Assembly (NCBI GenBank): GCA_051546255.1
Contig: CP128816.1
Coordinates: 496,001 to 560,000, forward strand
Length of the DNA stretch: 64,000 nt
Reading direction: 5' to 3'
DNA from: Meyerozyma guilliermondii
Taxonomy: Eukaryota
The notes under the pieces were generated by a model. That model did not search any database. It had not been told where the DNA came from and saw nothing but the letters and a program-made list of their open reading frames with translations. The translations under genes were made by a program, and so were the position numbers. Numbering within the stretch: position 1 is the stretch's first letter; every line of letters starts with the position of its first letter. This document shows, one piece after another, positions 1 through 64,000 of this stretch.

Positions 1-239
1 CAATTTCAGATGATTCTCCAATTCTCTCAAATACCTACGCTCAACCGCCTTATTCATACAACTAGATTCTTACTTTCAACAGCCTCAATATATACAACTT
101 CCACCTAATTTGCACCCAATCATCCACTCACCAATTCATATTAAAGAAAGCTAATTACTCTTATACTGAATATCAGTCTACACAACTTCTCGTACCCCAA
201 CCACCCCAACCACCCAAACCTTATACTTTCTTCTTATCT

Positions 240-358
240 TGACTCAATAGTTGCTCCTGAGTCACCCTCGTAATGTGGACACCGCTCACGTGCCGCGCCT
301 CAAACCTACCCCCGGTTGTCCGATACACTCTGCGTGAGAATCTCTCATGTCACGTGAC
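240..358. promoter_or_regulatory. YAK1 upstream cluster: two Gcn4/AP-1 sites (TGACTCA 240-246, TGAGTCA 258-264) and two Cbf1-type E-boxes (TCACGTG 286-292, GTCACGTGAC 349-358)
   Basis: Exact motif matches 80-200 bp upstream of ATG 441; function inferred. Confidence 0.5.
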
Positions 359-440
359 CGAATGCCAGGGTCGAGCTGAACGCCAACCCTCTTCTCCGCT
401 CTGCAATCCTAAAGTGTCAACCCCCCTGTCCATCTCGCTG

Positions 441-2558
441 ATGGCGTACAATTACAACACCAACCGTCACAATTCGGTAGGAGGCAGCTGGCAACTTCCT
501 CCGCCGCCGCCACAACCTCCGGTTTCTTCGGGGGCATACTCCGATTCTCCGGCGATGATGAATCACGATTTTCGAAACCCATGGTTTTCCGGGGGTCGGC
601 CCCAGGCTCAGCAGAATGTAGCTGGACAGATGCTGATGGCGAATAGTCCGACGAAAACCCCTCAGCTTCCATTATTACAAACTCAAGTGGGCCAGCAACC
701 CAAACGGCTCTCCCTCGTAAATCAGTTACCCACCACTTATGAAGACGAAACTCAGAATTCCGGACCTTTTATACACCCGCCGACGAGGGTGGACAATCCC
801 TTCAATCAATACTACACAAATCAAGACGTTACCTTGGACGACCGTCGAATGTCGGTTGCTGATGGGTCGTATCTCAAATCGGGCTACAATGGATTTGCAG
901 AACCGGGAGGTGGTGGAGGAGTTGCTGGTGCAGGCATTGCTCCACCATATGGTCAGGCTTCGTTCAACAATCTTCGGCGGTCGTCATTGGCCGTTGGACC
1001 GTTTATGGATGGAGGTGTTGCTGGGTACCGCAAGCCTGGAAGATCTGCCTCTGTGGTTCAATATCAACAATATCAACAAAGTGTGCTGGAAAAACAACAC
1101 AGCTACTTCAGATTACCTGCTCCTCGTGCCAAAAGAGTCCATTCGAAACTAGATTTGCATCCCAAGATTCACCACATACCCAAGTACCGTCGAGCCTCGG
1201 TCAATTCCGTCCACATTTCACCGGTCAATGCCCTTTCGATTTACTTGACCGAGACATACCGCATCTGCCAGCCCAAAAAATTTCAGTACTCCAAGCTGAC
1301 AAACCCCAAAAGAGTGCTCACCAAACCGCTGGATCCAAAGTACAATAATGGCTACGATAACGAAGACAGTGATTATATCCTCTACGTCAACGATGTTTTG
1401 GGCACGGAGGAGGGCCGCAAGTACATTGTGTTGGACCTCTTGGGCTCGGGGACGTTTGGTCAGGTGGTAAAGTGCCAGAACTTGACCAACCAGTCGGTGT
1501 GTGCAATCAAAGTGATCAAGTCCAAACCCGCATACATGAACCAATCTTTAACCGAGGTGCGACTCCTCGAGTTTCTCAACTCCAACAGTGATGGTAACCA
1601 CTTTATTCGATTACTTGACACTTTCATGCACAAGGAACATCTCTGTCTTGTGTTCGAGTTGCTAGCATCTAATCTTTACGAGCTCATCAAACAGAACCAG
1701 TTCCAAGGTCTCAATATGCGGTTAGTGAAACTCTTGACCAAGCAGCTATTAGAATCCATGGCCCAGCTCAAAAGTTTCCAGATTATTCATTGCGATCTAA
1801 AACCGGAAAATATCCTCTTATGCCAGCCAGATAAACCCGATATCAAAATCATAGATTTCGGTTCGGCTTGCTTCACACATCAAACCATCTACTCCTACAT
1901 CCAGTCACGATTTTACCGGTCTCCTGAGGTCATCTTGGGCCTCCCGTATACTGAGTCCATAGATATGTGGTCCTTGGGTTGCATTGTGGGAGAGTTGTTT
2001 CTCGGCCTTCCAATGTTTCCCGGCACATCTGAGTACAATCAGATATGGAAAATTGTCGACATGCTCGGATATCCACCTCGCCATATGATCGATGTTGGTC
2101 GCAATTCTACAAACTTTTTCCACAAGGTGCCTGCTTCTACTCCAGAAGGAAAGCATTCTTACACCATAAAATCTTACGACGAATACGTTCAGTATTTGGC
2201 ATCTACAAAGGGTAAAGAAGAACAGAGTCAGAAGGAGCAGAAAAATAAAAACTATTTCAAACATCGTCTGATGAAAGATATAATATTGAACTACAAATTC
2301 TCGTCCAAAATGACAAACACAATGATTGAAAAGGAATGTCAAGAACGGTTATTATTGGTCGATTTCCTCACCAAATGTCTCAATATGAACCCCCTTGAAA
2401 GACTAACACCTCAGGAAGCATTAAAGCATCCATTTGTGAATGACGTATTGCAGCCATTGACCCCAACTCCACAGCCAGAATCCACTCAGAACCACTTTGC
2501 ACCTCGTCGTGCAAGCACCCTTGACAATCGTATACAAGCACAGTACTCGCGTACGTAG
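441..2558 (+). CDS. YAK1: DYRK-family Ser/Thr kinase Yak1
   Basis: DH box NNGYDNEDSDYIL, GSGTFGQV, HCDLKPEN, DFGSAC, YSYIQSRFYRSPE; several RRxS PKA sites in the N-terminus. Start taken at ATG 441 (MAYNYN) because the upstream ORF extension overlaps promoter motifs. Confidence 0.95.
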   Translation: MAYNYNTNRHNSVGGSWQLPPPPPQPPVSSGAYSDSPAMMNHDFRNPWFSGGRPQAQQNVAGQMLMANSPTKTPQLPLLQTQVGQQPKRLSLVNQLPTTYEDETQNSGPFIHPPTRVDNPFNQYYTNQDVTLDDRRMSVADGSYLKSGYNGFAEPGGGGGVAGAGIAPPYGQASFNNLRRSSLAVGPFMDGGVAGYRKPGRSASVVQYQQYQQSVLEKQHSYFRLPAPRAKRVHSKLDLHPKIHHIPKYRRASVNSVHISPVNALSIYLTETYRICQPKKFQYSKLTNPKRVLTKPLDPKYNNGYDNEDSDYILYVNDVLGTEEGRKYIVLDLLGSGTFGQVVKCQNLTNQSVCAIKVIKSKPAYMNQSLTEVRLLEFLNSNSDGNHFIRLLDTFMHKEHLCLVFELLASNLYELIKQNQFQGLNMRLVKLLTKQLLESMAQLKSFQIIHCDLKPENILLCQPDKPDIKIIDFGSACFTHQTIYSYIQSRFYRSPEVILGLPYTESIDMWSLGCIVGELFLGLPMFPGTSEYNQIWKIVDMLGYPPRHMIDVGRNSTNFFHKVPASTPEGKHSYTIKSYDEYVQYLASTKGKEEQSQKEQKNKNYFKHRLMKDIILNYKFSSKMTNTMIEKECQERLLLVDFLTKCLNMNPLERLTPQEALKHPFVNDVLQPLTPTPQPESTQNHFAPRRASTLDNRIQAQYSRT

Positions 2559-2929
2559 TAATGCATGCCACGAAGAGAAATAGAGAGTAGAAGTAGAGTA
2601 AGAAGTAGAGAGTAAGAAATAGAGAGAAGAAGTTGAGAGAAGAAGTTGAGAAGAAGAAAAAAAAGGAAAAGATCAAAGGATAGGTGTTCAAAGTAAAAGA
2701 CAAACAGTCAAGATATTACTCAAACTAAGAGAAAAAAGCTCAGAGCTATATTTTAAGCTTTTAATAAAAGTAACTGCTTAGTATAGCGGGTGTTCTTCAG
2801 TTGGTTTTAGTGAGCATCCACTACGTTCTGGTGTCTGGGTGCAACCCCATCTTTGTCAACGAAAAATCTCGTTGTGATCGTGTGGTTCGTTTCGTCAGTT
2901 TTGGATCTTGTTTCGGAGATCCTTAGGCC

Positions 2930-3496
2930 ATGAACGTGAGTACCAGTGCGCTTGGTGTGCGAAGAAGAAAACCCGCTTCTCAGAACATCGACGATGAAGA
3001 AAACGCAGCCACCTTGAAACTAGGACCCGAATTCCAACTCACACAAATCACCCATTCCGGAGAACCTGAGCAATTGATAGCACTAAACTTGTCGGAGGCG
3101 AGATTGCTCGTTCGTGCTGCGTTGAAAGAGCGGAAAAATAAGGGAAGACCCAACGATGACGACAATGATGAAGATGATAAAGAAGATGAGATTGCCAATA
3201 TGGAGCTTGCAGGGCCAGAATCCAACGAGGTTATCCATAAGACTTTGAATTACTTGTCGACATTTTCACGCTTCCAGAACACTTCGTCCACAGAAACCGT
3301 AGAAAAATTATTGAACGATTTTAGCGCTCTGATAGCGGAACCATTGCATCCATTTGAATTTGCCCAGCTTGGAAATTTGGAGTTTGAAGACGCCGAGGAG
3401 GCCAAGTCGTTGATTCCCAGCTTGGCTAACAAGGTTTCTGATGTACAGTTGCAGACGTTGCTCAGTGAGTTGAGAAAGTACCAGACTTTGTCGTAA
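2930..3496 (+). CDS. RPB4: RNA polymerase II subunit Rpb4
   Basis: MNVSTS start, EENAATLKLGPEF, LIALNLSEARL, LHPFEFAQLGNL..DAEEAKSLIPSL. Confidence 0.95.
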   Translation: MNVSTSALGVRRRKPASQNIDDEENAATLKLGPEFQLTQITHSGEPEQLIALNLSEARLLVRAALKERKNKGRPNDDDNDEDDKEDEIANMELAGPESNEVIHKTLNYLSTFSRFQNTSSTETVEKLLNDFSALIAEPLHPFEFAQLGNLEFEDAEEAKSLIPSLANKVSDVQLQTLLSELRKYQTLS

Positions 3497-3747
3497 AATG
3501 TATAATATAGACAGTGATGTAGAGTAGCCGAAATTCAGCAAAAAATAGAAAATTAGAAAAATTAGAAAAATCGGCAAATGTCAGCAGACGCACTAATGTA
3601 GGTCATTGGTCTGTAAAGTCAACTTTTTCTGGTCCTTATTCATTATTTCGTTTAATTTGTGTTCTCACTTTCTTCAATTCTCACTATCTCTTCTCACTTT
3701 ATCTCTTCGCATTTATCTTCAATTCGCATTCATTTATCGAATCTAAC

Positions 3748-6636
3748 ATGGATGATGACGACTACGACGAGTTTGGCAACTTGATAGGAGATCCCCTCGA
3801 TTCCGATGCAGATTCGAGCTCTGATGCCGAAAGTATATCCCATATAGATTCTCGAGACCATTCTGGTGAAAATCCATTGAATTCTGTGCCAATTGACAAA
3901 GATGCCAAAACAGCTTCCCTGCGAGATAATGACAATTCTATGGCCATAACGCGTAACGAAGGTAAGCAGGTGGGACTCAAGTCGACTTTCGGGCCAGAAG
4001 TCGAAACAATCATTGTTAAACCTACAATGGAACAGAAAGACGAGCCCGTGATTCTTCCCGATATACAAAAAAAATTACGCCTTGTGCTTGACGAATCTCT
4101 ACCCGAGGTTGTTTATTCAAGGGAGTATATGCTCCAAACTATGTCTTCGCTACCCGAAAGGATAAGGAATATTGCCGTTATTGGGAATTTTCACTCTGGT
4201 AAAACCAGCCTCATCGACCTATTCATCCACCAGACTCATCCCACCATTAAACCTTCTACCAGTCTCAAATCTTTCAAACCGCTTCGCTACCTCGATAACC
4301 ACTTTCTCGAGCTCCATCGAGGGATGAGCATCAAACTGAGTCCTGTTACGCTTCTTCTTCCTGATCTGAACGACAAGTCGTACATTCTTAATATAGTTGA
4401 CACTCCTGGTCATTTTGACTTTGCAGACGAAACCATAGCTGCTCTCGAAGCTACAGATGGTGCTGTTTTTGTCTTGGATGTTGTGGAAGGGTTGACTCCC
4501 AGAGACAAAGCTCTTATATCACAAGTCATGAAGCGTGATATGTCGATGACATTTGTTCTCAATAAAATCGACCGATTGATCCTTGAACTTCGCTTACCGC
4601 CGCTAGACACCTACTTGAAGCTACAGTACATCGTTGACGATGTGCTATCATTCATAGAGGAAAATGAGTTCTACTCGGCATATTCACACAAGTTTGAAAT
4701 GAGTCCTGCTTCCGGTCATTTCTTGTTTGCTTCGGCAACCTACTGTTTCTGCTTCTCCTTGGAAACATTTGGGTCTCTCTACGCCAAAAATCACGAAAAT
4801 CTCGATGTCGCTGACTTTTCTGAAAAGTTGTGGGGTGATTGGTACTATGATTCTACCACGAACAATCTCACTTCAAAACCACACCAAAGGTTGGAACGTA
4901 CATTTGTCAAGTTGGTCTTGGGGCCAGTGTACAAATTGTTCACTGCTAGTTTGACTTCAAACTCAGCTGGTGAAAGCATTGCGTCTCTCCTTTGGCTGAA
5001 CTTTGGTATTCAACTAGACAAGTCAAAGTACAAGCAGGACGTGCAAATCCTACTCAAGGATGTCTTTCACACCACCATTGGCACAGCGTCCTTTGTAGAT
5101 CTGGTGTCTATTTGCATTGTCTCTCCTAAGAAAATACCTACTCGCCAGACCAACAGTCCGATTTTAACGCATATTGTCAAACTAATTGAACATGCTGATG
5201 GGCTGGGGTTCGACTCCTTGGTCAGAATAGTCAAGGGAACATTGACCAAGGGCCAGAAAGTGACTGTGTATGGAGACAATTATGTGGAAGACGATGAAAA
5301 TTATAGAAGTGAAATCATAGATGCCATACTTGTGCCAGGAGGAAGGTATAACTTTGAGGTGGAAGAAGCAGGTGAAGGGTCTATTGTTCTAGTCAAAGGA
5401 ATCGACTCCATAATTTCCAAATCAGGCACCTTGGCTCTTTCAGATGACTACATTTTTCCGAGCCAAAGCTATTCAAAAAATTCTGTGTTCAAGGTGGCTA
5501 TCGAGCCGTTTGTTCCTAACGATTTACCAAAGATGTTGGATGGGCTCAGAAAGGTCAGCAAGTCGTATCTCGCTTGCTCTGTCAAAGTGGAAGACAGTGG
5601 AGAACACTTGGTATTTGGAAGTGGAGAGCTTTATTTGGACTGCGTTCTACATGATCTTCGGAACTTTTTCACGGACGACTTGGAGATCAAAGTCAGCGAT
5701 CCAATGCCCAAATTTAGTGAAACCTGTAGCGAAACTTCGTTTACGGTGATTTCGACTCAATCTGGGGAGAACTCCATTTCCGTCATTGCTGAACCGGTAA
5801 ATGATACAAAGTTGAGTCTTGCAATCGAGAATGGTAAGATCAATTTGAACGAAGACATAAAGACTCTTTCGAAAAAGTTGAGACTTGAGTACGGATGGGA
5901 TGCCCTTGCTTCGCGATCAGTATGGTGCTTCGGTCCCGATGATATCCAGAGTCCCAGTATATTATTGGACGACACTTTGGAAGCTGAAACCGATAAGAAG
6001 TTGCTCTACTCAGCGAAACCTCATATTAATCTCGGTTTCAAATGGTCAGTGAATGAAGGACCATTGTGTGATGAACCTATACGAAATACCAAGTTCAAAA
6101 TTCTCGATGCCACAATCAGTGGAGCAGAAATCAGCCGTGGAGGTGCTCGTTTAATTCCTCTCAGTCGCAAAGCATGCTATACTGGATTTTTAACCGCTTC
6201 TCCTCGACTCATGGAACCTTATTATCGTGTTCATGGAACATGTCCTCACCGAGCAATTGCTGTGTTCACAGCACTTTTGGGCAAGAGAAGAGGGTACTTG
6301 GAAAGCGAAACTCCAATTCCAGGAACTGGTTTATTTCAAGTTGTAGGACTTGTACCAGTAATTGAAGCGGTTGGACTTGAAACTGAAATAAGACTCAACA
6401 CCCAAGGCCAAGCCATGTGCTTTTTGGTGTTTGACCTGTGGAACATAGTACCTGGAGATCCCTTGGATGAAACGGTTCCATTGCCTACCATGAAACCGGT
6501 TCCTGATGAATCTTTGGCAAGAGACTTTGTCCTCAAGACAAGACGAAGAAAAGGGTTGAGTGGAGAGCCCAGTCTTCAAAAATATGTTGACCAAGACCTC
6601 TATCATAGTCTTAAACATAATGGTTTGGTGCCTTAA
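3748..6636 (+). CDS. SNU114: U5 snRNP GTPase Snu114 (EF-2-like)
   Basis: N-terminal DDYDEFGNLIG; G motifs GNFHSGKT, DTPGH, NKIDRL; GELYLDCVLHDLR; LARDFVLKTRRRKGL. Confidence 0.95.
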   Translation: MDDDDYDEFGNLIGDPLDSDADSSSDAESISHIDSRDHSGENPLNSVPIDKDAKTASLRDNDNSMAITRNEGKQVGLKSTFGPEVETIIVKPTMEQKDEPVILPDIQKKLRLVLDESLPEVVYSREYMLQTMSSLPERIRNIAVIGNFHSGKTSLIDLFIHQTHPTIKPSTSLKSFKPLRYLDNHFLELHRGMSIKLSPVTLLLPDLNDKSYILNIVDTPGHFDFADETIAALEATDGAVFVLDVVEGLTPRDKALISQVMKRDMSMTFVLNKIDRLILELRLPPLDTYLKLQYIVDDVLSFIEENEFYSAYSHKFEMSPASGHFLFASATYCFCFSLETFGSLYAKNHENLDVADFSEKLWGDWYYDSTTNNLTSKPHQRLERTFVKLVLGPVYKLFTASLTSNSAGESIASLLWLNFGIQLDKSKYKQDVQILLKDVFHTTIGTASFVDLVSICIVSPKKIPTRQTNSPILTHIVKLIEHADGLGFDSLVRIVKGTLTKGQKVTVYGDNYVEDDENYRSEIIDAILVPGGRYNFEVEEAGEGSIVLVKGIDSIISKSGTLALSDDYIFPSQSYSKNSVFKVAIEPFVPNDLPKMLDGLRKVSKSYLACSVKVEDSGEHLVFGSGELYLDCVLHDLRNFFTDDLEIKVSDPMPKFSETCSETSFTVISTQSGENSISVIAEPVNDTKLSLAIENGKINLNEDIKTLSKKLRLEYGWDALASRSVWCFGPDDIQSPSILLDDTLEAETDKKLLYSAKPHINLGFKWSVNEGPLCDEPIRNTKFKILDATISGAEISRGGARLIPLSRKACYTGFLTASPRLMEPYYRVHGTCPHRAIAVFTALLGKRRGYLESETPIPGTGLFQVVGLVPVIEAVGLETEIRLNTQGQAMCFLVFDLWNIVPGDPLDETVPLPTMKPVPDESLARDFVLKTRRRKGLSGEPSLQKYVDQDLYHSLKHNGLVP

Positions 6637-6661
6637 GGCTAATGCATTTATTTACTATATA

Positions 6662-8017
6662 CTAATCTATAGATAGCCTTTGGCGTTTCTTGGCACTAGT
6701 AGGTGATTCTGCTGGGCGTTTTTCAGGAGAATGTTTCATAATCGATTCGAAGCCTTTCTTCTCTCGTATGAGTTCTGCAAGTCCATTGAACTTGGTGATA
6801 AATCTGGTTTGCGATGTCAATGTGCATGCCATGGACAACGGTTTTTCCGATACAGTATTTTCAGCTAACCTTTCGAATGTCGATAAGAAATCGTTGAAGG
6901 TTACTTCTCTTGAATACACATTATCTTCAGTCAAGTGAAGTCCATCAAACTGGGGAAACAGTAACACAAGTTCTTCGTCGACAGAAAAGTTGTAGATTTC
7001 ATTCAAGTCCTCATTATGTCTCATTAGTCCAAAAAACTCTTCAATAGGTAGTTCCAACACACTGCTAGAATCGAATAATGGTACAAGAAGAGATACGTCT
7101 ATGGACGAATTTTCTGCTTTGAATGGTACCAATAGAAACTCCGTGTCTGCAACATCAATTATTATGGGCACAGTTGGTTGGTCTTCGTCTTTGGTCACTA
7201 TACGGTTGTCTTCGTTGACCAAAGTCGCGTAATCTTCTTTAGAAAGCGAAGGTGAATTTGGATTGGAGGGTTCGTTTATCTGATTATAGTCATGCTCCTC
7301 GTGTGGATCTTCCTTGTATTCGGGATCGTTTCCCTGTGGATCGTCCGATACATCTCGTTCTTCCTCATCTTCTCCTTCATTTTCTTCTTTTTCTCGTTCT
7401 TCTTCGGCGTCTAGCTCCTCCTCTAGATTTTCATTTTCTTCCACATCTGAATATTCATTTGTTTCATTAATTGGTCCCGATTCTGCTCCAGACGCTTCTG
7501 CTTCATCTTCTTCAAAATCCTCTCTATACGTCCTGTCTGTGCCTTCTTTTTCGACGACCAGTTCTTCTTCATTCTCTCCTTCTTCTATTTCTTCTCTTTC
7601 TTCTGCTTCTTTTTCTTCTCCACTATCCGCCTCTTCCCCTTCCCCCTCTTCATTGTAATCTGTCCCGTTAGGCTCTGGAGACACTTCTTCGATTGAATCA
7701 GACTTCAGCTTGTCGTCTTCCATATCGCTTTCGATATTCTCAACATTTTCATCCAAAGTCAAAACCTCGTCTACTTCATCATTAGTTGTTGCTTCTTCTA
7801 TACCATTTTCCTCTTCATTGGAACCTATTCGGGGTTCTGGCTCTGCTATTTCTTCTTGTACTTCTCGCTCTTCTACGATTTCAACGTCATCATCGAGCTC
7901 CAGATGCATTTCTTGGGAATAACTATCATGAGATTCCAGTTCTTGTTCACTTACCTGTTCGTTAATATCTACATCATCGTCAATTTCTATATCCACCGAA
8001 CTTGGTGAATCGTCCAT
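6662..8017 (-). CDS. RMR1: Rmr1-like (DUF2420) protein with a long acidic N-terminal region
   Basis: C-terminal domain FLLVPF..LFD..ELVLLFPQFDGLHLTEDNVY..QTRFITKFNGL resembles the Rmr1 family; basic C-terminal NLS-like KKRQR; ATG at 8017. Confidence 0.65.
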   Translation of the reverse strand: MDDSPSSVDIEIDDDVDINEQVSEQELESHDSYSQEMHLELDDDVEIVEEREVQEEIAEPEPRIGSNEEENGIEEATTNDEVDEVLTLDENVENIESDMEDDKLKSDSIEEVSPEPNGTDYNEEGEGEEADSGEEKEAEEREEIEEGENEEELVVEKEGTDRTYREDFEEDEAEASGAESGPINETNEYSDVEENENLEEELDAEEEREKEENEGEDEEERDVSDDPQGNDPEYKEDPHEEHDYNQINEPSNPNSPSLSKEDYATLVNEDNRIVTKDEDQPTVPIIIDVADTEFLLVPFKAENSSIDVSLLVPLFDSSSVLELPIEEFFGLMRHNEDLNEIYNFSVDEELVLLFPQFDGLHLTEDNVYSREVTFNDFLSTFERLAENTVSEKPLSMACTLTSQTRFITKFNGLAELIREKKGFESIMKHSPEKRPAESPTSAKKRQRLSID

Positions 8018-8112
8018 AGTACACTGTAGTTTGAAGTTGTCGCAGCTGCGAAACTTGGGCGGCTGGTGCAGGAAGTCTACATGGGACAGGCTAAAGTACT
8101 GTACATTTAAAA

Positions 8113-10191
8113 TTAGGGCACCCACACCTTAAAGGTCTGTGGAGCTTCTAGAGACAAAGGTTTCTCGTTATCATCTCCCTTGGCATCAGACCCATTGCTA
8201 TCTCCATTTTCCTTTGTGGATGATGCGGCCGCATTCAGTACCACCGAATGTTTCGTAGGCTTATACAATTGTGACTCCACTTCTGAAAGAAGCAGCTTGA
8301 CTTTATCATCCACTTCCTGTTGTTTCAAAGTATCCAATACTTCGGCAAGCTTGGTGGTTATGGTGGTTGTAGACCGCGTAAAAGCCAACCTGTCGAGGAA
8401 AACTTCCTGTTGCTGCTTCGCCAAAAGCTTGCGTTCTTTCTCATACATCTTTTCCAATTCAGCAAGTTTTTGAAGCTTCAAGTCAACTTTGGTCAACTGT
8501 TGATTAATGATTGAATGCGCCAACTTGTGCATTTCACGATCCTCATAGGTAGCAAACAAATGACTGCGGGCACCGACAATGCCAAACGCAGCTACTGCAG
8601 CGTCACGCACCACGTCGGTAGATTCTTCTGTTGTGATGGCTCCATTCTCCTTCACCTCATCGCTCTTTTCTTCTTCCTTTATATCTTCTTGTTTAGCGGC
8701 TTCAACACTCACCTTTTCTATCTTTTCCTGAATCTTGGAATCCATTTCTTTGATTGCACGACCACTTGCAGCTTTGGCGACGTCACTATCCACCAATTGA
8801 GCCATGAAAGCCAAATTGTTTATCACGGGATGATCAACACCATTGACGGGGAAGTTGGAAGCATACTTCATTATACCAACATCACCCAACTTGTCGTAGC
8901 TATCTTCAATTGGAACCTGGAGAAATTTGAGTACACACTCCTGCGGAGTTTTGGTACCCACTTTTTTGGAGACCTTATACCAATCATTCTTGAACTCTTT
9001 TATTCCCGCCAACAAGTTTGAAGTTTCTTCTTCTGTCCAGTGGTGGGTCTTTTGCTTCTTTTGAGGAGGTGCGTCGTCATTGGAGTCTAAGTTGCTCTCC
9101 TTGAAGTCAGTGTGGACTTCCCCATTGCCGGAGCCGGTACCGACTAGTTCCCGCAATTTTGATACATCAACCTTATTGGAAGCTATATTATGAGTAGTGA
9201 AGGGAAAAAGGCCTCTAGGGCTGTCATAGGTAACATGGTAGTCACCCGTAAAAGGAAGGCCAGCCGTAGTTCCATTATTGAGTTTTTCGATCGGGTATCC
9301 AGGCTTAAAGTGAGGATTCACCTGATAGTTTATTAGACCCCATTTATTGAGGAAACGATGCACTCTCATCAAAGTTCCAACATCGCCAACCAAATTACGC
9401 CGACAAGAAGTCAACGTTAAGTATTCGTTTGGATTGAGTCTATAAGAGTTGATCATGAAGTTTCTGTAATTGAGGTAGATCGTAGGTGATTTTGACGGGT
9501 GTTTTGACTTAAAGAACTCGGGAAGACTCTCTTTCTCTATAGGGTGGATCGACTTCATTTTGAACCACCGCGAGTATGATGGCATTATGATGGTGTGGGT
9601 TTGTTTTACATTTGACAGGTGGTCCACATCGCCCTCGTCACCCACCTTTCGACTTTCCAGCGTCTCGTACTCGCTGGAGTCATCCTTCGAATCGGGTGCA
9701 TTGGGCATGGTGGTCTCGTCCTCAATTTTGAGGCCCTTTTTTGCGTGGGGGCGATGGGCTACGATATCGTCGTCATCGTCGGGGGCAGTGGTTGCGTCTT
9801 TTGCGTCTTTGTCGATGTTTTCCTTTTCGTCGTTTTCGCCCATATCAACATCGGCGTCGGTATTAGCGATGGCGGTGGTGTTGGCATCAGCATTGGAATC
9901 GGCATTCGTGTCGGTATTGGTCTTCGGTTTGTCTTCACTCGACTCTTCATCTGCTTGGGGAAACTCATTGAAATCTTTCAAGTCTGCCGGTGTTTCGGTG
10001 GAACCATGATAGGTATTTCGCGTAGGTTCCATGTCTATGTTCATGTCGATGCCCAAATCAGGGTTATCTTGAGGCGAGGCTCCGCTCAAGTACGAGCCAT
10101 CGTTGTCATTCAACAGCACCTCTGAGTTTATGGGATCGAATTCAGACGATGCTGGTTTGTCCTGCGGTGACGGAGAATCCGACAGGCTCAT
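8113..10191 (-). CDS. SWI3: SWI/SNF subunit Swi3 (SWIRM + SANT + leucine zipper)
   Basis: YRNFMINSYRLNPNEY..HRFLNKWGLINYQV SWIRM; WT..E..LL..W SANT; no ZZ zinc finger, which favours Swi3 over Rsc8; next to RPL17. Confidence 0.88.
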   Translation of the reverse strand: MSLSDSPSPQDKPASSEFDPINSEVLLNDNDGSYLSGASPQDNPDLGIDMNIDMEPTRNTYHGSTETPADLKDFNEFPQADEESSEDKPKTNTDTNADSNADANTTAIANTDADVDMGENDEKENIDKDAKDATTAPDDDDDIVAHRPHAKKGLKIEDETTMPNAPDSKDDSSEYETLESRKVGDEGDVDHLSNVKQTHTIIMPSYSRWFKMKSIHPIEKESLPEFFKSKHPSKSPTIYLNYRNFMINSYRLNPNEYLTLTSCRRNLVGDVGTLMRVHRFLNKWGLINYQVNPHFKPGYPIEKLNNGTTAGLPFTGDYHVTYDSPRGLFPFTTHNIASNKVDVSKLRELVGTGSGNGEVHTDFKESNLDSNDDAPPQKKQKTHHWTEEETSNLLAGIKEFKNDWYKVSKKVGTKTPQECVLKFLQVPIEDSYDKLGDVGIMKYASNFPVNGVDHPVINNLAFMAQLVDSDVAKAASGRAIKEMDSKIQEKIEKVSVEAAKQEDIKEEEKSDEVKENGAITTEESTDVVRDAAVAAFGIVGARSHLFATYEDREMHKLAHSIINQQLTKVDLKLQKLAELEKMYEKERKLLAKQQQEVFLDRLAFTRSTTTITTKLAEVLDTLKQQEVDDKVKLLLSEVESQLYKPTKHSVVLNAAASSTKENGDSNGSDAKGDDNEKPLSLEAPQTFKVWVP

Positions 10192-10881
10192 TGCACCAGT
10201 TGGTAGCACCGGGTGCGCAGTGTGTAACGCGTCCGGGTTTACGTTGTGGGAGTTAACACCGTCTGGGGTATTCGGTGCCGGGGTTCAATGCAGTCGTTTA
10301 TTCGGGCCGACAAGCAATTGGAGGCGGGCCAGAACTATCAAGATGGATTCAGCTTACGACAACAAAAAATATGGGGTACACCACAATGTCGGCACTCGGA
10401 AATCTTGGGTGTGCAGTTCGGTTTGACTCGCGTATAATGACTCGCGTTTAATGTCTACCTTGGCAAGGCTGGTGTGTTTTTTGGGCTCAAATTCGGGAGC
10501 GGGTGAGGGGCGTGCAAAGTCCAGGCTCTCCCGCCTGTATATAGCCCAGGCCGGTGTTCCTGCCTCGGTGGCAAGGAGCGAGAGTGAGCAATAGGAGGAA
10601 CATGAGTGAATAGTAAGAAGAAAAAAAATTGGGGTGCAGAATCGCTATTTAAACCAATGTGCAATCAGCCGCTCGTAAATAAGGTATCTGTGACCACAAG
10701 GACCGGAAACCTATATTCCGGCCTGGGGCATGCGTCTGCAAGGTTGCGCGCCACCGGCAGTGCGGCGCTGGCGGGAACAATTGCAGGAGGGGATCGCCGG
10801 GGTGGGGCGGTGGTGGTGATGGAATAAAGATGGGGGCATCAACTGTGGTACTATGACGTGGGGGATAGGGAAGAGATAGCT

Positions 10882-11008
10882 ACCTAGGGCTTTTATTTTG
10901 TGGTGTATTGGATGTGTTCACTTTGTGTGGCATCTTTGCTCACGTGCGCGCGTCCAGGGCGCGGCCCCCGCTGCAGCTCAGAGTTCGCACCAAAAACAAA
11001 ATTTTTCA
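10882..11008. promoter_or_regulatory. Ribosomal-protein promoter elements: Tbf1-like TAGGGCT (about 10885-10891), Cbf1 TCACGTG (10940-10946), RRPE AAAATTTTTCA (10998-11008)
   Basis: Motif matches upstream of RPL17; Tbf1/Cbf1 control of RP genes is established in C. albicans. Confidence 0.5.
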
Positions 11009-11027
11009 AACCTCAATCTTCATCATA

Positions 11028-11582
11028 ATGGTTAGATACGGTGTCAACTCAGCTAATCCAGCCAAGTCTGCTTCCGCTCGCGGCTCCTACTTGAGGGTGT
11101 CGTTCAAGAACACCCGTGAGACCGCCCAGGCCATCAACGGATGGAACTTGGAAAAGGCCCAAAAGTACTTGGACCAAGTTCTCGACCACCAAAGAGCCAT
11201 TCCTTTCCGTCGTTTTAACTCTTCGATCGGTCGTACTGCTCAAGGTAAAGAATTCGGTGTCACCAAGGCCAGATGGCCCGTCAAGTCCGTCAACTTCATC
11301 AAGGACTTGTTGGTGAATGCTCAAGCCAATGCTGAGGCTAAAGGATTGGAAGTTTCCAAATTGAAGGTTTCTCACATCCAGGTGAACCAGGCTCCTAAGC
11401 AAAGAAGAAGAACTTACAGAGCCCACGGTAGAATCAATGCCTACCAGTCATCTCCTTGTCACATAGAATTGATCTTGACTGAAGAGCAAGACAATGTTGA
11501 GAAGGCTGAGGAGTCCAAGAAGCTCAGATTGAACTCGAGACAAAGAGGAAGATTGGCTACCCAAAAGCGTTTGACTGTTTAG
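11028..11582 (+). CDS. RPL17: 60S ribosomal protein L17 (uL22), intronless
   Basis: [42 protein letters not shown]; strong codon bias; ATG 11028. Confidence 0.97.
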
Positions 11583-11910
11583 TAGGGGATAATACAAACT
11601 GAGAAAGATAATGTAGAGCCGCGAAGCGAGAGCGACGAGCGAATAGAATCGGATGTAGAGATGTAAAAAGCGAAAAGAGCCAATTCCAATACTATCTAAA
11701 AAAAAGAGAAATATCTCAACAGAAATCAATAATTTCACCTGAAAGCTTATATGACACCTCCCTAAACTTATCCATTCATACATTCTTACCACTTTTCATT
11801 TTCTCACTCTTCACTTCGTTCTCATTTCCACTCACCTTCTTCTCCTGCACACACGCCATTCCTCCTCCAATGATCGCGCTTCATTTCTTTCATCACCAAC
11901 ACATATCATC

Positions 11911-12198
11911 ATGGGAGGAGCTTCTGGACCAAAAACGTACATGGGATGGTGGGGATCCATGGGTGGACCCAAGCAAAAGTATATCTCTCAGTACACCGTC
12001 TCTCCATTTGCCACCAGACCTATGAAAGGAGCTGCTTATAATGCTGTTTTCAACACCTTCAGAAGAACTAAAAATCAGGCACTTTATGTCATTATTCCCG
12101 CTGTGATTGTGTGGAACGTGTGGGCTCGTGCCAGAGACTACAACGAGTACTTGTACACGAAGGAGGGTAGAGAGGATTTGGAGAAGGCCAATGCATAG
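11911..12198 (+). CDS. QCR8: Cytochrome bc1 complex subunit 8
   Basis: GPKTYMGWWGSMGGPKQK..Y.VSPFA; NEYLYTKEGREDL; CCAAT box at 11867-11871. Confidence 0.95.
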   Translation: MGGASGPKTYMGWWGSMGGPKQKYISQYTVSPFATRPMKGAAYNAVFNTFRRTKNQALYVIIPAVIVWNVWARARDYNEYLYTKEGREDLEKANA

Positions 12199-12410
12199 TG
12201 AATAAACGAGAGTGAAAAAGTGAAGAAAGTAGATATTGAAAGGAAGTAAAGAACGAGTAAGTGAGAAGAAAGTAGGGAATGTAGAGGAAAACATGAATAC
12301 GGAAAGAATTCAAGGAACACATTTTAATTATGATTACTCTAAATGGCTGTACGTAAATGGTATACAATAGGTTGTATGAAAAGTGTACGTATAGTCAGAT
12401 CCTCATCTAT

Positions 12411-13460
12411 CTATTTTTGTCTCTTGTACACCTTGTTCAAGAAAACAGTGAGTACGTCCTTCTTCAATCCTCTGGACTCGTCAATGGAAGCAATTTTTTG
12501 CGACAACATTTGGTACTGCTCCTCTTCATATTTCTCGTACACCTTGTCAATGGCCAAATCATGGTAGATTTTCTTCACTCTAGCCTCACATTCCGCATCC
12601 TGTTGGCCGTAACTTTCAGCCAAGATCTTTTTCTGTTCGGGAGAAGCAATCTTTAAAGCCTCGAGAATGAGCCATGAATTCTTGTTTTCCAAAATGTCCC
12701 TTCCAATCTTACCCAAAATTTCTGGAGGAGCATACACATCCAAGAAGTCGTCTTGGTTCTGGAAGTACAATCCAAGAGGAATCAAGACGTCATGGACCTG
12801 TTTCATGTCTTCGTCGGAGTCAATTCCAGCAACGTACATGGCCAAAGCAACAGGCAACAAAAATGAGTAATATGCCGTTTTGTAGATACAAACAAAGTCA
12901 TGTTTATCCATGGAGAACTGGTCGAGCTTCTGGTGCTCGGCTTCCACAATCAAATCGAGGAATTGACCAAGTTCGGTCTTGAATGTGATATCATGGAACA
13001 ACTCCAACAACTCAACGTAGTAAGGTTCTTTTTTGAAATATTTCTTCAATACCACGTAGATGGCTCCTTCCAACACGAACGAATCGTTGATGGCAATAAG
13101 ACCCACTCCATCCTTTTTATACCAGCATGGATGACCACGTCTCTTTTCGGCCTTGTCCATAATGTCATCGGCAACCAAGAAAAATGCTTGCAACATTTCA
13201 ACACACCAACCCAAGATAGTCACCTTCTTCAACTCGTCGCTTTCCAACTCATTGACCTTTTTTCCCTTCAAAATCGCATATGTATCAACAACTGACAATC
13301 CTCTGTTCAATTTTCCTCCAGGAACATTGTATGAAAAACTGTCACTAAACCACTTGATTGCCTCTTCTGGCATGCTGTACAGCTTGATAACATCCAAGAG
13401 GTCCTCGCGAAGAGGCTCAAACTCATTGAGAAATACTTTTCTGGTGGCGTCTTTGTCCAT
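12411..13460 (-). CDS. ERG20: Farnesyl diphosphate synthase (divergent)
   Basis: GGKLNRGLSV, FARM QAFFLVADDIMD..RRG, KTAYYSF, SARM QDDFLD, C-terminal KVYKRQK; adjacent to QCR8; ATG 13460. Confidence 0.9.
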   Translation of the reverse strand: MDKDATRKVFLNEFEPLREDLLDVIKLYSMPEEAIKWFSDSFSYNVPGGKLNRGLSVVDTYAILKGKKVNELESDELKKVTILGWCVEMLQAFFLVADDIMDKAEKRRGHPCWYKKDGVGLIAINDSFVLEGAIYVVLKKYFKKEPYYVELLELFHDITFKTELGQFLDLIVEAEHQKLDQFSMDKHDFVCIYKTAYYSFLLPVALAMYVAGIDSDEDMKQVHDVLIPLGLYFQNQDDFLDVYAPPEILGKIGRDILENKNSWLILEALKIASPEQKKILAESYGQQDAECEARVKKIYHDLAIDKVYEKYEEEQYQMLSQKIASIDESRGLKKDVLTVFLNKVYKRQK

Positions 13461-13582
13461 TGATACGAATGAGAAGTGATAAAGTTTCGTCGTTTCGCGC
13501 CGTTTCGCGCCGTATAAATCAGTCGCCGGTGCAGCGATGGAATGGCAGTCGTAAATAGGAAGTATATTAATGTACATGCAGA

Positions 13583-14647
13583 TTATTTTCTTCTGGACCG
13601 CTTGCTCTTGCCCGGTCTGAACGTCTTACCCTTCTTGTTGGAGAACCCAGAAACATCTGCCGAAGAAGTGGCATCGTTTTTTCTCATCCCACGTTTCTTT
13701 CCGCCTTGGCCAAATTTGGCATCTTTGGCCAATCTTTTGCCATTGGGCTTAGCCCGCTTGTTCTCCCGCTGGTGCTCGTTGGTAGCCTCTTCGAGCGCAA
13801 CCTGGAACTCATCGTCGTTGGTCAAACCACTTCCTCGCTTTCTCTTCAAAGACTTGATTTTGTCAAGAGTCTCCCGTTTTTGCTTGGCTCTCTCTTGTAA
13901 CGTAGCAACTTGCACCTGCTTACCGAACTTCTTCAACAGTCTTTGTCTCTTGGCCTCTTCGGAAGCCTTCTTGTTGGCAGCCTCTTCCAATAACTTGGCC
14001 TTGAGTTTATCCATATGCTCATCGGTCTTTACCATTTCGGCAAAGTAGTCCATTGGACGAGAAAACGGTACTTTGAGTTTCAAGAGAGTTGCCTTGGCCT
14101 GCTTGGCGGCGTCCAAGCTCTGCTTGTAAAATGCAAGTTCACGTTCGGTGTCGTCATATATGTCTTTGATGGAAAGTTCAGTCTTCTCGGCACTGACAAT
14201 CGATTGGTGTTCCTGGAACGAATGCTTGCTCCAGGGAAGCTCGATTCTCGCAAGAGCATCCCTCAATGCTGCTTTGTTGTTGATGGTTGTTTTTGTGTGA
14301 GGAACAACGTCGGCGTCGGAATCCACATCGACATCGGAAAGGGGAATGTCTTCCTCTTCTTCCTCTTCTTCCGCTTCTTCTTCATCTTCCTTTCCACTCT
14401 CCTCTTCCTCATCATTTTCGCTGTCCTCCCCTTCACTGTCGTCACTGTCTAGGTCGCTCTCGCTTTCAGATGCCGCCAACTTCTCTAAATCCACTTCGGA
14501 TTCGACGTCTTCGTCATCAGACTCATCCTCTTGCTCGGCCCTTGTGATCTGCTCCTGGAGCTTCTTCAACTTGCGCTGGTCCTTCTTGGACAACGACTGG
14601 CTCTGGTAGTCGTCGGCGTCTACTTTTCCTCTGCTTCCTTTCGCCAT
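13583..14647 (-). CDS. EBP2: rRNA-processing protein Ebp2
   Basis: DIYDDTERELAFYKQSL, RPMDYFAEMVKTDEHMDK, KFGKQVQ, RPGKSKR; ATG 14647. Confidence 0.95.
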   Translation of the reverse strand: MAKGSRGKVDADDYQSQSLSKKDQRKLKKLQEQITRAEQEDESDDEDVESEVDLEKLAASESESDLDSDDSEGEDSENDEEEESGKEDEEEAEEEEEEEDIPLSDVDVDSDADVVPHTKTTINNKAALRDALARIELPWSKHSFQEHQSIVSAEKTELSIKDIYDDTERELAFYKQSLDAAKQAKATLLKLKVPFSRPMDYFAEMVKTDEHMDKLKAKLLEEAANKKASEEAKRQRLLKKFGKQVQVATLQERAKQKRETLDKIKSLKRKRGSGLTNDDEFQVALEEATNEHQRENKRAKPNGKRLAKDAKFGQGGKKRGMRKNDATSSADVSGFSNKKGKTFRPGKSKRSRRK

Positions 14648-14675
14648 TCTGTCGCAGTTCCAAAAAAAAATCGGT

Positions 14676-14686
14676 GATGAGATGAG
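14676..14686. promoter_or_regulatory. PAC-like element GATGAGATGAG upstream of EBP2, next to a poly(A) tract
   Basis: Motif 30 bp upstream of a ribosome-biogenesis gene. Confidence 0.55.
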
Positions 14687-14721
14687 GGTCTGGTGCAATG
14701 GATGCCCCAAAAGTCAAGAGC

Positions 14722-15981
14722 TCAATTTGCAGCCGTATAGTCGATTTCGTTCAAAAACCTTTTTCCCGACCCGTACCGCCACCATCTACTGAGACAACTA
14801 TAGTAATCGACATCAATAGACATACGGCTCATTTTGTCCTCAAGATCTCTTGCCTGGCAGATACACCGTTTCGAAGCCCGAACGTCGAGAGATGCAGGAC
14901 AAGCCATATACGGAGGATGGTAGTAGCCGATATCGTCAAAGTGGTGAATTTCGTTTTTGTCGAGAAGCAACGAGAGGCCAATTGTGTGAACTGGAGCGTC
15001 TCCCCATCTTTCGTAATAAAACCCACCGGCTTGATCCAAATGGTTAAAGTAGGCTTCGTAGGCTTCACCTCGAAAGAAGTCCAAGTTTCCGATTTCAAAG
15101 TTGGACCAAAAATGGCATAGGTTGTATTTGTTTTGTCCCACGAGCGGAATGCCGAGATTTAGCGACGTTTCGTGCGAAGTTATGAAGTTTAGGGCGTTAT
15201 TGGGATGGAGATACTGTGGATACTTTTCCATAAATTCTTCAACTGTTTCCCACAAAGTTGGTATAGTGTCTTCATATTCCTGGATGGCTATGACAAAGCC
15301 GTATTTCTTGCCGTTCTTGCGCAAAAGTGTGAATGGGTCATACTGGAAATCACACATATACTCGACATCGGGCTCGACCCGAAAGTACCATTCAAATTCA
15401 AGCAATTTTTTTTGTTTGTAAAAATGGCCCGAGTTGAAATGACACATGTTTCTGTACGACCGCAAGCCACCATATATTACGCCATTGGCCTCTGCCGTTC
15501 TCAAATTATGCTGCAATTTATTTTCGTCAATAAATGCTGGTGGTTCCCAGTCCTCATCGGGGATCAATTCATAGTATGTTTTCCCACTTGCCATCAACGA
15601 CGTGTGTTCTATAAAGTCGTCGTCGAACGGAACTTCGTTCATGAACACCCACGGGTACCTATAGTGGCGGTTGAACCTATCTTCCAACAGACGCATGGAT
15701 TTGAGTGCACCTTCAAGATCCAGATTTCTTGCTAGCATCACCAAAGTTGCATTCTCTTTTCCAATCTGGTTTCTGTTGATCCTGGGAAACCTCACCTCAA
15801 GGTAGCTGTTTGAGGCTAGTTTGGGACTTCCGTCCAATGCTGCATCGTGGGCTTTTGCCAAAAGTTCTGGAGACTTTTTTGTGGAGCCAAATCGGCTTTT
15901 ATATGATAAAGTTTCTGGGTAAAGGAGATACAATGCGACTGCTATTGCTGCTATGTAGAAGGTGGATCTCCAACCTGGCAT
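14722..15981 (-). CDS. KTR2: GT15 (KRE2/MNT1 family) alpha-1,2-mannosyltransferase, KTR2/YUR1-like
   Basis: N-terminal TM anchor; ENATLVMLARN, YPWVFMNE, YRNMCHFNSG, WYFRVEPDVEY, YNLCHFWSNFEI, GGFYYERWGDAPVH; ATG 15981. Confidence 0.8.
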   Translation of the reverse strand: MPGWRSTFYIAAIAVALYLLYPETLSYKSRFGSTKKSPELLAKAHDAALDGSPKLASNSYLEVRFPRINRNQIGKENATLVMLARNLDLEGALKSMRLLEDRFNRHYRYPWVFMNEVPFDDDFIEHTSLMASGKTYYELIPDEDWEPPAFIDENKLQHNLRTAEANGVIYGGLRSYRNMCHFNSGHFYKQKKLLEFEWYFRVEPDVEYMCDFQYDPFTLLRKNGKKYGFVIAIQEYEDTIPTLWETVEEFMEKYPQYLHPNNALNFITSHETSLNLGIPLVGQNKYNLCHFWSNFEIGNLDFFRGEAYEAYFNHLDQAGGFYYERWGDAPVHTIGLSLLLDKNEIHHFDDIGYYHPPYMACPASLDVRASKRCICQARDLEDKMSRMSIDVDYYSCLSRWWRYGSGKRFLNEIDYTAAN

Positions 15982-16580
15982 TGCAATGAGATATTGAGGC
16001 TGAGTTTGAAATGATTTGCTAATTTTGCAATAATGCGAATATTTGAAAAATCGTGAGAATGGGTGCAAATGAGAGAGTGAGAGAAGTAGACAAAAGAAAG
16101 AAAAGGATTATAGAGGATATTCATGGTATAATTGACTTATTTATCGACGACTACTACAATTATCCAAAATTTTCATTCTTGCTTTGTAACACTTGAGCCA
16201 ACATTGTGATATGACTAAAAGAATAACTACTACCATATTTTTGGTTTTCTTATGACAAGAGACCAGTTCAAGTGAAAGCTATAAAAGAATAGTCGAATAT
16301 AACTGACTCTCATAAAAATTTCACGAAAATCTACAATCTTGCAAATTCTAGTAATTTGCAAATTCTCACATTTTGAAAACTAAACACTGTTTAGCCAACA
16401 CTGAAAAATGACTAATGGACGAAGTACCACCGTCATCATCTAGTCTAATAAACCACTAACTTCATCTATTCTACCCTAGACCCATTTTCTCATTGCTCAC
16501 TATGGCTGAAGGTATCCCACATAACTACCCACCCAAAACCCAAAATAAGCCCCAAATGAACCAGTGTCTTCCAAACCCCC

Positions 16581-16690
16581 CCAATAACCCAACTTACAGC
16601 CATTGACCCCCTCCCTCCACGCAAGCGTTCGTTCTCGTATCTCCTTGTCCCATTGGCAACGGTCCTCTATACAGTACGTCCAGCCAATCA
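16581..16690. promoter_or_regulatory. CCAAT boxes (HAP complex) upstream of the complex I 51 kDa gene
   Basis: CCAAT 16581-16585, ATTGG 16652-16656, CCAATCA 16684-16690. Confidence 0.5.
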
Positions 16691-16769
16691 GATGGCCGTA
16701 AATCGCATTACCAAAGAAAATCAAAAGTTGGTTTCAATCTCAACCTACTTTGTCGCTCACAACACTACT

Positions 16770-18245
16770 ATGCTTCGTTTGAGCACTTTGAGGAGCCGTG
16801 CTCCGTTGCTGGGCACTGTACGTGCGTTGGCTACCTCAGCTGATGCAGCAGCTACCCCAAACAGAGTCCATGGTGGATTGAAAGATCAAGACAGAATCTT
16901 CCAAAATGTTTACGGAACCTATGGTCACGACTTGAAGTCTGCGCAAAAGATGGGAGACTGGTACAAAACCAAGGAGATCTTGCAAAAAGGAGACAAGTGG
17001 ATCATTGATGAGGTGAAGAAGAGTGGTTTGAGAGGAAGAGGTGGTGCTGGATTTCCGTCCGGTCTCAAGTGGTCATTCATGAATCCTCCTGGATGGGAAA
17101 AAAATGTGGGACCTCGTTATTTGGTGGTGAATGCTGATGAGGGAGAGCCTGGAACCTGTAAGGACCGTGAAATCATTCGTAAAGATCCCCACAAGTTGGT
17201 GGAGGGATGCTTGGTTACCGGTAGAGCCATGAATGCAACTGCTGCCTACATTTATATCCGTGGAGAATTCTACAACGAGGCCAACATTTTGCAAGGAGCA
17301 ATCAACGAGGCATACAAGGCGGGACTCTTGGGCAAAAACGCCTGTGGCTCAGGTTACGACTTTGACGTCTACATCCATAGAGGTATGGGAGCCTACGTTT
17401 GTGGTGAAGAAACCGCGTTGATCGAGTCTCTCGAGGGTAAAGCCGGCAAGCCCAGATTGAAGCCTCCATTCCCTGCTGCCGTGGGTTTGTTTGGTAGACC
17501 TTCGACCGTGACCAATGTCGAGACGGTGGCCGTTGCACCCACCATTTGTAGAAGAGGAGGTGAGTGGTTTGCGTCGTTTGGTCGTGAAAGAAACTCGGGA
17601 ACCAAGTTGTTCTGTATTTCTGGCCACGTCAATGAGCCATGTACCGTCGAAGAAGAGATGTCCATACCTTTGAAAGAGTTGTTGGAGAAACACTGTGGAG
17701 GTGTTAAAGGTGGCTGGGATAACTTGTTGGGAGTTATTCCTGGTGGCTCGTCGGTGCCTGTTATGCCAAAGCATGTGTGTGACAACGTGCTCATGGATTA
17801 CGACGCTTTGAAGGACGTTGGTTCCGGGTTGGGTACCGCCGCCGTCATTGTTATGAACAAGCAAACAGACATGATCAGAGCCATCCAAAGATTTGCACAC
17901 TTCTACAAGCACGAGTCGTGTGGCCAGTGTACGCCTTGTCGTGAAGGAACCACTTGGTTGCAAAGAATGATGGACAGATTTGTCAAGGGCCAAGCAACAG
18001 AAAAGGAAATCGACATGATTTTCGAGTTGACAAAGGAGATCGAGGGCCACACCATTTGTGCCTTGGGAGACGCTGCCGCGTGGCCCGTTCAAGGTTTAAT
18101 CAAATCTTTCAGACCTTTGATGGTGGAGAGAATGCAACAGTACCACGACAAAGACAATAGTACTGTTCTGTATGGTGGATGGGTAGAAGGCGGCCATGTC
18201 CAAGAAGGAGTGGTTGCGGAAAACCCCGTCCCTGGACACCATTAA
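16770..18245 (+). CDS. NDH51: NADH:ubiquinone oxidoreductase 51 kDa flavoprotein subunit (NDUFV1/NuoF)
   Basis: Arg/Leu/Ser-rich presequence; [57 protein letters not shown]. Confidence 0.95.
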
Positions 18246-18403
18246 ATAGCATAGATCACTTACGAAATAACAAAATTGTTCGGTTTGTCTCTTCCCCACG
18301 TCTTATCTGCAGCGATTCTTAGTACGCGATTTCGGAGTTGAAAATTTATTCTTCGCCGACTCACCGAACCTTGTATCATTAATAACCGGAACCCTTCTAC
18401 ACC

Positions 18404-19369
18404 ATGAGGGCCCCCCGGATATTGCTCACATCACTTCTAGCGGTGTCTGTACTCGCTGGTTTGATCCACAATGAACAGGACTCTTCGATAGAGGAAATTG
18501 GTGCCGCCGACGCTTCGGTGGAGTCGCCCAAAAAGTCCCATCATCTCAATATTCACCACGTGGAAACAGACGACAACGTTCCTTCGCAGTTACAAATGAA
18601 CCAGTTGAACCAAAACCAGGATGTGGACGAAAAACCATCATATAATGCATTTCTCATGTCGATCTCGATGATTGTGGTTTCAGAAATCGGTGATAAAACC
18701 TTTTTGATTGCGGCGTTGATGGCCATGAAACACAACCGGATCCTCGTGTTTGCCGCTGCATTCTCCTCGTTGGCAGTAATGACGGTTTTGTCCGGAATTG
18801 TGGGCCATGCGTTGCCGACGTTGATCTCGCAACGTCTTACCCAATTTTTGGCGTCGATTCTTTTCGTGGTTTTCGGCGCCAAGTTGCTCAGAGAGGGCTT
18901 GGCAATGTCCAAGGACGTGGGAGTGGACGAGGAGTTGGCCGAGGTGGAGGAGGAAATACAATCCAGTGACCTCAACAACCGGTTGGACTCTGCGGAATCG
19001 GGCGCTCCTTTCGATCCCAGACCCAACACAAAAAAATGGTACCAAGAGTACGCCAGCCAAATGAAGGATTTGGCGTCGTTTGTGTTGTCTCCCATCTTTA
19101 TCCAGGTGTTCGTAATGACATTTTTGGGCGAATGGGGAGACAGATCCCAGATAGCCACCATTGCCATGGCAGCTGGATCCGAGTACTGGTACGTCATTAT
19201 GGGTGCCATAGTGGGCCACGGGCTTTGCACCGCTGCTGCCTGTGTTGGTGGAAAGTTGTTGGCCAAGCGCATATCCATGAGAACCATTACCCTTGGTGGT
19301 GCCATTGCATTTTTCGTGTTTGCGATTCTCTACTTTTACGACGCCTACTACAACACCGGCGCAGCCTAA
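18404..19369 (+). CDS. GDT1: Golgi Ca2+/Mn2+ transporter Gdt1 (UPF0016/TMEM165)
   Basis: Signal peptide; twin motifs SEIGDKT and GEWGDRSQ. Confidence 0.95.
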   Translation: MRAPRILLTSLLAVSVLAGLIHNEQDSSIEEIGAADASVESPKKSHHLNIHHVETDDNVPSQLQMNQLNQNQDVDEKPSYNAFLMSISMIVVSEIGDKTFLIAALMAMKHNRILVFAAAFSSLAVMTVLSGIVGHALPTLISQRLTQFLASILFVVFGAKLLREGLAMSKDVGVDEELAEVEEEIQSSDLNNRLDSAESGAPFDPRPNTKKWYQEYASQMKDLASFVLSPIFIQVFVMTFLGEWGDRSQIATIAMAAGSEYWYVIMGAIVGHGLCTAAACVGGKLLAKRISMRTITLGGAIAFFVFAILYFYDAYYNTGAA

Positions 19370-19407
19370 TACACTTCTAGAAATACTTGTATTAGCTATG
19401 ATACACT

Positions 19408-20049
19408 TTAGCTATCGTCCAAAACCCCTTGGTACATGAATTTCAATACCTTATTAGGATGGAGCGGTTGCTTTCCACCAGTAGTTCTCATTTTTTCCTC
19501 TTCTTGCTCAAGCTCAAGATCCCGCTTGCGCTGTGCTTCCTTCTTGCCCTCTTCTGTCTCCAAGAACTCCAACTCTTGCTGCGAATGGAACCCATAAAAC
19601 TGAAATTCGTCTCGGAGATCTTGGACTGTTTCCGCACACCATTTGACAAATGCTTCGTCTTTTTCAAGGTCGGATTCCTGCAATGCTCCCCGTCCTATGG
19701 CATCTTTCATCCAGCCCTCAACCTCGGGAAGCGGTTTCTTTCGTAATAAAGTGGTCACCAATGCTTCTTGTTCGGTGGTGGGAAAGTTGGGCAATGGATA
19801 CGCATTGGTCCGTTTGAGTATATCGTCGTCGTTGGTCAATATCGATGCAATTGATTGTAGTTGTGTGATGAGCACATGGAATTGGTTCTGGAACTGAGCA
19901 TAGTTGGGAAGTTTCGCCTTGTTGGGGTTTCGAATATTGTGGTTCACTTGATCTGCTAATTTTCGGAGCGAGAGATGCACTTGGTTGAGCCGGTTTCTAA
20001 GCGACTCTAGGGACTCCACCGGCACTTTGGAGTAGTCGAATTCGCTCAT
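19408..20049 (-). CDS. MED8: Mediator subunit Med8
   Basis: DYSKVPVESLESLRNRLNQ, NAYPLPNFPTTEQEALVTTLLRKKPLPEV, VLKFMYQG. Confidence 0.93.
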   Translation of the reverse strand: MSEFDYSKVPVESLESLRNRLNQVHLSLRKLADQVNHNIRNPNKAKLPNYAQFQNQFHVLITQLQSIASILTNDDDILKRTNAYPLPNFPTTEQEALVTTLLRKKPLPEVEGWMKDAIGRGALQESDLEKDEAFVKWCAETVQDLRDEFQFYGFHSQQELEFLETEEGKKEAQRKRDLELEQEEEKMRTTGGKQPLHPNKVLKFMYQGVLDDS

Positions 20050-20191
20050 ACTGAGAAAACTATCTGGTGGATATTCGAATTCAGTATTCTTCTTCGTTAA
20101 TGAGTGTTCTTTTTAGTGTGAGATTTGAGATTAAGAATTGAGATTGAGATTGAGAAATACTTCTCAAAATTGACTCTCATCTCAATGCTCC

Positions 20192-20848
20192 ATGATCCGA
20201 AAAAACTATAATTTAGCCGAAGATCTCCGGAAACAGGAAAAACGCAAGCAGGGTGCCATCCAGAAGCGCCAGAAACACCAGCTACAGCTTGAGAGAGCTC
20301 AAAACACAGATCCTTTCAGACTTTATAGCCGAATACAACGACTAAAAGATGACAAAAACAGCGACAAGAAGCTAATTGCTCGTCTAGAAGACGACTGGGA
20401 CTTCATCAGGAAGAACGGGATACACAAGGATAAGTTGGAGCCGTTTTTGGCTCGAATAAATGAAAAAAATGAACGTCTCGAACAACAAAAATCCAAATTG
20501 TGGGGTATGAAGTCTGTGTATTTCAACCCTGAATTGAACCCGTTGGGAAAGGTTCCTCAGATATCTCAAAACGAGGCATTGCCTAATTCCACTATTCCTT
20601 TAGATTCGAAATTTAACCATCCTAAAGACCCACGAATACTCTCCATGGCCATACCTCTACCTCCAGGCGAGCCTCCAAAATACTACAAATTAGTGCAAAA
20701 TTTTGGAGACAATCACAAAAGTGTCATTGAGTCTTCAAGTACAACTTCCGAAATGTTTGTTCCAACCCAAACTTTAAAGCGAAGTCGAACTTCGAACGAG
20801 ATGGCACCAGAGGAAGAGGAGTACAAACGACAAAAAGACTCTTTTTGA
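20192..20848 (+). CDS. AIM4: WBP11/NpwBP-like protein, probable Aim4 orthologue
   Basis: N-terminal coiled region (NLAEDLRKQEKRK..NTDPFRL) and motif KSVYFNPELNPLGKVP; divergent from MED8 and next to RIM2, as AIM4 is in S. cerevisiae. Confidence 0.6.
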   Translation: MIRKNYNLAEDLRKQEKRKQGAIQKRQKHQLQLERAQNTDPFRLYSRIQRLKDDKNSDKKLIARLEDDWDFIRKNGIHKDKLEPFLARINEKNERLEQQKSKLWGMKSVYFNPELNPLGKVPQISQNEALPNSTIPLDSKFNHPKDPRILSMAIPLPPGEPPKYYKLVQNFGDNHKSVIESSSTTSEMFVPTQTLKRSRTSNEMAPEEEEYKRQKDSF

Positions 20849-20920
20849 AAACTACAAAACTCCAAACTAACCCGTTTCATCTACCCATATGCATCTATTT
20901 ACAAGCTATGTACAACATCT

Positions 20921-22036
20921 TCAAGACAACAATCTCACCACTATTTCCCACGTTCCAAACATGATGATCGAATTGGGCACAGTACGCAACAAATGAGGTG
21001 TTAAACCTCCATACATGCTAACGAGACCCTCTTCCTTGACAACGAGCTTGAAACATTGGACAAGACCGGTATATTTGGGCTTTCCAGTAGATTCCAAAGG
21101 CGCCTGTCTCAATCTTGTTCTTACTACTTCATGTGGGTAAGTGATAAGAGAAGCCACGAATTTTGCAGCTCCGGCGGCCCCCGACCTAGCAGACCACTCC
21201 AAAATGTGGTCCTTAGTAGTCTTAGTAGCGCCATGAGCACCGTGAGCTTCAATAGATCTTTTGTTAATGAAGGACTTCATTTGCTCATATAAAACCCACT
21301 GTAAAGTAGACTCCACTCCTCCCAAATACGACGCACTGAGTCCTTTGTATAGGCTTCGGAACCCTTCATACTTGATGATATGTTTGAAGCAGTCCCACGA
21401 ATTTTTGTAGTGTCTACCTTTAGTTTTATCCAATTGCAATCTTGTCTTGATAAGCCATATTGGGTTAGTTGCTGTAGATGTCACAAAACCAGCATTAATT
21501 CCGGAAACCAAGTGGATCCAGGTAGCTTCGTGACCATCATTAAAATGAGATGAGACCAATTCTTTCGTGGTTCCGTAAGTGAAAAAGTTGATAGAACGAG
21601 CAGGAATCACTCCTACCAAATTCGGTCCGAGACCCTTGAATAATGCTCTACTTCCTTCCGTAGCATATAGCTGGTGTATCACAGATCCCGTTTCCTTAAA
21701 GTGCTGGGCTGCTTTGATCAATGGATTGGTTGATTTTGGGGATTTGTTGTAAAGTGATTGATACGCATCTGACTGAAGCCTCGTCTTCACCACGTCAAGT
21801 GGACAAGTAATGACGGCACCGACCATCCCACCAATGCCTCCTGCAACGAAATGAACCCATTTCTTGGTTTGGGGTACTTCCACTTGGTTCTTTATTTGTG
21901 TTTCTTGAATGGACCCTTCGAAATCTGAGAGAGTTTGAGCATTTCTGTTAGTTGAAGATTGTTCATCCGATGCCAAATACGGGAACGATTGTTCCATTTG
22001 TCGCTCTAGCTCCTCGAGCTTATCTGGATTCCCCAT
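20921..22036 (-). CDS. RIM2: Mitochondrial pyrimidine nucleotide carrier
   Basis: Three PxDxxKxR-type carrier repeats (PLDVVKTRLQ, PIWLIKTRLQ, PHEVVRTRLRQ); GLGPNLVGVIPARSINF. Confidence 0.95.
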   Translation of the reverse strand: MGNPDKLEELERQMEQSFPYLASDEQSSTNRNAQTLSDFEGSIQETQIKNQVEVPQTKKWVHFVAGGIGGMVGAVITCPLDVVKTRLQSDAYQSLYNKSPKSTNPLIKAAQHFKETGSVIHQLYATEGSRALFKGLGPNLVGVIPARSINFFTYGTTKELVSSHFNDGHEATWIHLVSGINAGFVTSTATNPIWLIKTRLQLDKTKGRHYKNSWDCFKHIIKYEGFRSLYKGLSASYLGGVESTLQWVLYEQMKSFINKRSIEAHGAHGATKTTKDHILEWSARSGAAGAAKFVASLITYPHEVVRTRLRQAPLESTGKPKYTGLVQCFKLVVKEEGLVSMYGGLTPHLLRTVPNSIIMFGTWEIVVRLLS

Positions 22037-22172
22037 CTTCGGCCCACAAGATGGCGGTAGCGTGGTTGTATGTGAAGTTTTCAGTTTTCAATTTCGCACT
22101 CATCGCATTTTTCAGATAGTGCGAAGAGGTCTACGAAGAAGAGAGATTAGTTCAGTAGCTTCATTATGACGA

Positions 22173-25100
22173 CTATTTCAAGGTTTTTATGAAATTGTCA
22201 AGGTTGTACTCATCCTCGTATTGCTGCTCGTCCCACAAGTCTCCCAACTCTCCGACGGCACCAGCTTCCTTTCCTGAAAGTCCACTCTTGACGTCCTCAG
22301 GCACGTAGTTCTCTCTTTCTGGGACCGAATTCTCGTTGGTGGATTTTGCAGCAGCCTCGTCAACATCAAACAAGTCCAAAAGTTGGTTTGTATCCATCGA
22401 CGCCAACCCAGAATTTTGTTGATTTACCACTGTAGATGCAATGTTCATCTTGAACTTTTGTAATCCCATTATTTTCTCTTCCAAAGTATGCTTCGTTATC
22501 AAACGATAAACATTCACAACCTTTTTCTGGCCCAATCGGTGGGCACGATCCATAGCCTGGAGATCGTTCATTGGGTTCCAGTCGTGCTCCACAAATATGA
22601 CAGTATCTGCACCAGTCAAGTTGAGCCCCAATCCTCCAACTTTGGTGGTGAGAAGCAACACATCGATAGATGGATCCTCGTTGAATTTACGCACAATTGA
22701 TTGTCTGTCTCTGGGGTCGGTGCTTCCATCTAGACGCATGTAGGTCACTGATGGGAGATGTTTCTTCAAAAGTTCATTCTCGACTATGTCAAGCATATCT
22801 TTTAGTTGACAGAAAATCAATGCTCGATGGTCGGATATCACTCCTTCTGCGGTGATTTGCTGTTGCAGTTTTTTATTCTTGCCCTTACCAATGTAATCAC
22901 TATCGTCAACACCAATACCACATTCCAATAGTAAGGTTCTCAACGACAACAATTTTGGAGCATGATTTATGCTGCGGATGTCACTCTTATTGATTCGAAG
23001 ATATTCGTTGACTTCGTTGAACTTGGGATGCTCAGGCGAAACCACCAAGGCAGGATGGTTGCAAAGCTTTCTCATGTACTGGAGAGCCTGGAACACATGG
23101 GTGTTTGATTCTCCACCTTCTTTTCCATCCAGTCGATGGTTGATCTCCTCTTGCACTGTATTCTTTTGCTTTTGAGCAAAGTCCTTATACAAGGTTTTTT
23201 GAAGCTCACTGAGCTCACAGTAGTAGTCCTGGATGATCTTTGGAGGTAAATCGGACAACACATCTTCCTTCAATCTACGCAACATAAACGGTAACACTTG
23301 CTTGTGAAGAGACTCGAGCGCCAATGCTCCGGCTTCTTGTTCCTTTGAGGAGGTCTTGCTATTTCTGCTGGCAGCAATGGGCTTGGCAAACTTTTCATGG
23401 AACACTTTTTCGGTACCTAAGAAACCTGGCATCAAAAAGTCGAACAAAGACCACAATTCTAACACATTATTCTGGATTGGAGTGCCCGATAAAATGAGTC
23501 TGTGTTCTGCTCTCACTTGTTTGACTGATTTGGTCAATTTTGAGGACGAGTTCTTGATGATATGTCCTTCATCAAGTACACAATAGTTGAAATCGTGTGC
23601 CAAAAGATGGTCGATATCGTTTCTGCAGACGTCATAAGAAGTTATAACTATATCCGCTGAAGAGATCTGTGAGCGAATCGCTGCTCTAGCAGATGGTCCC
23701 CCCGCGTAAACCAAGGGTTTCAAAAACGGCGAGTATTGAAGAATTTCCTGCTCCCAGTGACCAGTCAATGAAGGAGGGCAGATAATTATCGAAGCCAATT
23801 TGCGGAATTCGGGCGAGTTTGTTTCCTTGAACTTTTCGGCCCTAAGGTAGTGATCTGAAGCAACAATACATAACGTTTGCAAAGTCTTCCCAAGCCCCAT
23901 ATCATCACACAAAATACCATGCAAGTGATACTTGTTCAAGAATGCTAACCAGTTGACACCCTCTTGCTGATACTTCCTCAACGTGGCTTTGATGGACACA
24001 GGCAAATCAAAAGGCTTTATCTTTGAAGGATCCATCATTTGTTGAATGAACTCTCTTTCCTTATCTCTACCCTCAAGTAATTCCTGCGGCATACCCTCTG
24101 GATCAGGAATTCCAGCTTCAAGAGGAACCAACTTGATAATGGATGCAAACGTTGTCGTTGCAAGTACTCGAACATCATGGTCAGAATCACTCATTCTTCC
24201 GAGCACTGGGACAATCAAAAACACAATATATGGAAGAATATCGGCACCCATTGTCGCTGATACATGGTAAATACTTTCAATTGCTCCCTGGCGCTCTTCT
24301 GTAACACCAGAGCTGTTGACCATTGGGAGCACCGACTTGACCAAAAATGTGAAAGCCTTGGTGGGACACACCGAGCAAATTGTTGCCAAGGCTTTAGCGG
24401 AAGAATATCGAAACACTGAGTAGGCTGAACATAAACCAGGCTTCAAATAAGGAACACACTCGAGAACTTGATCATGAAGAGAGGGATCAAGTTTGGGCAA
24501 GAGAGCACGCAAGATACCCAAAGCATCAATAACAACTTGTCCCTTCTGTTGGTCTTCGATGAGTGCATCTCCCGTAGTGTTCTCGAGGAGAGCAATAGGG
24601 TCAAGCATAAGTTCCTTGAGTTTTGGAACTTCATCAAAGAGCGCTGTAGAGTACAGGTTAATAAGTGCTTCCATCGCCAACATAGCTCCCGTACGTTTAA
24701 TTCTGGCTTCCTGAACAGCCCGTTCATGAGCTGCGATATCCACAGGATCAGTCTTAGCTTCCTCCTTCATCAAGCTGAGAATATTGGTTTTGAATTTGAC
24801 ATTATGTTGCACCTCAGGGATTTCCGAAGTATCAACACATAAGAATGCACACAAGTTCTTGACAATCTTGTCGCTGGCATTTTTCTTGCCTCCTTCGTTC
24901 AACTGCTTCACCAATACAGACACCGATGCGGCAGCTCTTCTTTGAAGGGTTTCAGACTCTTCTTGCTTGATACTATCCATCAAAGATCTGATAATAGGAT
25001 TTAACTTTTTGGGGATACCAGTTGCGGCAAGAACTGAAGCAGAATAAGCGCTTAGAATGCTTACGATTCTGTTGGATCTTGCCATTTTAGCTTCATCAAT

Positions 25101-27860
25101 GGCAACCTGGACTCTGTGCTTGGAATCTTCAAGGGCCAGATTTGCAGCCAATCGATTGTTAGCCAGCATCGACTTTGTTAATTTCTCATAAGTTTCATTA
25201 ATCAACTTTTCAGCATTTTCGATTCCAAAGGCACCAGGACCAGCATCAACTTCGCCTTGAACAAGAACAGGTAGTTGTGGTAATTTTGACTGTGAAACCT
25301 TACCAAGCGTTACAAAAGTGTCGAATAGTTGGAGGCACGAAGTTCGAACCGACTTCAACGTTGGTACTAATTCCCTGAAGTAAGGCAAGTCCACCAGGCT
25401 CGAAAGCATTTCCATAAGGGCAGAACTATACAGCTGTAAGATTTCATGGGCATCAACGTTTCTTTGCAAAGCAGCGTCGGCATACTCTTGGATAATCATA
25501 GCACCTAGGAGACGAGGAGTTGCGTGAGGTGACTTTAAATGCCCACATATCACATCTTTGAGTTCGAGTAAAAGATCGTCATCTTCAACATAAGACATTA
25601 GGAGACCAAAAGCATTCGAAGCAGCGGCTCTTGTGCGGATAAAGGATTCGTATCCAAGAAGCATGACATCTCCCTTGATGATTGGGGCATCTATATTCAC
25701 TCGAAGATCATCGGTAGGTATGTCCAACTTATTCTTTTCCTCCTGCTTTCTTTTTCGTCCACGTTTGGAATCCACATCGATAATTTCACTAGCATCAAGT
25801 GTATGTCCCGAGGGACGCATTATAAGATCGGTGTTCATATTGTAGTTGTGACGAGCAATTCCAATCGGAGTCATCAAGAGAGACAAAAGCGGTTGGTAAT
25901 GATTGAGAAAAATGGCGGTAATCTTTGACGGTTGCAGCGAGGAAAGAACATCAAGGGTCGTCTTGAACACTTTCATGGAGAGATCAAGAACCTCGCGGTT
26001 CTGCTCCACCAATAAATTTTGAAATATCAATCGTAATGTTTTTGCATCTATCCATACTTTTGGTCCTTCTATGTTGAGAAATTCCAAGATGGTCCTTAAT
26101 ACTGCCTTCCTTACATTGGTGATGGAATGGCGAAGAAATGGAAATAATCTGGGAACAAGATTCTCAAATGCTTTTTCTTTGTCCTGAGCAGCATCTTTCT
26201 GCATTATGTCTATAATTTGTGTATGGGTGCACAAACGGGCTAACAAGTCCATGACAGCTCCAATAGAGGCAGATAAATCGTCTCGTAGATTTGTAAGACA
26301 ATCCCATATGACAGACAACAATGTATGGACAAGTGCTGATTTTGTTTCGACAAATTCGGAAGCAATTGGTGTCAATGTTAATGCTGCGACCGCTTGAACG
26401 TCGTCGTCACTTTCTTTCAATCCAAAAAGAACCATGTCAATGACTTTGTCCAATAGATCGGGACGGGATAAGAATATTTCTGGCTTGACACTCACAAAGT
26501 ATCGTAATCCCAACATTCCTCCATGCTTTGCTTCCCAGCATTTTGGGAGATTGAGGCTGTCTGCAAATGGCTGAAGCACCAAATCGTAGAGCGAGTCGAA
26601 AGTTTTTAAGACAATAGGTTCATCGAGATGAATCAAAAGCGCCGCCAACGTTTGAGCAGCCGATTCTCTCACTGGTGCAATTACAGTGTCTGAAACATAA
26701 TCGCCAAATCTGTCGAGTGCAAAAAGAGTACAAAGCCGTACCGCCAAGTCCTCTAGGGTGGCCGAGTTATTGCGATCGTTGTCTGCCCTCAGCTTCTTAG
26801 CAAGCCGTCCCGCACCCTTTCCGTGCTTTTTCATGAGTTCACGCAACCCCAAAGCTGCGCCGTGCCGAGATTCCCATTTGGGGTCGAACAAGTCGCCGAG
26901 AAGCAACTCGTATACGCCTTGAAACTGCCACACCAAACCCGACACTTTGGCTTGCTGAGAAAGCAACGGAGAGAGTTCCGAGTCCTTCGTTTCCATAACC
27001 AACTTCAGGCCGCCCTGTTGCGACGTGAGGTCAAACTGGGGCTCCGGCACGGCATCGTCAGTGGTATCGGGGTCTTCAGCCAACTTGCGAGACATGGAGC
27101 TTTGCGACAAATCGACGGGTTTTATTCGACCAGACGACGATTTGGCATTGACTTTAGCTCGTCTTTTCTGCATGGCTTTGAGTCTGGCACTGGCAGCAGC
27201 AGACATGGGTGGAGGAGTGGGCGATACTGTTTCTGTTTTTACTGATTCCGTCTCAGACTTGATATTATCCACGGTGTGGCCGAGCGAAGCTGGTGCCACC
27301 AACAGCGACCTTGATTCCACCGTTGGTTCGGGCTTGATGCGGGCTCGCTTGATTTTTTTGAGCAATAAGTTGTCGGATTCGAAATCTTCAATCTCGATGT
27401 CGACACCAGAGTCCGAAGCGCTCAGCGACAAAAGCTTGTGGCCCGACTTGAGAATGGCATGGAGGTCCCACGACCGGAAGTCTACGAGATTCGACAAGTT
27501 GTCGTCGAATTTTTGGAGTTCTTCGTCTTGTTCTTGTTTGATTCGTTCGCTATCATCTTCAATTTTCACGGTGGGATCATTCATTTCCATATCATGAAAC
27601 TCACTTTCTCGCTTCATTACGTCGGAATCGTTGGGGTCCCAGGTATCGCAATGGTTGACAATTCCCCCAAACGCCCGGGCAGCCGCTATACGGGTTTCCC
27701 ATTTCTCTGACTTTAAATATGGAAACACTCGCCCAAGTAAATTTATGGCATCTTCTGGATGGCCCTTTGCTAGATCAGATAGTTGGTCTGCAGCTGTGTT
27801 GCGGATGAACACGGTGGAGCCTGTCTCTAGAAGTACAACCAATCGGTCTAGACGAGACAT
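22173..27860 (-). CDS. MOT1: TBP-associated Swi2/Snf2 ATPase Mot1
   Basis: SRLDRLVVLLETGS start, HEAT repeats, LDRFGDYVSD, GILCDDMGLGKT, LDEGH, QAMDRAHRLGQ. Confidence 0.97.
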   Translation of the reverse strand: MSRLDRLVVLLETGSTVFIRNTAADQLSDLAKGHPEDAINLLGRVFPYLKSEKWETRIAAARAFGGIVNHCDTWDPNDSDVMKRESEFHDMEMNDPTVKIEDDSERIKQEQDEELQKFDDNLSNLVDFRSWDLHAILKSGHKLLSLSASDSGVDIEIEDFESDNLLLKKIKRARIKPEPTVESRSLLVAPASLGHTVDNIKSETESVKTETVSPTPPPMSAAASARLKAMQKRRAKVNAKSSSGRIKPVDLSQSSMSRKLAEDPDTTDDAVPEPQFDLTSQQGGLKLVMETKDSELSPLLSQQAKVSGLVWQFQGVYELLLGDLFDPKWESRHGAALGLRELMKKHGKGAGRLAKKLRADNDRNNSATLEDLAVRLCTLFALDRFGDYVSDTVIAPVRESAAQTLAALLIHLDEPIVLKTFDSLYDLVLQPFADSLNLPKCWEAKHGGMLGLRYFVSVKPEIFLSRPDLLDKVIDMVLFGLKESDDDVQAVAALTLTPIASEFVETKSALVHTLLSVIWDCLTNLRDDLSASIGAVMDLLARLCTHTQIIDIMQKDAAQDKEKAFENLVPRLFPFLRHSITNVRKAVLRTILEFLNIEGPKVWIDAKTLRLIFQNLLVEQNREVLDLSMKVFKTTLDVLSSLQPSKITAIFLNHYQPLLSLLMTPIGIARHNYNMNTDLIMRPSGHTLDASEIIDVDSKRGRKRKQEEKNKLDIPTDDLRVNIDAPIIKGDVMLLGYESFIRTRAAASNAFGLLMSYVEDDDLLLELKDVICGHLKSPHATPRLLGAMIIQEYADAALQRNVDAHEILQLYSSALMEMLSSLVDLPYFRELVPTLKSVRTSCLQLFDTFVTLGKVSQSKLPQLPVLVQGEVDAGPGAFGIENAEKLINETYEKLTKSMLANNRLAANLALEDSKHRVQVAIDEAKMARSNRIVSILSAYSASVLAATGIPKKLNPIIRSLMDSIKQEESETLQRRAAASVSVLVKQLNEGGKKNASDKIVKNLCAFLCVDTSEIPEVQHNVKFKTNILSLMKEEAKTDPVDIAAHERAVQEARIKRTGAMLAMEALINLYSTALFDEVPKLKELMLDPIALLENTTGDALIEDQQKGQVVIDALGILRALLPKLDPSLHDQVLECVPYLKPGLCSAYSVFRYSSAKALATICSVCPTKAFTFLVKSVLPMVNSSGVTEERQGAIESIYHVSATMGADILPYIVFLIVPVLGRMSDSDHDVRVLATTTFASIIKLVPLEAGIPDPEGMPQELLEGRDKEREFIQQMMDPSKIKPFDLPVSIKATLRKYQQEGVNWLAFLNKYHLHGILCDDMGLGKTLQTLCIVASDHYLRAEKFKETNSPEFRKLASIIICPPSLTGHWEQEILQYSPFLKPLVYAGGPSARAAIRSQISSADIVITSYDVCRNDIDHLLAHDFNYCVLDEGHIIKNSSSKLTKSVKQVRAEHRLILSGTPIQNNVLELWSLFDFLMPGFLGTEKVFHEKFAKPIAASRNSKTSSKEQEAGALALESLHKQVLPFMLRRLKEDVLSDLPPKIIQDYYCELSELQKTLYKDFAQKQKNTVQEEINHRLDGKEGGESNTHVFQALQYMRKLCNHPALVVSPEHPKFNEVNEYLRINKSDIRSINHAPKLLSLRTLLLECGIGVDDSDYIGKGKNKKLQQQITAEGVISDHRALIFCQLKDMLDIVENELLKKHLPSVTYMRLDGSTDPRDRQSIVRKFNEDPSIDVLLLTTKVGGLGLNLTGADTVIFVEHDWNPMNDLQAMDRAHRLGQKKVVNVYRLITKHTLEEKIMGLQKFKMNIASTVVNQQNSGLASMDTNQLLDLFDVDEAAAKSTNENSVPERENYVPEDVKSGLSGKEAGAVGELGDLWDEQQYEDEYNLDNFIKTLK

Positions 27861-28226
27861 GAAACCTAAGATTGAGCAGCCGGATTTTTCGCGTGGAGCG
27901 AACCGGGCCTTTTATAGGCGATGCGCGAACGTGGAGAGAGCCAACGGAGACAGCCAAAGAGAGAGAACAGATAAAAGAAGGAAGGGGTATAGAGAACAAA
28001 ACAGATAGTAGAGATCACGGAGAATAGGTGGCAGAGAAAAGAGATCAAAGATAATGAGAGCAATGAAATAGATTGGGGAAGAGGGAAGAGGAGACAAGAC
28101 CAAAGTGTAATACCTTTGAAATATCTTCAGCCTTGGTTTCTGACTCTATTCTCTGAGATTTGCCTCAGTATGAATTTCTGACCTCTTTCCTTTTTGATTT
28201 CTGTATTTTTCCGTTTGTTTTCGTAT

Positions 28227-28898
28227 TTAAGCAAACTTCTTTTCCCGGCTCTGGCGCACCTCTTGCTTCTTGGATGCGACAGCCTCCTGGCTGGCATTGT
28301 AGTCGATGTTGGTTTCTTGGTTCATAGGGTTCAATGGCGACTTCTGGAACTCTTTGTGGATCAAATTCTTGATCTGCTGGAGCCTTAACCCGGGGTTTTC
28401 CTTCTTGAGCTCGGGGATCCGTTGCTCTTCGAATGCTGCGTACGCTGCCTTCATTCTTCTTTCCGGATGTCTATCGATATCTTTCGACGAAACTCCGCCA
28501 TCCTTGCTCGTGAGCGCCAACGCATCCAACGCATTGTCAATTCCACTGGCACTGACCTCGGGAGTATCTTTGTTAAAGTCCAAAAAGTCATCGATCTTGC
28601 CTGCTCTTCTAGCAGCAACTTTGGCGGCACCACGTTGTTTCGAACTTTGCGGTTTCGAGGGAAGAGCTTGCTCCTCCGCTGCTAAGAGAGCATCACGTTC
28701 AGCCTTTTTTCTAGCTGCTTCTTCTTTTTTAAACTGAGCGTCATCCTTCTTCTTATTACCCTTCTTGGCCCCATCTTCCCATTGAGCGGCCTCAGCAGCC
28801 TCAGCAGCCTGGTTTTCGGCCTGCTTTTTCTTGCTGGCGTTCTCTGCCTTCTTGGCGTTTCCAGCAGCCTTCTTTGTATTTTCACCTTTTTTTGCCAT
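28227..28898 (-). CDS. CCDC124/Lso2-family ribosome-associated coiled-coil protein
   Basis: GENTKKAAGNAKKAE, W..G motif, ASGIDNALDAL, IDRHPERRMKAAY..ELKKENPGLR..KSPLNPMNQ; ATG 28898. Confidence 0.88.
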   Translation of the reverse strand: MAKKGENTKKAAGNAKKAENASKKKQAENQAAEAAEAAQWEDGAKKGNKKKDDAQFKKEEAARKKAERDALLAAEEQALPSKPQSSKQRGAAKVAARRAGKIDDFLDFNKDTPEVSASGIDNALDALALTSKDGGVSSKDIDRHPERRMKAAYAAFEEQRIPELKKENPGLRLQQIKNLIHKEFQKSPLNPMNQETNIDYNASQEAVASKKQEVRQSREKKFA

Positions 28899-29061
28899 TA
28901 GGTTCCGTAGTCGTCGATCGTGAGTTCCTACATCGGCGATGATGTAAGCGGCGAAAACCACAACGACTAACTAGTGAGACACTAATTTGCTTTAACTTCA
29001 TTGTTTGTATTCATTCGATTTTGATTTCTTATTTATGTTCATTCTTATCTTCATTTATAGC

Positions 29062-30108
29062 TCACAACTTTGACGGGCGGAACACAACACGGCCCTTAAC
29101 CTCGCCTTTGGCAAGCCGCTTCAAGTACTGAGGAAGCTCAGCAAAATCACCATTGGTCACCATTGGCTTGACCAAACCCTTTGTGACCCACTGAAGCAGC
29201 TGTTCCTGGCTCGAGGCGGTGCCACCAAACGAAAAAATCACCTGGAGACTGCGACGGGCCGAGTCGTAGTTGCGCAACATCAACTTTGATCTTCCTAAAC
29301 CCACCACCACAATCTTGCCTCCACTTTGAGCGTATTTTTGACACGAGTCGAAGGTTTCCTGGAACCCACAAAAGTCAAAGCACACGTCGAACAGTTCTGG
29401 TTTGTGTGGGCTGGAATTGATGTCTGTATAAAACTCATCGGCTCCACATTGGCGTGCGAACTCCTCCAACTCTGGCTTGACATCGCACGCTACCACATGG
29501 CATCCGTAGTTTTTTATGATTTGCACGGCATTGGATCCCAACCCGCCGAGCCCCATAACAAGGATCTTGGCCGTGGGAACCAAATCTGGCTTCACCTTGT
29601 GCACAGCATGGAGCGGGGTCAAGACTGAGTCACTGGAAACAGCTGCCATTTCGTAGCTGAGTCCATCAGGAAGTGGAAGCAAAGTGTTGAGGTCTGTGAC
29701 CAACAAGTACTGCTGGAACCCACCGTCACGATTCAAGCCATAAGCACCGGGAAACTTGCCGTTGCCCGTACAGCAATTGTCATGGCCATTTCGACAATTG
29801 GCACAGCGGCCGCAGGTGAGCCCGATACAAACCGTAAACCGATTTCCCACTTTATACCGTGGATCCAGCTCCAATTTCCCACCCACAGCAGCAATCAGCC
29901 CTGCGATTTCGTGCCCCATGACAAACGTTTCAGGAACATGGGTTTCTTGCGCCATGAGTATGTGCACATCCGACATGCAGAGACCAACGGCTTCCACCTT
30001 GAGGAGCACTTGGTTGTCTTCTGGGTGCGGAACGGGCCAGTCGTCCCTTCTGACAATCTCACGGCTGCCTCGTTTGAAGGTGTAGGCGGTTTGAATGGAG
30101 GGAAGCAT
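29062..30108 (-). CDS. Zn-dependent medium-chain (secondary) alcohol dehydrogenase with C-terminal SKL
   Basis: GLCMSDVH, GHEIAG, structural Zn CGRCANC..C, Rossmann GLGGLG, GRVVF; ATG 30108. Confidence 0.9.
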   Translation of the reverse strand: MLPSIQTAYTFKRGSREIVRRDDWPVPHPEDNQVLLKVEAVGLCMSDVHILMAQETHVPETFVMGHEIAGLIAAVGGKLELDPRYKVGNRFTVCIGLTCGRCANCRNGHDNCCTGNGKFPGAYGLNRDGGFQQYLLVTDLNTLLPLPDGLSYEMAAVSSDSVLTPLHAVHKVKPDLVPTAKILVMGLGGLGSNAVQIIKNYGCHVVACDVKPELEEFARQCGADEFYTDINSSPHKPELFDVCFDFCGFQETFDSCQKYAQSGGKIVVVGLGRSKLMLRNYDSARRSLQVIFSFGGTASSQEQLLQWVTKGLVKPMVTNGDFAELPQYLKRLAKGEVKGRVVFRPSKL

Positions 30109-30369
30109 TGAGTGAAAAAAGTGTGGGGAAATGAAAATCCGGGGAAGCAAATTAGGCTGAAGTTGTCAAAGTAGATGAAACTTGCCTTGATTTAGACTAA
30201 ATAAGACGGAATGTGAATGTCTGATTCGAGTTAACAAAAAACTTGCAAACAAGGCAATTCCATATCTTTATATTCCCTTCCCCATACGGAGTTGCGCCGA
30301 GGCACTCCCCCGCATTTTCGCGAACGGCCAACTACAGCAAAAAAAAAACCAATCAACTACTTTTCTACT

Positions 30370-31626
30370 CTATGTGCTTTTTTGCTTCTTGGAAATGGGC
30401 TCCTCACTCACATCTCTGTCGCCGAGCACAGGCTTCAACGCAGGGGTTCCCAACTCGGCATGGAAATCTTTGATGATGGAATCAACATCGTCAATGTTCA
30501 ATTGTCTGACATCTCCCAACAACTTGATCTTGGCGGTCACTTCCTTGCACTGTTCGTCGGTCAAGTTCAAGTTCAACTGGTCCACTCTCGACTTGATGGC
30601 ATTCCATCCAGTCAAACGATTGGCAAAGTGAATATAACGAGTCAATCCGAAATCAGATGGATTGAGAATCTCGTATGTAGAAGGATTGGCCAAAATGGCT
30701 TTGGCATGAATACCAGCCTTGTGGGTGAAAGCACAGAAACCGGTGATGGGGTTGTTGAAAGGAATGTTCACCTGAACAGCATCGGCCACCAAATTCTCCA
30801 AATCTCTCAACTTATGCAATTTGTACTTGGACAAGACATAGTCCCTGTCGGCGGTGATCATTCTGGCCATCAAAGCTCCCAAAGGAGTGATACCGTTTCT
30901 CTCACCAATTCCCAACACAGATACATCAATCAACTTGGCACCGGCTTCCAAAGCAGTGTAAGCATTGGCAATGGCACAGCCTGTATCGTTGTGGAAATGG
31001 CATTCGATGTCACAGGTGACTACCGACTTCAAGGTCTTGACCAACTCGTAAACCTGACGAGGGTTGGCACATCCAACGGTGTCGGCAATACCAACACGGT
31101 TCACACCAATCTTGTCGACAGTACGGTAGATGTTGAGCAAATCAACGATATCGGATCTGAACGAATCTTCTGACGAAAATCTGATTTCAATACCCTTGGA
31201 CTTGACAAACTCAATCACCTCGATGGCAGACTGGGCAATGTAGTTCATATCCTTACCGTGGGAATATTGTCTGAGAAACTGAGAAGTTCCAATAACCACA
31301 TCCACACCATCGACTCCGGTCTCCACCGCAACTCTAGCATCGTCCATATGGCATCTGATATGGGTCAAAATCTTGGCCTTGAGTCCGAGCTTGCAGATGG
31401 CTTCACAGTCCTTTCTACTCTGCTCACTGGCAACTGGAGAGGTTAATTCGATGTAATCGACACCAAAATCATCCAAAGCCTTGGCTATTTCGATCTTCTT
31501 TTCAGTGGAAAAAAAGGCGTTGGCAAACTGTTCTCCTTCTCTCAAAGTGGACTCTATAACTTCAAACTTGCCGACATTCGACAAGAAGTCGGACGGATTG
31601 GGACCATAAGGGTTGGGCATCGACAT
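30370..31626 (-). CDS. LYS21: Homocitrate synthase (Lys20/21/22 family)
   Basis: [53 protein letters not shown]; basic C-terminal NLS-like tail; ATG 31626. Paralogue number uncertain. Confidence 0.93.
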
Positions 31627-31671
31627 TATGGGAACAGAATTTTCTGCTGAATAATATATTTCACTTGCTTG

Positions 31672-31712
31672 TGACTCATGCAGAGAACGGTGTAGCGGGT
31701 GTGAGTGACTCA
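31672..31712. promoter_or_regulatory. Two Gcn4 sites (TGACTCA 31672-31678 and 31706-31712) upstream of homocitrate synthase
   Basis: Perfect consensus sites 45-85 bp upstream of an amino-acid biosynthesis gene. Confidence 0.75.
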
Positions 31713-31742
31713 TAGGAAAATCGCATTTCTATACTATACAAG

Positions 31743-32408
31743 CTAATATACCGTAGACACCATTCGAACAAATCTGTAGAGTTCCAGCTTCATCCGGAGC
31801 ACCTCTGTGTCTTTAATGGACACTTTGCCGTTCATACGTGAAATTATCTTTCTTGTCACTGCACTAATCTCTTGGTTGGAGAGACCGGTGATTTGAGGAA
31901 AGTCGCGCACGATACGGTCTCTGGTTAAAGCAAGCTTGAAACAGCCCACGATGAGTTTCCGCAAAGTAAAGTCCATACCATTGTAGTTGGCCATGTTGTT
32001 GCACTGGTTCAAGTAGCGGAGCAAATAGACAATATCCATGTAACGGAAAAGGTAGATTATACTCTTCATGAACTCCACTAACGACACCTGAAGTCTACTA
32101 GTTAGTATGAGAAGAAACTTGTCCAAGGGCAACGACCCGTCGATCCGTGAAGCCTGTTCAGGAGGGAACGAATTTTTGATCTTGGCAGCGATGTACTTGA
32201 CGATAACCGTCATCACCTGGTCTCTTTCCTGTTTCAAGCGAGTGCTGTTCTTTTCGTTATTCTCGTTTTCAACGCCACTTTTAGTTACTTCGTTTTCGGC
32301 TTCGTCTTCCTCCGAATCCGAAACGAGCAACGGAACATCATCCACCAATTCACTCATCACCGAGCCCTGCGACTCGGGCGCAGACTCGTCACACGAGTCA
32401 AAATCCAT
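31743..32408 (-). CDS. Uncharacterised protein with a degenerate Pcl/Pho80-type cyclin box
   Basis: Acidic N-terminus, then LPLDKFL..IIYLFRY, RKLIVGCFKLA, QITGLSNQEI..RMNGKVSI pattern; ATG 32408. Confidence 0.55.
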   Translation of the reverse strand: MDFDSCDESAPESQGSVMSELVDDVPLLVSDSEEDEAENEVTKSGVENENNEKNSTRLKQERDQVMTVIVKYIAAKIKNSFPPEQASRIDGSLPLDKFLLILTSRLQVSLVEFMKSIIYLFRYMDIVYLLRYLNQCNNMANYNGMDFTLRKLIVGCFKLALTRDRIVRDFPQITGLSNQEISAVTRKIISRMNGKVSIKDTEVLRMKLELYRFVRMVSTVY

Positions 32409-32724
32409 TTTGCTGACTAGCACGGCATCGGCCGGCGGTTTCACTGCACTGGGACACACACTGGGGAAGGCTAGACCCGACTCTGGGCGGTAATTTATGA
32501 TCATTATTTTATGTGGTTTCTCCTGATCAAAAGCTCGAAATTGTTCCGATCCTGTTGTACAAAACTAGACACGTGGATCCAGCTTAGCACTTCATTGTGA
32601 TGTGAATAAAACGGCCTGGAGAAAAAACTAAAAAGAAATCGGCGTATCAGTTGATGATAGCACTAAAATTCAGTTGATGAACCACAAGAATACAAGAGAA
32701 GAGGAATCCGCGCGCGAAGAGACC

Positions 32725-32731
32725 TGAGTCA
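32725..32731. promoter_or_regulatory. Gcn4 site TGAGTCA in the divergent promoter between the cyclin-like ORF and MET7
   Basis: Perfect consensus. Confidence 0.5.
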
Positions 32732-32875
32732 TTGGCCGCGGCACCCAAACACCACCAGAAAAAACTGTGGCGGTGCGCGCACGCCCCCTCCGCTCTCAAA
32801 AATTTCCTTAACCTCTCACTCAGCCTGTCAAAAATTGGTGCTCTGGTGTTTCTGCTGAGTGTTCTATTATCCCCC

Positions 32876-34417
32876 ATGGAACCCATGAACAGCCGTGCCC
32901 GTGGCTACAAGGATGCTGTCAAGGCGCTCAATTCGTTGCAGTCCAACTTTGCCACCATAGAAGCCACGAAAAAATTGGGTCCTAGTGTCAATCGAAATGA
33001 GGTTTCGCTCAGGGAGGTTTATGAATATACTCGTCGTTTAGGTTACAAACCAGAAGATTTCAACAAACTCAACTTGATCCATGTGACCGGCACGAAGGGC
33101 AAGGGGCTGACGTGTGCGTTCACAGAGTCGATTTTGTCACAATATCAGGGAAGTAATGGACCCATAGGAAAGATTGGACTTTTCACTTCGCCCCATTTAA
33201 AGTCTGTTCGAGAGCGGATTCGGATCAATGGCCAGCCCATTAACGAGCTCAAGTTTGCCAAGTACTTTTTCGATGTTTGGGACCGGTTATCTTCAACCGA
33301 ATCGTCGCCCGATGAGTTTCCGCACTTGCAGCCATGCAACGAGGTTAAGCCAATGTACTTCAAGTATTTGACCATTATGTCGTTCCATGTGTTTATGAGC
33401 GAGGGTGTGGACACAGCCATCTACGAGGTGGGCATTGGGGGCCACTACGACTCCACAAATATAATAGACACCCCGGTGGTGACTGGTATATCTAGCTTGG
33501 GTATCGACCACACTTTTATGCTTGGAAACACCATTGAGTCTATCACGTGGAACAAGACGGGAATCTTCAAGAAGGGTGTTCCTGCGGTGGTTAGCGAGCA
33601 GGTAGAACACCCGGAGGCGATTGAATTTATTAAAGAACGAGCAAAAGAGCGCCAAGTTTCGTCTTTGGAAATAGTGTCACCAAACATCTTGCCCACCCAC
33701 CAGAAGTTGGGATTAGCTGGAGACTTCCAACGCCAGAATGCAGCGTTGGCGGTGAAATTGGCAGCAATTCGGTTGGAGAAACTCGGCGTGCCTCTGGATG
33801 AGTTGCCAAATTATGAGGAAGCACTTCTTCCCGACAAGTTCATCAGCGGGTTGGAGAAAACTCAATGGCCCGGTCGGTGTCAGATCATCAAGGATAAGCC
33901 AGGATTCGAAAAAATCACCTGGTACATTGACGGCGCGCACACCATTGAGTCTATGGCTGTGGCTTCAAAGTGGTTTGCCCAACAAATGGAAACAAGTAAA
34001 CCGGCTGCAAATAACATCAAGGTTCTTCTTTTTAATCAACAGAATAGAGAAAATGCCGGGGATTTGCTCGTCAAGCTTTATGAAGTGATGGCGTCTTCCA
34101 AATTCAGATTCAACCACGTTATTTTCACCACCAATGTCACCTGGTCAAGTGGTGACTACAACGCCGATCTCGTCTCCATGAACACCTCCAAAGACCTTGT
34201 CGACAAGCTCGTGGTCCAGAAAATGCTTGCTGGAATATGGAGCGAGCTAGACCAGAAGAATAATGCCAGCACTCGCAAACACATTCTCCATGAGATAGAA
34301 ACCAGTGCAAACTTTATCAAGAGTTTGACCAACGAGGCCGACGTCGATGTGTTCGTTTGTGGCTCCTTGCATTTGGTCGGAGGTGTTCTTGTAGTTCTCG
34401 ACAACGAGCACGATTGA
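32876..34417 (+). CDS. MET7: Folylpolyglutamate synthase
   Basis: YKDAVKALNSLQSN, HVTGTKGKG(CTG=S)TC P-loop, FTSPHL..VRERI, EVGIGG.YDSTN, WPGRCQ, IDGAHT, GSLHLVG; first ATG 32876 (second 32885). Confidence 0.92.
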   Translation: MEPMNSRARGYKDAVKALNSLQSNFATIEATKKLGPSVNRNEVSLREVYEYTRRLGYKPEDFNKLNLIHVTGTKGKGLTCAFTESILSQYQGSNGPIGKIGLFTSPHLKSVRERIRINGQPINELKFAKYFFDVWDRLSSTESSPDEFPHLQPCNEVKPMYFKYLTIMSFHVFMSEGVDTAIYEVGIGGHYDSTNIIDTPVVTGISSLGIDHTFMLGNTIESITWNKTGIFKKGVPAVVSEQVEHPEAIEFIKERAKERQVSSLEIVSPNILPTHQKLGLAGDFQRQNAALAVKLAAIRLEKLGVPLDELPNYEEALLPDKFISGLEKTQWPGRCQIIKDKPGFEKITWYIDGAHTIESMAVASKWFAQQMETSKPAANNIKVLLFNQQNRENAGDLLVKLYEVMASSKFRFNHVIFTTNVTWSSGDYNADLVSMNTSKDLVDKLVVQKMLAGIWSELDQKNNASTRKHILHEIETSANFIKSLTNEADVDVFVCGSLHLVGGVLVVLDNEHD

Positions 34418-34478
34418 GCGACCATCCTACATAATTTTCTATTATACGGTGTATATTATTTCCCGTCGTACATCTCCA

Positions 34479-35678
34479 TTAAGCGTTATTATTGTTGACG
34501 ATACTTTCTCTCGAAGCATTCACAATCTCATCTATGTTTTCCAATGCGTTCTTCCACTCGTTCAAGATCCTTCTCACGGCATCCCAGTTCTTACTGTTGT
34601 CATGGCCAGCCAAGATTAACCGGTTAACTCGAGTCAAGTAAAACTTTTGGTCCGATTGACTCAATCTGCCGTCAACTACTCCTGCTTTGAGCGAGTTCAC
34701 CACCAACATCTCAAACTGTTCAGGAGACTCACTCAAGGTGGAAGGAAAGTCGCTGTAGTTGAAAACGAGCTTGTCGTCGTTATCAATCAAAAATTTGGCC
34801 AACACCAAAATTTTTGATTTTTGAACAATGGGCTCAAGCGGAAGTGTAGATGGAACGGTTGTGAGAAGCTTTCCGGAAGTATAGTCGACGAAAATTTGCA
34901 CCACACTATCGCTGGAATTTGCTTGGATGGCCTGAGCCACGTTGTTGTTGACCAAAAACGACACATCGACAACCTCCGACACCAACGCAAACTTGATCAA
35001 AGTGTGTAATTGTTCAAGGTTTAAAGTGTATTGCGATGTGAACTTTTTTATGAGTTGCAAAGACCCCAAGCTGGCCTTTTTGTCCAAGGTGATAAACTTC
35101 CAGAACAAAGCCTTGATCTCGTCAGACGAAGCTCCAGTTTTGGCGAGCCATTGTACGAGGTTGTCTCCAATCGACGATTCCATCAACAGGAAATCCAACG
35201 ACGAGTTCTCATATATGTATAATATTTTCTCCAAGACTGTAATTCTGGTTCTGGATGTCTCAGGAATGAAGTTGAAAATGGTGTTCAATACTGAAAGAAT
35301 GCTGGTGGACTTGATAGACTTACGGTCTCTCAACGATGGCGCCTGTTTGGGATTGCAGTCTAACAAATTCTGGACAACCTGAGAATTTCCACCAACCACT
35401 TTTTCGATAGAGCCTTCAAGTTGTAACAAAATGTACACGATCAAGTTGAACGCAGGTTCAAACTCCTTGTCCGACAACTGAGCCAAATTTTTGGGCGAAG
35501 ATGATTCAACAATTTTGGTTTTCAATTCGGACGTGTTGATGATTTCGTTAGTGTAGGGTTTTATGAATGGTTGCAATGACTCAGAAAACAGGACGGACTC
35601 GTTGACCGAGTCGATGATCTGCCCATACTCCTTGAGGCATCCAGCCAAGTCGTTGTCTACGACGATTACTGAAGTCAT
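34479..35678 (-). CDS. Translation initiation factor eIF3 subunit M (PCI domain)
   Basis: DKEFEPAFNL, LSVLNTIFNFIPETSRTR, C-terminal PCI KSKILVLA..LKAGVVDGRLSQ..W...L.EWK; RRPE TGAAAAATTTT at 35700-35710. Confidence 0.8.
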   Translation of the reverse strand: MTSVIVVDNDLAGCLKEYGQIIDSVNESVLFSESLQPFIKPYTNEIINTSELKTKIVESSSPKNLAQLSDKEFEPAFNLIVYILLQLEGSIEKVVGGNSQVVQNLLDCNPKQAPSLRDRKSIKSTSILSVLNTIFNFIPETSRTRITVLEKILYIYENSSLDFLLMESSIGDNLVQWLAKTGASSDEIKALFWKFITLDKKASLGSLQLIKKFTSQYTLNLEQLHTLIKFALVSEVVDVSFLVNNNVAQAIQANSSDSVVQIFVDYTSGKLLTTVPSTLPLEPIVQKSKILVLAKFLIDNDDKLVFNYSDFPSTLSESPEQFEMLVVNSLKAGVVDGRLSQSDQKFYLTRVNRLILAGHDNSKNWDAVRRILNEWKNALENIDEIVNASRESIVNNNNA

Positions 35679-35782
35679 GGTGTCTCTAAACTAGAATGCT
35701 GAAAAATTTTCGATACCGTGCGACATCCTGTTTTGGGAGGTGCGCGAGCAATGTGAGTCCTGATAGTAGAGGTCTCCATATC

Positions 35783-38293
35783 TTAGTCCTCATCTTCCTC
35801 GTCAATAATGACAAATTTGGTTTCGTATAGATTGCCTCCCGTGGGAGTTGCGCCTCGATGCTTTTCTGCCAGAGAATCGATGTTTTTCATTGGCTTGGGT
35901 TTGGAATATGTTTTGGTGGTTAATGGAGGTGACTGAGAACGAGGCACTACTGGGGCAGAACCATTAGAACTGACATCCAAAAAGTTGAAACCGGTCGGGG
36001 CATTATATGCGTTTCCGTTCAGACTGAGATCTGGGGTTCCTGGCCGAAAAACGCTGGCCGCAGTCACCTGGGGAGTATTGGCAAGACGAGAGAAAGAACC
36101 GTTGTCTGCCTTTTTCAGTCTCTGGCCTTCATCCGACGAGTTACTCGAGAGCCGTGACATGGAAGACCGCTTGCGGTGACCGGAATGGTGTCTAAGTCTC
36201 GGAACAGAATTTTGAGAGGTCAATTGAGGTCCAGTAGCATTGGTGGAAGTGGACAAAATCGACATATCTGACGACATGTTTCGTCTGTAACTTGGTCGTC
36301 TCTTCTGAGGTACTAAGGCTCCAGCCGAGCCACGATTATGCTGTAACTCGTGCTGTGAGGCATTGATGGAAGACTCATATGCTCCATCTTCGTCGTATTC
36401 GGCGTACTCGTCCATGGAATCACTCATTTCTGTCTCGTCCATATCCAATTCCGATTCAGATATCATCGTCAGAAGCTGACTCAAATGGCTCAATTGACTC
36501 TGCTGTGAGATTACAGAGGAGGGTCGAGTCCGATAAGTTCTGGTCCCGTTCAACAAGGTATTGCCGTTCTCGAGGTTCTCCACTGGTGGAACACCCGATC
36601 GAGGTGAAGGCGAGTTTACGTCGGCATGATCTTCAATGTAGTTGATAGTGGGGATTTTTTCAGATGGAGCCAAAATTGCACCGTCGTCCATCTCAGATTT
36701 GTTGCTGAACTGTTCGAGAGTTTGCAGCTCCGGAGACCTATCGTCTGTATTTTTGGTTCGTTTCCAGAATTGAAGCTTGTTGAGGATCTTTGAGTTTTTG
36801 GGTCTTTTACTGGTGCTTTCTTCAGAATAGAGACTCATTCCCGTTCCTTTGGATGACTGCTTTTCGGTATCGGGATAAAAAGAAACGGTTCTGTTCAAAA
36901 CGTTCCCGTTTTCTATTCCTTGTGCTGATCTATTATTCAATTTTTCGTTCATAGAATAGTGTTTTTTTGTCCCATCTAGTCGACTGTCAGTTGAGAGTCG
37001 AGGAGACGCCATTTTCGAAATGTTCGTTCGGCTGTTGTTGCGGTTGGATCCTATGCTCAACGAGGATATAATGCGCTCCAAGGGCTGGGTTCCACCTTGT
37101 TCTGAAAGCGAAAGTGCGCTCTTAAATCTGTCTCTGGACCGTCTCAAAGACATTCTTGCGTCGTTATACTTTTTCTTCTTTTCTTTGTAGTAGCGTTTTT
37201 TGGCAAATTCATGTTTGAGAGAAAGCTCGTAGAATGCTGTCAACGAGTTCATCTGACGGTTTTGTACGCTGCTTTTGAGATGGTCGACATCGATGTTCAA
37301 CTTGCGAAACCGCTTCAAAAGATGGCGCTCAACCTTTGACTCGAAAGGCTGACCCGGGTCGTTGTACCACTGGGTGATGGACACGATGGAACCGGCGTCG
37401 GTGTGGATGGAGGACCGCGATCTTCGGTGATGGTTGTGATCCATGAGAAGAGATGAGTTTTGCACTTCACTCAAGGAAGCTCTTTGACGGGGATCTTTGC
37501 AAAGCATGCGCTGAATGAGCAATATAACTTCATTAGGAACTCCACTTCTGTATTCGGGCTCGTCGTGGATGATTTTAAACTTGGTTCGAAGGTCGTCATC
37601 CTCATCAAACGGCATCACTCCATAGAACATGGTGTACAAAATCACCCCAAGAGCCCATATATCGGCGGCGAAGCCCGAGTAGTTTTCGTTCTTGAGCAAT
37701 TCTGGCGCCATATATACGGTGGTGCCGCAAACAGTCGAGAGCAATTTCCGTTGGCGTGGGTCGTACTCTCTAACAAAGCCAAAATCCGTCAACTTGACCA
37801 CGGTCTTTTTCTTGTCAGCAAGAAGGATATTTTCGAGCTTGAGGTCTCGGTGAGAAAGGTTGAGCTTATGCACATACGATATACCCATCACGATCTGGCT
37901 GAATATTCTCTGGCACTCTTCATATGTGAGTCGTCGTTTTTCGTAGATATAATAAAAAAGCTCATTGCCTTCACAGTATTCCATTACTAGCCAAAGATGG
38001 CTCTCTGTTTTAATTACCTCGTAGAGTTTGACGATATTTTTGTGTTTGAGTTGTCTATGGTAGAACACCTCTCGTACTATATTGGGGTCGTCAATCAAGC
38101 CACATTTAAGCACAACCTTCACATTGAGGATTATATGCATGGCTAGGTACACTTTACCGAAAGCACCTTCTCCTATCTCATCGATAATACGATAACATCC
38201 GATCTGATTGACTGCTGGTGACGTGATGTGGATGTAGAAATCGTTGAATTGTGCGGCTAGTTGCGCCTTTTGCTGGGTTTGTTTTCGTTCCAT
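35783..38293 (-). CDS. CAMK-like Ser/Thr protein kinase with long low-complexity C-terminus
   Basis: IGEGAFGKV, HRDLKLEN, DFGF, CGTTVYMAPE, DIWALGVILY; no confident S. cerevisiae orthologue recognised. Confidence 0.85.
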   Translation of the reverse strand: MERKQTQQKAQLAAQFNDFYIHITSPAVNQIGCYRIIDEIGEGAFGKVYLAMHIILNVKVVLKCGLIDDPNIVREVFYHRQLKHKNIVKLYEVIKTESHLWLVMEYCEGNELFYYIYEKRRLTYEECQRIFSQIVMGISYVHKLNLSHRDLKLENILLADKKKTVVKLTDFGFVREYDPRQRKLLSTVCGTTVYMAPELLKNENYSGFAADIWALGVILYTMFYGVMPFDEDDDLRTKFKIIHDEPEYRSGVPNEVILLIQRMLCKDPRQRASLSEVQNSSLLMDHNHHRRSRSSIHTDAGSIVSITQWYNDPGQPFESKVERHLLKRFRKLNIDVDHLKSSVQNRQMNSLTAFYELSLKHEFAKKRYYKEKKKKYNDARMSLRRSRDRFKSALSLSEQGGTQPLERIISSLSIGSNRNNSRTNISKMASPRLSTDSRLDGTKKHYSMNEKLNNRSAQGIENGNVLNRTVSFYPDTEKQSSKGTGMSLYSEESTSKRPKNSKILNKLQFWKRTKNTDDRSPELQTLEQFSNKSEMDDGAILAPSEKIPTINYIEDHADVNSPSPRSGVPPVENLENGNTLLNGTRTYRTRPSSVISQQSQLSHLSQLLTMISESELDMDETEMSDSMDEYAEYDEDGAYESSINASQHELQHNRGSAGALVPQKRRPSYRRNMSSDMSILSTSTNATGPQLTSQNSVPRLRHHSGHRKRSSMSRLSSNSSDEGQRLKKADNGSFSRLANTPQVTAASVFRPGTPDLSLNGNAYNAPTGFNFLDVSSNGSAPVVPRSQSPPLTTKTYSKPKPMKNIDSLAEKHRGATPTGGNLYETKFVIIDEEDED

Positions 38294-38462
38294 AAGAAAC
38301 CCCGAGGTCGGAAACCCACTACTAGTTGTTTAAATTGGCCGAAACTTGCAAAATGATAGAGTTTCTATGCCCTGTAACTGTCGTGTAGTTGTAACGCAAC
38401 TGATTCCAGCTGCAGGATACTTCAATTTCGCTGCGAAAAATGTCGCTTCGGCATCGAGTTGC

Positions 38463-40547
38463 ATGTATGGAATAACAAGGTTATACCGACCGTGGTCGAC
38501 TTGCGGACATGTAAATGCTTTGCTGGTGTTCCAAAAGCTGGTGAGGTCAGCAGTGAGTCCTGTAAAGTTGCCAAATCGTTTATATCTGTCGAAATCAAGC
38601 GAAACTCTCCACTCGATAGCATCCCAGCTGATCCAAAATGTGGCCAAAACTTTACAAAAACGAGCATTTGCGCCTCCTCTCGCATACTTGAACACACTCA
38701 ATCACGAAGATTCCAAAACCCTAGTATCGGAACTCTCACAAAAAGTTGAAAAGCAACTTGAGTCTTTTCGCAGCAATGACCATCAGCCAGTAGCTCCAGT
38801 TAGTTTCATCAATCCTCGACTACAGAACGTCGCTGGCATCATCCAGGATGTTGCCGATGGCAGGGTTCCAGACGAGATACTTCAGATCTACAATTTTCGA
38901 AACCACGAAGAAACATTGGATTCTATCATGGCCAAGCTACTCTACAAAGAATACATTGAACAGAACCTCTACACTATTCAGCCTCAGAATTCGCTGGTAG
39001 ATCTTTCGAGCCCAGCGTCGTGGTTTCCGGAAGCCAGGAAAATGAAGCGTAAGTTGGTTCTTCATGTGGGACCAACCAATAGTGGTAAGACCTACAACTC
39101 ACTCCAAGAGCTCGCCAAGTCAAAGTCAGGTTACTATGCGGGGCCCCTCCGGTTGCTCGCGAGAGAGATCTACGAGAGATTCAACCAGCAGGGAATCCGG
39201 TGCAATCTTATCACTGGAGAAGAGGTGGTTCCATCGATCGACGAAGTGGGTAAAGTCAGTGACATTTCGTCCGGAACAATCGAGATGATTCCTCTTCACA
39301 AACCGATGGATACATGTGTCATAGATGAGATTCAGATGATTGCCGACGACAGACGAGGCTCAGCATGGACAGGTGCCGTTTTAGGGGTTCAGGCCAAAGT
39401 AATTCACATGTGTGGAGAGCAGAGTGCAGTTCCTTTGATCAAGAAACTAGCCAATATAACAGGAGATGAACTTGAAATTAAAACCTACGAGAGGCTTGGA
39501 AAGTTGACTGTGGCTCAAAAAGAGCTTCATCTGTTGAAAAAGTTGGCCAAAGGTGATTGTGTTATTGCATTTTCAAAGCGGAAGATTCTTGAGCTCAAGT
39601 GCGAGATTGAGAAAATGACAAAGTTTCGTGTGGGGGTTATTTATGGAGCACTTCCACCTGAAATTCGGTCTAAGGAAGCCAATGGGTTCAACAGTGGCCA
39701 GTATGATATTCTAGTAGCCTCAGATGCCGTTGGAATGGGTCTTAATTTGAAAATCAAGCGGGTGGTATTTTTCACAACTACAAAATTCAACGGCAGTGAG
39801 ACGGTTCCGCTTACAGCATCTGCTACAAAGCAGATAGCCGGGAGAGCTGGGCGGTTTAGTGCTGGGAAAGGTCAACTGGAAGGATTTGTCACGGCATTGA
39901 AAGCCAAAGACTTGAGACATGTACGCAAGATGATGGCCGAACCCAATCAAGATCTCGTGAAAGCATGTATTTGGCCCACCAACAAAATATGGATGCTTTA
40001 TATGAGCAAGTTCCCACAAGGAACGTCGTTCTATGAGATCTTGAGTCAATTTGCCCACGAGACCGCCGATGTCAAAATGTCCGATTTCTTCGTTACCGAG
40101 CTTGATGAACGATTTGACATTTTGAAACTTTTTTTGAAAAAAGATTTGTTCAAAAAGACAATGATCGAGGACCAACTCACACTCAGTTTGGCACCAATCA
40201 ACATTCGCATGGCTTCAAAATTGATTGTGGATACCGCCTTTGATTTCTTCGAGACCATCTCCAAGTGTGAGACAAAGACTATATTTGACTTTCATTTTTT
40301 GCACACAAAGTTGCTCGAACAAGAACCTCGCAAATCCACAACCGCAGAGGAAACCGTGGAGCGACTTCGTCTCCTTGAAGAAAATCACAAATTGGTATTA
40401 ATTTTCTTGTGGCTCAGTCAACGGTGGCCGACTCTTTTCGTGGATAAAGAGAGTGCTACAGACGTGAAGACATTGATCGAAAAGAGAATTAGCGAAGAAC
40501 TTATCAACCTCCGCCAAACTATGAAGAAGACTCGGCGGAGGAGATAA
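38463..40547 (+). CDS. SUV3: Mitochondrial degradosome RNA helicase Suv3
   Basis: WFPEARKMKRK, HVGPTNSGKT, GPLRLLAREIY, IDEIQM, VASDAVGMGLNL, QIAGRAGR; start uncertain (ATG 38463 preferred, 38367 also in frame). Confidence 0.93.
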   Translation: MYGITRLYRPWSTCGHVNALLVFQKLVRSAVSPVKLPNRLYLSKSSETLHSIASQLIQNVAKTLQKRAFAPPLAYLNTLNHEDSKTLVSELSQKVEKQLESFRSNDHQPVAPVSFINPRLQNVAGIIQDVADGRVPDEILQIYNFRNHEETLDSIMAKLLYKEYIEQNLYTIQPQNSLVDLSSPASWFPEARKMKRKLVLHVGPTNSGKTYNSLQELAKSKSGYYAGPLRLLAREIYERFNQQGIRCNLITGEEVVPSIDEVGKVSDISSGTIEMIPLHKPMDTCVIDEIQMIADDRRGSAWTGAVLGVQAKVIHMCGEQSAVPLIKKLANITGDELEIKTYERLGKLTVAQKELHLLKKLAKGDCVIAFSKRKILELKCEIEKMTKFRVGVIYGALPPEIRSKEANGFNSGQYDILVASDAVGMGLNLKIKRVVFFTTTKFNGSETVPLTASATKQIAGRAGRFSAGKGQLEGFVTALKAKDLRHVRKMMAEPNQDLVKACIWPTNKIWMLYMSKFPQGTSFYEILSQFAHETADVKMSDFFVTELDERFDILKLFLKKDLFKKTMIEDQLTLSLAPINIRMASKLIVDTAFDFFETISKCETKTIFDFHFLHTKLLEQEPRKSTTAEETVERLRLLEENHKLVLIFLWLSQRWPTLFVDKESATDVKTLIEKRISEELINLRQTMKKTRRRR

Positions 40548-40723
40548 ATTGTAGATAGCATAAACGTGGAAATAGCAATTTGTAGATAGTTTTGTTAATG
40601 GTTGCAAATAGCATTGTAGGTTAGTCGTGGTTCCCCACAATTTGTGCGCGCCCCCACGCCAACCCCCACGCTCGCCGTTTTGCCAATACTAAGATTGTTA
40701 CACCGACTATTATTCTGCCCGCC

Positions 40724-41284
40724 ATGACCCAAAACACAGTAATTGTTGTCGGAGGACCCGCTGGGACCGGCAAAACTACCATAGCAGAGCTCTTGAGTGC
40801 TCAATTTGCGTGTCCATTTATTGAAGGAGATTCGCTTCATCCTCCGGAAAATATTGAAAAAATGTCCAAAGGCATTCCACTTACGGACGAAGATCGATGG
40901 GGTTGGTTAAGACAGTTAAGTGAGGAGGCGTCAGAGAAGGCTATTTCGCCCGAGAACAAGTCCAAGATTTGCATTGTGCTGTGTTCTATGTTGAAGAGGG
41001 TGTACAGAAGCTACATCAAAAAATCGAGCAGTGAAAAATTTCCTCACAACGAATTGAAGTTTCGGTTTTTGTTCCTCCACACCACGTTTGAGGATCTCAT
41101 GAAGCGTGTGAGTGGAAGGAAGGGCCATTACATGAAATCGGACATGGTCAAGTCGCAATATGATATTATGGAGATTCCCAATGGGGACGAGTTGGTTGCG
41201 AATGGAGGAGAGTGTTTGGCAGTGGACACCACGAACAAGACACCAGAGGAGATTTTACGGGATATTATAAACCAAATAAACTAA
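40724..41284 (+). CDS. Gluconokinase (GntK/IdnK type)
   Basis: GGPAGTGKTT, EGDSLHPPENIEKMSKGIPLTDEDRWGWL, RKGHYMKSDMVKSQ. Confidence 0.92.
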   Translation: MTQNTVIVVGGPAGTGKTTIAELLSAQFACPFIEGDSLHPPENIEKMSKGIPLTDEDRWGWLRQLSEEASEKAISPENKSKICIVLCSMLKRVYRSYIKKSSSEKFPHNELKFRFLFLHTTFEDLMKRVSGRKGHYMKSDMVKSQYDIMEIPNGDELVANGGECLAVDTTNKTPEEILRDIINQIN

Positions 41285-41616
41285 TTGAATATCAACAGTT
41301 CCAAATTCCTTGGTTTCAGCCACGTCTCACACCAGTATGGCAAGTAATGGCTGCGGCGGTTTCCGCATTGGGCATCTCAGCTCTAAATTACCGTTCAAGC
41401 ATTGATACCAAGAATTGGTTCTCTTTCTCTCAAAAACACGTTGTATGCTCTTCTCGTATCGCTCATCAACCCTATCTCTTCAACGGCCAATTTAACTCAT
41501 CATACCGCCCACCATGTGAATTCTCCAATGCATAGCTTCCTATTTAAGCTTTCGCAATCTGCAGTTCTCACGTAAAAAGATTGCCGTAAATTGTGCAGGT
41601 ACCCCGAGTCTACGCC

Positions 41617-42630
41617 ATGTCTCCCCCAGGCTTCGATCCCCTGTCTCTCCCATATTACGACCCGGAGATCGACAGAAGGGTAGCTTTCATAACCGGTGGA
41701 AACAGTGGCATCGGATGGTACACCGTTCTTGAGCTTTTCCTTCATGGATATGTGGTTTACATTGCTGGCCGAAGCAAGAACCGAGTGTTAAAATCGATCA
41801 AAGAAATCAGGGAACGAGCCGCCACGATTCGGGAATCGTACACGGACGAGGAGCGTGAGACTCGGTTCTTGGGCGAGGTTTTTTTCTTGGAAGCAGACTT
41901 GTTGAATCTCAAGTCGGTGACTGCTGCTGTGGATACGTTCAAATCGGTAGAAAATTACCTTAATATTCTTGTCAACAATGCCGGGGTGATGGCGCTTCCA
42001 TATGCCATGACCGAGGACGGGTTCGAGATCCAAATGCAAACTAATTATGTGGCTCCTTTCTTGCTCACCACAAGACTACTTTCTCACCTCGAAAACACAA
42101 CCCACCTATTTCCCCCATCTGATCCTCCGCGGATCGTCTACGTCAGTTCCATCGGCCACCAGTTTGCCTTCTACTACTTCAACATGAACCTGACGTTCAA
42201 CTACTTCCCCAACATAATTTTCACCTGGTTCCGATATGGCCTCGCCAAAACCGCCGGTATCCACTTTATGAAAATGCTAGCTTTGCGTAACCCGCTGGTC
42301 CTCTGTATGTCTGTCCACCCTGGGTTTGTCATGAACACCAACCTATTCTCATACTGGACTCGTCTTCCAATAATAGGCATCATGTTCTGGTGTTTTTTCC
42401 AAGTTTTTGGCTACTTTTTTGGCGTGTCGGTTCCTGATGGCGCCAATGCCACCGTCAAGTGCTGTCTTGATCCCAACCTTTCTCTCGAGAAGGACAATGG
42501 CAAGTACTATGCCGTGGATGGTGTGGAATCTACCCCGTCAAAGATCGCATCGAACATGGATTACGCTGCTCGAACGTGGATTTGGACCGTCCACAGCCTC
42601 AGTGAGAGAAACATATCCATCGATTGTTAG
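41617..42630 (+). CDS. ENV9: Short-chain dehydrogenase/reductase, Env9-like
   Basis: LPYYDP..RRVAFITGGNSGIGWYTVL, VNNAG, YxxxK (RYGLAK), HPGFVMNTNLFSYWTRLPIIG; ATG 41617. Confidence 0.85.
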   Translation: MSPPGFDPLSLPYYDPEIDRRVAFITGGNSGIGWYTVLELFLHGYVVYIAGRSKNRVLKSIKEIRERAATIRESYTDEERETRFLGEVFFLEADLLNLKSVTAAVDTFKSVENYLNILVNNAGVMALPYAMTEDGFEIQMQTNYVAPFLLTTRLLSHLENTTHLFPPSDPPRIVYVSSIGHQFAFYYFNMNLTFNYFPNIIFTWFRYGLAKTAGIHFMKMLALRNPLVLCMSVHPGFVMNTNLFSYWTRLPIIGIMFWCFFQVFGYFFGVSVPDGANATVKCCLDPNLSLEKDNGKYYAVDGVESTPSKIASNMDYAARTWIWTVHSLSERNISIDC

Positions 42631-42743
42631 CATACCCTTCTCCCGCAAACTACATTGTCTCTAGTTTAGCTTAATATTTAATGTCACTGAACTGTAGCCT
42701 CTAGACATTTCTAGCCTTAGCCATTCAGTCTGACTTCTATACA

Positions 42744-43997
42744 TTAGTCTGAGTCACTCCTATAGTCGCTGTCGTCGTTGTACTCCCGTTTTCTCCGCTC
42801 TTTGGCGACAAACTCTTGTATTTGTTCATCGGACAATTTGAGCTCGTGCTTGCAAAAGTACTCAAAAAAGTCGTCGAGATCGGGCTCGTCCAAGTCCGGT
42901 TCGTCCAGATCCGGTTCGTCTTCATTCAATTCCTGGTCACTGAGCTCCCCTGTCGTCTCGAGCATTTCCCGTAGATGTGTGGCAATCTCTTCATGTTCAA
43001 TTGGAGCCTCGTAGTTTTCGTCGTTGAACAATTCGAATTTTTCAGGCACAATTTCCTTTAGTCGACCTCTCAGCACCAACTCTTTCTGGTAAGATGATCT
43101 ACTTAGATCAATGCTACTTGCCCCTTGCTTTTCGTTTGGTTTCTGGTCGCCCACCACTCCCCGATCGACCAAAATCTGGTATCCATAAGTGAGCCACTGT
43201 GATACCATTTCGGATAGAGAACCAGTATTATGAAACTTCACCATTTCAATTGTAAGCGCCGGCAAGCCCACAGTATACGGCAGCTCTCCCGAATCGATAT
43301 CCATGGACTCAACCACACTTTTCGACTCCGAAGCTGCTAAAATGGCTCTACTTGCTAGCCATGGCTGGAGATGAAAATGACTAGCCAATTCTTTTGTCAA
43401 GCTTATATCTGGAATATCGTGAACTAGTTCGAGATAGTAGTTCGATATCAGACTCATTTGCTTTATAAAAGCGCCACTAAGCTGCTTTTCTTCACCGAAA
43501 AGACCAACCTTTATCATCTTGATAGACTCTTCCAACAGCAACCTGGCAGAGTCCTCTTGACTCAAATATAGCTTTCCATGGTGCAACCAGCACCTATTTC
43601 TCGAGTTCAGAGGCTCGAGCCATTCTGGCTTTGTTTCGTAGTGTTCTACTAGCACAAATTCTCCATCGGTGGAATCCCACAAATAAATATACGAATCTAC
43701 CGTTTGCAGAAATTCCCATAAAAGTCTCACTAAAAGCCATTCATCGTTAACATTTGCGTCGTAGACAAGATTCCCGTACAAGTACCGGTTAGAATTGTAC
43801 GAATGCAATGCAAAATTAGGTGGAGAATGGAACCACGGATACCTTGAAAAAGGCACCATATATTTTTGGAGTTGATCAAATACGGCTGAAATGTTATCAT
43901 CCACTATCCAGAACGCCATAGTGGCTTGCTCAAACACCCCGGGATCATCGTCCTCTAGCCAAATATGGGCGGAATCGAGACCCTTGGAATGGGTCAT
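42744..43997 (-). CDS. Ecdysoneless/hSGT1-family protein
   Basis: NVNDEWLLVRLLWEF, DSTDGEFVLVE..PEWLEP.NSRNRCWLHHGKL resembles the ECD N-terminal motifs; acidic C-terminus; ATG 43997. Confidence 0.7.
   Translation of the reverse strand: MTHSKGLDSAHIWLEDDDPGVFEQATMAFWIVDDNISAVFDQLQKYMVPFSRYPWFHSPPNFALHSYNSNRYLYGNLVYDANVNDEWLLVRLLWEFLQTVDSYIYLWDSTDGEFVLVEHYETKPEWLEPLNSRNRCWLHHGKLYLSQEDSARLLLEESIKMIKVGLFGEEKQLSGAFIKQMSLISNYYLELVHDIPDISLTKELASHFHLQPWLASRAILAASESKSVVESMDIDSGELPYTVGLPALTIEMVKFHNTGSLSEMVSQWLTYGYQILVDRGVVGDQKPNEKQGASSIDLSRSSYQKELVLRGRLKEIVPEKFELFNDENYEAPIEHEEIATHLREMLETTGELSDQELNEDEPDLDEPDLDEPDLDDFFEYFCKHELKLSDEQIQEFVAKERRKREYNDDSDYRSDSD
42873..42920 (-). repeat. Coding 15-bp tandem repeat x3 (DEPD[S/L])
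   Basis: GACGAACCGGATCTG / GACGAACCGGACTTG / GACGAGCCCGATCTC on the minus strand. Confidence 0.8.
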
Positions 43998-44158
43998 AAG
44001 ACATGCGAGAAGTGAGAAAGAAGTGAGAAGCGAAACGCGAAGAGTGAGATGAGATGAGAAGTGAGCGAGCAATGAGAAAGGAGAATTAGATTGAGAGAGA
44101 TGTGAGAAAGAAGAATTGAGAGAGAATTGATAAAACAAAGATACCTCAATTGATCTAC

Positions 44159-45469
<1,311 letters not shown>

Positions 45470-45515
45470 TTAGTGAGCAAAAGCGGTTTATTATTTTTGG
45501 CTGCGAAATTTATTA

Positions 45516-47183
45516 CTATCCAGAATACTTGGACTTTGCTCTAATGCGTGGTCCCAAAGTATAAAATGTTACGGGAATGGCTATCATGCCAACACAGATC
45601 AATGCCAAGATTGTACTTCCCCAAGCAACTGGAAACTTGTTGGTTTTAAGATTGTTGAAGAGCGGTGCTCCGAAGAGCGGAAAGCAACCAGCCATTACAG
45701 ATCTCAAAAGCGCACTTCCACCAAATGCAGAAGCGATATAGCGTGGGAACGACATTGCCATGTAGTTGAATAGGGCCTGGATCACAATAAATCCTCCTGC
45801 TCCGAACAAGGCAGCTCCAATTAAACAGCCAATCCAATGTTGGTTGGCGCTGGCACTCCAGCCAAAAATAAAGATTCCAATTGGCATCACCACACTTGCT
45901 ACGATTGTAGGTGGTAGGAACAATTCTGGGGTCAAGTTTTGGGTTTTTCCTTCAAGGTGTTTTTTGGTGTACACTTTGTACATGTATGCAATGTAAAACC
46001 AAGCTGAGATGAACATTCCAATGGGTACACTTGAGTAGGTGACACCCAACTCGACCAATGTGAACCCATAGGTGTCCAAAAACACTGTGGGAAATGCCTC
46101 GAACCACAAGAAAATGATGGAGTAGATCAAGGCTATGTACAAGTCTATCAGAAGAGCCACTGGTTCGAACACCATGATCTCAATTGGTCTCCACAAGGTG
46201 TCAATTGCAACTTCCCTTGGAGTCATACTTTGGTTCTCCAATTCTCCCTCACTGACGATATTTGGGTTTCCTGTGAGTGCTCTAAGTCTCTGAGCCTTTC
46301 GGCGCAAGATGGCCTTTGCCAGAGTTTCAGGTAAAGTGAACCCGAAAAAGAGAAACGAAGCTCCAGATATTATCATCATGAACCTGAGAGTCCAGAGCCA
46401 CAGACCATTCGCAGCGTTAATGATGGCTGAACCAACTAATGGTCCAAGGGTAGGACCACATATACCTGCCATACTCCAGGCAATAATTCCCATTGGCATA
46501 TAAGGCACCGTCACCACATCACTGGCACTAGCACCACCGGTTCCCAAGGCTGGAGAAGCAAAAATTCCAGCGATAAATCTAAGCACAGTAAGTGAAGCTA
46601 GGGAATGAGTTGCTGGTCCAAAACTCTGGGGAATCAGAAGAATGAAAAAGAAGAAGACCGTGACAATATAAATGGAGGTTCGACCAAGAGCAGCATTTTC
46701 TGACATAGGAGAAAAGATCATTGGTCCGATTCCATATCCTATGACGAACATTGCCAATGGTAACGTCGCTTTCACTCGGGTTATATCAAGATCCGCCATC
46801 ATGTACTCGATTCCTGGAGTGTAAATCGCCGAACCCATGTACACCGAGTCGGTCATAATGCCAATTCCCAGGATGAAAAGAATTTTTTTGTATATCGGCC
46901 AATTGTAAGGATTATCTGGGTCATTTGGTCCATCATAGTCTACTATAATTGGAGCATCTTCTGCTTTGGCTTCGGGCTTGCCTTCACAGATTTTGGCTCC
47001 AGTAACTTCATTGCCTAGAGTCAGCGAACTTTGAACCTCTTGATCCAAGAACTCCAAGCTCCGGCCATTGAGATACTTTTCAGGTATGACATAGTCTGGC
47101 TTTTCTTCCTTGTATCCCAAGATTTTGTGCCCAGATGCATGGTACAACAACCGACCGAAAAAACTGTCTCTGACGAACCTCAT
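45516..47183 (-). CDS. MDR1: MFS DHA1 drug:H+ antiporter, Mdr1/Flr1-like
   Basis: RFVRDSFFGR..YVIPEKYL, DYDGPNDPDNPYNWP, SAIYTPG, GPMIFSPMSEN..GR, SPALGTGGAS; about 12 TM segments. Exact orthology among paralogues unproven. Confidence 0.85.
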   Translation of the reverse strand: MRFVRDSFFGRLLYHASGHKILGYKEEKPDYVIPEKYLNGRSLEFLDQEVQSSLTLGNEVTGAKICEGKPEAKAEDAPIIVDYDGPNDPDNPYNWPIYKKILFILGIGIMTDSVYMGSAIYTPGIEYMMADLDITRVKATLPLAMFVIGYGIGPMIFSPMSENAALGRTSIYIVTVFFFFILLIPQSFGPATHSLASLTVLRFIAGIFASPALGTGGASASDVVTVPYMPMGIIAWSMAGICGPTLGPLVGSAIINAANGLWLWTLRFMMIISGASFLFFGFTLPETLAKAILRRKAQRLRALTGNPNIVSEGELENQSMTPREVAIDTLWRPIEIMVFEPVALLIDLYIALIYSIIFLWFEAFPTVFLDTYGFTLVELGVTYSSVPIGMFISAWFYIAYMYKVYTKKHLEGKTQNLTPELFLPPTIVASVVMPIGIFIFGWSASANQHWIGCLIGAALFGAGGFIVIQALFNYMAMSFPRYIASAFGGSALLRSVMAGCFPLFGAPLFNNLKTNKFPVAWGSTILALICVGMIAIPVTFYTLGPRIRAKSKYSG

Positions 47184-47282
47184 GATCCCAAAGGATACTT
47201 GGTCCTAGTTGGATGTTTAATGCTCTTTTAAGCTTATGTTGCTCGCTTAGAGACCCGTTTCTTGACTCGTTCACATTGTCAA

Positions 47283-47289
47283 TTAGTAA
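47283..47289. promoter_or_regulatory. Yap1/Cap1 site TTAGTAA upstream of the MDR1-like gene
   Basis: Consensus YRE 100 bp upstream of the ATG; Cap1/Yap1 regulation of MDR1/FLR1 is established. Confidence 0.55.
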
Positions 47290-47867
47290 TCCCAAGGCGA
47301 TTGAATTCATCCTACAATTTGCTCATAAGCTGGTGAAGCCAAGCATATACATGATGCAATCCCGATATCTCCTTCTGGACCAATCATTCCCGATACAGTA
47401 TTTTCGTGGTGCGAACGGCTGAACGAGCGGCGGCTGCAAAAAGAGAACGAAATCACCTTTTTGAGATTTGAGGAAATTTTTCACTTGAAAAAAAATTTTG
47501 AGTCTCGCCCAAAAAAAGCCTAAATCCTTGTCGAAACTGAGCATGAGTCTTAATTAATGTAGTGGTTCCGCAGTCTCCATTATAGTAGATGGCGTTACTG
47601 TTAATGCTTCTTACTGGAGGTCGATTTTTCACCGCTTTTATAATTTTGTGGTATGGTTAAGAACTGTACTGATTGATGAGGTAATTCTTTTGATAGCACT
47701 ATCTATCGAGCTTCATTGTAGCTAATCTGAACTAGTTGAGGACTTAGGACCTGTTACAAAACGATTATGCCTTCTTGTCTTTCAAGCTGGTATCTTTTAG
47801 CAGCTTTGTTTGAATGCAGGATTGCTCGCTCAAACCAATGAAAAACTAACCTGGAACACCTTATACC

Positions 47868-48494
47868 ATGTTGATGCTTACCCCTGTTCGTTTTCGGGTT
47901 TTCCTGCCTCGTATACCATTGTTGGGCCGTGCCCTGTTGCATTCCTCTCCATTATTGTCACAAAAGTTACCTCCTAATACTCCTGTCACTCCTCCTTCTG
48001 GGTCCAAGATTCTCGACAAAATTCCCCGATTTCTTCATCCTTGGACAAAACAGTTTGTAAACGCCCCCATTTCCCACGTCACGTCTTTCTTGATCCTTCA
48101 TGAAATCACCGCCATCGTGCCGCTCGTAGGAATATGGTATTTGTTTCACCATTACAATTGGATGATTCCAATGGATTTACCCCATTGGGCAATTCAGAAG
48201 GGAACCGCTGTAATTGACAAATCCATGGCTCGGTTCGACTTCGGCGACTACTCATTGCAAGAAAAAGCTCGGTTTATAATGGAAGGGGCATATTCGTACG
48301 TTCTTGTCAAAGCAATGTTTCCTGTGCGACTTTTCTTCAGCTTGACCATGATGCCGTTTTTCGCCAAATACGTTGTTATCCCATCTACTGGCATATTCAG
48401 ACGCTTGTTCAAGAAAAAGCCAACCGCTGCATCGAGTCCAGTGCCAGCCGAGCCTCAACTTAAACCTAAGAAAGTCAACAAACCTCGGTTGTAG
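47868..48494 (+). CDS. MRX11: Mitochondrial FLILHELTA-domain protein Mrx11
   Basis: Presequence-like N-terminus; SHVTSFLILHEITAIVPL; GAYSYVLVKAMFPVR. Confidence 0.85.
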   Translation: MLMLTPVRFRVFLPRIPLLGRALLHSSPLLSQKLPPNTPVTPPSGSKILDKIPRFLHPWTKQFVNAPISHVTSFLILHEITAIVPLVGIWYLFHHYNWMIPMDLPHWAIQKGTAVIDKSMARFDFGDYSLQEKARFIMEGAYSYVLVKAMFPVRLFFSLTMMPFFAKYVVIPSTGIFRRLFKKKPTAASSPVPAEPQLKPKKVNKPRL

Positions 48495-48574
48495 TACATA
48501 GTATACCGAATGAATAATGATCATGCAATCTATTTGTATCTCGATACTTAGTGTACATAGTGCTCGTAGCCTCG

Positions 48575-49810
48575 TTACTCAAGAGTCACCGCCAACTGCT
48601 CTTCCGTCATTGGCGTAAACCCGTCCAAAGTATGGGCACCACTCAGCAACCTCAACCGCCCATAAGCAAACTCTGGAATCAATTGCCTGTTCAACAGAGG
48701 ATTCACCGACAACTCTCTATCGTCAAAGTCGAACAACTCTGGCAAGTCTTTTATGTCGGGCTGACTCGAATACAATTGGTAGTTCGCATTGTTTTGATGA
48801 CTGTGCGAAGACACCGACGCCGAGCTATGATACTGCTGTGAAAACAACTTTCTATAATTCGGAAGTTTTGTTTGAGGGTTGCGGAGCTCATCAAAGTATG
48901 GATCCACCAATGCCTCGATACACGACACACGATCCACTGGTGAATACTGCAACACTTTGGTCAAGAATTGAATACAATCGTTGGACATTTTCTTAAATAT
49001 CTTCGATAATGGGATAGGTTTTATCTGGGGGAACTTGTGCTCCATGTAATTAGGGTTCATGTTGCGAATTTGTTCCTTAGATGGAGTTCCCAAAATCTTG
49101 ATAATCTCCACCAATTGGTCGATACCGGATTCTCCAGGGAACAACGGCTGTCCCAAAATTAGCTCGGCCATTACACAACCAGCAGACCACACGTCGATCT
49201 TGGTGGTGTAAATTGTAGCGCCAAAGATAAGCTCGGGAGCACGGTAGTACCGAGAGCAAATGTACGACACATTAGGTTCGCTAGGGTTCAAGATTTTTGC
49301 AGAACCAAAGTCACAAAGCTTGAGTTCACCAGTGTCAGCGTTGACAAGCAAATTTTGAGGCTTGATGTCTCTATGACAAATACCCTGCGAGTGGATAAAG
49401 CTGAGAGCTCTGAGCATTTGATAAGTGTAGAGCTTTACCTCCAAAGGAGGCATAGATAAACGCTTGGATACATAGTAATGCAGTGCACGATAGAGGGTTT
49501 CCGGCACAAATTCCAAGATCAAATTGAGGTACAACTCGTTTTTTTCATTGTGTTTGTAGAAGTAATACTTCATGTCAACAACGTTGCGATGATGAACCAA
49601 CTTCATAATCTGAAGCTCTCTATTTTTGAACCGCTTATCTTGCAATATCCGCTTAATAGCCGCAATTTCGTTGGTGGGCAAAATCTGCGTCTGGAACACC
49701 ACTCCAAAAGAGCCGTGTCCCACCATTTGAGATTGAGTATATTGAATATCTCTAATCTCGCCATTATGGCCGTCTGTTACCCGCTCGGTAATGACTTCTA
49801 TTTTGGACAT
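48575..49810 (-). CDS. RIM11: GSK3 kinase: short (Rim11-like) isoform, and exon 2 (from 49797) of the long isoform
   Basis: [62 protein letters not shown]. Confidence 0.95.
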
Positions 49811-50223
49811 GTTAGTACAACAATATAAGAATTTTTTGGTTCCTCAGCAACAAATCAAGCAGAGTTTGAAAAAAAGATATAAAAGGAATGAATGGATTGT
49901 ATGCCGACCAGAAACAACTTTAAGGCTTGAAAAAAGAAAATGACTGTTCAAAGAGTGGTGAGATTAAAAGATGCCTTCAAATTGTCTGGCTTTTAACAAT
50001 TGCAGGTCCTTCTTCCATCCACTGATTCCAAGATCAAATCACCACTGGCGCGAAATCGAACTTTATAAGTTGAACGCTGGTCACGCACAGGGTTATTGAT
50101 CGGGACACGAATGCCCCCGCACAAGCCATATGCAGGGGACTGGTCAATGCCTGGGGTAGTGGAGAAGGACCATCAAGTACCATTTGTCAAGGAACCAGAA
50201 AAATAAAAAAAAAAGTAACTTAC
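49798..50223 (-). other. Spliceosomal intron (426 nt) of the GSK3 gene
   Basis: Donor GTAAGT 50223-50218, perfect branch TACTAAC 49817-49811, acceptor TAG 49800-49798; phase-1 join keeps the frame (ATT G|AA GTC). Confidence 0.9.
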
Positions 50224-51214
50224 CAATTTGCTCGCTCATTCTTCTGCGAGGATCGAGCTTGAGTTTCAATAAATTAGTCTTCTTGCTTCGAGAAGAGGTC
50301 ATATTAGACTTTGTAGCATCGTAACTGGACGACACATGTAATTCGTTGTCATCATTAGAGCCTGGGGTTTCCTCACCTGAGCTCAAATTACCCATTAAAA
50401 TGTTGACAAACTTGCTAGCAATTGAATTGTGTCTCTTGTTACTAGACTGGGTACTTGAACGGCGCATCCGTGTGGAAATTACCAGGGACCGATTCGTGCC
50501 AGACGACTCCTTGGCCAGAAGCTGAGACTCTTCGAAAGTGGGCGGTTTGGACCCGAAAGGGTTTCTGAACGTAAGCTCGTCAGCCTCGTCGATTTTGGGC
50601 GCCATGACGTTGACGTTGATGTGGTTGTGGATGTGAACGTCTTTGGATCTAGCAGCATTGGAATTGCCATTTGAACTGGAAGCATGGGAAGCACCATCGT
50701 TTAGATGGGCATTTGCGCCGTTCAAGTTGGCTCCGTTTGAGTTAGCAGCATTACCGTTTGAGTTACCGTTCAAGTTCGGATTGGTGATGTGTCGTGGGTA
50801 TGCCTGCTGCTGCTTCGAACGAACCTGTTGTTCTTGGCGCAATTCCCGTCTTTCTTGCCTTTGTTGCTGGCGAAGATCCCGTTTTTCCTCGCGATTATGC
50901 TTGCGTTCTTCTTTCTTTTCTTCACGCAACGCCCGCTTCTCCTCTCTACGTTCGTGTTTTTGTTCCTGGCGCTGCTTTTTCTTGACGTGGCGATTTGCCT
51001 GGGCATAGATCGGCTTATCAGATATCAAATCCTTGATCATGGGGGTTGGCGCCTCGACATTATGGATATATTGTGGGTAATACTTGTAGACACAAAATTT
51101 GCGTTCGAGTTCTTCGTAGTTGAGATGGTCGATGAAGTCTCGATCCGACGGAACCTTGTCGCTTCCATTGAGAGACAACTTATTGAGGCCCTTTGTAAGC
51201 ATGGTAGCAGTCAT
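50224..51214 (-). CDS. Exon 1 of the long (Mrk1-like) GSK3 isoform; spliced product 737 aa
   Basis: 991-nt open frame ending exactly at the donor; the unspliced ORF tail degenerates into poly-T-encoded FFLFFW. Confidence 0.82.
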
Positions 51215-51743
51215 AATGTATCAAAAATGATTGTTTGGGAAGGTTCAATATGAGGTATTAGCAGGTTTTTGTACTTTTAGTTGTGGCGGATGCAAATGGG
51301 ATATGGTGGAAAAGCAAGCTTTATTGAAATTAACCAGCAACGTCAAAAAGTATAACCATGAACTCGTGTCACTCTTTTTAGGACCCTGGCATGTAAAATA
51401 GTAATCGGACAGCACGGTGCCTGCACTACCTGGGGTGTCGAGAAATGAGGGGAAAATCATCCCGCATCGACCCCTCATTTTATGTCGATTATAGGCAAGC
51501 GAACATTGGGGAACAATGGCGGATAAAAACTAGAGATTTCTGTACTGATTTGGGAAACGAGAACTGGTCAGAGACATGATTTGATGGCTGGACACGATGC
51601 TGATAGCGCATGTCAACCACGAGGCTTGTTGAGCTATCGGAGCGCAAGTTGGGCGATTACGTCATGGTCTGGGGAAATGCGCCGTGATGGGAATGTGCAG
51701 CGCGGGCTCGCAACCGGAACCGTTTTTCAGTTTAAACAGCCTA

Positions 51744-52688
51744 TTAGTTCCGGTTAAGCCATGCTAATAATTTTGCAGCCAGAAGACGTTTTGTCGGCTC
51801 GTACACCGCCACCGATTGAAATGCAGTTTTTATGATGGGATCATTGCATCGCGGAAGCAATTTTTCAATGGGTAGCGAGTCGTAACTTTCGAACCGAAAA
51901 GACTTGAAATGGTATCGATCGTTATTCATTACCGGCCAATATCGAGAATGTTTTGGGTCTAGGGACGGTGTGCCCAAGGCTTTAAACATAGAATTGATCA
52001 ATACAATATCGGAGTCTCCCAGTTTTATTGGCGGCAGACCATCGGCAGAATAGAGAGCAGTGAACAATATGCCTAAAGACCACATATCGACTTCGTAGCT
52101 GTAATTGGATACACCGAAGCAAACCTCTGGCGGCTTGTAACTTCCAGAACAAATATCGAGGTATTTTTCGTGTTCGGGTTCGTCCGAGTATCCTGTCTCG
52201 TACGAGATGCCAAAGTCACCAAGTATAGGTTCGCTTTCTGGAGAAGAAAAGTAGATGTTGGCTGGTTTCACATCTCGGTGGATGATCTTGTTGGCATGAA
52301 CATACTCAAGGGCTTTTGTAATACCCAAAATGATTGACTTTGCCAAATTCAATGGAAGTTCATTTTTGTGCACCGTTGAAGGACCGGTATTCAAATCGAA
52401 TTTTGTTTGCTTTCTGGCATAATGACTAATCAATTGGTTTAAGTCGAACTGGTACAACGGCGTGACAAGCACACGGTCTTCCCCAGAACGATACAGATCC
52501 AAATAAAGAAGAACATTTGGATGCGATAACTTTTTCACAAGTGCTATTTCGTGCTCAATGTCATGTGGTTTGAAACAAAGATCAATATCCACAATCTTAA
52601 GTGCCACAGCTTTGCCATTTGAATCTCTGGCTCTCAAAATGTCGCTGTGGGGACCACGATATATGGCTTCTTCGTGTACGTAACTCAT
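51744..52688 (-). CDS. CAK1: CDK-activating kinase Cak1
   Basis: Kinase lacking the Gly-rich loop; ALKIVD..KPHDIEHE, IIHRDVKPANI, DFGISY, SGSYKPPEVCFG, DMWSLG; ATG 52688. Confidence 0.8.
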   Translation of the reverse strand: MSYVHEEAIYRGPHSDILRARDSNGKAVALKIVDIDLCFKPHDIEHEIALVKKLSHPNVLLYLDLYRSGEDRVLVTPLYQFDLNQLISHYARKQTKFDLNTGPSTVHKNELPLNLAKSIILGITKALEYVHANKIIHRDVKPANIYFSSPESEPILGDFGISYETGYSDEPEHEKYLDICSGSYKPPEVCFGVSNYSYEVDMWSLGILFTALYSADGLPPIKLGDSDIVLINSMFKALGTPSLDPKHSRYWPVMNNDRYHFKSFRFESYDSLPIEKLLPRCNDPIIKTAFQSVAVYEPTKRLLAAKLLAWLNRN

Positions 52689-52811
52689 GGTGGATGGATA
52701 CTTTTGCGAGTACAAGATTGCGAGGACTGCATAATAGAGGGAGGGTACAATAGAGAACAAGAAACAGAAATAGTAGATGGAAAGGTAGTAGGATAGGTCG
52801 TATGTCATTTT

Positions 52812-54119
52812 CTATTTATGCCTCTTTCGACCAGCGCCGTCTTCAAAATTCAGTCGTTTTGCAGGCGCCTGATTGGACATAATATCATTATCATCGGTGT
52901 AGATTCGTCTTTTTGGGTAGGTTACGTTTAGGCCTTCGAATGCATTTTGGGTCACCTTGGGAGCTTCTAGAAAGAACTCGTGCACAAGGGCATTATCTGC
53001 ACTGAGTCGGGACATTGGTTCGTACTCGAGTAAACTCAAAAGAAGATTTAAACACCGCTTATTGGTTCTTCCTATAGCCTTATACCAGCTCACCAAATTG
53101 GGTGGATACTTGTGGGTAATTTGTTGTTGGAATGCAGGATACTCGGGGTATTTATCGAGCGAGGGCCACTGTGCTAGCGTGGGAGTACCCAAGATTTCGA
53201 CGATTTTTTGGATTTGGTTTTTCTGAAATGGAACCAGTTTCTTATTGTTCATATCAATTTTCGCCTCTTCGCCTTTAAATATAGGCCGCAAGCTCAAAAG
53301 CTCGGCCAAAATGCATCCTATGGCCCAGAGGTCTATAGCTGGCGAATAATGACGAGCCCCCAAGAGCAATTCGGGTGCTCTATACCAGATAGTCACCACC
53401 ACTTTATCGCCCGAGTACAAGCTTTGAAGAGGATTATTGAACTTTCGAGCAAGACCCAAATCGCCAATTTTCACCACTCCGTTGCTCAGAACCATAATAT
53501 TGGCCGGTTTCAAGTCGCGATGAAAAATCCAGTTTTTATGAAGAAACGTTACTCCGTTCAAAATTTGCCAGGTGAGCGACTTGATGGTGGCTTCGGGGAT
53601 GGGTTTGATTTCCGGGTGCGAGTGGAAGTGGATGATCTGGAGCAAGTCGTGCTCACAGAATTCAAAAATAAGGTAAATAGACTTGTTCTCTAAAATCACA
53701 TCCACCACCTTGATGATATTCTTGTGAGATAATTCTCGACAAAGTGACATTTCTCGGATAGCCGATTGCGAGATCCCCGTATATAGCATCACCTCTTTTC
53801 CATTCATGTCGTGACCGTGACTTTTAGCCGACAGATGATTTTCACTTTTGAACTTTTTTATCGCAAATAATTGAGGCTCAGCAGTGTGTTCTTGTTGATT
53901 GGTTTTCGATCTGGCCTTGTAAACCTTACCGTAGGTACCAGCAGCAATGTACCCAATGGTCTGGTACCGAGATAGTACCGATTCTCGTGTCAAATCTTTG
54001 CGGTGCTTATATGGACCAATTGTGAGTATGGTATTCAGAGCCATCAATGATGGCTGAGGAACAGAGGGTATGCTATTTCGAGGACGTGTGTTTGAGTATA
54101 CGTTGTACCCGTAGCTCAT
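52812..54119 (-). CDS. SSN3: Mediator kinase Cdk8/Ssn3
   Basis: [71 protein letters not shown]. Confidence 0.97.
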
Positions 54120-54392
54120 GGTGGCTCAGAAGTGGATAATGGTGGCAGAAATGGAGGGTGGAATGAGTAGATGTTCGGTAGATAGCGGTGATTCGGAGTG
54201 CACAGAGTGCGAACGAGTCAACTAGTCGCTACCACTTTACTAATTCACCACAACTACGTCTCAACTTCACTGTTCACTTCCTCTCGACTTGAGTACTCCT
54301 TTCGGCTTCAGTAATCACTTCTTTCCACTTCTCCACTTCAGTAATCCACTTCTTCCACTATTCCTTTTTTTTCTCTATTCTTCTAGCATACA

Positions 54393-55511
54393 TTAATCTA
54401 CATAAACACGATCGTCTTCCTTTCCCTCCAATTCATTGCGAATAACCTCCATTTTCTTCACCTGGTCCTTCCACATTTTCTTTTCTTCCTCCGCCTTGTT
54501 TTTCTCAAACAACTTGTCATCTGGCCTTCGGTACGACCGACCAAGTCTGTCCCACAAAGTGGTGAACTGACCATAGTTGTAATTAAAGTACAAATGATGG
54601 ACAGTATGACAAGCAGTACCGTTCACAACGGGGTCATTCGAGAGGTACTGGCCGTCGTGGATCATTACCGTCCAGAAATTAACAAAAGTGAACAAAAGCA
54701 AGTACAGCACCTTGTGGAGTGGGAAAAGCATAGGGTAGATGTGGTAAGGAAGAGACTGAGCCCATCCGTCCACTGGGTGGAAAGCATGCGAGGCAAATGG
54801 AGTACACACGATCCACTTGTGGTGAGGTTTGTGGAGACGCTTGTAGACGGCAGGGTAGTGGAGACCTCTATGGATGAAATAGATACCACAATCGGTGAAC
54901 AAAATGAAGGTGATGATTTGCATGAAAATGGCTTTCCAGCCTCCGGTCAGCTCGTCAATGTTCATATAAAGCTTGGAGAACCCGTGGATCTCCATCATGA
55001 AAAATGGAAGCGTGAGAGCCACCATCACGGGAATGGCGGTGGTTGCTTGGTGGATTTCAAGTGCCATTTGGTTCTTCAAATAACGAGGATGGTTGAATAT
55101 TTTCTTGTCAAAGACAGTCAAGTACGAAATCCCTGCCACAGAAAAGTATAATACCAATCCAAATATAATCGTAACGATAAGCATACTTGATGCTTGCCGA
55201 GCCACGTTGGCTCTCAACATAGATGTCTCATTAGTAAATGAGTTTAAAGGTAAAAACCGTCCATCGTTTCCATACACTTCGCTAGCGTCCTGGAACTTGC
55301 TGATCTGGCCCCAAACAGTACTCAACGTAGTTTGAAGTGGTTTCGGAAATTTTAACGAATTCATCGATGTGGAACTCGAATTGTATTGTGCCCACGAATT
55401 TGCAAGATCAGCTCCCATGTGCCCAACAGCCAGCTCTGGGCCCTTTGGGAATGCCCAGGCGTAGAACCGGTCAAACACAAAGTAGTCGGAGATTTCAAGA
55501 ACGATATCCAT
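54393..55511 (-). CDS. ERG3: C-5 sterol desaturase
   Basis: MDIVLE start, [11 protein letters not shown], His boxes [32 protein letters not shown]. Confidence 0.97.
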
Positions 55512-55563
55512 TCTTGTTTACCAGGGAAGTTCGGGACTCTTTTATGATGCGAGAAAAAGAAAA

Positions 55564-55848
55564 TATACGACGGAACGAGGTGCAGGCGCGAGCAGCGAGC
55601 GAAAGCGAGCAGCGAGCGAAAGCGAGCAGCGAGCAGAGCAGCAAGCGGAGGTCCTGCAGGTACTGTAACTGTCATAGCTACGGTTTTCGAAAACCAAAAT
55701 AAAGCTAAATACTGACAGCCCTGAAATCATCCCAAGCTACTTCTGTCTCCACTTTCCATTGCAGCTTTCTGTTTCTTTAACTCTGTTTCTCCTGTCTCTT
55801 CACGTGACATCTCCGACTCGCTGAACGTCACATGACGAGCTAAACGAG
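55564..55848. promoter_or_regulatory. ERG3 promoter: Upc2 sterol-response elements TATACGA (55564-55570) and TAAACGAG (55841-55848), E-box TCACGTGA (55800-55807)
   Basis: Reverse complements of SRE TCGTATA and TCGTTTA upstream of a sterol gene. Confidence 0.65.
55588..55634. repeat. 17-bp tandem repeat GCGAGCAGCGAGCGAAA, about 2.8 copies
   Basis: Units 55588-55604, 55605-55621, partial 55622-55634. Confidence 0.85.
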
Positions 55849-55910
55849 TCAGTTCACCAATGGCGCCATTACCGTTATATCTGACAATTTTATTTGCGTA
55901 GCGTCATACA

Positions 55911-57026
55911 TTATACATATCTTTGGGCGCCACTCATCCGATCTTCTCCGAATTTCTCCTTTTCTTCATCCGAACTGGATACGATAATCTCCGATGGTGC
56001 AGGCGATGGAACCACCACTGGTGGTTGGTTGATTCGGTCAAAATTGATTGCAGCCAAGATTTCCTTTGCACCTTTGGCTATCAATTTGTCGCCCAATTGT
56101 TGACCCAAAGCATCGGCTTCACTTTTAGTAGTAACCTTCATTTCTATCTTATCTTCGACAAACTCATTTCCATCGGGACTAACGACGATGGCATTGAATT
56201 TCAACACTTGTGTAGTTTTGTCGTAGTCGGTGTGCACACCAATGGGCACTGAACATCCTCCTTCCAAGTAACGCATGAGCGATCTTTCGGCATGACAGCA
56301 GAGTGAAGTAGGAACATCTTCAATCGCTTGTAAAAGTTGTTTAATTTGTTCATCTCCCTTTCTGATTTCCACTCCTAAGGCTCCCTGGCCCACTGCGTAA
56401 TACATATCGGGAGCATCCAAATAGGTGGTGATTCGATGGTCCAAACCTACTCTCTGTAATCCGGCAGCAGCCAATAAAAGACATTCGAAAGGCGAGTCTT
56501 CAGCGTCGAGTTTTTGCACTCTGGTGTTAATATTTCCTCTAGCAGAGTCGAACCGCAAGTGGGGGTAGTTCTTCATAAGCTGCGATGACCTTCTTACCGA
56601 GGAAGTTCCAACCATGGTTCCGGCCGGCAATTCCGCCAAAGATTTGTATTTCGAGCCCTTTCTCATCACAAGGACATCACGCGGGTCCAGTCTGTCCAAA
56701 ATACAACCCAATTCGAACTCCTCAGGGAGATTTGTGGGGACATCTTTGAGCGAATGGACAATCATGTCGAGCTGCGGAAGACCTCCGATGGCTTGCATCA
56801 AAAGTGTTTCTAATTCCTTGGTCCAAAGCGCCTTGCCTCCGAACAGGTAGAGTGGTTGCGACTGGATTTGGTCTCCCAAAGTGCTCAACGCCAAAATCGA
56901 ACACTTGAGTTGTGGGAACTTCGCAACCAAATGTTTCTTGACAATGTTGGATTGAGCCACCGCTAGTGTCAGTTTTCTTCCGCCAATCTGGATATGCTTG
57001 GTTGTGTTAGGATCAAAGTTTGTCAT
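55911..57026 (-). CDS. HEM3: Porphobilinogen deaminase (hydroxymethylbilane synthase)
   Basis: IGGRK(S)TLA, FGGKALWTKELE, VHSLKD, VGTSSVRR, RGNINTR, AVGQGALG, LEGGCSVPIG. Confidence 0.96.
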   Translation of the reverse strand: MTNFDPNTTKHIQIGGRKLTLAVAQSNIVKKHLVAKFPQLKCSILALSTLGDQIQSQPLYLFGGKALWTKELETLLMQAIGGLPQLDMIVHSLKDVPTNLPEEFELGCILDRLDPRDVLVMRKGSKYKSLAELPAGTMVGTSSVRRSSQLMKNYPHLRFDSARGNINTRVQKLDAEDSPFECLLLAAAGLQRVGLDHRITTYLDAPDMYYAVGQGALGVEIRKGDEQIKQLLQAIEDVPTSLCCHAERSLMRYLEGGCSVPIGVHTDYDKTTQVLKFNAIVVSPDGNEFVEDKIEMKVTTKSEADALGQQLGDKLIAKGAKEILAAINFDRINQPPVVVPSPAPSEIIVSSSDEEKEKFGEDRMSGAQRYV

Positions 57027-57420
57027 GTTATTGATAAGTTTTTCAATCGGATCATAAATTTCCCCGGATGAATGTCTAAGATGAGCTGGAAGTTCGCTCG
57101 AGAAATACCGCCAAAAACCTGTTGAATAATAAAGTGGGATGCCTATAGGTGATTCTCGTAGCTAGTCTTGTGCCACGAATACTATATACAAGTTGCTGGG
57201 TCGGCCGCACTTTCTACTTGTGTCGATAAAAACGATCGAAATGCTTGTGAAAAATGGGTGTCATGAAGTGACACAAAGTGTGTCGGATGCGCCGCACATA
57301 CCCGAACCGGCATGAAATCGCGAGTAATGGATATTCGCATTTTTGTCATTGGCTGCAAATTGGAGCGAATAGCTAATACGTCAATTAACACCTTTTCTTC
57401 CATATATTATTTTTTTGTCC

Positions 57421-59756
57421 CTAAAACGTGCTGTCGCCGTCGCTGAGCGTATCATCCAGTGACTCAAGCAGGTCCATCAGCGTCTCGGCTATATCGTACA
57501 TTCCATTGGCATCGGCTAGCTGGTACTCTTCGTCGGCTGCGCTCGGCTTGGGTTCTGTAGACGTCATCGAAGCAAGCATCGCTTCCAAGTTTTGTAGCTT
57601 ATCGAGGATCTTGGCATCTTCGTCACGGCGCTTTTTCCGCAGTTTGAACCTCTGGTATGTCTCGAGTGGTCCAGCACTACTGAGACTGGTGGATCGATAT
57701 TGTGCTTGCTCATTCGGTTTCGATTCCACCACATTATTATTGTTCGTTCCACTGCCATATTTCTTATTCAAGACTTCATCGATGAATAACGAGTCGGTAG
57801 AGGCCGTTCTCAACAATCCTAACGTCGCTATGGATTGAACTGGCATGAGCGCATTGGCTGGAGTAGACGGTCCAGCACCAATATTGCTTGCAAAATTCTG
57901 GTTGGCAGCGAAGTTGTCCACTTGGCTGTACCTCCGACCTCCACCTATCGAGGGAGCAACTCCAGAATAAAAGACCGAATTCTGCCTCGATTTGAGCATC
58001 ATTAAACTGACATCGTCATCATTGTCCTGTAGTCCAACGAGATCACTATCTTGCCAGAAATCTTTTTCCTTGTCCAAGAATGTGTAATTTTTCATAGCTG
58101 AGGTATCCGCCTGCTTTGACCTGATTATAGCTACCATCTGCTCGTAGATGTAGATGAGTATAACAATTGGGAATTTGAACATGTTGAGTATAAAATTGTT
58201 CATGATATCCAACTTGTGGATTGCGTTTCCTGCTTTGAAGTATACCACCAAGTTGGTCGCTTTAAAGTAAACGAACTCTTCTCTATTGCTCTTGGAAACC
58301 TTGGCGAAAATCTCGCTCAACACAATCGCCAAAATGGTGCCTACGATAAATTGGATCAAGAATAAGTACCCCATTTGAATGGCTCTTCCGAGATTGCTGT
58401 AGCTGTCCCAGTTGTTCCACACAGCAGGAGTAAATGCAAAGAAGATTTTCACCATATCAAATGCAATTTCCGAACTGGTTCGGTCGATCGCCAAAGAAAT
58501 AAAACTCAAGTAAAACCCACTAATGAGCGATGCAAATAGGAAACAAAGTCCAATCATATTCCAAACCATTTTCTTTAGCGAAAGAATAATCATGTTGAAG
58601 AACTCATAGTTGTTGAAAACGGACAACATTCGTGGAAGCAACACAATCGAGATAATGCTGAAACAATCATAGTACATTCCACTCTCAACTTTTCCTAGAG
58701 CCATGAGTATTCTCATCACAAATGTGAAATCGGTCAATAAGAGCAAAGTGAAATCAACCCAAGTCCAGATGATTTTCCTTAGAAAAATAAACTCGATACT
58801 TCGAAGTCGGATGATTTGTTCAATATTCAAGTTGATCACCGTGCCCCAAAAAAAGAGCTCCGTCAATAGAAATAGATAACCCATTTCTGTCTGTTCATGA
58901 GATATTTGCTTGTGGTTTATGATGAGTCCAAACTGAAGAAGCGAAAAAAATGCAAGCTTCAAGTTGATAACCAAAGACTGGTACTTTGGAACAAGAGTAG
59001 TTCTGGCATATATCTTGCTGAGTGAGGTATTGGAGTAGCGGTAATTAACAACGCTTTTGGACTCTGGAAGTAAGGGCTGCTCCTCTAATTGATGAACAAC
59101 TTCCTCAGAAGACGTTTCGTCTGTGTGGCAATTGTAATTTTTGACAATCAAGTCTCCATTATAAAATCTGTCAAGAATGTCAACTATAACAGGCTGCGAA
59201 AGGAACTTTTTGGATTTGGTGAGGATCGCTAGCTCCAAAGTATTGAAGTTTTTCGTTTTCAATGACTAATGAACAACATCTTTGTCCTCTGGCTCGACTT
59301 GTATTCTCTCAACATGCGTATAGCAAGTATTTCACAAATATTAGCTTTTGTCAAAAGCAAGTCCACTTTGATCAAATTGTTTTGTGACTGGATCAAGTAC
59401 TCGTACCGCAATAATAGCAATATGAAGACTAAGCTCCCACAAACTTTCTGCTCTGCCGACGATAAAACATCTTGCGGACCAAATCTCGGAGTTTGGTTCG
59501 GCGATGAGCTTCGTCCTACTACCTTTTGAATAATGCCTATCCCTGCCAATTCAATCACCTTTGTTGAAAGCGGTTTCACAATCGTCATATGGATCTCTGG
59601 CTCTCTCAACTGCTCATACTTTAAACTTAAAACCACTTTTTTGTTGAGTAATTTTTGCAACTTGAAATACAAGTATTTGAACTCAAGTTCCTTCGATCTT
59701 ATTGGGTCTCTATGCTCACGGTCGCGGTCATTGTAACTTGCATAACGACGCAGCAT
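57421..59756 (-). CDS. TRP/YVC1-like cation channel interrupted by a 1-nt frameshift near 59264 (778 aa if restored)
   Basis: ORF 59756-59259 has the N-domain pattern L.YEQL..PE...IVKPL and TKA..CEILAIRML; ORF 59262-57421 starts without ATG, continues NTLELAI...KKFLSQPVI and has several TM helices plus a pore-like segment. Confidence 0.7.
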
Positions 59757-59869
59757 GGCGTGTACACCACGTCGGGTGGTCTGAGAAGTCGGGTTGAGAA
59801 GACGGGTTGTTCTAATTTTACTGAAGTTGCTGCATTATCTCGTGGCCCGATTCGGAAATGAGATAAACA

Positions 59870-59878
59870 TCACGTGAC
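59870..59878. promoter_or_regulatory. Cbf1-type E-box TCACGTGAC upstream of the channel gene
   Basis: Exact motif. Confidence 0.4.
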
Positions 59879-59899
59879 CTGTCAAATTCCCCCACATTC

Positions 59900-62800
59900 C
59901 TATCGAAGCGACCGATGAATGAACCGATAGGCTTTTATGCCATTTTCCTGACCCAATGTCTCCACCAACTCGTCCTCGGTCAGGCTCACCAATGTTTCAA
60001 TACTTTTAAACCGATTTATGACACTATAGTAATTCGCATTGTTAATTCCCGGTATGTTCTGGATCAAGTCGATGGCATCTTCATTGAATACTGGTGGTTC
60101 TCCCTTTTCTGTTGTCAAAGATTGATTCACGCCCTTGGAGATAGCACTGTCTATGTCTGGCTCCTCCTGCTTGGACTTTATTTCCAAAAAAATCTGGGCT
60201 GTTTCATACGGCGAGAACGACCAGATGATTTTAAGCTTAGGAAATGCAAGAAGCAACATCATCAATTTGGACTGAATGTCTTGTTTCAAGAGTTTAGTGG
60301 CTATAGCATTGGGTGCATTGCCTTTCTGAGGCCTAATATCGGCAAAAGGTTCGAATGAAAATGATTTGGAACCATCAAACTCTATCAAGAGAGTTGGCAA
60401 TTCATAGTGTCGAAACATGTGCTCACATTGAGTGTATAATCGTCCGCTTTTGAAACTGGAAATAAGATCTGGTATGGCTTTTCTTTCCACACACACCTTG
60501 GGAGTCACAATATAATCTCCAATCGTCAACATACAAGGAACCACCTTTATGCCAGCTCGATAAAGAATGCCAGGAAGCGACGATGTGAATTCTCTGATAT
60601 CAACGATAACCCTGAATTCGTCGCTTTCTGTTCTAAAATTTGCTCCGCCTGCTATCCTGGTATTAACCACATCGGATCTTTGTAAACGGAACTTGTTGTT
60701 GTCCTCGGCAGTTTCGTAGTGACGTCCCAAGTTTGCCTTTTCACGAATAAGTCTGGTAAATGCGTCTTTTTCTTTTTTGATTTGCATAAGATGTTTCTGC
60801 TCTTCAACAGAGGTTCCGTAGTACATGAAATATGTCTTTGCTGGAGTGTCCTTGTTGATCGCTTGGTATATTTCCACAGCCCTGATGAATGGAAGATTGG
60901 GTTCATACATGATAATGTGTGAAGGAGACAATTCTTGGATAAAGTCATTGTTGTTTCCATGATAATTTTCAATGACTATCTGGTCCATTTGACTGATATG
61001 TTCAATTTCTTGTCGTTGAGTGGAATTTTCATCCACATAAATTTCATCATTGACTTCAAATCCGCCCGATTCAAGTACATCTTCATCGCTAACTTCTCTC
61101 TTCAAGTTGTCCACAATTACTGGATCCAAATCAGGCGCTTCAGAAATCTGGTTCAGTCCAGCACTGGAATGCAATCGTGTAACCAGCGCTACTGTGCTGG
61201 CTCCTCTGGTTCTTCTCCGTTTACTTATGGGCTCGCCTCTTCCTCTAGAGAACGTCTTTGAGGTATAAATGTCGTCGTCTTCTTTCGAGTCTGTATCTTC
61301 TTCCTTCACTTCTAGTTCCGTGTTGATCTGCTTTGTAAGTCTGCTCAATTCTTTCCACGCCAAATAATCATTTAGTCGTCGAATCATATACTTTCGAGCA
61401 CTGAAAATCTTTCTTCCACCGTTATCCTTCAATTCCAAAATGGGCAACAACTGAGCCAATTGTCTTGTAGTTGACAAATCTGAGCACATTATGAGGATTG
61501 GCTGTTGAACATTACCCAAAATGGCCTTTTCGTGCATTATATCATCAAGCAAAAGTCCTAGTTGGCCCCACTTTGGTTGCAGCTCAAGGTTATATTCCTC
61601 ATGGGTAGATATGTGTCCGGGAGTGAGTTCTTCTAGTGATTCATCCTGTTCCTCTAGCGTGGTTTTTGAGCGTTCTATACGAAGTTTTCCCAAAGCCCGT
61701 TCCTTGGCAAAGGAAATAATGGTGGTGGCCTCCTCCAAATTAAGCCATGGACTTATAGTCGTCGTAGAGAGAGCACCAGTACCAGTCTTTGATTTGACAT
61801 TCAGGTCAATGATGTTTTGCACGGTTTGGTAGAACTTGAGGGAATCAGAACTCAAGAGATGTTTGAGAAAATCTTTTAGTGTACCCAAGTCGTAAATCAA
61901 CTGTTTCGATGTGTAGGTTATGCGGTGCCATTGGCTATCCAAAGCCATACGAATTCGAGGGACGAAATCTCGATCATGGACATTTTCCATGTCCCAATAT
62001 TCAGTTGCTAGCAGGCCATTGTGACGCTTGAGTTCGTTGAGACAGGCCTCTATACATGCTAGAATGGCCGCCTGGATTTTTTTCATCTTGTAGGACATTT
62101 TTGTGTTGATTTCGATGACAGAACGTCGATCGTCTTTAGACCCTTTTTTGCGAGCCTGAAGTGACGAGGAAACTTCGACATGAAAACGGGGCCAAAGGAA
62201 GACATTAGTGAGTCGAAGCACCTTGAGGCTGGTAGCCAACGGCGTGAATCCCGTAAAGCTTTCGGGCTCATCAGAAATGGCTTTCACGAATCCCCAGTCG
62301 TTTTCATCTCGATACAAGTTGACGATAAACGATTCATTCGATGCTTCTTTCATGGTCTCGGCATGGACTATAAGTAGCCCTGTTATTTCGTTACATTTGA
62401 TGACTCCAGAGAGCATATCAACCGCCAAAACTCGAGAAGTAACCGAAACCACACCGCCTTTATCGTAAAGACGTCGTCTCTTATCAGCAGTTGTAGCTTC
62501 GCCTCGAATCACAGTCAATGCTTCATCATCACTCAGCTCGAGCTTGGTAGCGTTATCTATCCACTGGAGTTCGGTGAGCTCTTCTTCAAGCAGTAATATT
62601 TCTCCTTCTCTGGCGTTTAAAACCATAATCAAACTTCGTTTCGGAGCGACTCCGGGACCTTTTTGCAACAGAATTGGTGAACACAAAGCATGCAACAAGT
62701 TGGCGGCGATGGTCTTCCACCCTAAACCACGTCCCAAAATCAACAATCCGTCGCGCAGAAGCATATCTTCTACGATTTCTTGTTGAAACTTCAAAGGAAG

Positions 62801-62962
62801 CGTGCAACAAACTTCGGTGACTTCTTCGTCAACATCATCTGAAACAGAAGATTGCGGTAGATTATGATTCAGACCTTCACTGGTACTCTCCTCCTGTACT
62901 TCATTGGCTTGTAGCAAAGTCTGTCCTAACTCGTCATCTTCCCCCACAAATAGCGATGACAT
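59900..62962 (-). CDS. RAD1: NER endonuclease Rad1 (XPF)
   Basis: GLLILGRGLG, LWPRFHVEV, NTRIAGG, VIVDIREF, GDYIVTPKVCVERKAIPDL nuclease motif, HhH IPGI. Confidence 0.96.
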   Translation of the reverse strand: MSSLFVGEDDELGQTLLQANEVQEESTSEGLNHNLPQSSVSDDVDEEVTEVCCTLPLKFQQEIVEDMLLRDGLLILGRGLGWKTIAANLLHALCSPILLQKGPGVAPKRSLIMVLNAREGEILLLEEELTELQWIDNATKLELSDDEALTVIRGEATTADKRRRLYDKGGVVSVTSRVLAVDMLSGVIKCNEITGLLIVHAETMKEASNESFIVNLYRDENDWGFVKAISDEPESFTGFTPLATSLKVLRLTNVFLWPRFHVEVSSSLQARKKGSKDDRRSVIEINTKMSYKMKKIQAAILACIEACLNELKRHNGLLATEYWDMENVHDRDFVPRIRMALDSQWHRITYTSKQLIYDLGTLKDFLKHLLSSDSLKFYQTVQNIIDLNVKSKTGTGALSTTTISPWLNLEEATTIISFAKERALGKLRIERSKTTLEEQDESLEELTPGHISTHEEYNLELQPKWGQLGLLLDDIMHEKAILGNVQQPILIMCSDLSTTRQLAQLLPILELKDNGGRKIFSARKYMIRRLNDYLAWKELSRLTKQINTELEVKEEDTDSKEDDDIYTSKTFSRGRGEPISKRRRTRGASTVALVTRLHSSAGLNQISEAPDLDPVIVDNLKREVSDEDVLESGGFEVNDEIYVDENSTQRQEIEHISQMDQIVIENYHGNNNDFIQELSPSHIIMYEPNLPFIRAVEIYQAINKDTPAKTYFMYYGTSVEEQKHLMQIKKEKDAFTRLIREKANLGRHYETAEDNNKFRLQRSDVVNTRIAGGANFRTESDEFRVIVDIREFTSSLPGILYRAGIKVVPCMLTIGDYIVTPKVCVERKAIPDLISSFKSGRLYTQCEHMFRHYELPTLLIEFDGSKSFSFEPFADIRPQKGNAPNAIATKLLKQDIQSKLMMLLLAFPKLKIIWSFSPYETAQIFLEIKSKQEEPDIDSAISKGVNQSLTTEKGEPPVFNEDAIDLIQNIPGINNANYYSVINRFKSIETLVSLTEDELVETLGQENGIKAYRFIHRSLR

Positions 62963-63202
62963 GAAGAGCGCGAATAAATTAGTTGAGATTTAATCATATG
63001 AGATTTGAGATTGAGATAAGCATATTGTACCAATTTATTGCAACATAATAACATAATAGAAGAAGGAAATAACGCACGATAGCAAGGAGAGCAATCATAA
63101 CTAAGAATTGTAAAGAGAGCACAAGAAACTTACTGAGAACTGTTGTAAGATAATTTTTCATCTCCAATTAACCTTAAAATAGCATTATAGCTTCTTCCTT
63201 TC

Positions 63203-63727
63203 ATGTCTTTTGATCCCCAAAAATACACCACTACCAATGAAGCTTTCACGGCGTCCGAGATACAATTCGATATTTTGCAAATAACCAATATTTCTACCTC
63301 CAAACTTCGTCAACTAGACGAGTGGAAAGAGTACCAGGATCCCAACAGAGTTGCTGTGGATCGGATGGGCAATTCCAAGATCATTCGAAGTATAGATAAC
63401 GAAGATTCGGACTCAATTGGCTCGGGAAGTGCCATCTACAAACTTCTTCTTCGAGATACTGCTGGAAATTTGTGCTTTGCCTACGAATATAACGATAAAC
63501 TATCATTTTTGCATCATAAAAAAGACACAAAAACTCCACTAGGAATCTCATTGGGGGGGAGACTCGTGGTGAACCGAGGAACCTTGATCATGAACGGGGT
63601 ATTGATGCTCAAAAATGCACAATGCAAATACCTCGGTATTGTAGATGACGAATTAGCACAGACCCTCAATAGCGGCATCGGCAAGAAGCAGATTGAAATA
63701 TTGGAGACAGAACTAAAAGACACTTAG
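63203..63727 (+). CDS. RMI1: RecQ-mediated genome instability protein Rmi1 (OB fold)
   Basis: ILQITNISTSKLRQLDE, YKLLLRD..GN..FAYE, LGGRLVV..GVLML..CKYLG; clustered with RAD1 and MET12. Confidence 0.75.
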   Translation: MSFDPQKYTTTNEAFTASEIQFDILQITNISTSKLRQLDEWKEYQDPNRVAVDRMGNSKIIRSIDNEDSDSIGSGSAIYKLLLRDTAGNLCFAYEYNDKLSFLHHKKDTKTPLGISLGGRLVVNRGTLIMNGVLMLKNAQCKYLGIVDDELAQTLNSGIGKKQIEILETELKDT

Positions 63728-63737
63728 TTACTGCTGT

Positions 63738-64000
63738 CTACTCGAGAAGCGCCCGCCACAACCCTGTCTCGTCGTTAAAGTTATGGTAGATCAAACTCAC
63801 CAAGTAGTAATCACCATTAATGGAATTCAACAAATTGTAAGATACAGAGTTCTTTTTGTAACACCGGGCCCATTCCAGCCACAAGTGGAATGCTTCTTCG
63901 TTCCAAGCCCTGAAAGACTCGATATCTATGATGGTGGGCTGAAGCACTTCCTGCAGTGGAAACACACCCCATGTCACTGCATTTTTACTGTTGTGGCTAT
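63738..64000 (-). CDS. MET12: Methylenetetrahydrofolate reductase, C-terminal end (gene continues beyond the window)
   Basis: NAVTWGVFP.QEVLQPTII..ESFRAWNEEAF.LW.EW..YYLVSL. Confidence 0.85.
   Translation of the reverse strand, partial: SHNSKNAVTWGVFPLQEVLQPTIIDIESFRAWNEEAFHLWLEWARCYKKNSVSYNLLNSINGDYYLVSLIYHNFNDETGLWRALLE

What the first reader, a model, noticed from the sequence alone, without database searches (positions are those of the whole stretch)
48575..51214. One GSK3 gene, two proteins: the short-isoform ATG lies between the intron branch point and acceptor
Seen: the apparent orphan ORF 50144-51214 has a GTAAGT donor at 50223. The kinase ORF start reads TACTAAC-ATG-TCC-AAA-ATAG, so a perfect branch point abuts the ATG and the acceptor TAG lies within codons 4-5. 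Splicing joins the two in frame, giving a 737-aa kinase with a 330-aa N-terminal extension. The intron also holds a minus-strand TATAAA (50067-50062) and CGCGAAA (50049-50055), consistent with an internal promoter for the 411-aa form. Established: S. cerevisiae has intron-containing, N-extended MRK1 and intronless RIM11 as paralogues. Inference: here both forms come from one locus by alternative promoters, and the same 13 nt serve as intron end and as coding start. Similar arrangements may already be described in other yeasts.
Basis: partly seen in the sequence, partly recalled or inferred. Interest (0 to 1): 0.78.

Follow-up and report, generated by a model that had tools for sequence, protein, structure and literature searches.

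The report
Yeast GSK3 gene, two start sites
This yeast's single Rim11/GSK3 kinase gene makes a long spliced protein and, from a promoter and start codon inside its intron, a short one; the design is shared across Candida-type yeasts and already annotated in Candida albicans, but its intronic promoter appears to be bound by the metabolic regulators Rtg1/Rtg3.

Summary
All coordinates check out: a 426-nt phase-1 intron (50223-49798) joins the orphan ORF to the kinase, giving 737 aa, identical to an NCBI Meyerozyma guilliermondii protein. The layout is conserved across CUG-clade yeasts: the donor signature appears in 73 of 75 exon-1 homologues, and TACTAAC, an in-frame ATG and the acceptor recur in 8 of 8 fetched loci. 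ATGs are depleted before the branch point (3 seen, 26.8 expected), as in a 5' leader. C. albicans already has both models (spliced orf19.792; RIM11, whose RNA-seq transcript starts inside the intron), and S. cerevisiae MRK1 itself makes long and short forms this way. So the design is known. A shared GGTCACGnA motif is (5 of 6 species); in C. albicans it maps to the centre of a published Rtg1/Rtg3 ChIP peak, and the two 5' ends move oppositely in white versus opaque cells. I found no paper describing these points. No RNA or protein data from this organism could be checked. Homology to the MRK1 intron is untested.

The parts
50224..51214 (-). Exon 1 coding part (330 codons + 1 nt): N-terminal extension of the long isoform; annotated as an orphan gene in many genomes
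50996..51145 (-). Conserved small helical module (residues 24-73; YxxLE, KYYP, HN, TP, KP.Y); no Pfam, PDB or Atlas match
50804..50992 (-). Long charged helix (residues 75-137, pLDDT about 90-97), likely coiled coil or single alpha-helix
50306..50326 (-). Conserved S[FY]DxTKS motif (residues 297-303) in a predicted disordered linker
50234..50248 (-). RRRMS: basic-basic-x-S/T (PKA-type consensus, recalled) just before the junction, long form only; includes ATG 50239 (M326, not conserved)
   Evidence: 59 of 74 homologues carry [RK][RK]x[ST] within 10 aa of the junction
50218..50223 (-). 5' splice site GTAAGT (phase 1)
49798..50223 (-). Intron, 426 nt, stops in all three frames; holds the inferred promoter and 5' leader of the short form
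50079..50087 (+). GGTCACGCA: conserved GGTCACGnA motif containing the Rtg1/Rtg3 site GTCAC; candidate activator site of the intronic promoter
50062..50067 (-). TATAAA, 257 nt before the short ATG and 12 nt past the motif; plausible TATA box here, not positionally conserved
50049..50055 (+).
49811..50015 (-). ATG-free stretch (last upstream ATG at 50018): inferred 5' leader of the short mRNA
49811..49817 (-). Branch point TACTAAC; also supplies A at -3 of the short start codon
49798..49810 (-). Dual-use 13 nt: start codon and first codons of the short form; 3' end of the intron with acceptor TAG
48575..49797 (-). Exon 2: GSK3/Rim11 kinase domain and C-terminal tail, shared by both forms (short CDS 49810-48575, 411 aa)

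Best explanation
This is the single RIM11-type GSK3 gene of a Meyerozyma yeast, read from two promoters. An upstream promoter (before 51214) gives a pre-mRNA spliced at 50223/49798 into a 737-aa kinase with a 330-aa extension (small helical module, long charged helix, disordered linker ending in a PKA-type site). A second promoter inside the intron, probably activated by Rtg1/Rtg3 at GGTCACGCA (50079-50087), gives an unspliced mRNA with an ATG-free leader of roughly 200 nt; its first ATG, just after the branch point and with A at -3, starts the 411-aa kinase. Shown here: the signals, both frames, their conservation and the ATG depletion. Shown in C. albicans by others: both transcript models, Rtg1/3 binding in the intron. 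Inferred: both mRNAs and proteins in this species, the role of the motif, that the short form is the major one, and that the extension adds localisation or PKA control.
For: Frame and signals; 737-aa product identical to NCBI XXZ98949.1; one RIM11-type locus in the genome, next best 44%. Donor read-through signature in 74 of 75 exon-1 homologues that reach the junction region, 73 after removing one doubtful hit (P0263); background 48 of 450 stretches. TACTAAC 0-6 nt before an in-frame ATG in 8 of 8 metagenome loci (5 species; 4 loci are C. albicans); the branch-to-ATG gap varies freely (0, 1, 5, 6) while ATG-to-AG changes by a whole codon (13 or 16) and -3 is always A. Met 1-5 codons before the acceptor residue in 42 of 43 short-annotated clusters. 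ATGs in the 300 nt before the branch point: 3 seen, 26.8 expected, 0 of 2000 shuffles; CAT 35; only 1 of 30 other branch-point-like loci has no ATG in 200 nt. P0163 (655 aa, junction matching L009) lies on a 2,496-bp contig, too short to hold L009's 1,276-nt intron, so it is probably a spliced transcript. C. albicans: orf19.792 two exons, RIM11 transcript start 899222 inside the intron, ATG 16 nt before exon 2. GGTCACGnA in 5 of 6 introns, 1 of 200 shuffles; 79 GGTCACGMA sites in the genome; estimated C. albicans position 898990-898998 versus Rtg1 and Rtg3 peak midpoints 898994.5 and 899005.5.
Against: No reads, start-site map or peptides from this organism were available. The C. albicans RIM11 start is coverage-based (scenario f), not cap-mapped. 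The motif was picked after the fact, and L010 lacks the full 9-mer. In C. albicans the motif lies 231 nt upstream of the mapped transcript edge. L009 has two ATGs 59 and 23 nt before its start. One cluster (P0020) has its Met inside exon 2. 15 of 74 homologues lack the PKA-type site. The six introns come from related species, so they are not independent draws.
Confidence: 0.88

Rival explanations
1. Only the long spliced kinase is made; the intronic ATG is a by-product of constraints on the branch point and acceptor.
For: Splice signals are perfect and conserved; gene callers will pick any in-frame ATG, so short annotations alone are not proof.
Against: The ATG stays in frame while its spacing changes; leader-like ATG depletion; C. 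albicans coverage begins inside the intron and a crude two-isoform split of published counts gives the short form 79-89%; a transcriptome ORF of the short type is listed as complete (P0236).
Confidence: 0.04
2. The short protein comes from intron-retaining transcripts of the upstream promoter (reinitiation or leaky scanning), not from a second promoter.
For: Retention and internal starts are hard to separate in RNA-seq; Hurtig 2020 leaves both open for MTR2, APE2 and GCR1.
Against: A 356-codon ORF and four intronic ATGs precede the start; depletion is confined to the 3' part of the introns; C. albicans coverage covers only the last 339 of 785 intron bases; the two 5' regions change in opposite directions between cell types; factors bind in the intron.
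Confidence: 0.05
3. Two separate genes: an orphan 356-aa protein and an intronless kinase, as the default annotation has it.
For: Both ORFs are in NCBI as separate entries (P0001, P0002), and likewise in Debaryomyces and Candidozyma.
Against: Homology of the orphan stops at the donor and the tails are unrelated; donor signature 73 of 75; 16 distinct long entries join at the same residue; probable spliced transcript contigs.
Confidence: 0.02

Closest known systems
C. albicans orf19.792 (C2_04280W, 697 aa) / RIM11 (orf19.791, C2_04290W, 409 aa)
   Same: Orthologous locus, same phase-1 intron, ATG between branch point and acceptor, both models annotated, transcript start inside the intron.
   Different: Intron 785 versus 426 nt; ATG 16 versus 13 nt before exon 2 and 6 versus 0 nt after the branch point. 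The kinase-library paper lists the two as separate mutants; Tuch 2010 does not name them in its main text.
S. cerevisiae MRK1 (Zhou, Sternglanz, Neiman 2017, PMC5685637)
   Same: GSK3 gene with N-terminal-extension exon, intronic start site, intronic in-frame ATG, two proteins seen by western.
   Different: 11 intron-coded residues rather than 4; driven by Ndt80 at an MSE and meiosis-specific; the window intron has no CACAAA. MRK1's intron is reported only in Saccharomyces sensu stricto. Here the short form seems to be the main vegetative form (C. albicans estimate).
APE2/AAP1 and GCR1 of Saccharomycetaceae (Hurtig et al. 2020, PMC7491326)
   Same: Conserved AUG near the intron end with a possible intronic start site, giving two N-termini; AAP1 lost the upstream form after genome duplication.
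   Different: Different genes; the APE2 extension is a mitochondrial targeting peptide. That paper has 0 occurrences of RIM11 or GSK.
Pezizomycotina GSK3 genes with a short first exon
   Same: Six database entries depart from the usual N-terminus at or next to the same residue, 26 aa before the glycine loop, with donor- or acceptor-like read-through (P0050, P0090, P0110, P0114, P0339, P0340), hinting at an old intron at this position.
   Different: Their N-terminal part is about 15 aa. Protein-level hint only; no genomic DNA was seen.

Membership tests
GSK-3 / Rim11 kinases | Kinase domain closest to GSK-3 structures | tested here: met
   51 PDB sequences at E<=1e-100, nearly all named GSK-3; best 4e7w, E 9.9e-142
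GSK-3 / Rim11 kinases | Activation-loop [12 protein letters not shown] and the three basic primed-phosphate pocket residues (their role is recalled) | tested here: met
   KNREL at 62, HRDIKPQN at 146, DFGSAK at 167, [12 protein letters not shown] at 182
GSK-3 / Rim11 kinases | Orthology to C. albicans RIM11 | tested here: met
   80% identity to the cluster holding C. albicans MDS1/RIM11; single such locus in the genome; downstream neighbour shared in 5 of 8 loci
Intronic-promoter, intronic-ATG two-isoform genes (MRK1/APE2/GCR1 type) | Intron whose removal joins an upstream exon in frame | tested here: met
   (sequence and conservation; junction reads not seen in this species)
Intronic-promoter, intronic-ATG two-isoform genes (MRK1/APE2/GCR1 type) | Conserved in-frame ATG inside the intron | tested here: met
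   8 of 8 loci; 42 of 43 clusters
Intronic-promoter, intronic-ATG two-isoform genes (MRK1/APE2/GCR1 type) | Transcription start inside the intron | tested here: inconclusive
   Indirect in this species (ATG depletion; motif); coverage-based in C. albicans
Intronic-promoter, intronic-ATG two-isoform genes (MRK1/APE2/GCR1 type) | Both proteins are made | not testable with these tools
   No proteomics or ribosome profiling available
MRK1 locus proper | Ndt80 site (MSE) in the intron | tested here: not met
   No CACAAA on either strand in 49700-50300; the word occurs in 4 of 6 species' introns at no common position
MRK1 locus proper | Exon 1 and intron position homologous to MRK1's | tested here: inconclusive
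   No Mrk1 sequence was returned; the exon-1 profile hit no kinase-bearing protein among 94 hits, but that library holds one representative per 50% cluster

The most novel reading that the evidence does not exclude
The GSK3 of CUG-clade yeasts is a regulated isoform switch. Rtg1/Rtg3 (with Tye7) drive an intronic promoter for a bare kinase, while a separately controlled upstream promoter makes a form with an undescribed clade-wide helical module and a PKA-type site beside the kinase, so the long-to-short ratio follows metabolic state and cell type (long share about 11% in white, 21% in opaque C. albicans by a crude estimate). In the boldest version the intron is an old ascomycete intron at the same position as in filamentous fungi and in MRK1, and RIM11/MRK1 descend from such a dual gene, against the published view of a recent MRK1 intron gain.
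Probability: 0.3. Interest if true: 0.62.

Novelty: new member of a known kind. Interest (0 to 1): 0.4.

Why it matters
It fixes a recurring annotation error: an orphan gene upstream of RIM11 in many CUG-clade genomes is exon 1 of a second GSK3 isoform. It affects how kinase-deletion data are read in C. albicans, where rim11 and orf19.792 are listed as separate mutants although removing the RIM11 ORF must remove the kinase domain of both forms. It links, testably, the Rtg1/Rtg3 regulators to a specific GSK3 isoform. It offers a compact case of one 20-nt stretch under splicing and translation constraints at once, and a second yeast case, convergent or ancestral, of the MRK1 design.

Tried and rejected
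RNA evidence in this organism: not available, so junction and start site remain unseen. First donor-signature count was faulty (the pattern caught RRMS) and was redone; there P0135 was hit at the wrong place though it has a true GMY, P0263 is probably spurious, P0149 has none, and 5 of 80 sequences lack the anchor motif and were left out. CGCGAAA and TATAAA as conserved elements: rejected. A conserved third form from M326: rejected, Met is not conserved there. Exon-1 family assignment: Pfam 0 families for P0002, PDB profile hits to the charged helix only, Atlas none usable, Foldseek none at E<=0.001. Full-length model failed (mean pLDDT 39), so docking of the linker on the kinase is untested; mixed alignment A2 was poor and unused. 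Attempts to obtain Mrk1 or other Saccharomycetaceae sequences failed (scans gave 12 loci, none a yeast GSK3). Bacterial promoter scan irrelevant. Kramara 2024 and Ramirez-Zavala 2022 main texts do not mention RIM11 or orf19.792. The 2007 C. albicans intron survey (recalled as a possible source of the orf19.792 model) could not be read. One Hooks 2014 supplementary file was not searched and the other was cut; these may bear on the MRK1 question.

Full report
OBSERVATION. The region is on the minus strand of a yeast genome of 10.66 Mb in 8 contigs. The protein's cluster holds Meyerozyma entries, so table 12 was used. Every coordinate is right: donor GTAAGT at 50223, branch point TACTAAC 49817-49811, ATG 49810, acceptor TAG 49800-49798 as the first AG after the branch point. 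The intron is 426 nt, phase 1, with stops in all frames. Splicing gives 737 aa, letter for letter an NCBI M. guilliermondii protein, XXZ98949.1. The 411-aa and 356-aa ORFs are also in NCBI as separate entries. The kinase is a GSK-3 and the only RIM11-type copy in the genome.

THE LONG FORM. Exon-1 homologues were gathered by word search (27 hits), profile search (94 hits, 58 at E<=1e-10) and cluster listings. Of 80 distinct sequences examined, 75 reach the conserved S[FY]DxT motif. 74 of these show, 22-62 aa later, the read-through of a phase-1 donor (x-GT then AAG, ATG or ACG); 73 after dropping one doubtful hit; background is 48 of 450 stretches. Similarity ends at that point. Sixteen distinct long entries join at the same residue, from Candida, Diutina, Scheffersomyces, Meyerozyma and JGI contigs. 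P0163 (655 aa) matches locus L009 across the junction but sits on a 2,496-bp contig that cannot hold L009's 1,276-nt intron, so it is most likely a spliced transcript (inference).

THE SHORT FORM. One metagenome scan for the glycine-loop region returned 8 loci: 4 C. albicans and 4 other species. All 8 have TACTAAC 0-6 nt before an in-frame ATG; the 7 with enough flank have a canonical donor ending a homologous exon 1. The branch-to-ATG gap is 0, 1, 5 or 6 nt, whereas ATG-to-AG is 13 or 16 nt, and position -3 is always A. This is what use as a start codon predicts. In 42 of 43 short-annotated clusters a Met lies 1-5 codons before the acceptor residue. In six species (window plus five loci) the 300 nt before the branch point hold 3 ATGs against 26.8 in shuffles (0 of 2000) and 35 CATs, while the 5' parts of the same introns hold 31 ATGs. 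Among 30 other branch-point-like loci of this genome (the first 30 of 319 matches, not verified introns) only 1 lacks ATG in the 200 nt upstream. L009 is a partial exception with two nearby ATGs.

THE PROMOTER. CGCGAAA is in the window's intron only and TATA-like words have no shared position. An unbiased search found GGTCACGnA in 5 of 6 introns, a level reached by 1 of 200 shuffles; GGTCACGMA occurs 79 times in the genome. It contains GTCAC, which Perez et al. 2013 give as the Rtg1/3 site (PMC3601966, passages). Their ChIP table lists Rtg1 and Rtg3 peaks at chr2 898745-899244 and 898756-899255, inside the C. albicans intron, and lists RIM11 as an Rtg1/3 and Tye7 target that is up in the gut (supplements). 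Carrying over the 554-nt distance seen in three C. albicans loci puts the motif at 898990-898998; the peak midpoints are 898994.5 and 899005.5. I looked up the ChIP table after finding the motif. In the window the motif is at 50079-50087, 12 nt before TATAAA and just upstream of the ATG-free stretch.

WHAT IS KNOWN. Tuch et al. 2010 (PMC2924316; supplements and passages) list orf19.792 with two exons and RIM11 with a coverage-defined start 323 nt before its ATG, inside the 785-nt intron, the ATG 16 nt before exon 2. Opaque versus white, the orf19.792 5' UTR rises (log2 +1.22; row 34 of 11,230) and the RIM11 5' UTR falls (-1.18); the main text does not name either. A crude split of their counts gives the long form 11% in white and 21% in opaque cells (assumes even coverage). 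Zhou et al. 2017 (PMC5685637; passages and sections 16 and 18) show that S. cerevisiae MRK1 makes both a full-length and a short kinase from an Ndt80-driven intronic start and intronic ATG. They and Hooks et al. 2014 (PMC4202332; passage and part of the supplements) report that intron only in Saccharomyces sensu stricto. Hurtig et al. 2020 (PMC7491326; passages) describe the same design for APE2 and GCR1 and do not mention GSK3. Moslinger et al. 2026 (PMC13556258; passages and supplements) use separate rim11 and orf19.792 mutants: rim11 reached a lower plateau in both media, orf19.792 in YPD only; what the latter deletion removes was not seen. Nine full-text searches found no paper on the clade-wide arrangement or on Rtg1/3 control of RIM11; the library lacks most subscription papers.

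THE EXTENSION. A model from 56 homologues gives a small helical module (residues 24-73), a long confident helix (75-137) and a disordered remainder. No Pfam, PDB, Atlas or Foldseek match was found. A basic-basic-x-S/T site lies within 10 aa of the junction in 59 of 74 homologues. From recalled knowledge, N-terminal phosphorylation inhibits mammalian GSK-3 by filling the primed-substrate pocket; the long form may gain such control. This is inference; the full-length model failed.

ORIGIN. Six filamentous-ascomycete entries deviate from the usual N-terminus at or next to the same residue with splice-like read-through, hinting that the intron position is old and that the CUG clade enlarged exon 1 and added the intronic start. 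Whether MRK1's intron is the same one could not be tested.

VERDICT. Real, conserved, and most likely a two-promoter, two-protein gene (0.88). The design is known from MRK1, APE2 and GCR1, and the orthologous locus is annotated this way in C. albicans. What appears unreported is its conservation across the clade, the undescribed exon-1 module, and the conserved Rtg1/3 site in the intronic promoter. Interest 0.4.

Noticed in passing
window 48575-54119 (-): Three kinase genes in a row on one strand: a CDK8/SSN3-like ORF (52812-54119), a CAK1-like ORF (51744-52808) beginning 3 nt after its stop, then this GSK3. The names are recalled from the translations, not tested.
   Followed up: partly
window 49795-49800 (-): Tandem acceptor TAG-AAG; use of the second gives an in-frame 736-aa form lacking one residue.
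   Followed up: no
L009, 59 and 23 nt before the short ATG: Two upstream ATGs in one frame; by eye they open a short ORF that stops in the TAA of the branch point, 4 nt before the main ATG: a possible translational control in that species.
   Followed up: no
protein P0345: A 502-aa yeast-type GSK3 with a long, uninterrupted Asn-rich N-terminal extension not hit by the exon-1 profile: another lineage may extend the kinase without this intron.
   Followed up: no
proteins P0151, P0154: Both parts of this Meyerozyma locus are in NCBI under the basidiomycete name Naganishia cerealis, suggesting a contaminated or mislabelled assembly.
   Followed up: no
proteins P0174, P0045: Rim11 orthologues named HOG1/Hog1p in Candida africana and Candida jaroonii: misannotation.
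   Followed up: no
window 32101-32107 (-): The only other TACTAAC in the window lies inside the open 253-aa ORF 31743-32504; probably not an intron.
   Followed up: partly
window 51368-51372 (-): One GTCAC-type word and no TATA[AT]A on the minus strand between the CAK1-like stop and the exon-1 ATG (upstream promoter region).
   Followed up: no
L053, L055: Eukaryotic GSK3-like coding stretches in contigs filed under bacterial MAGs: likely eukaryotic contamination.
   Followed up: no
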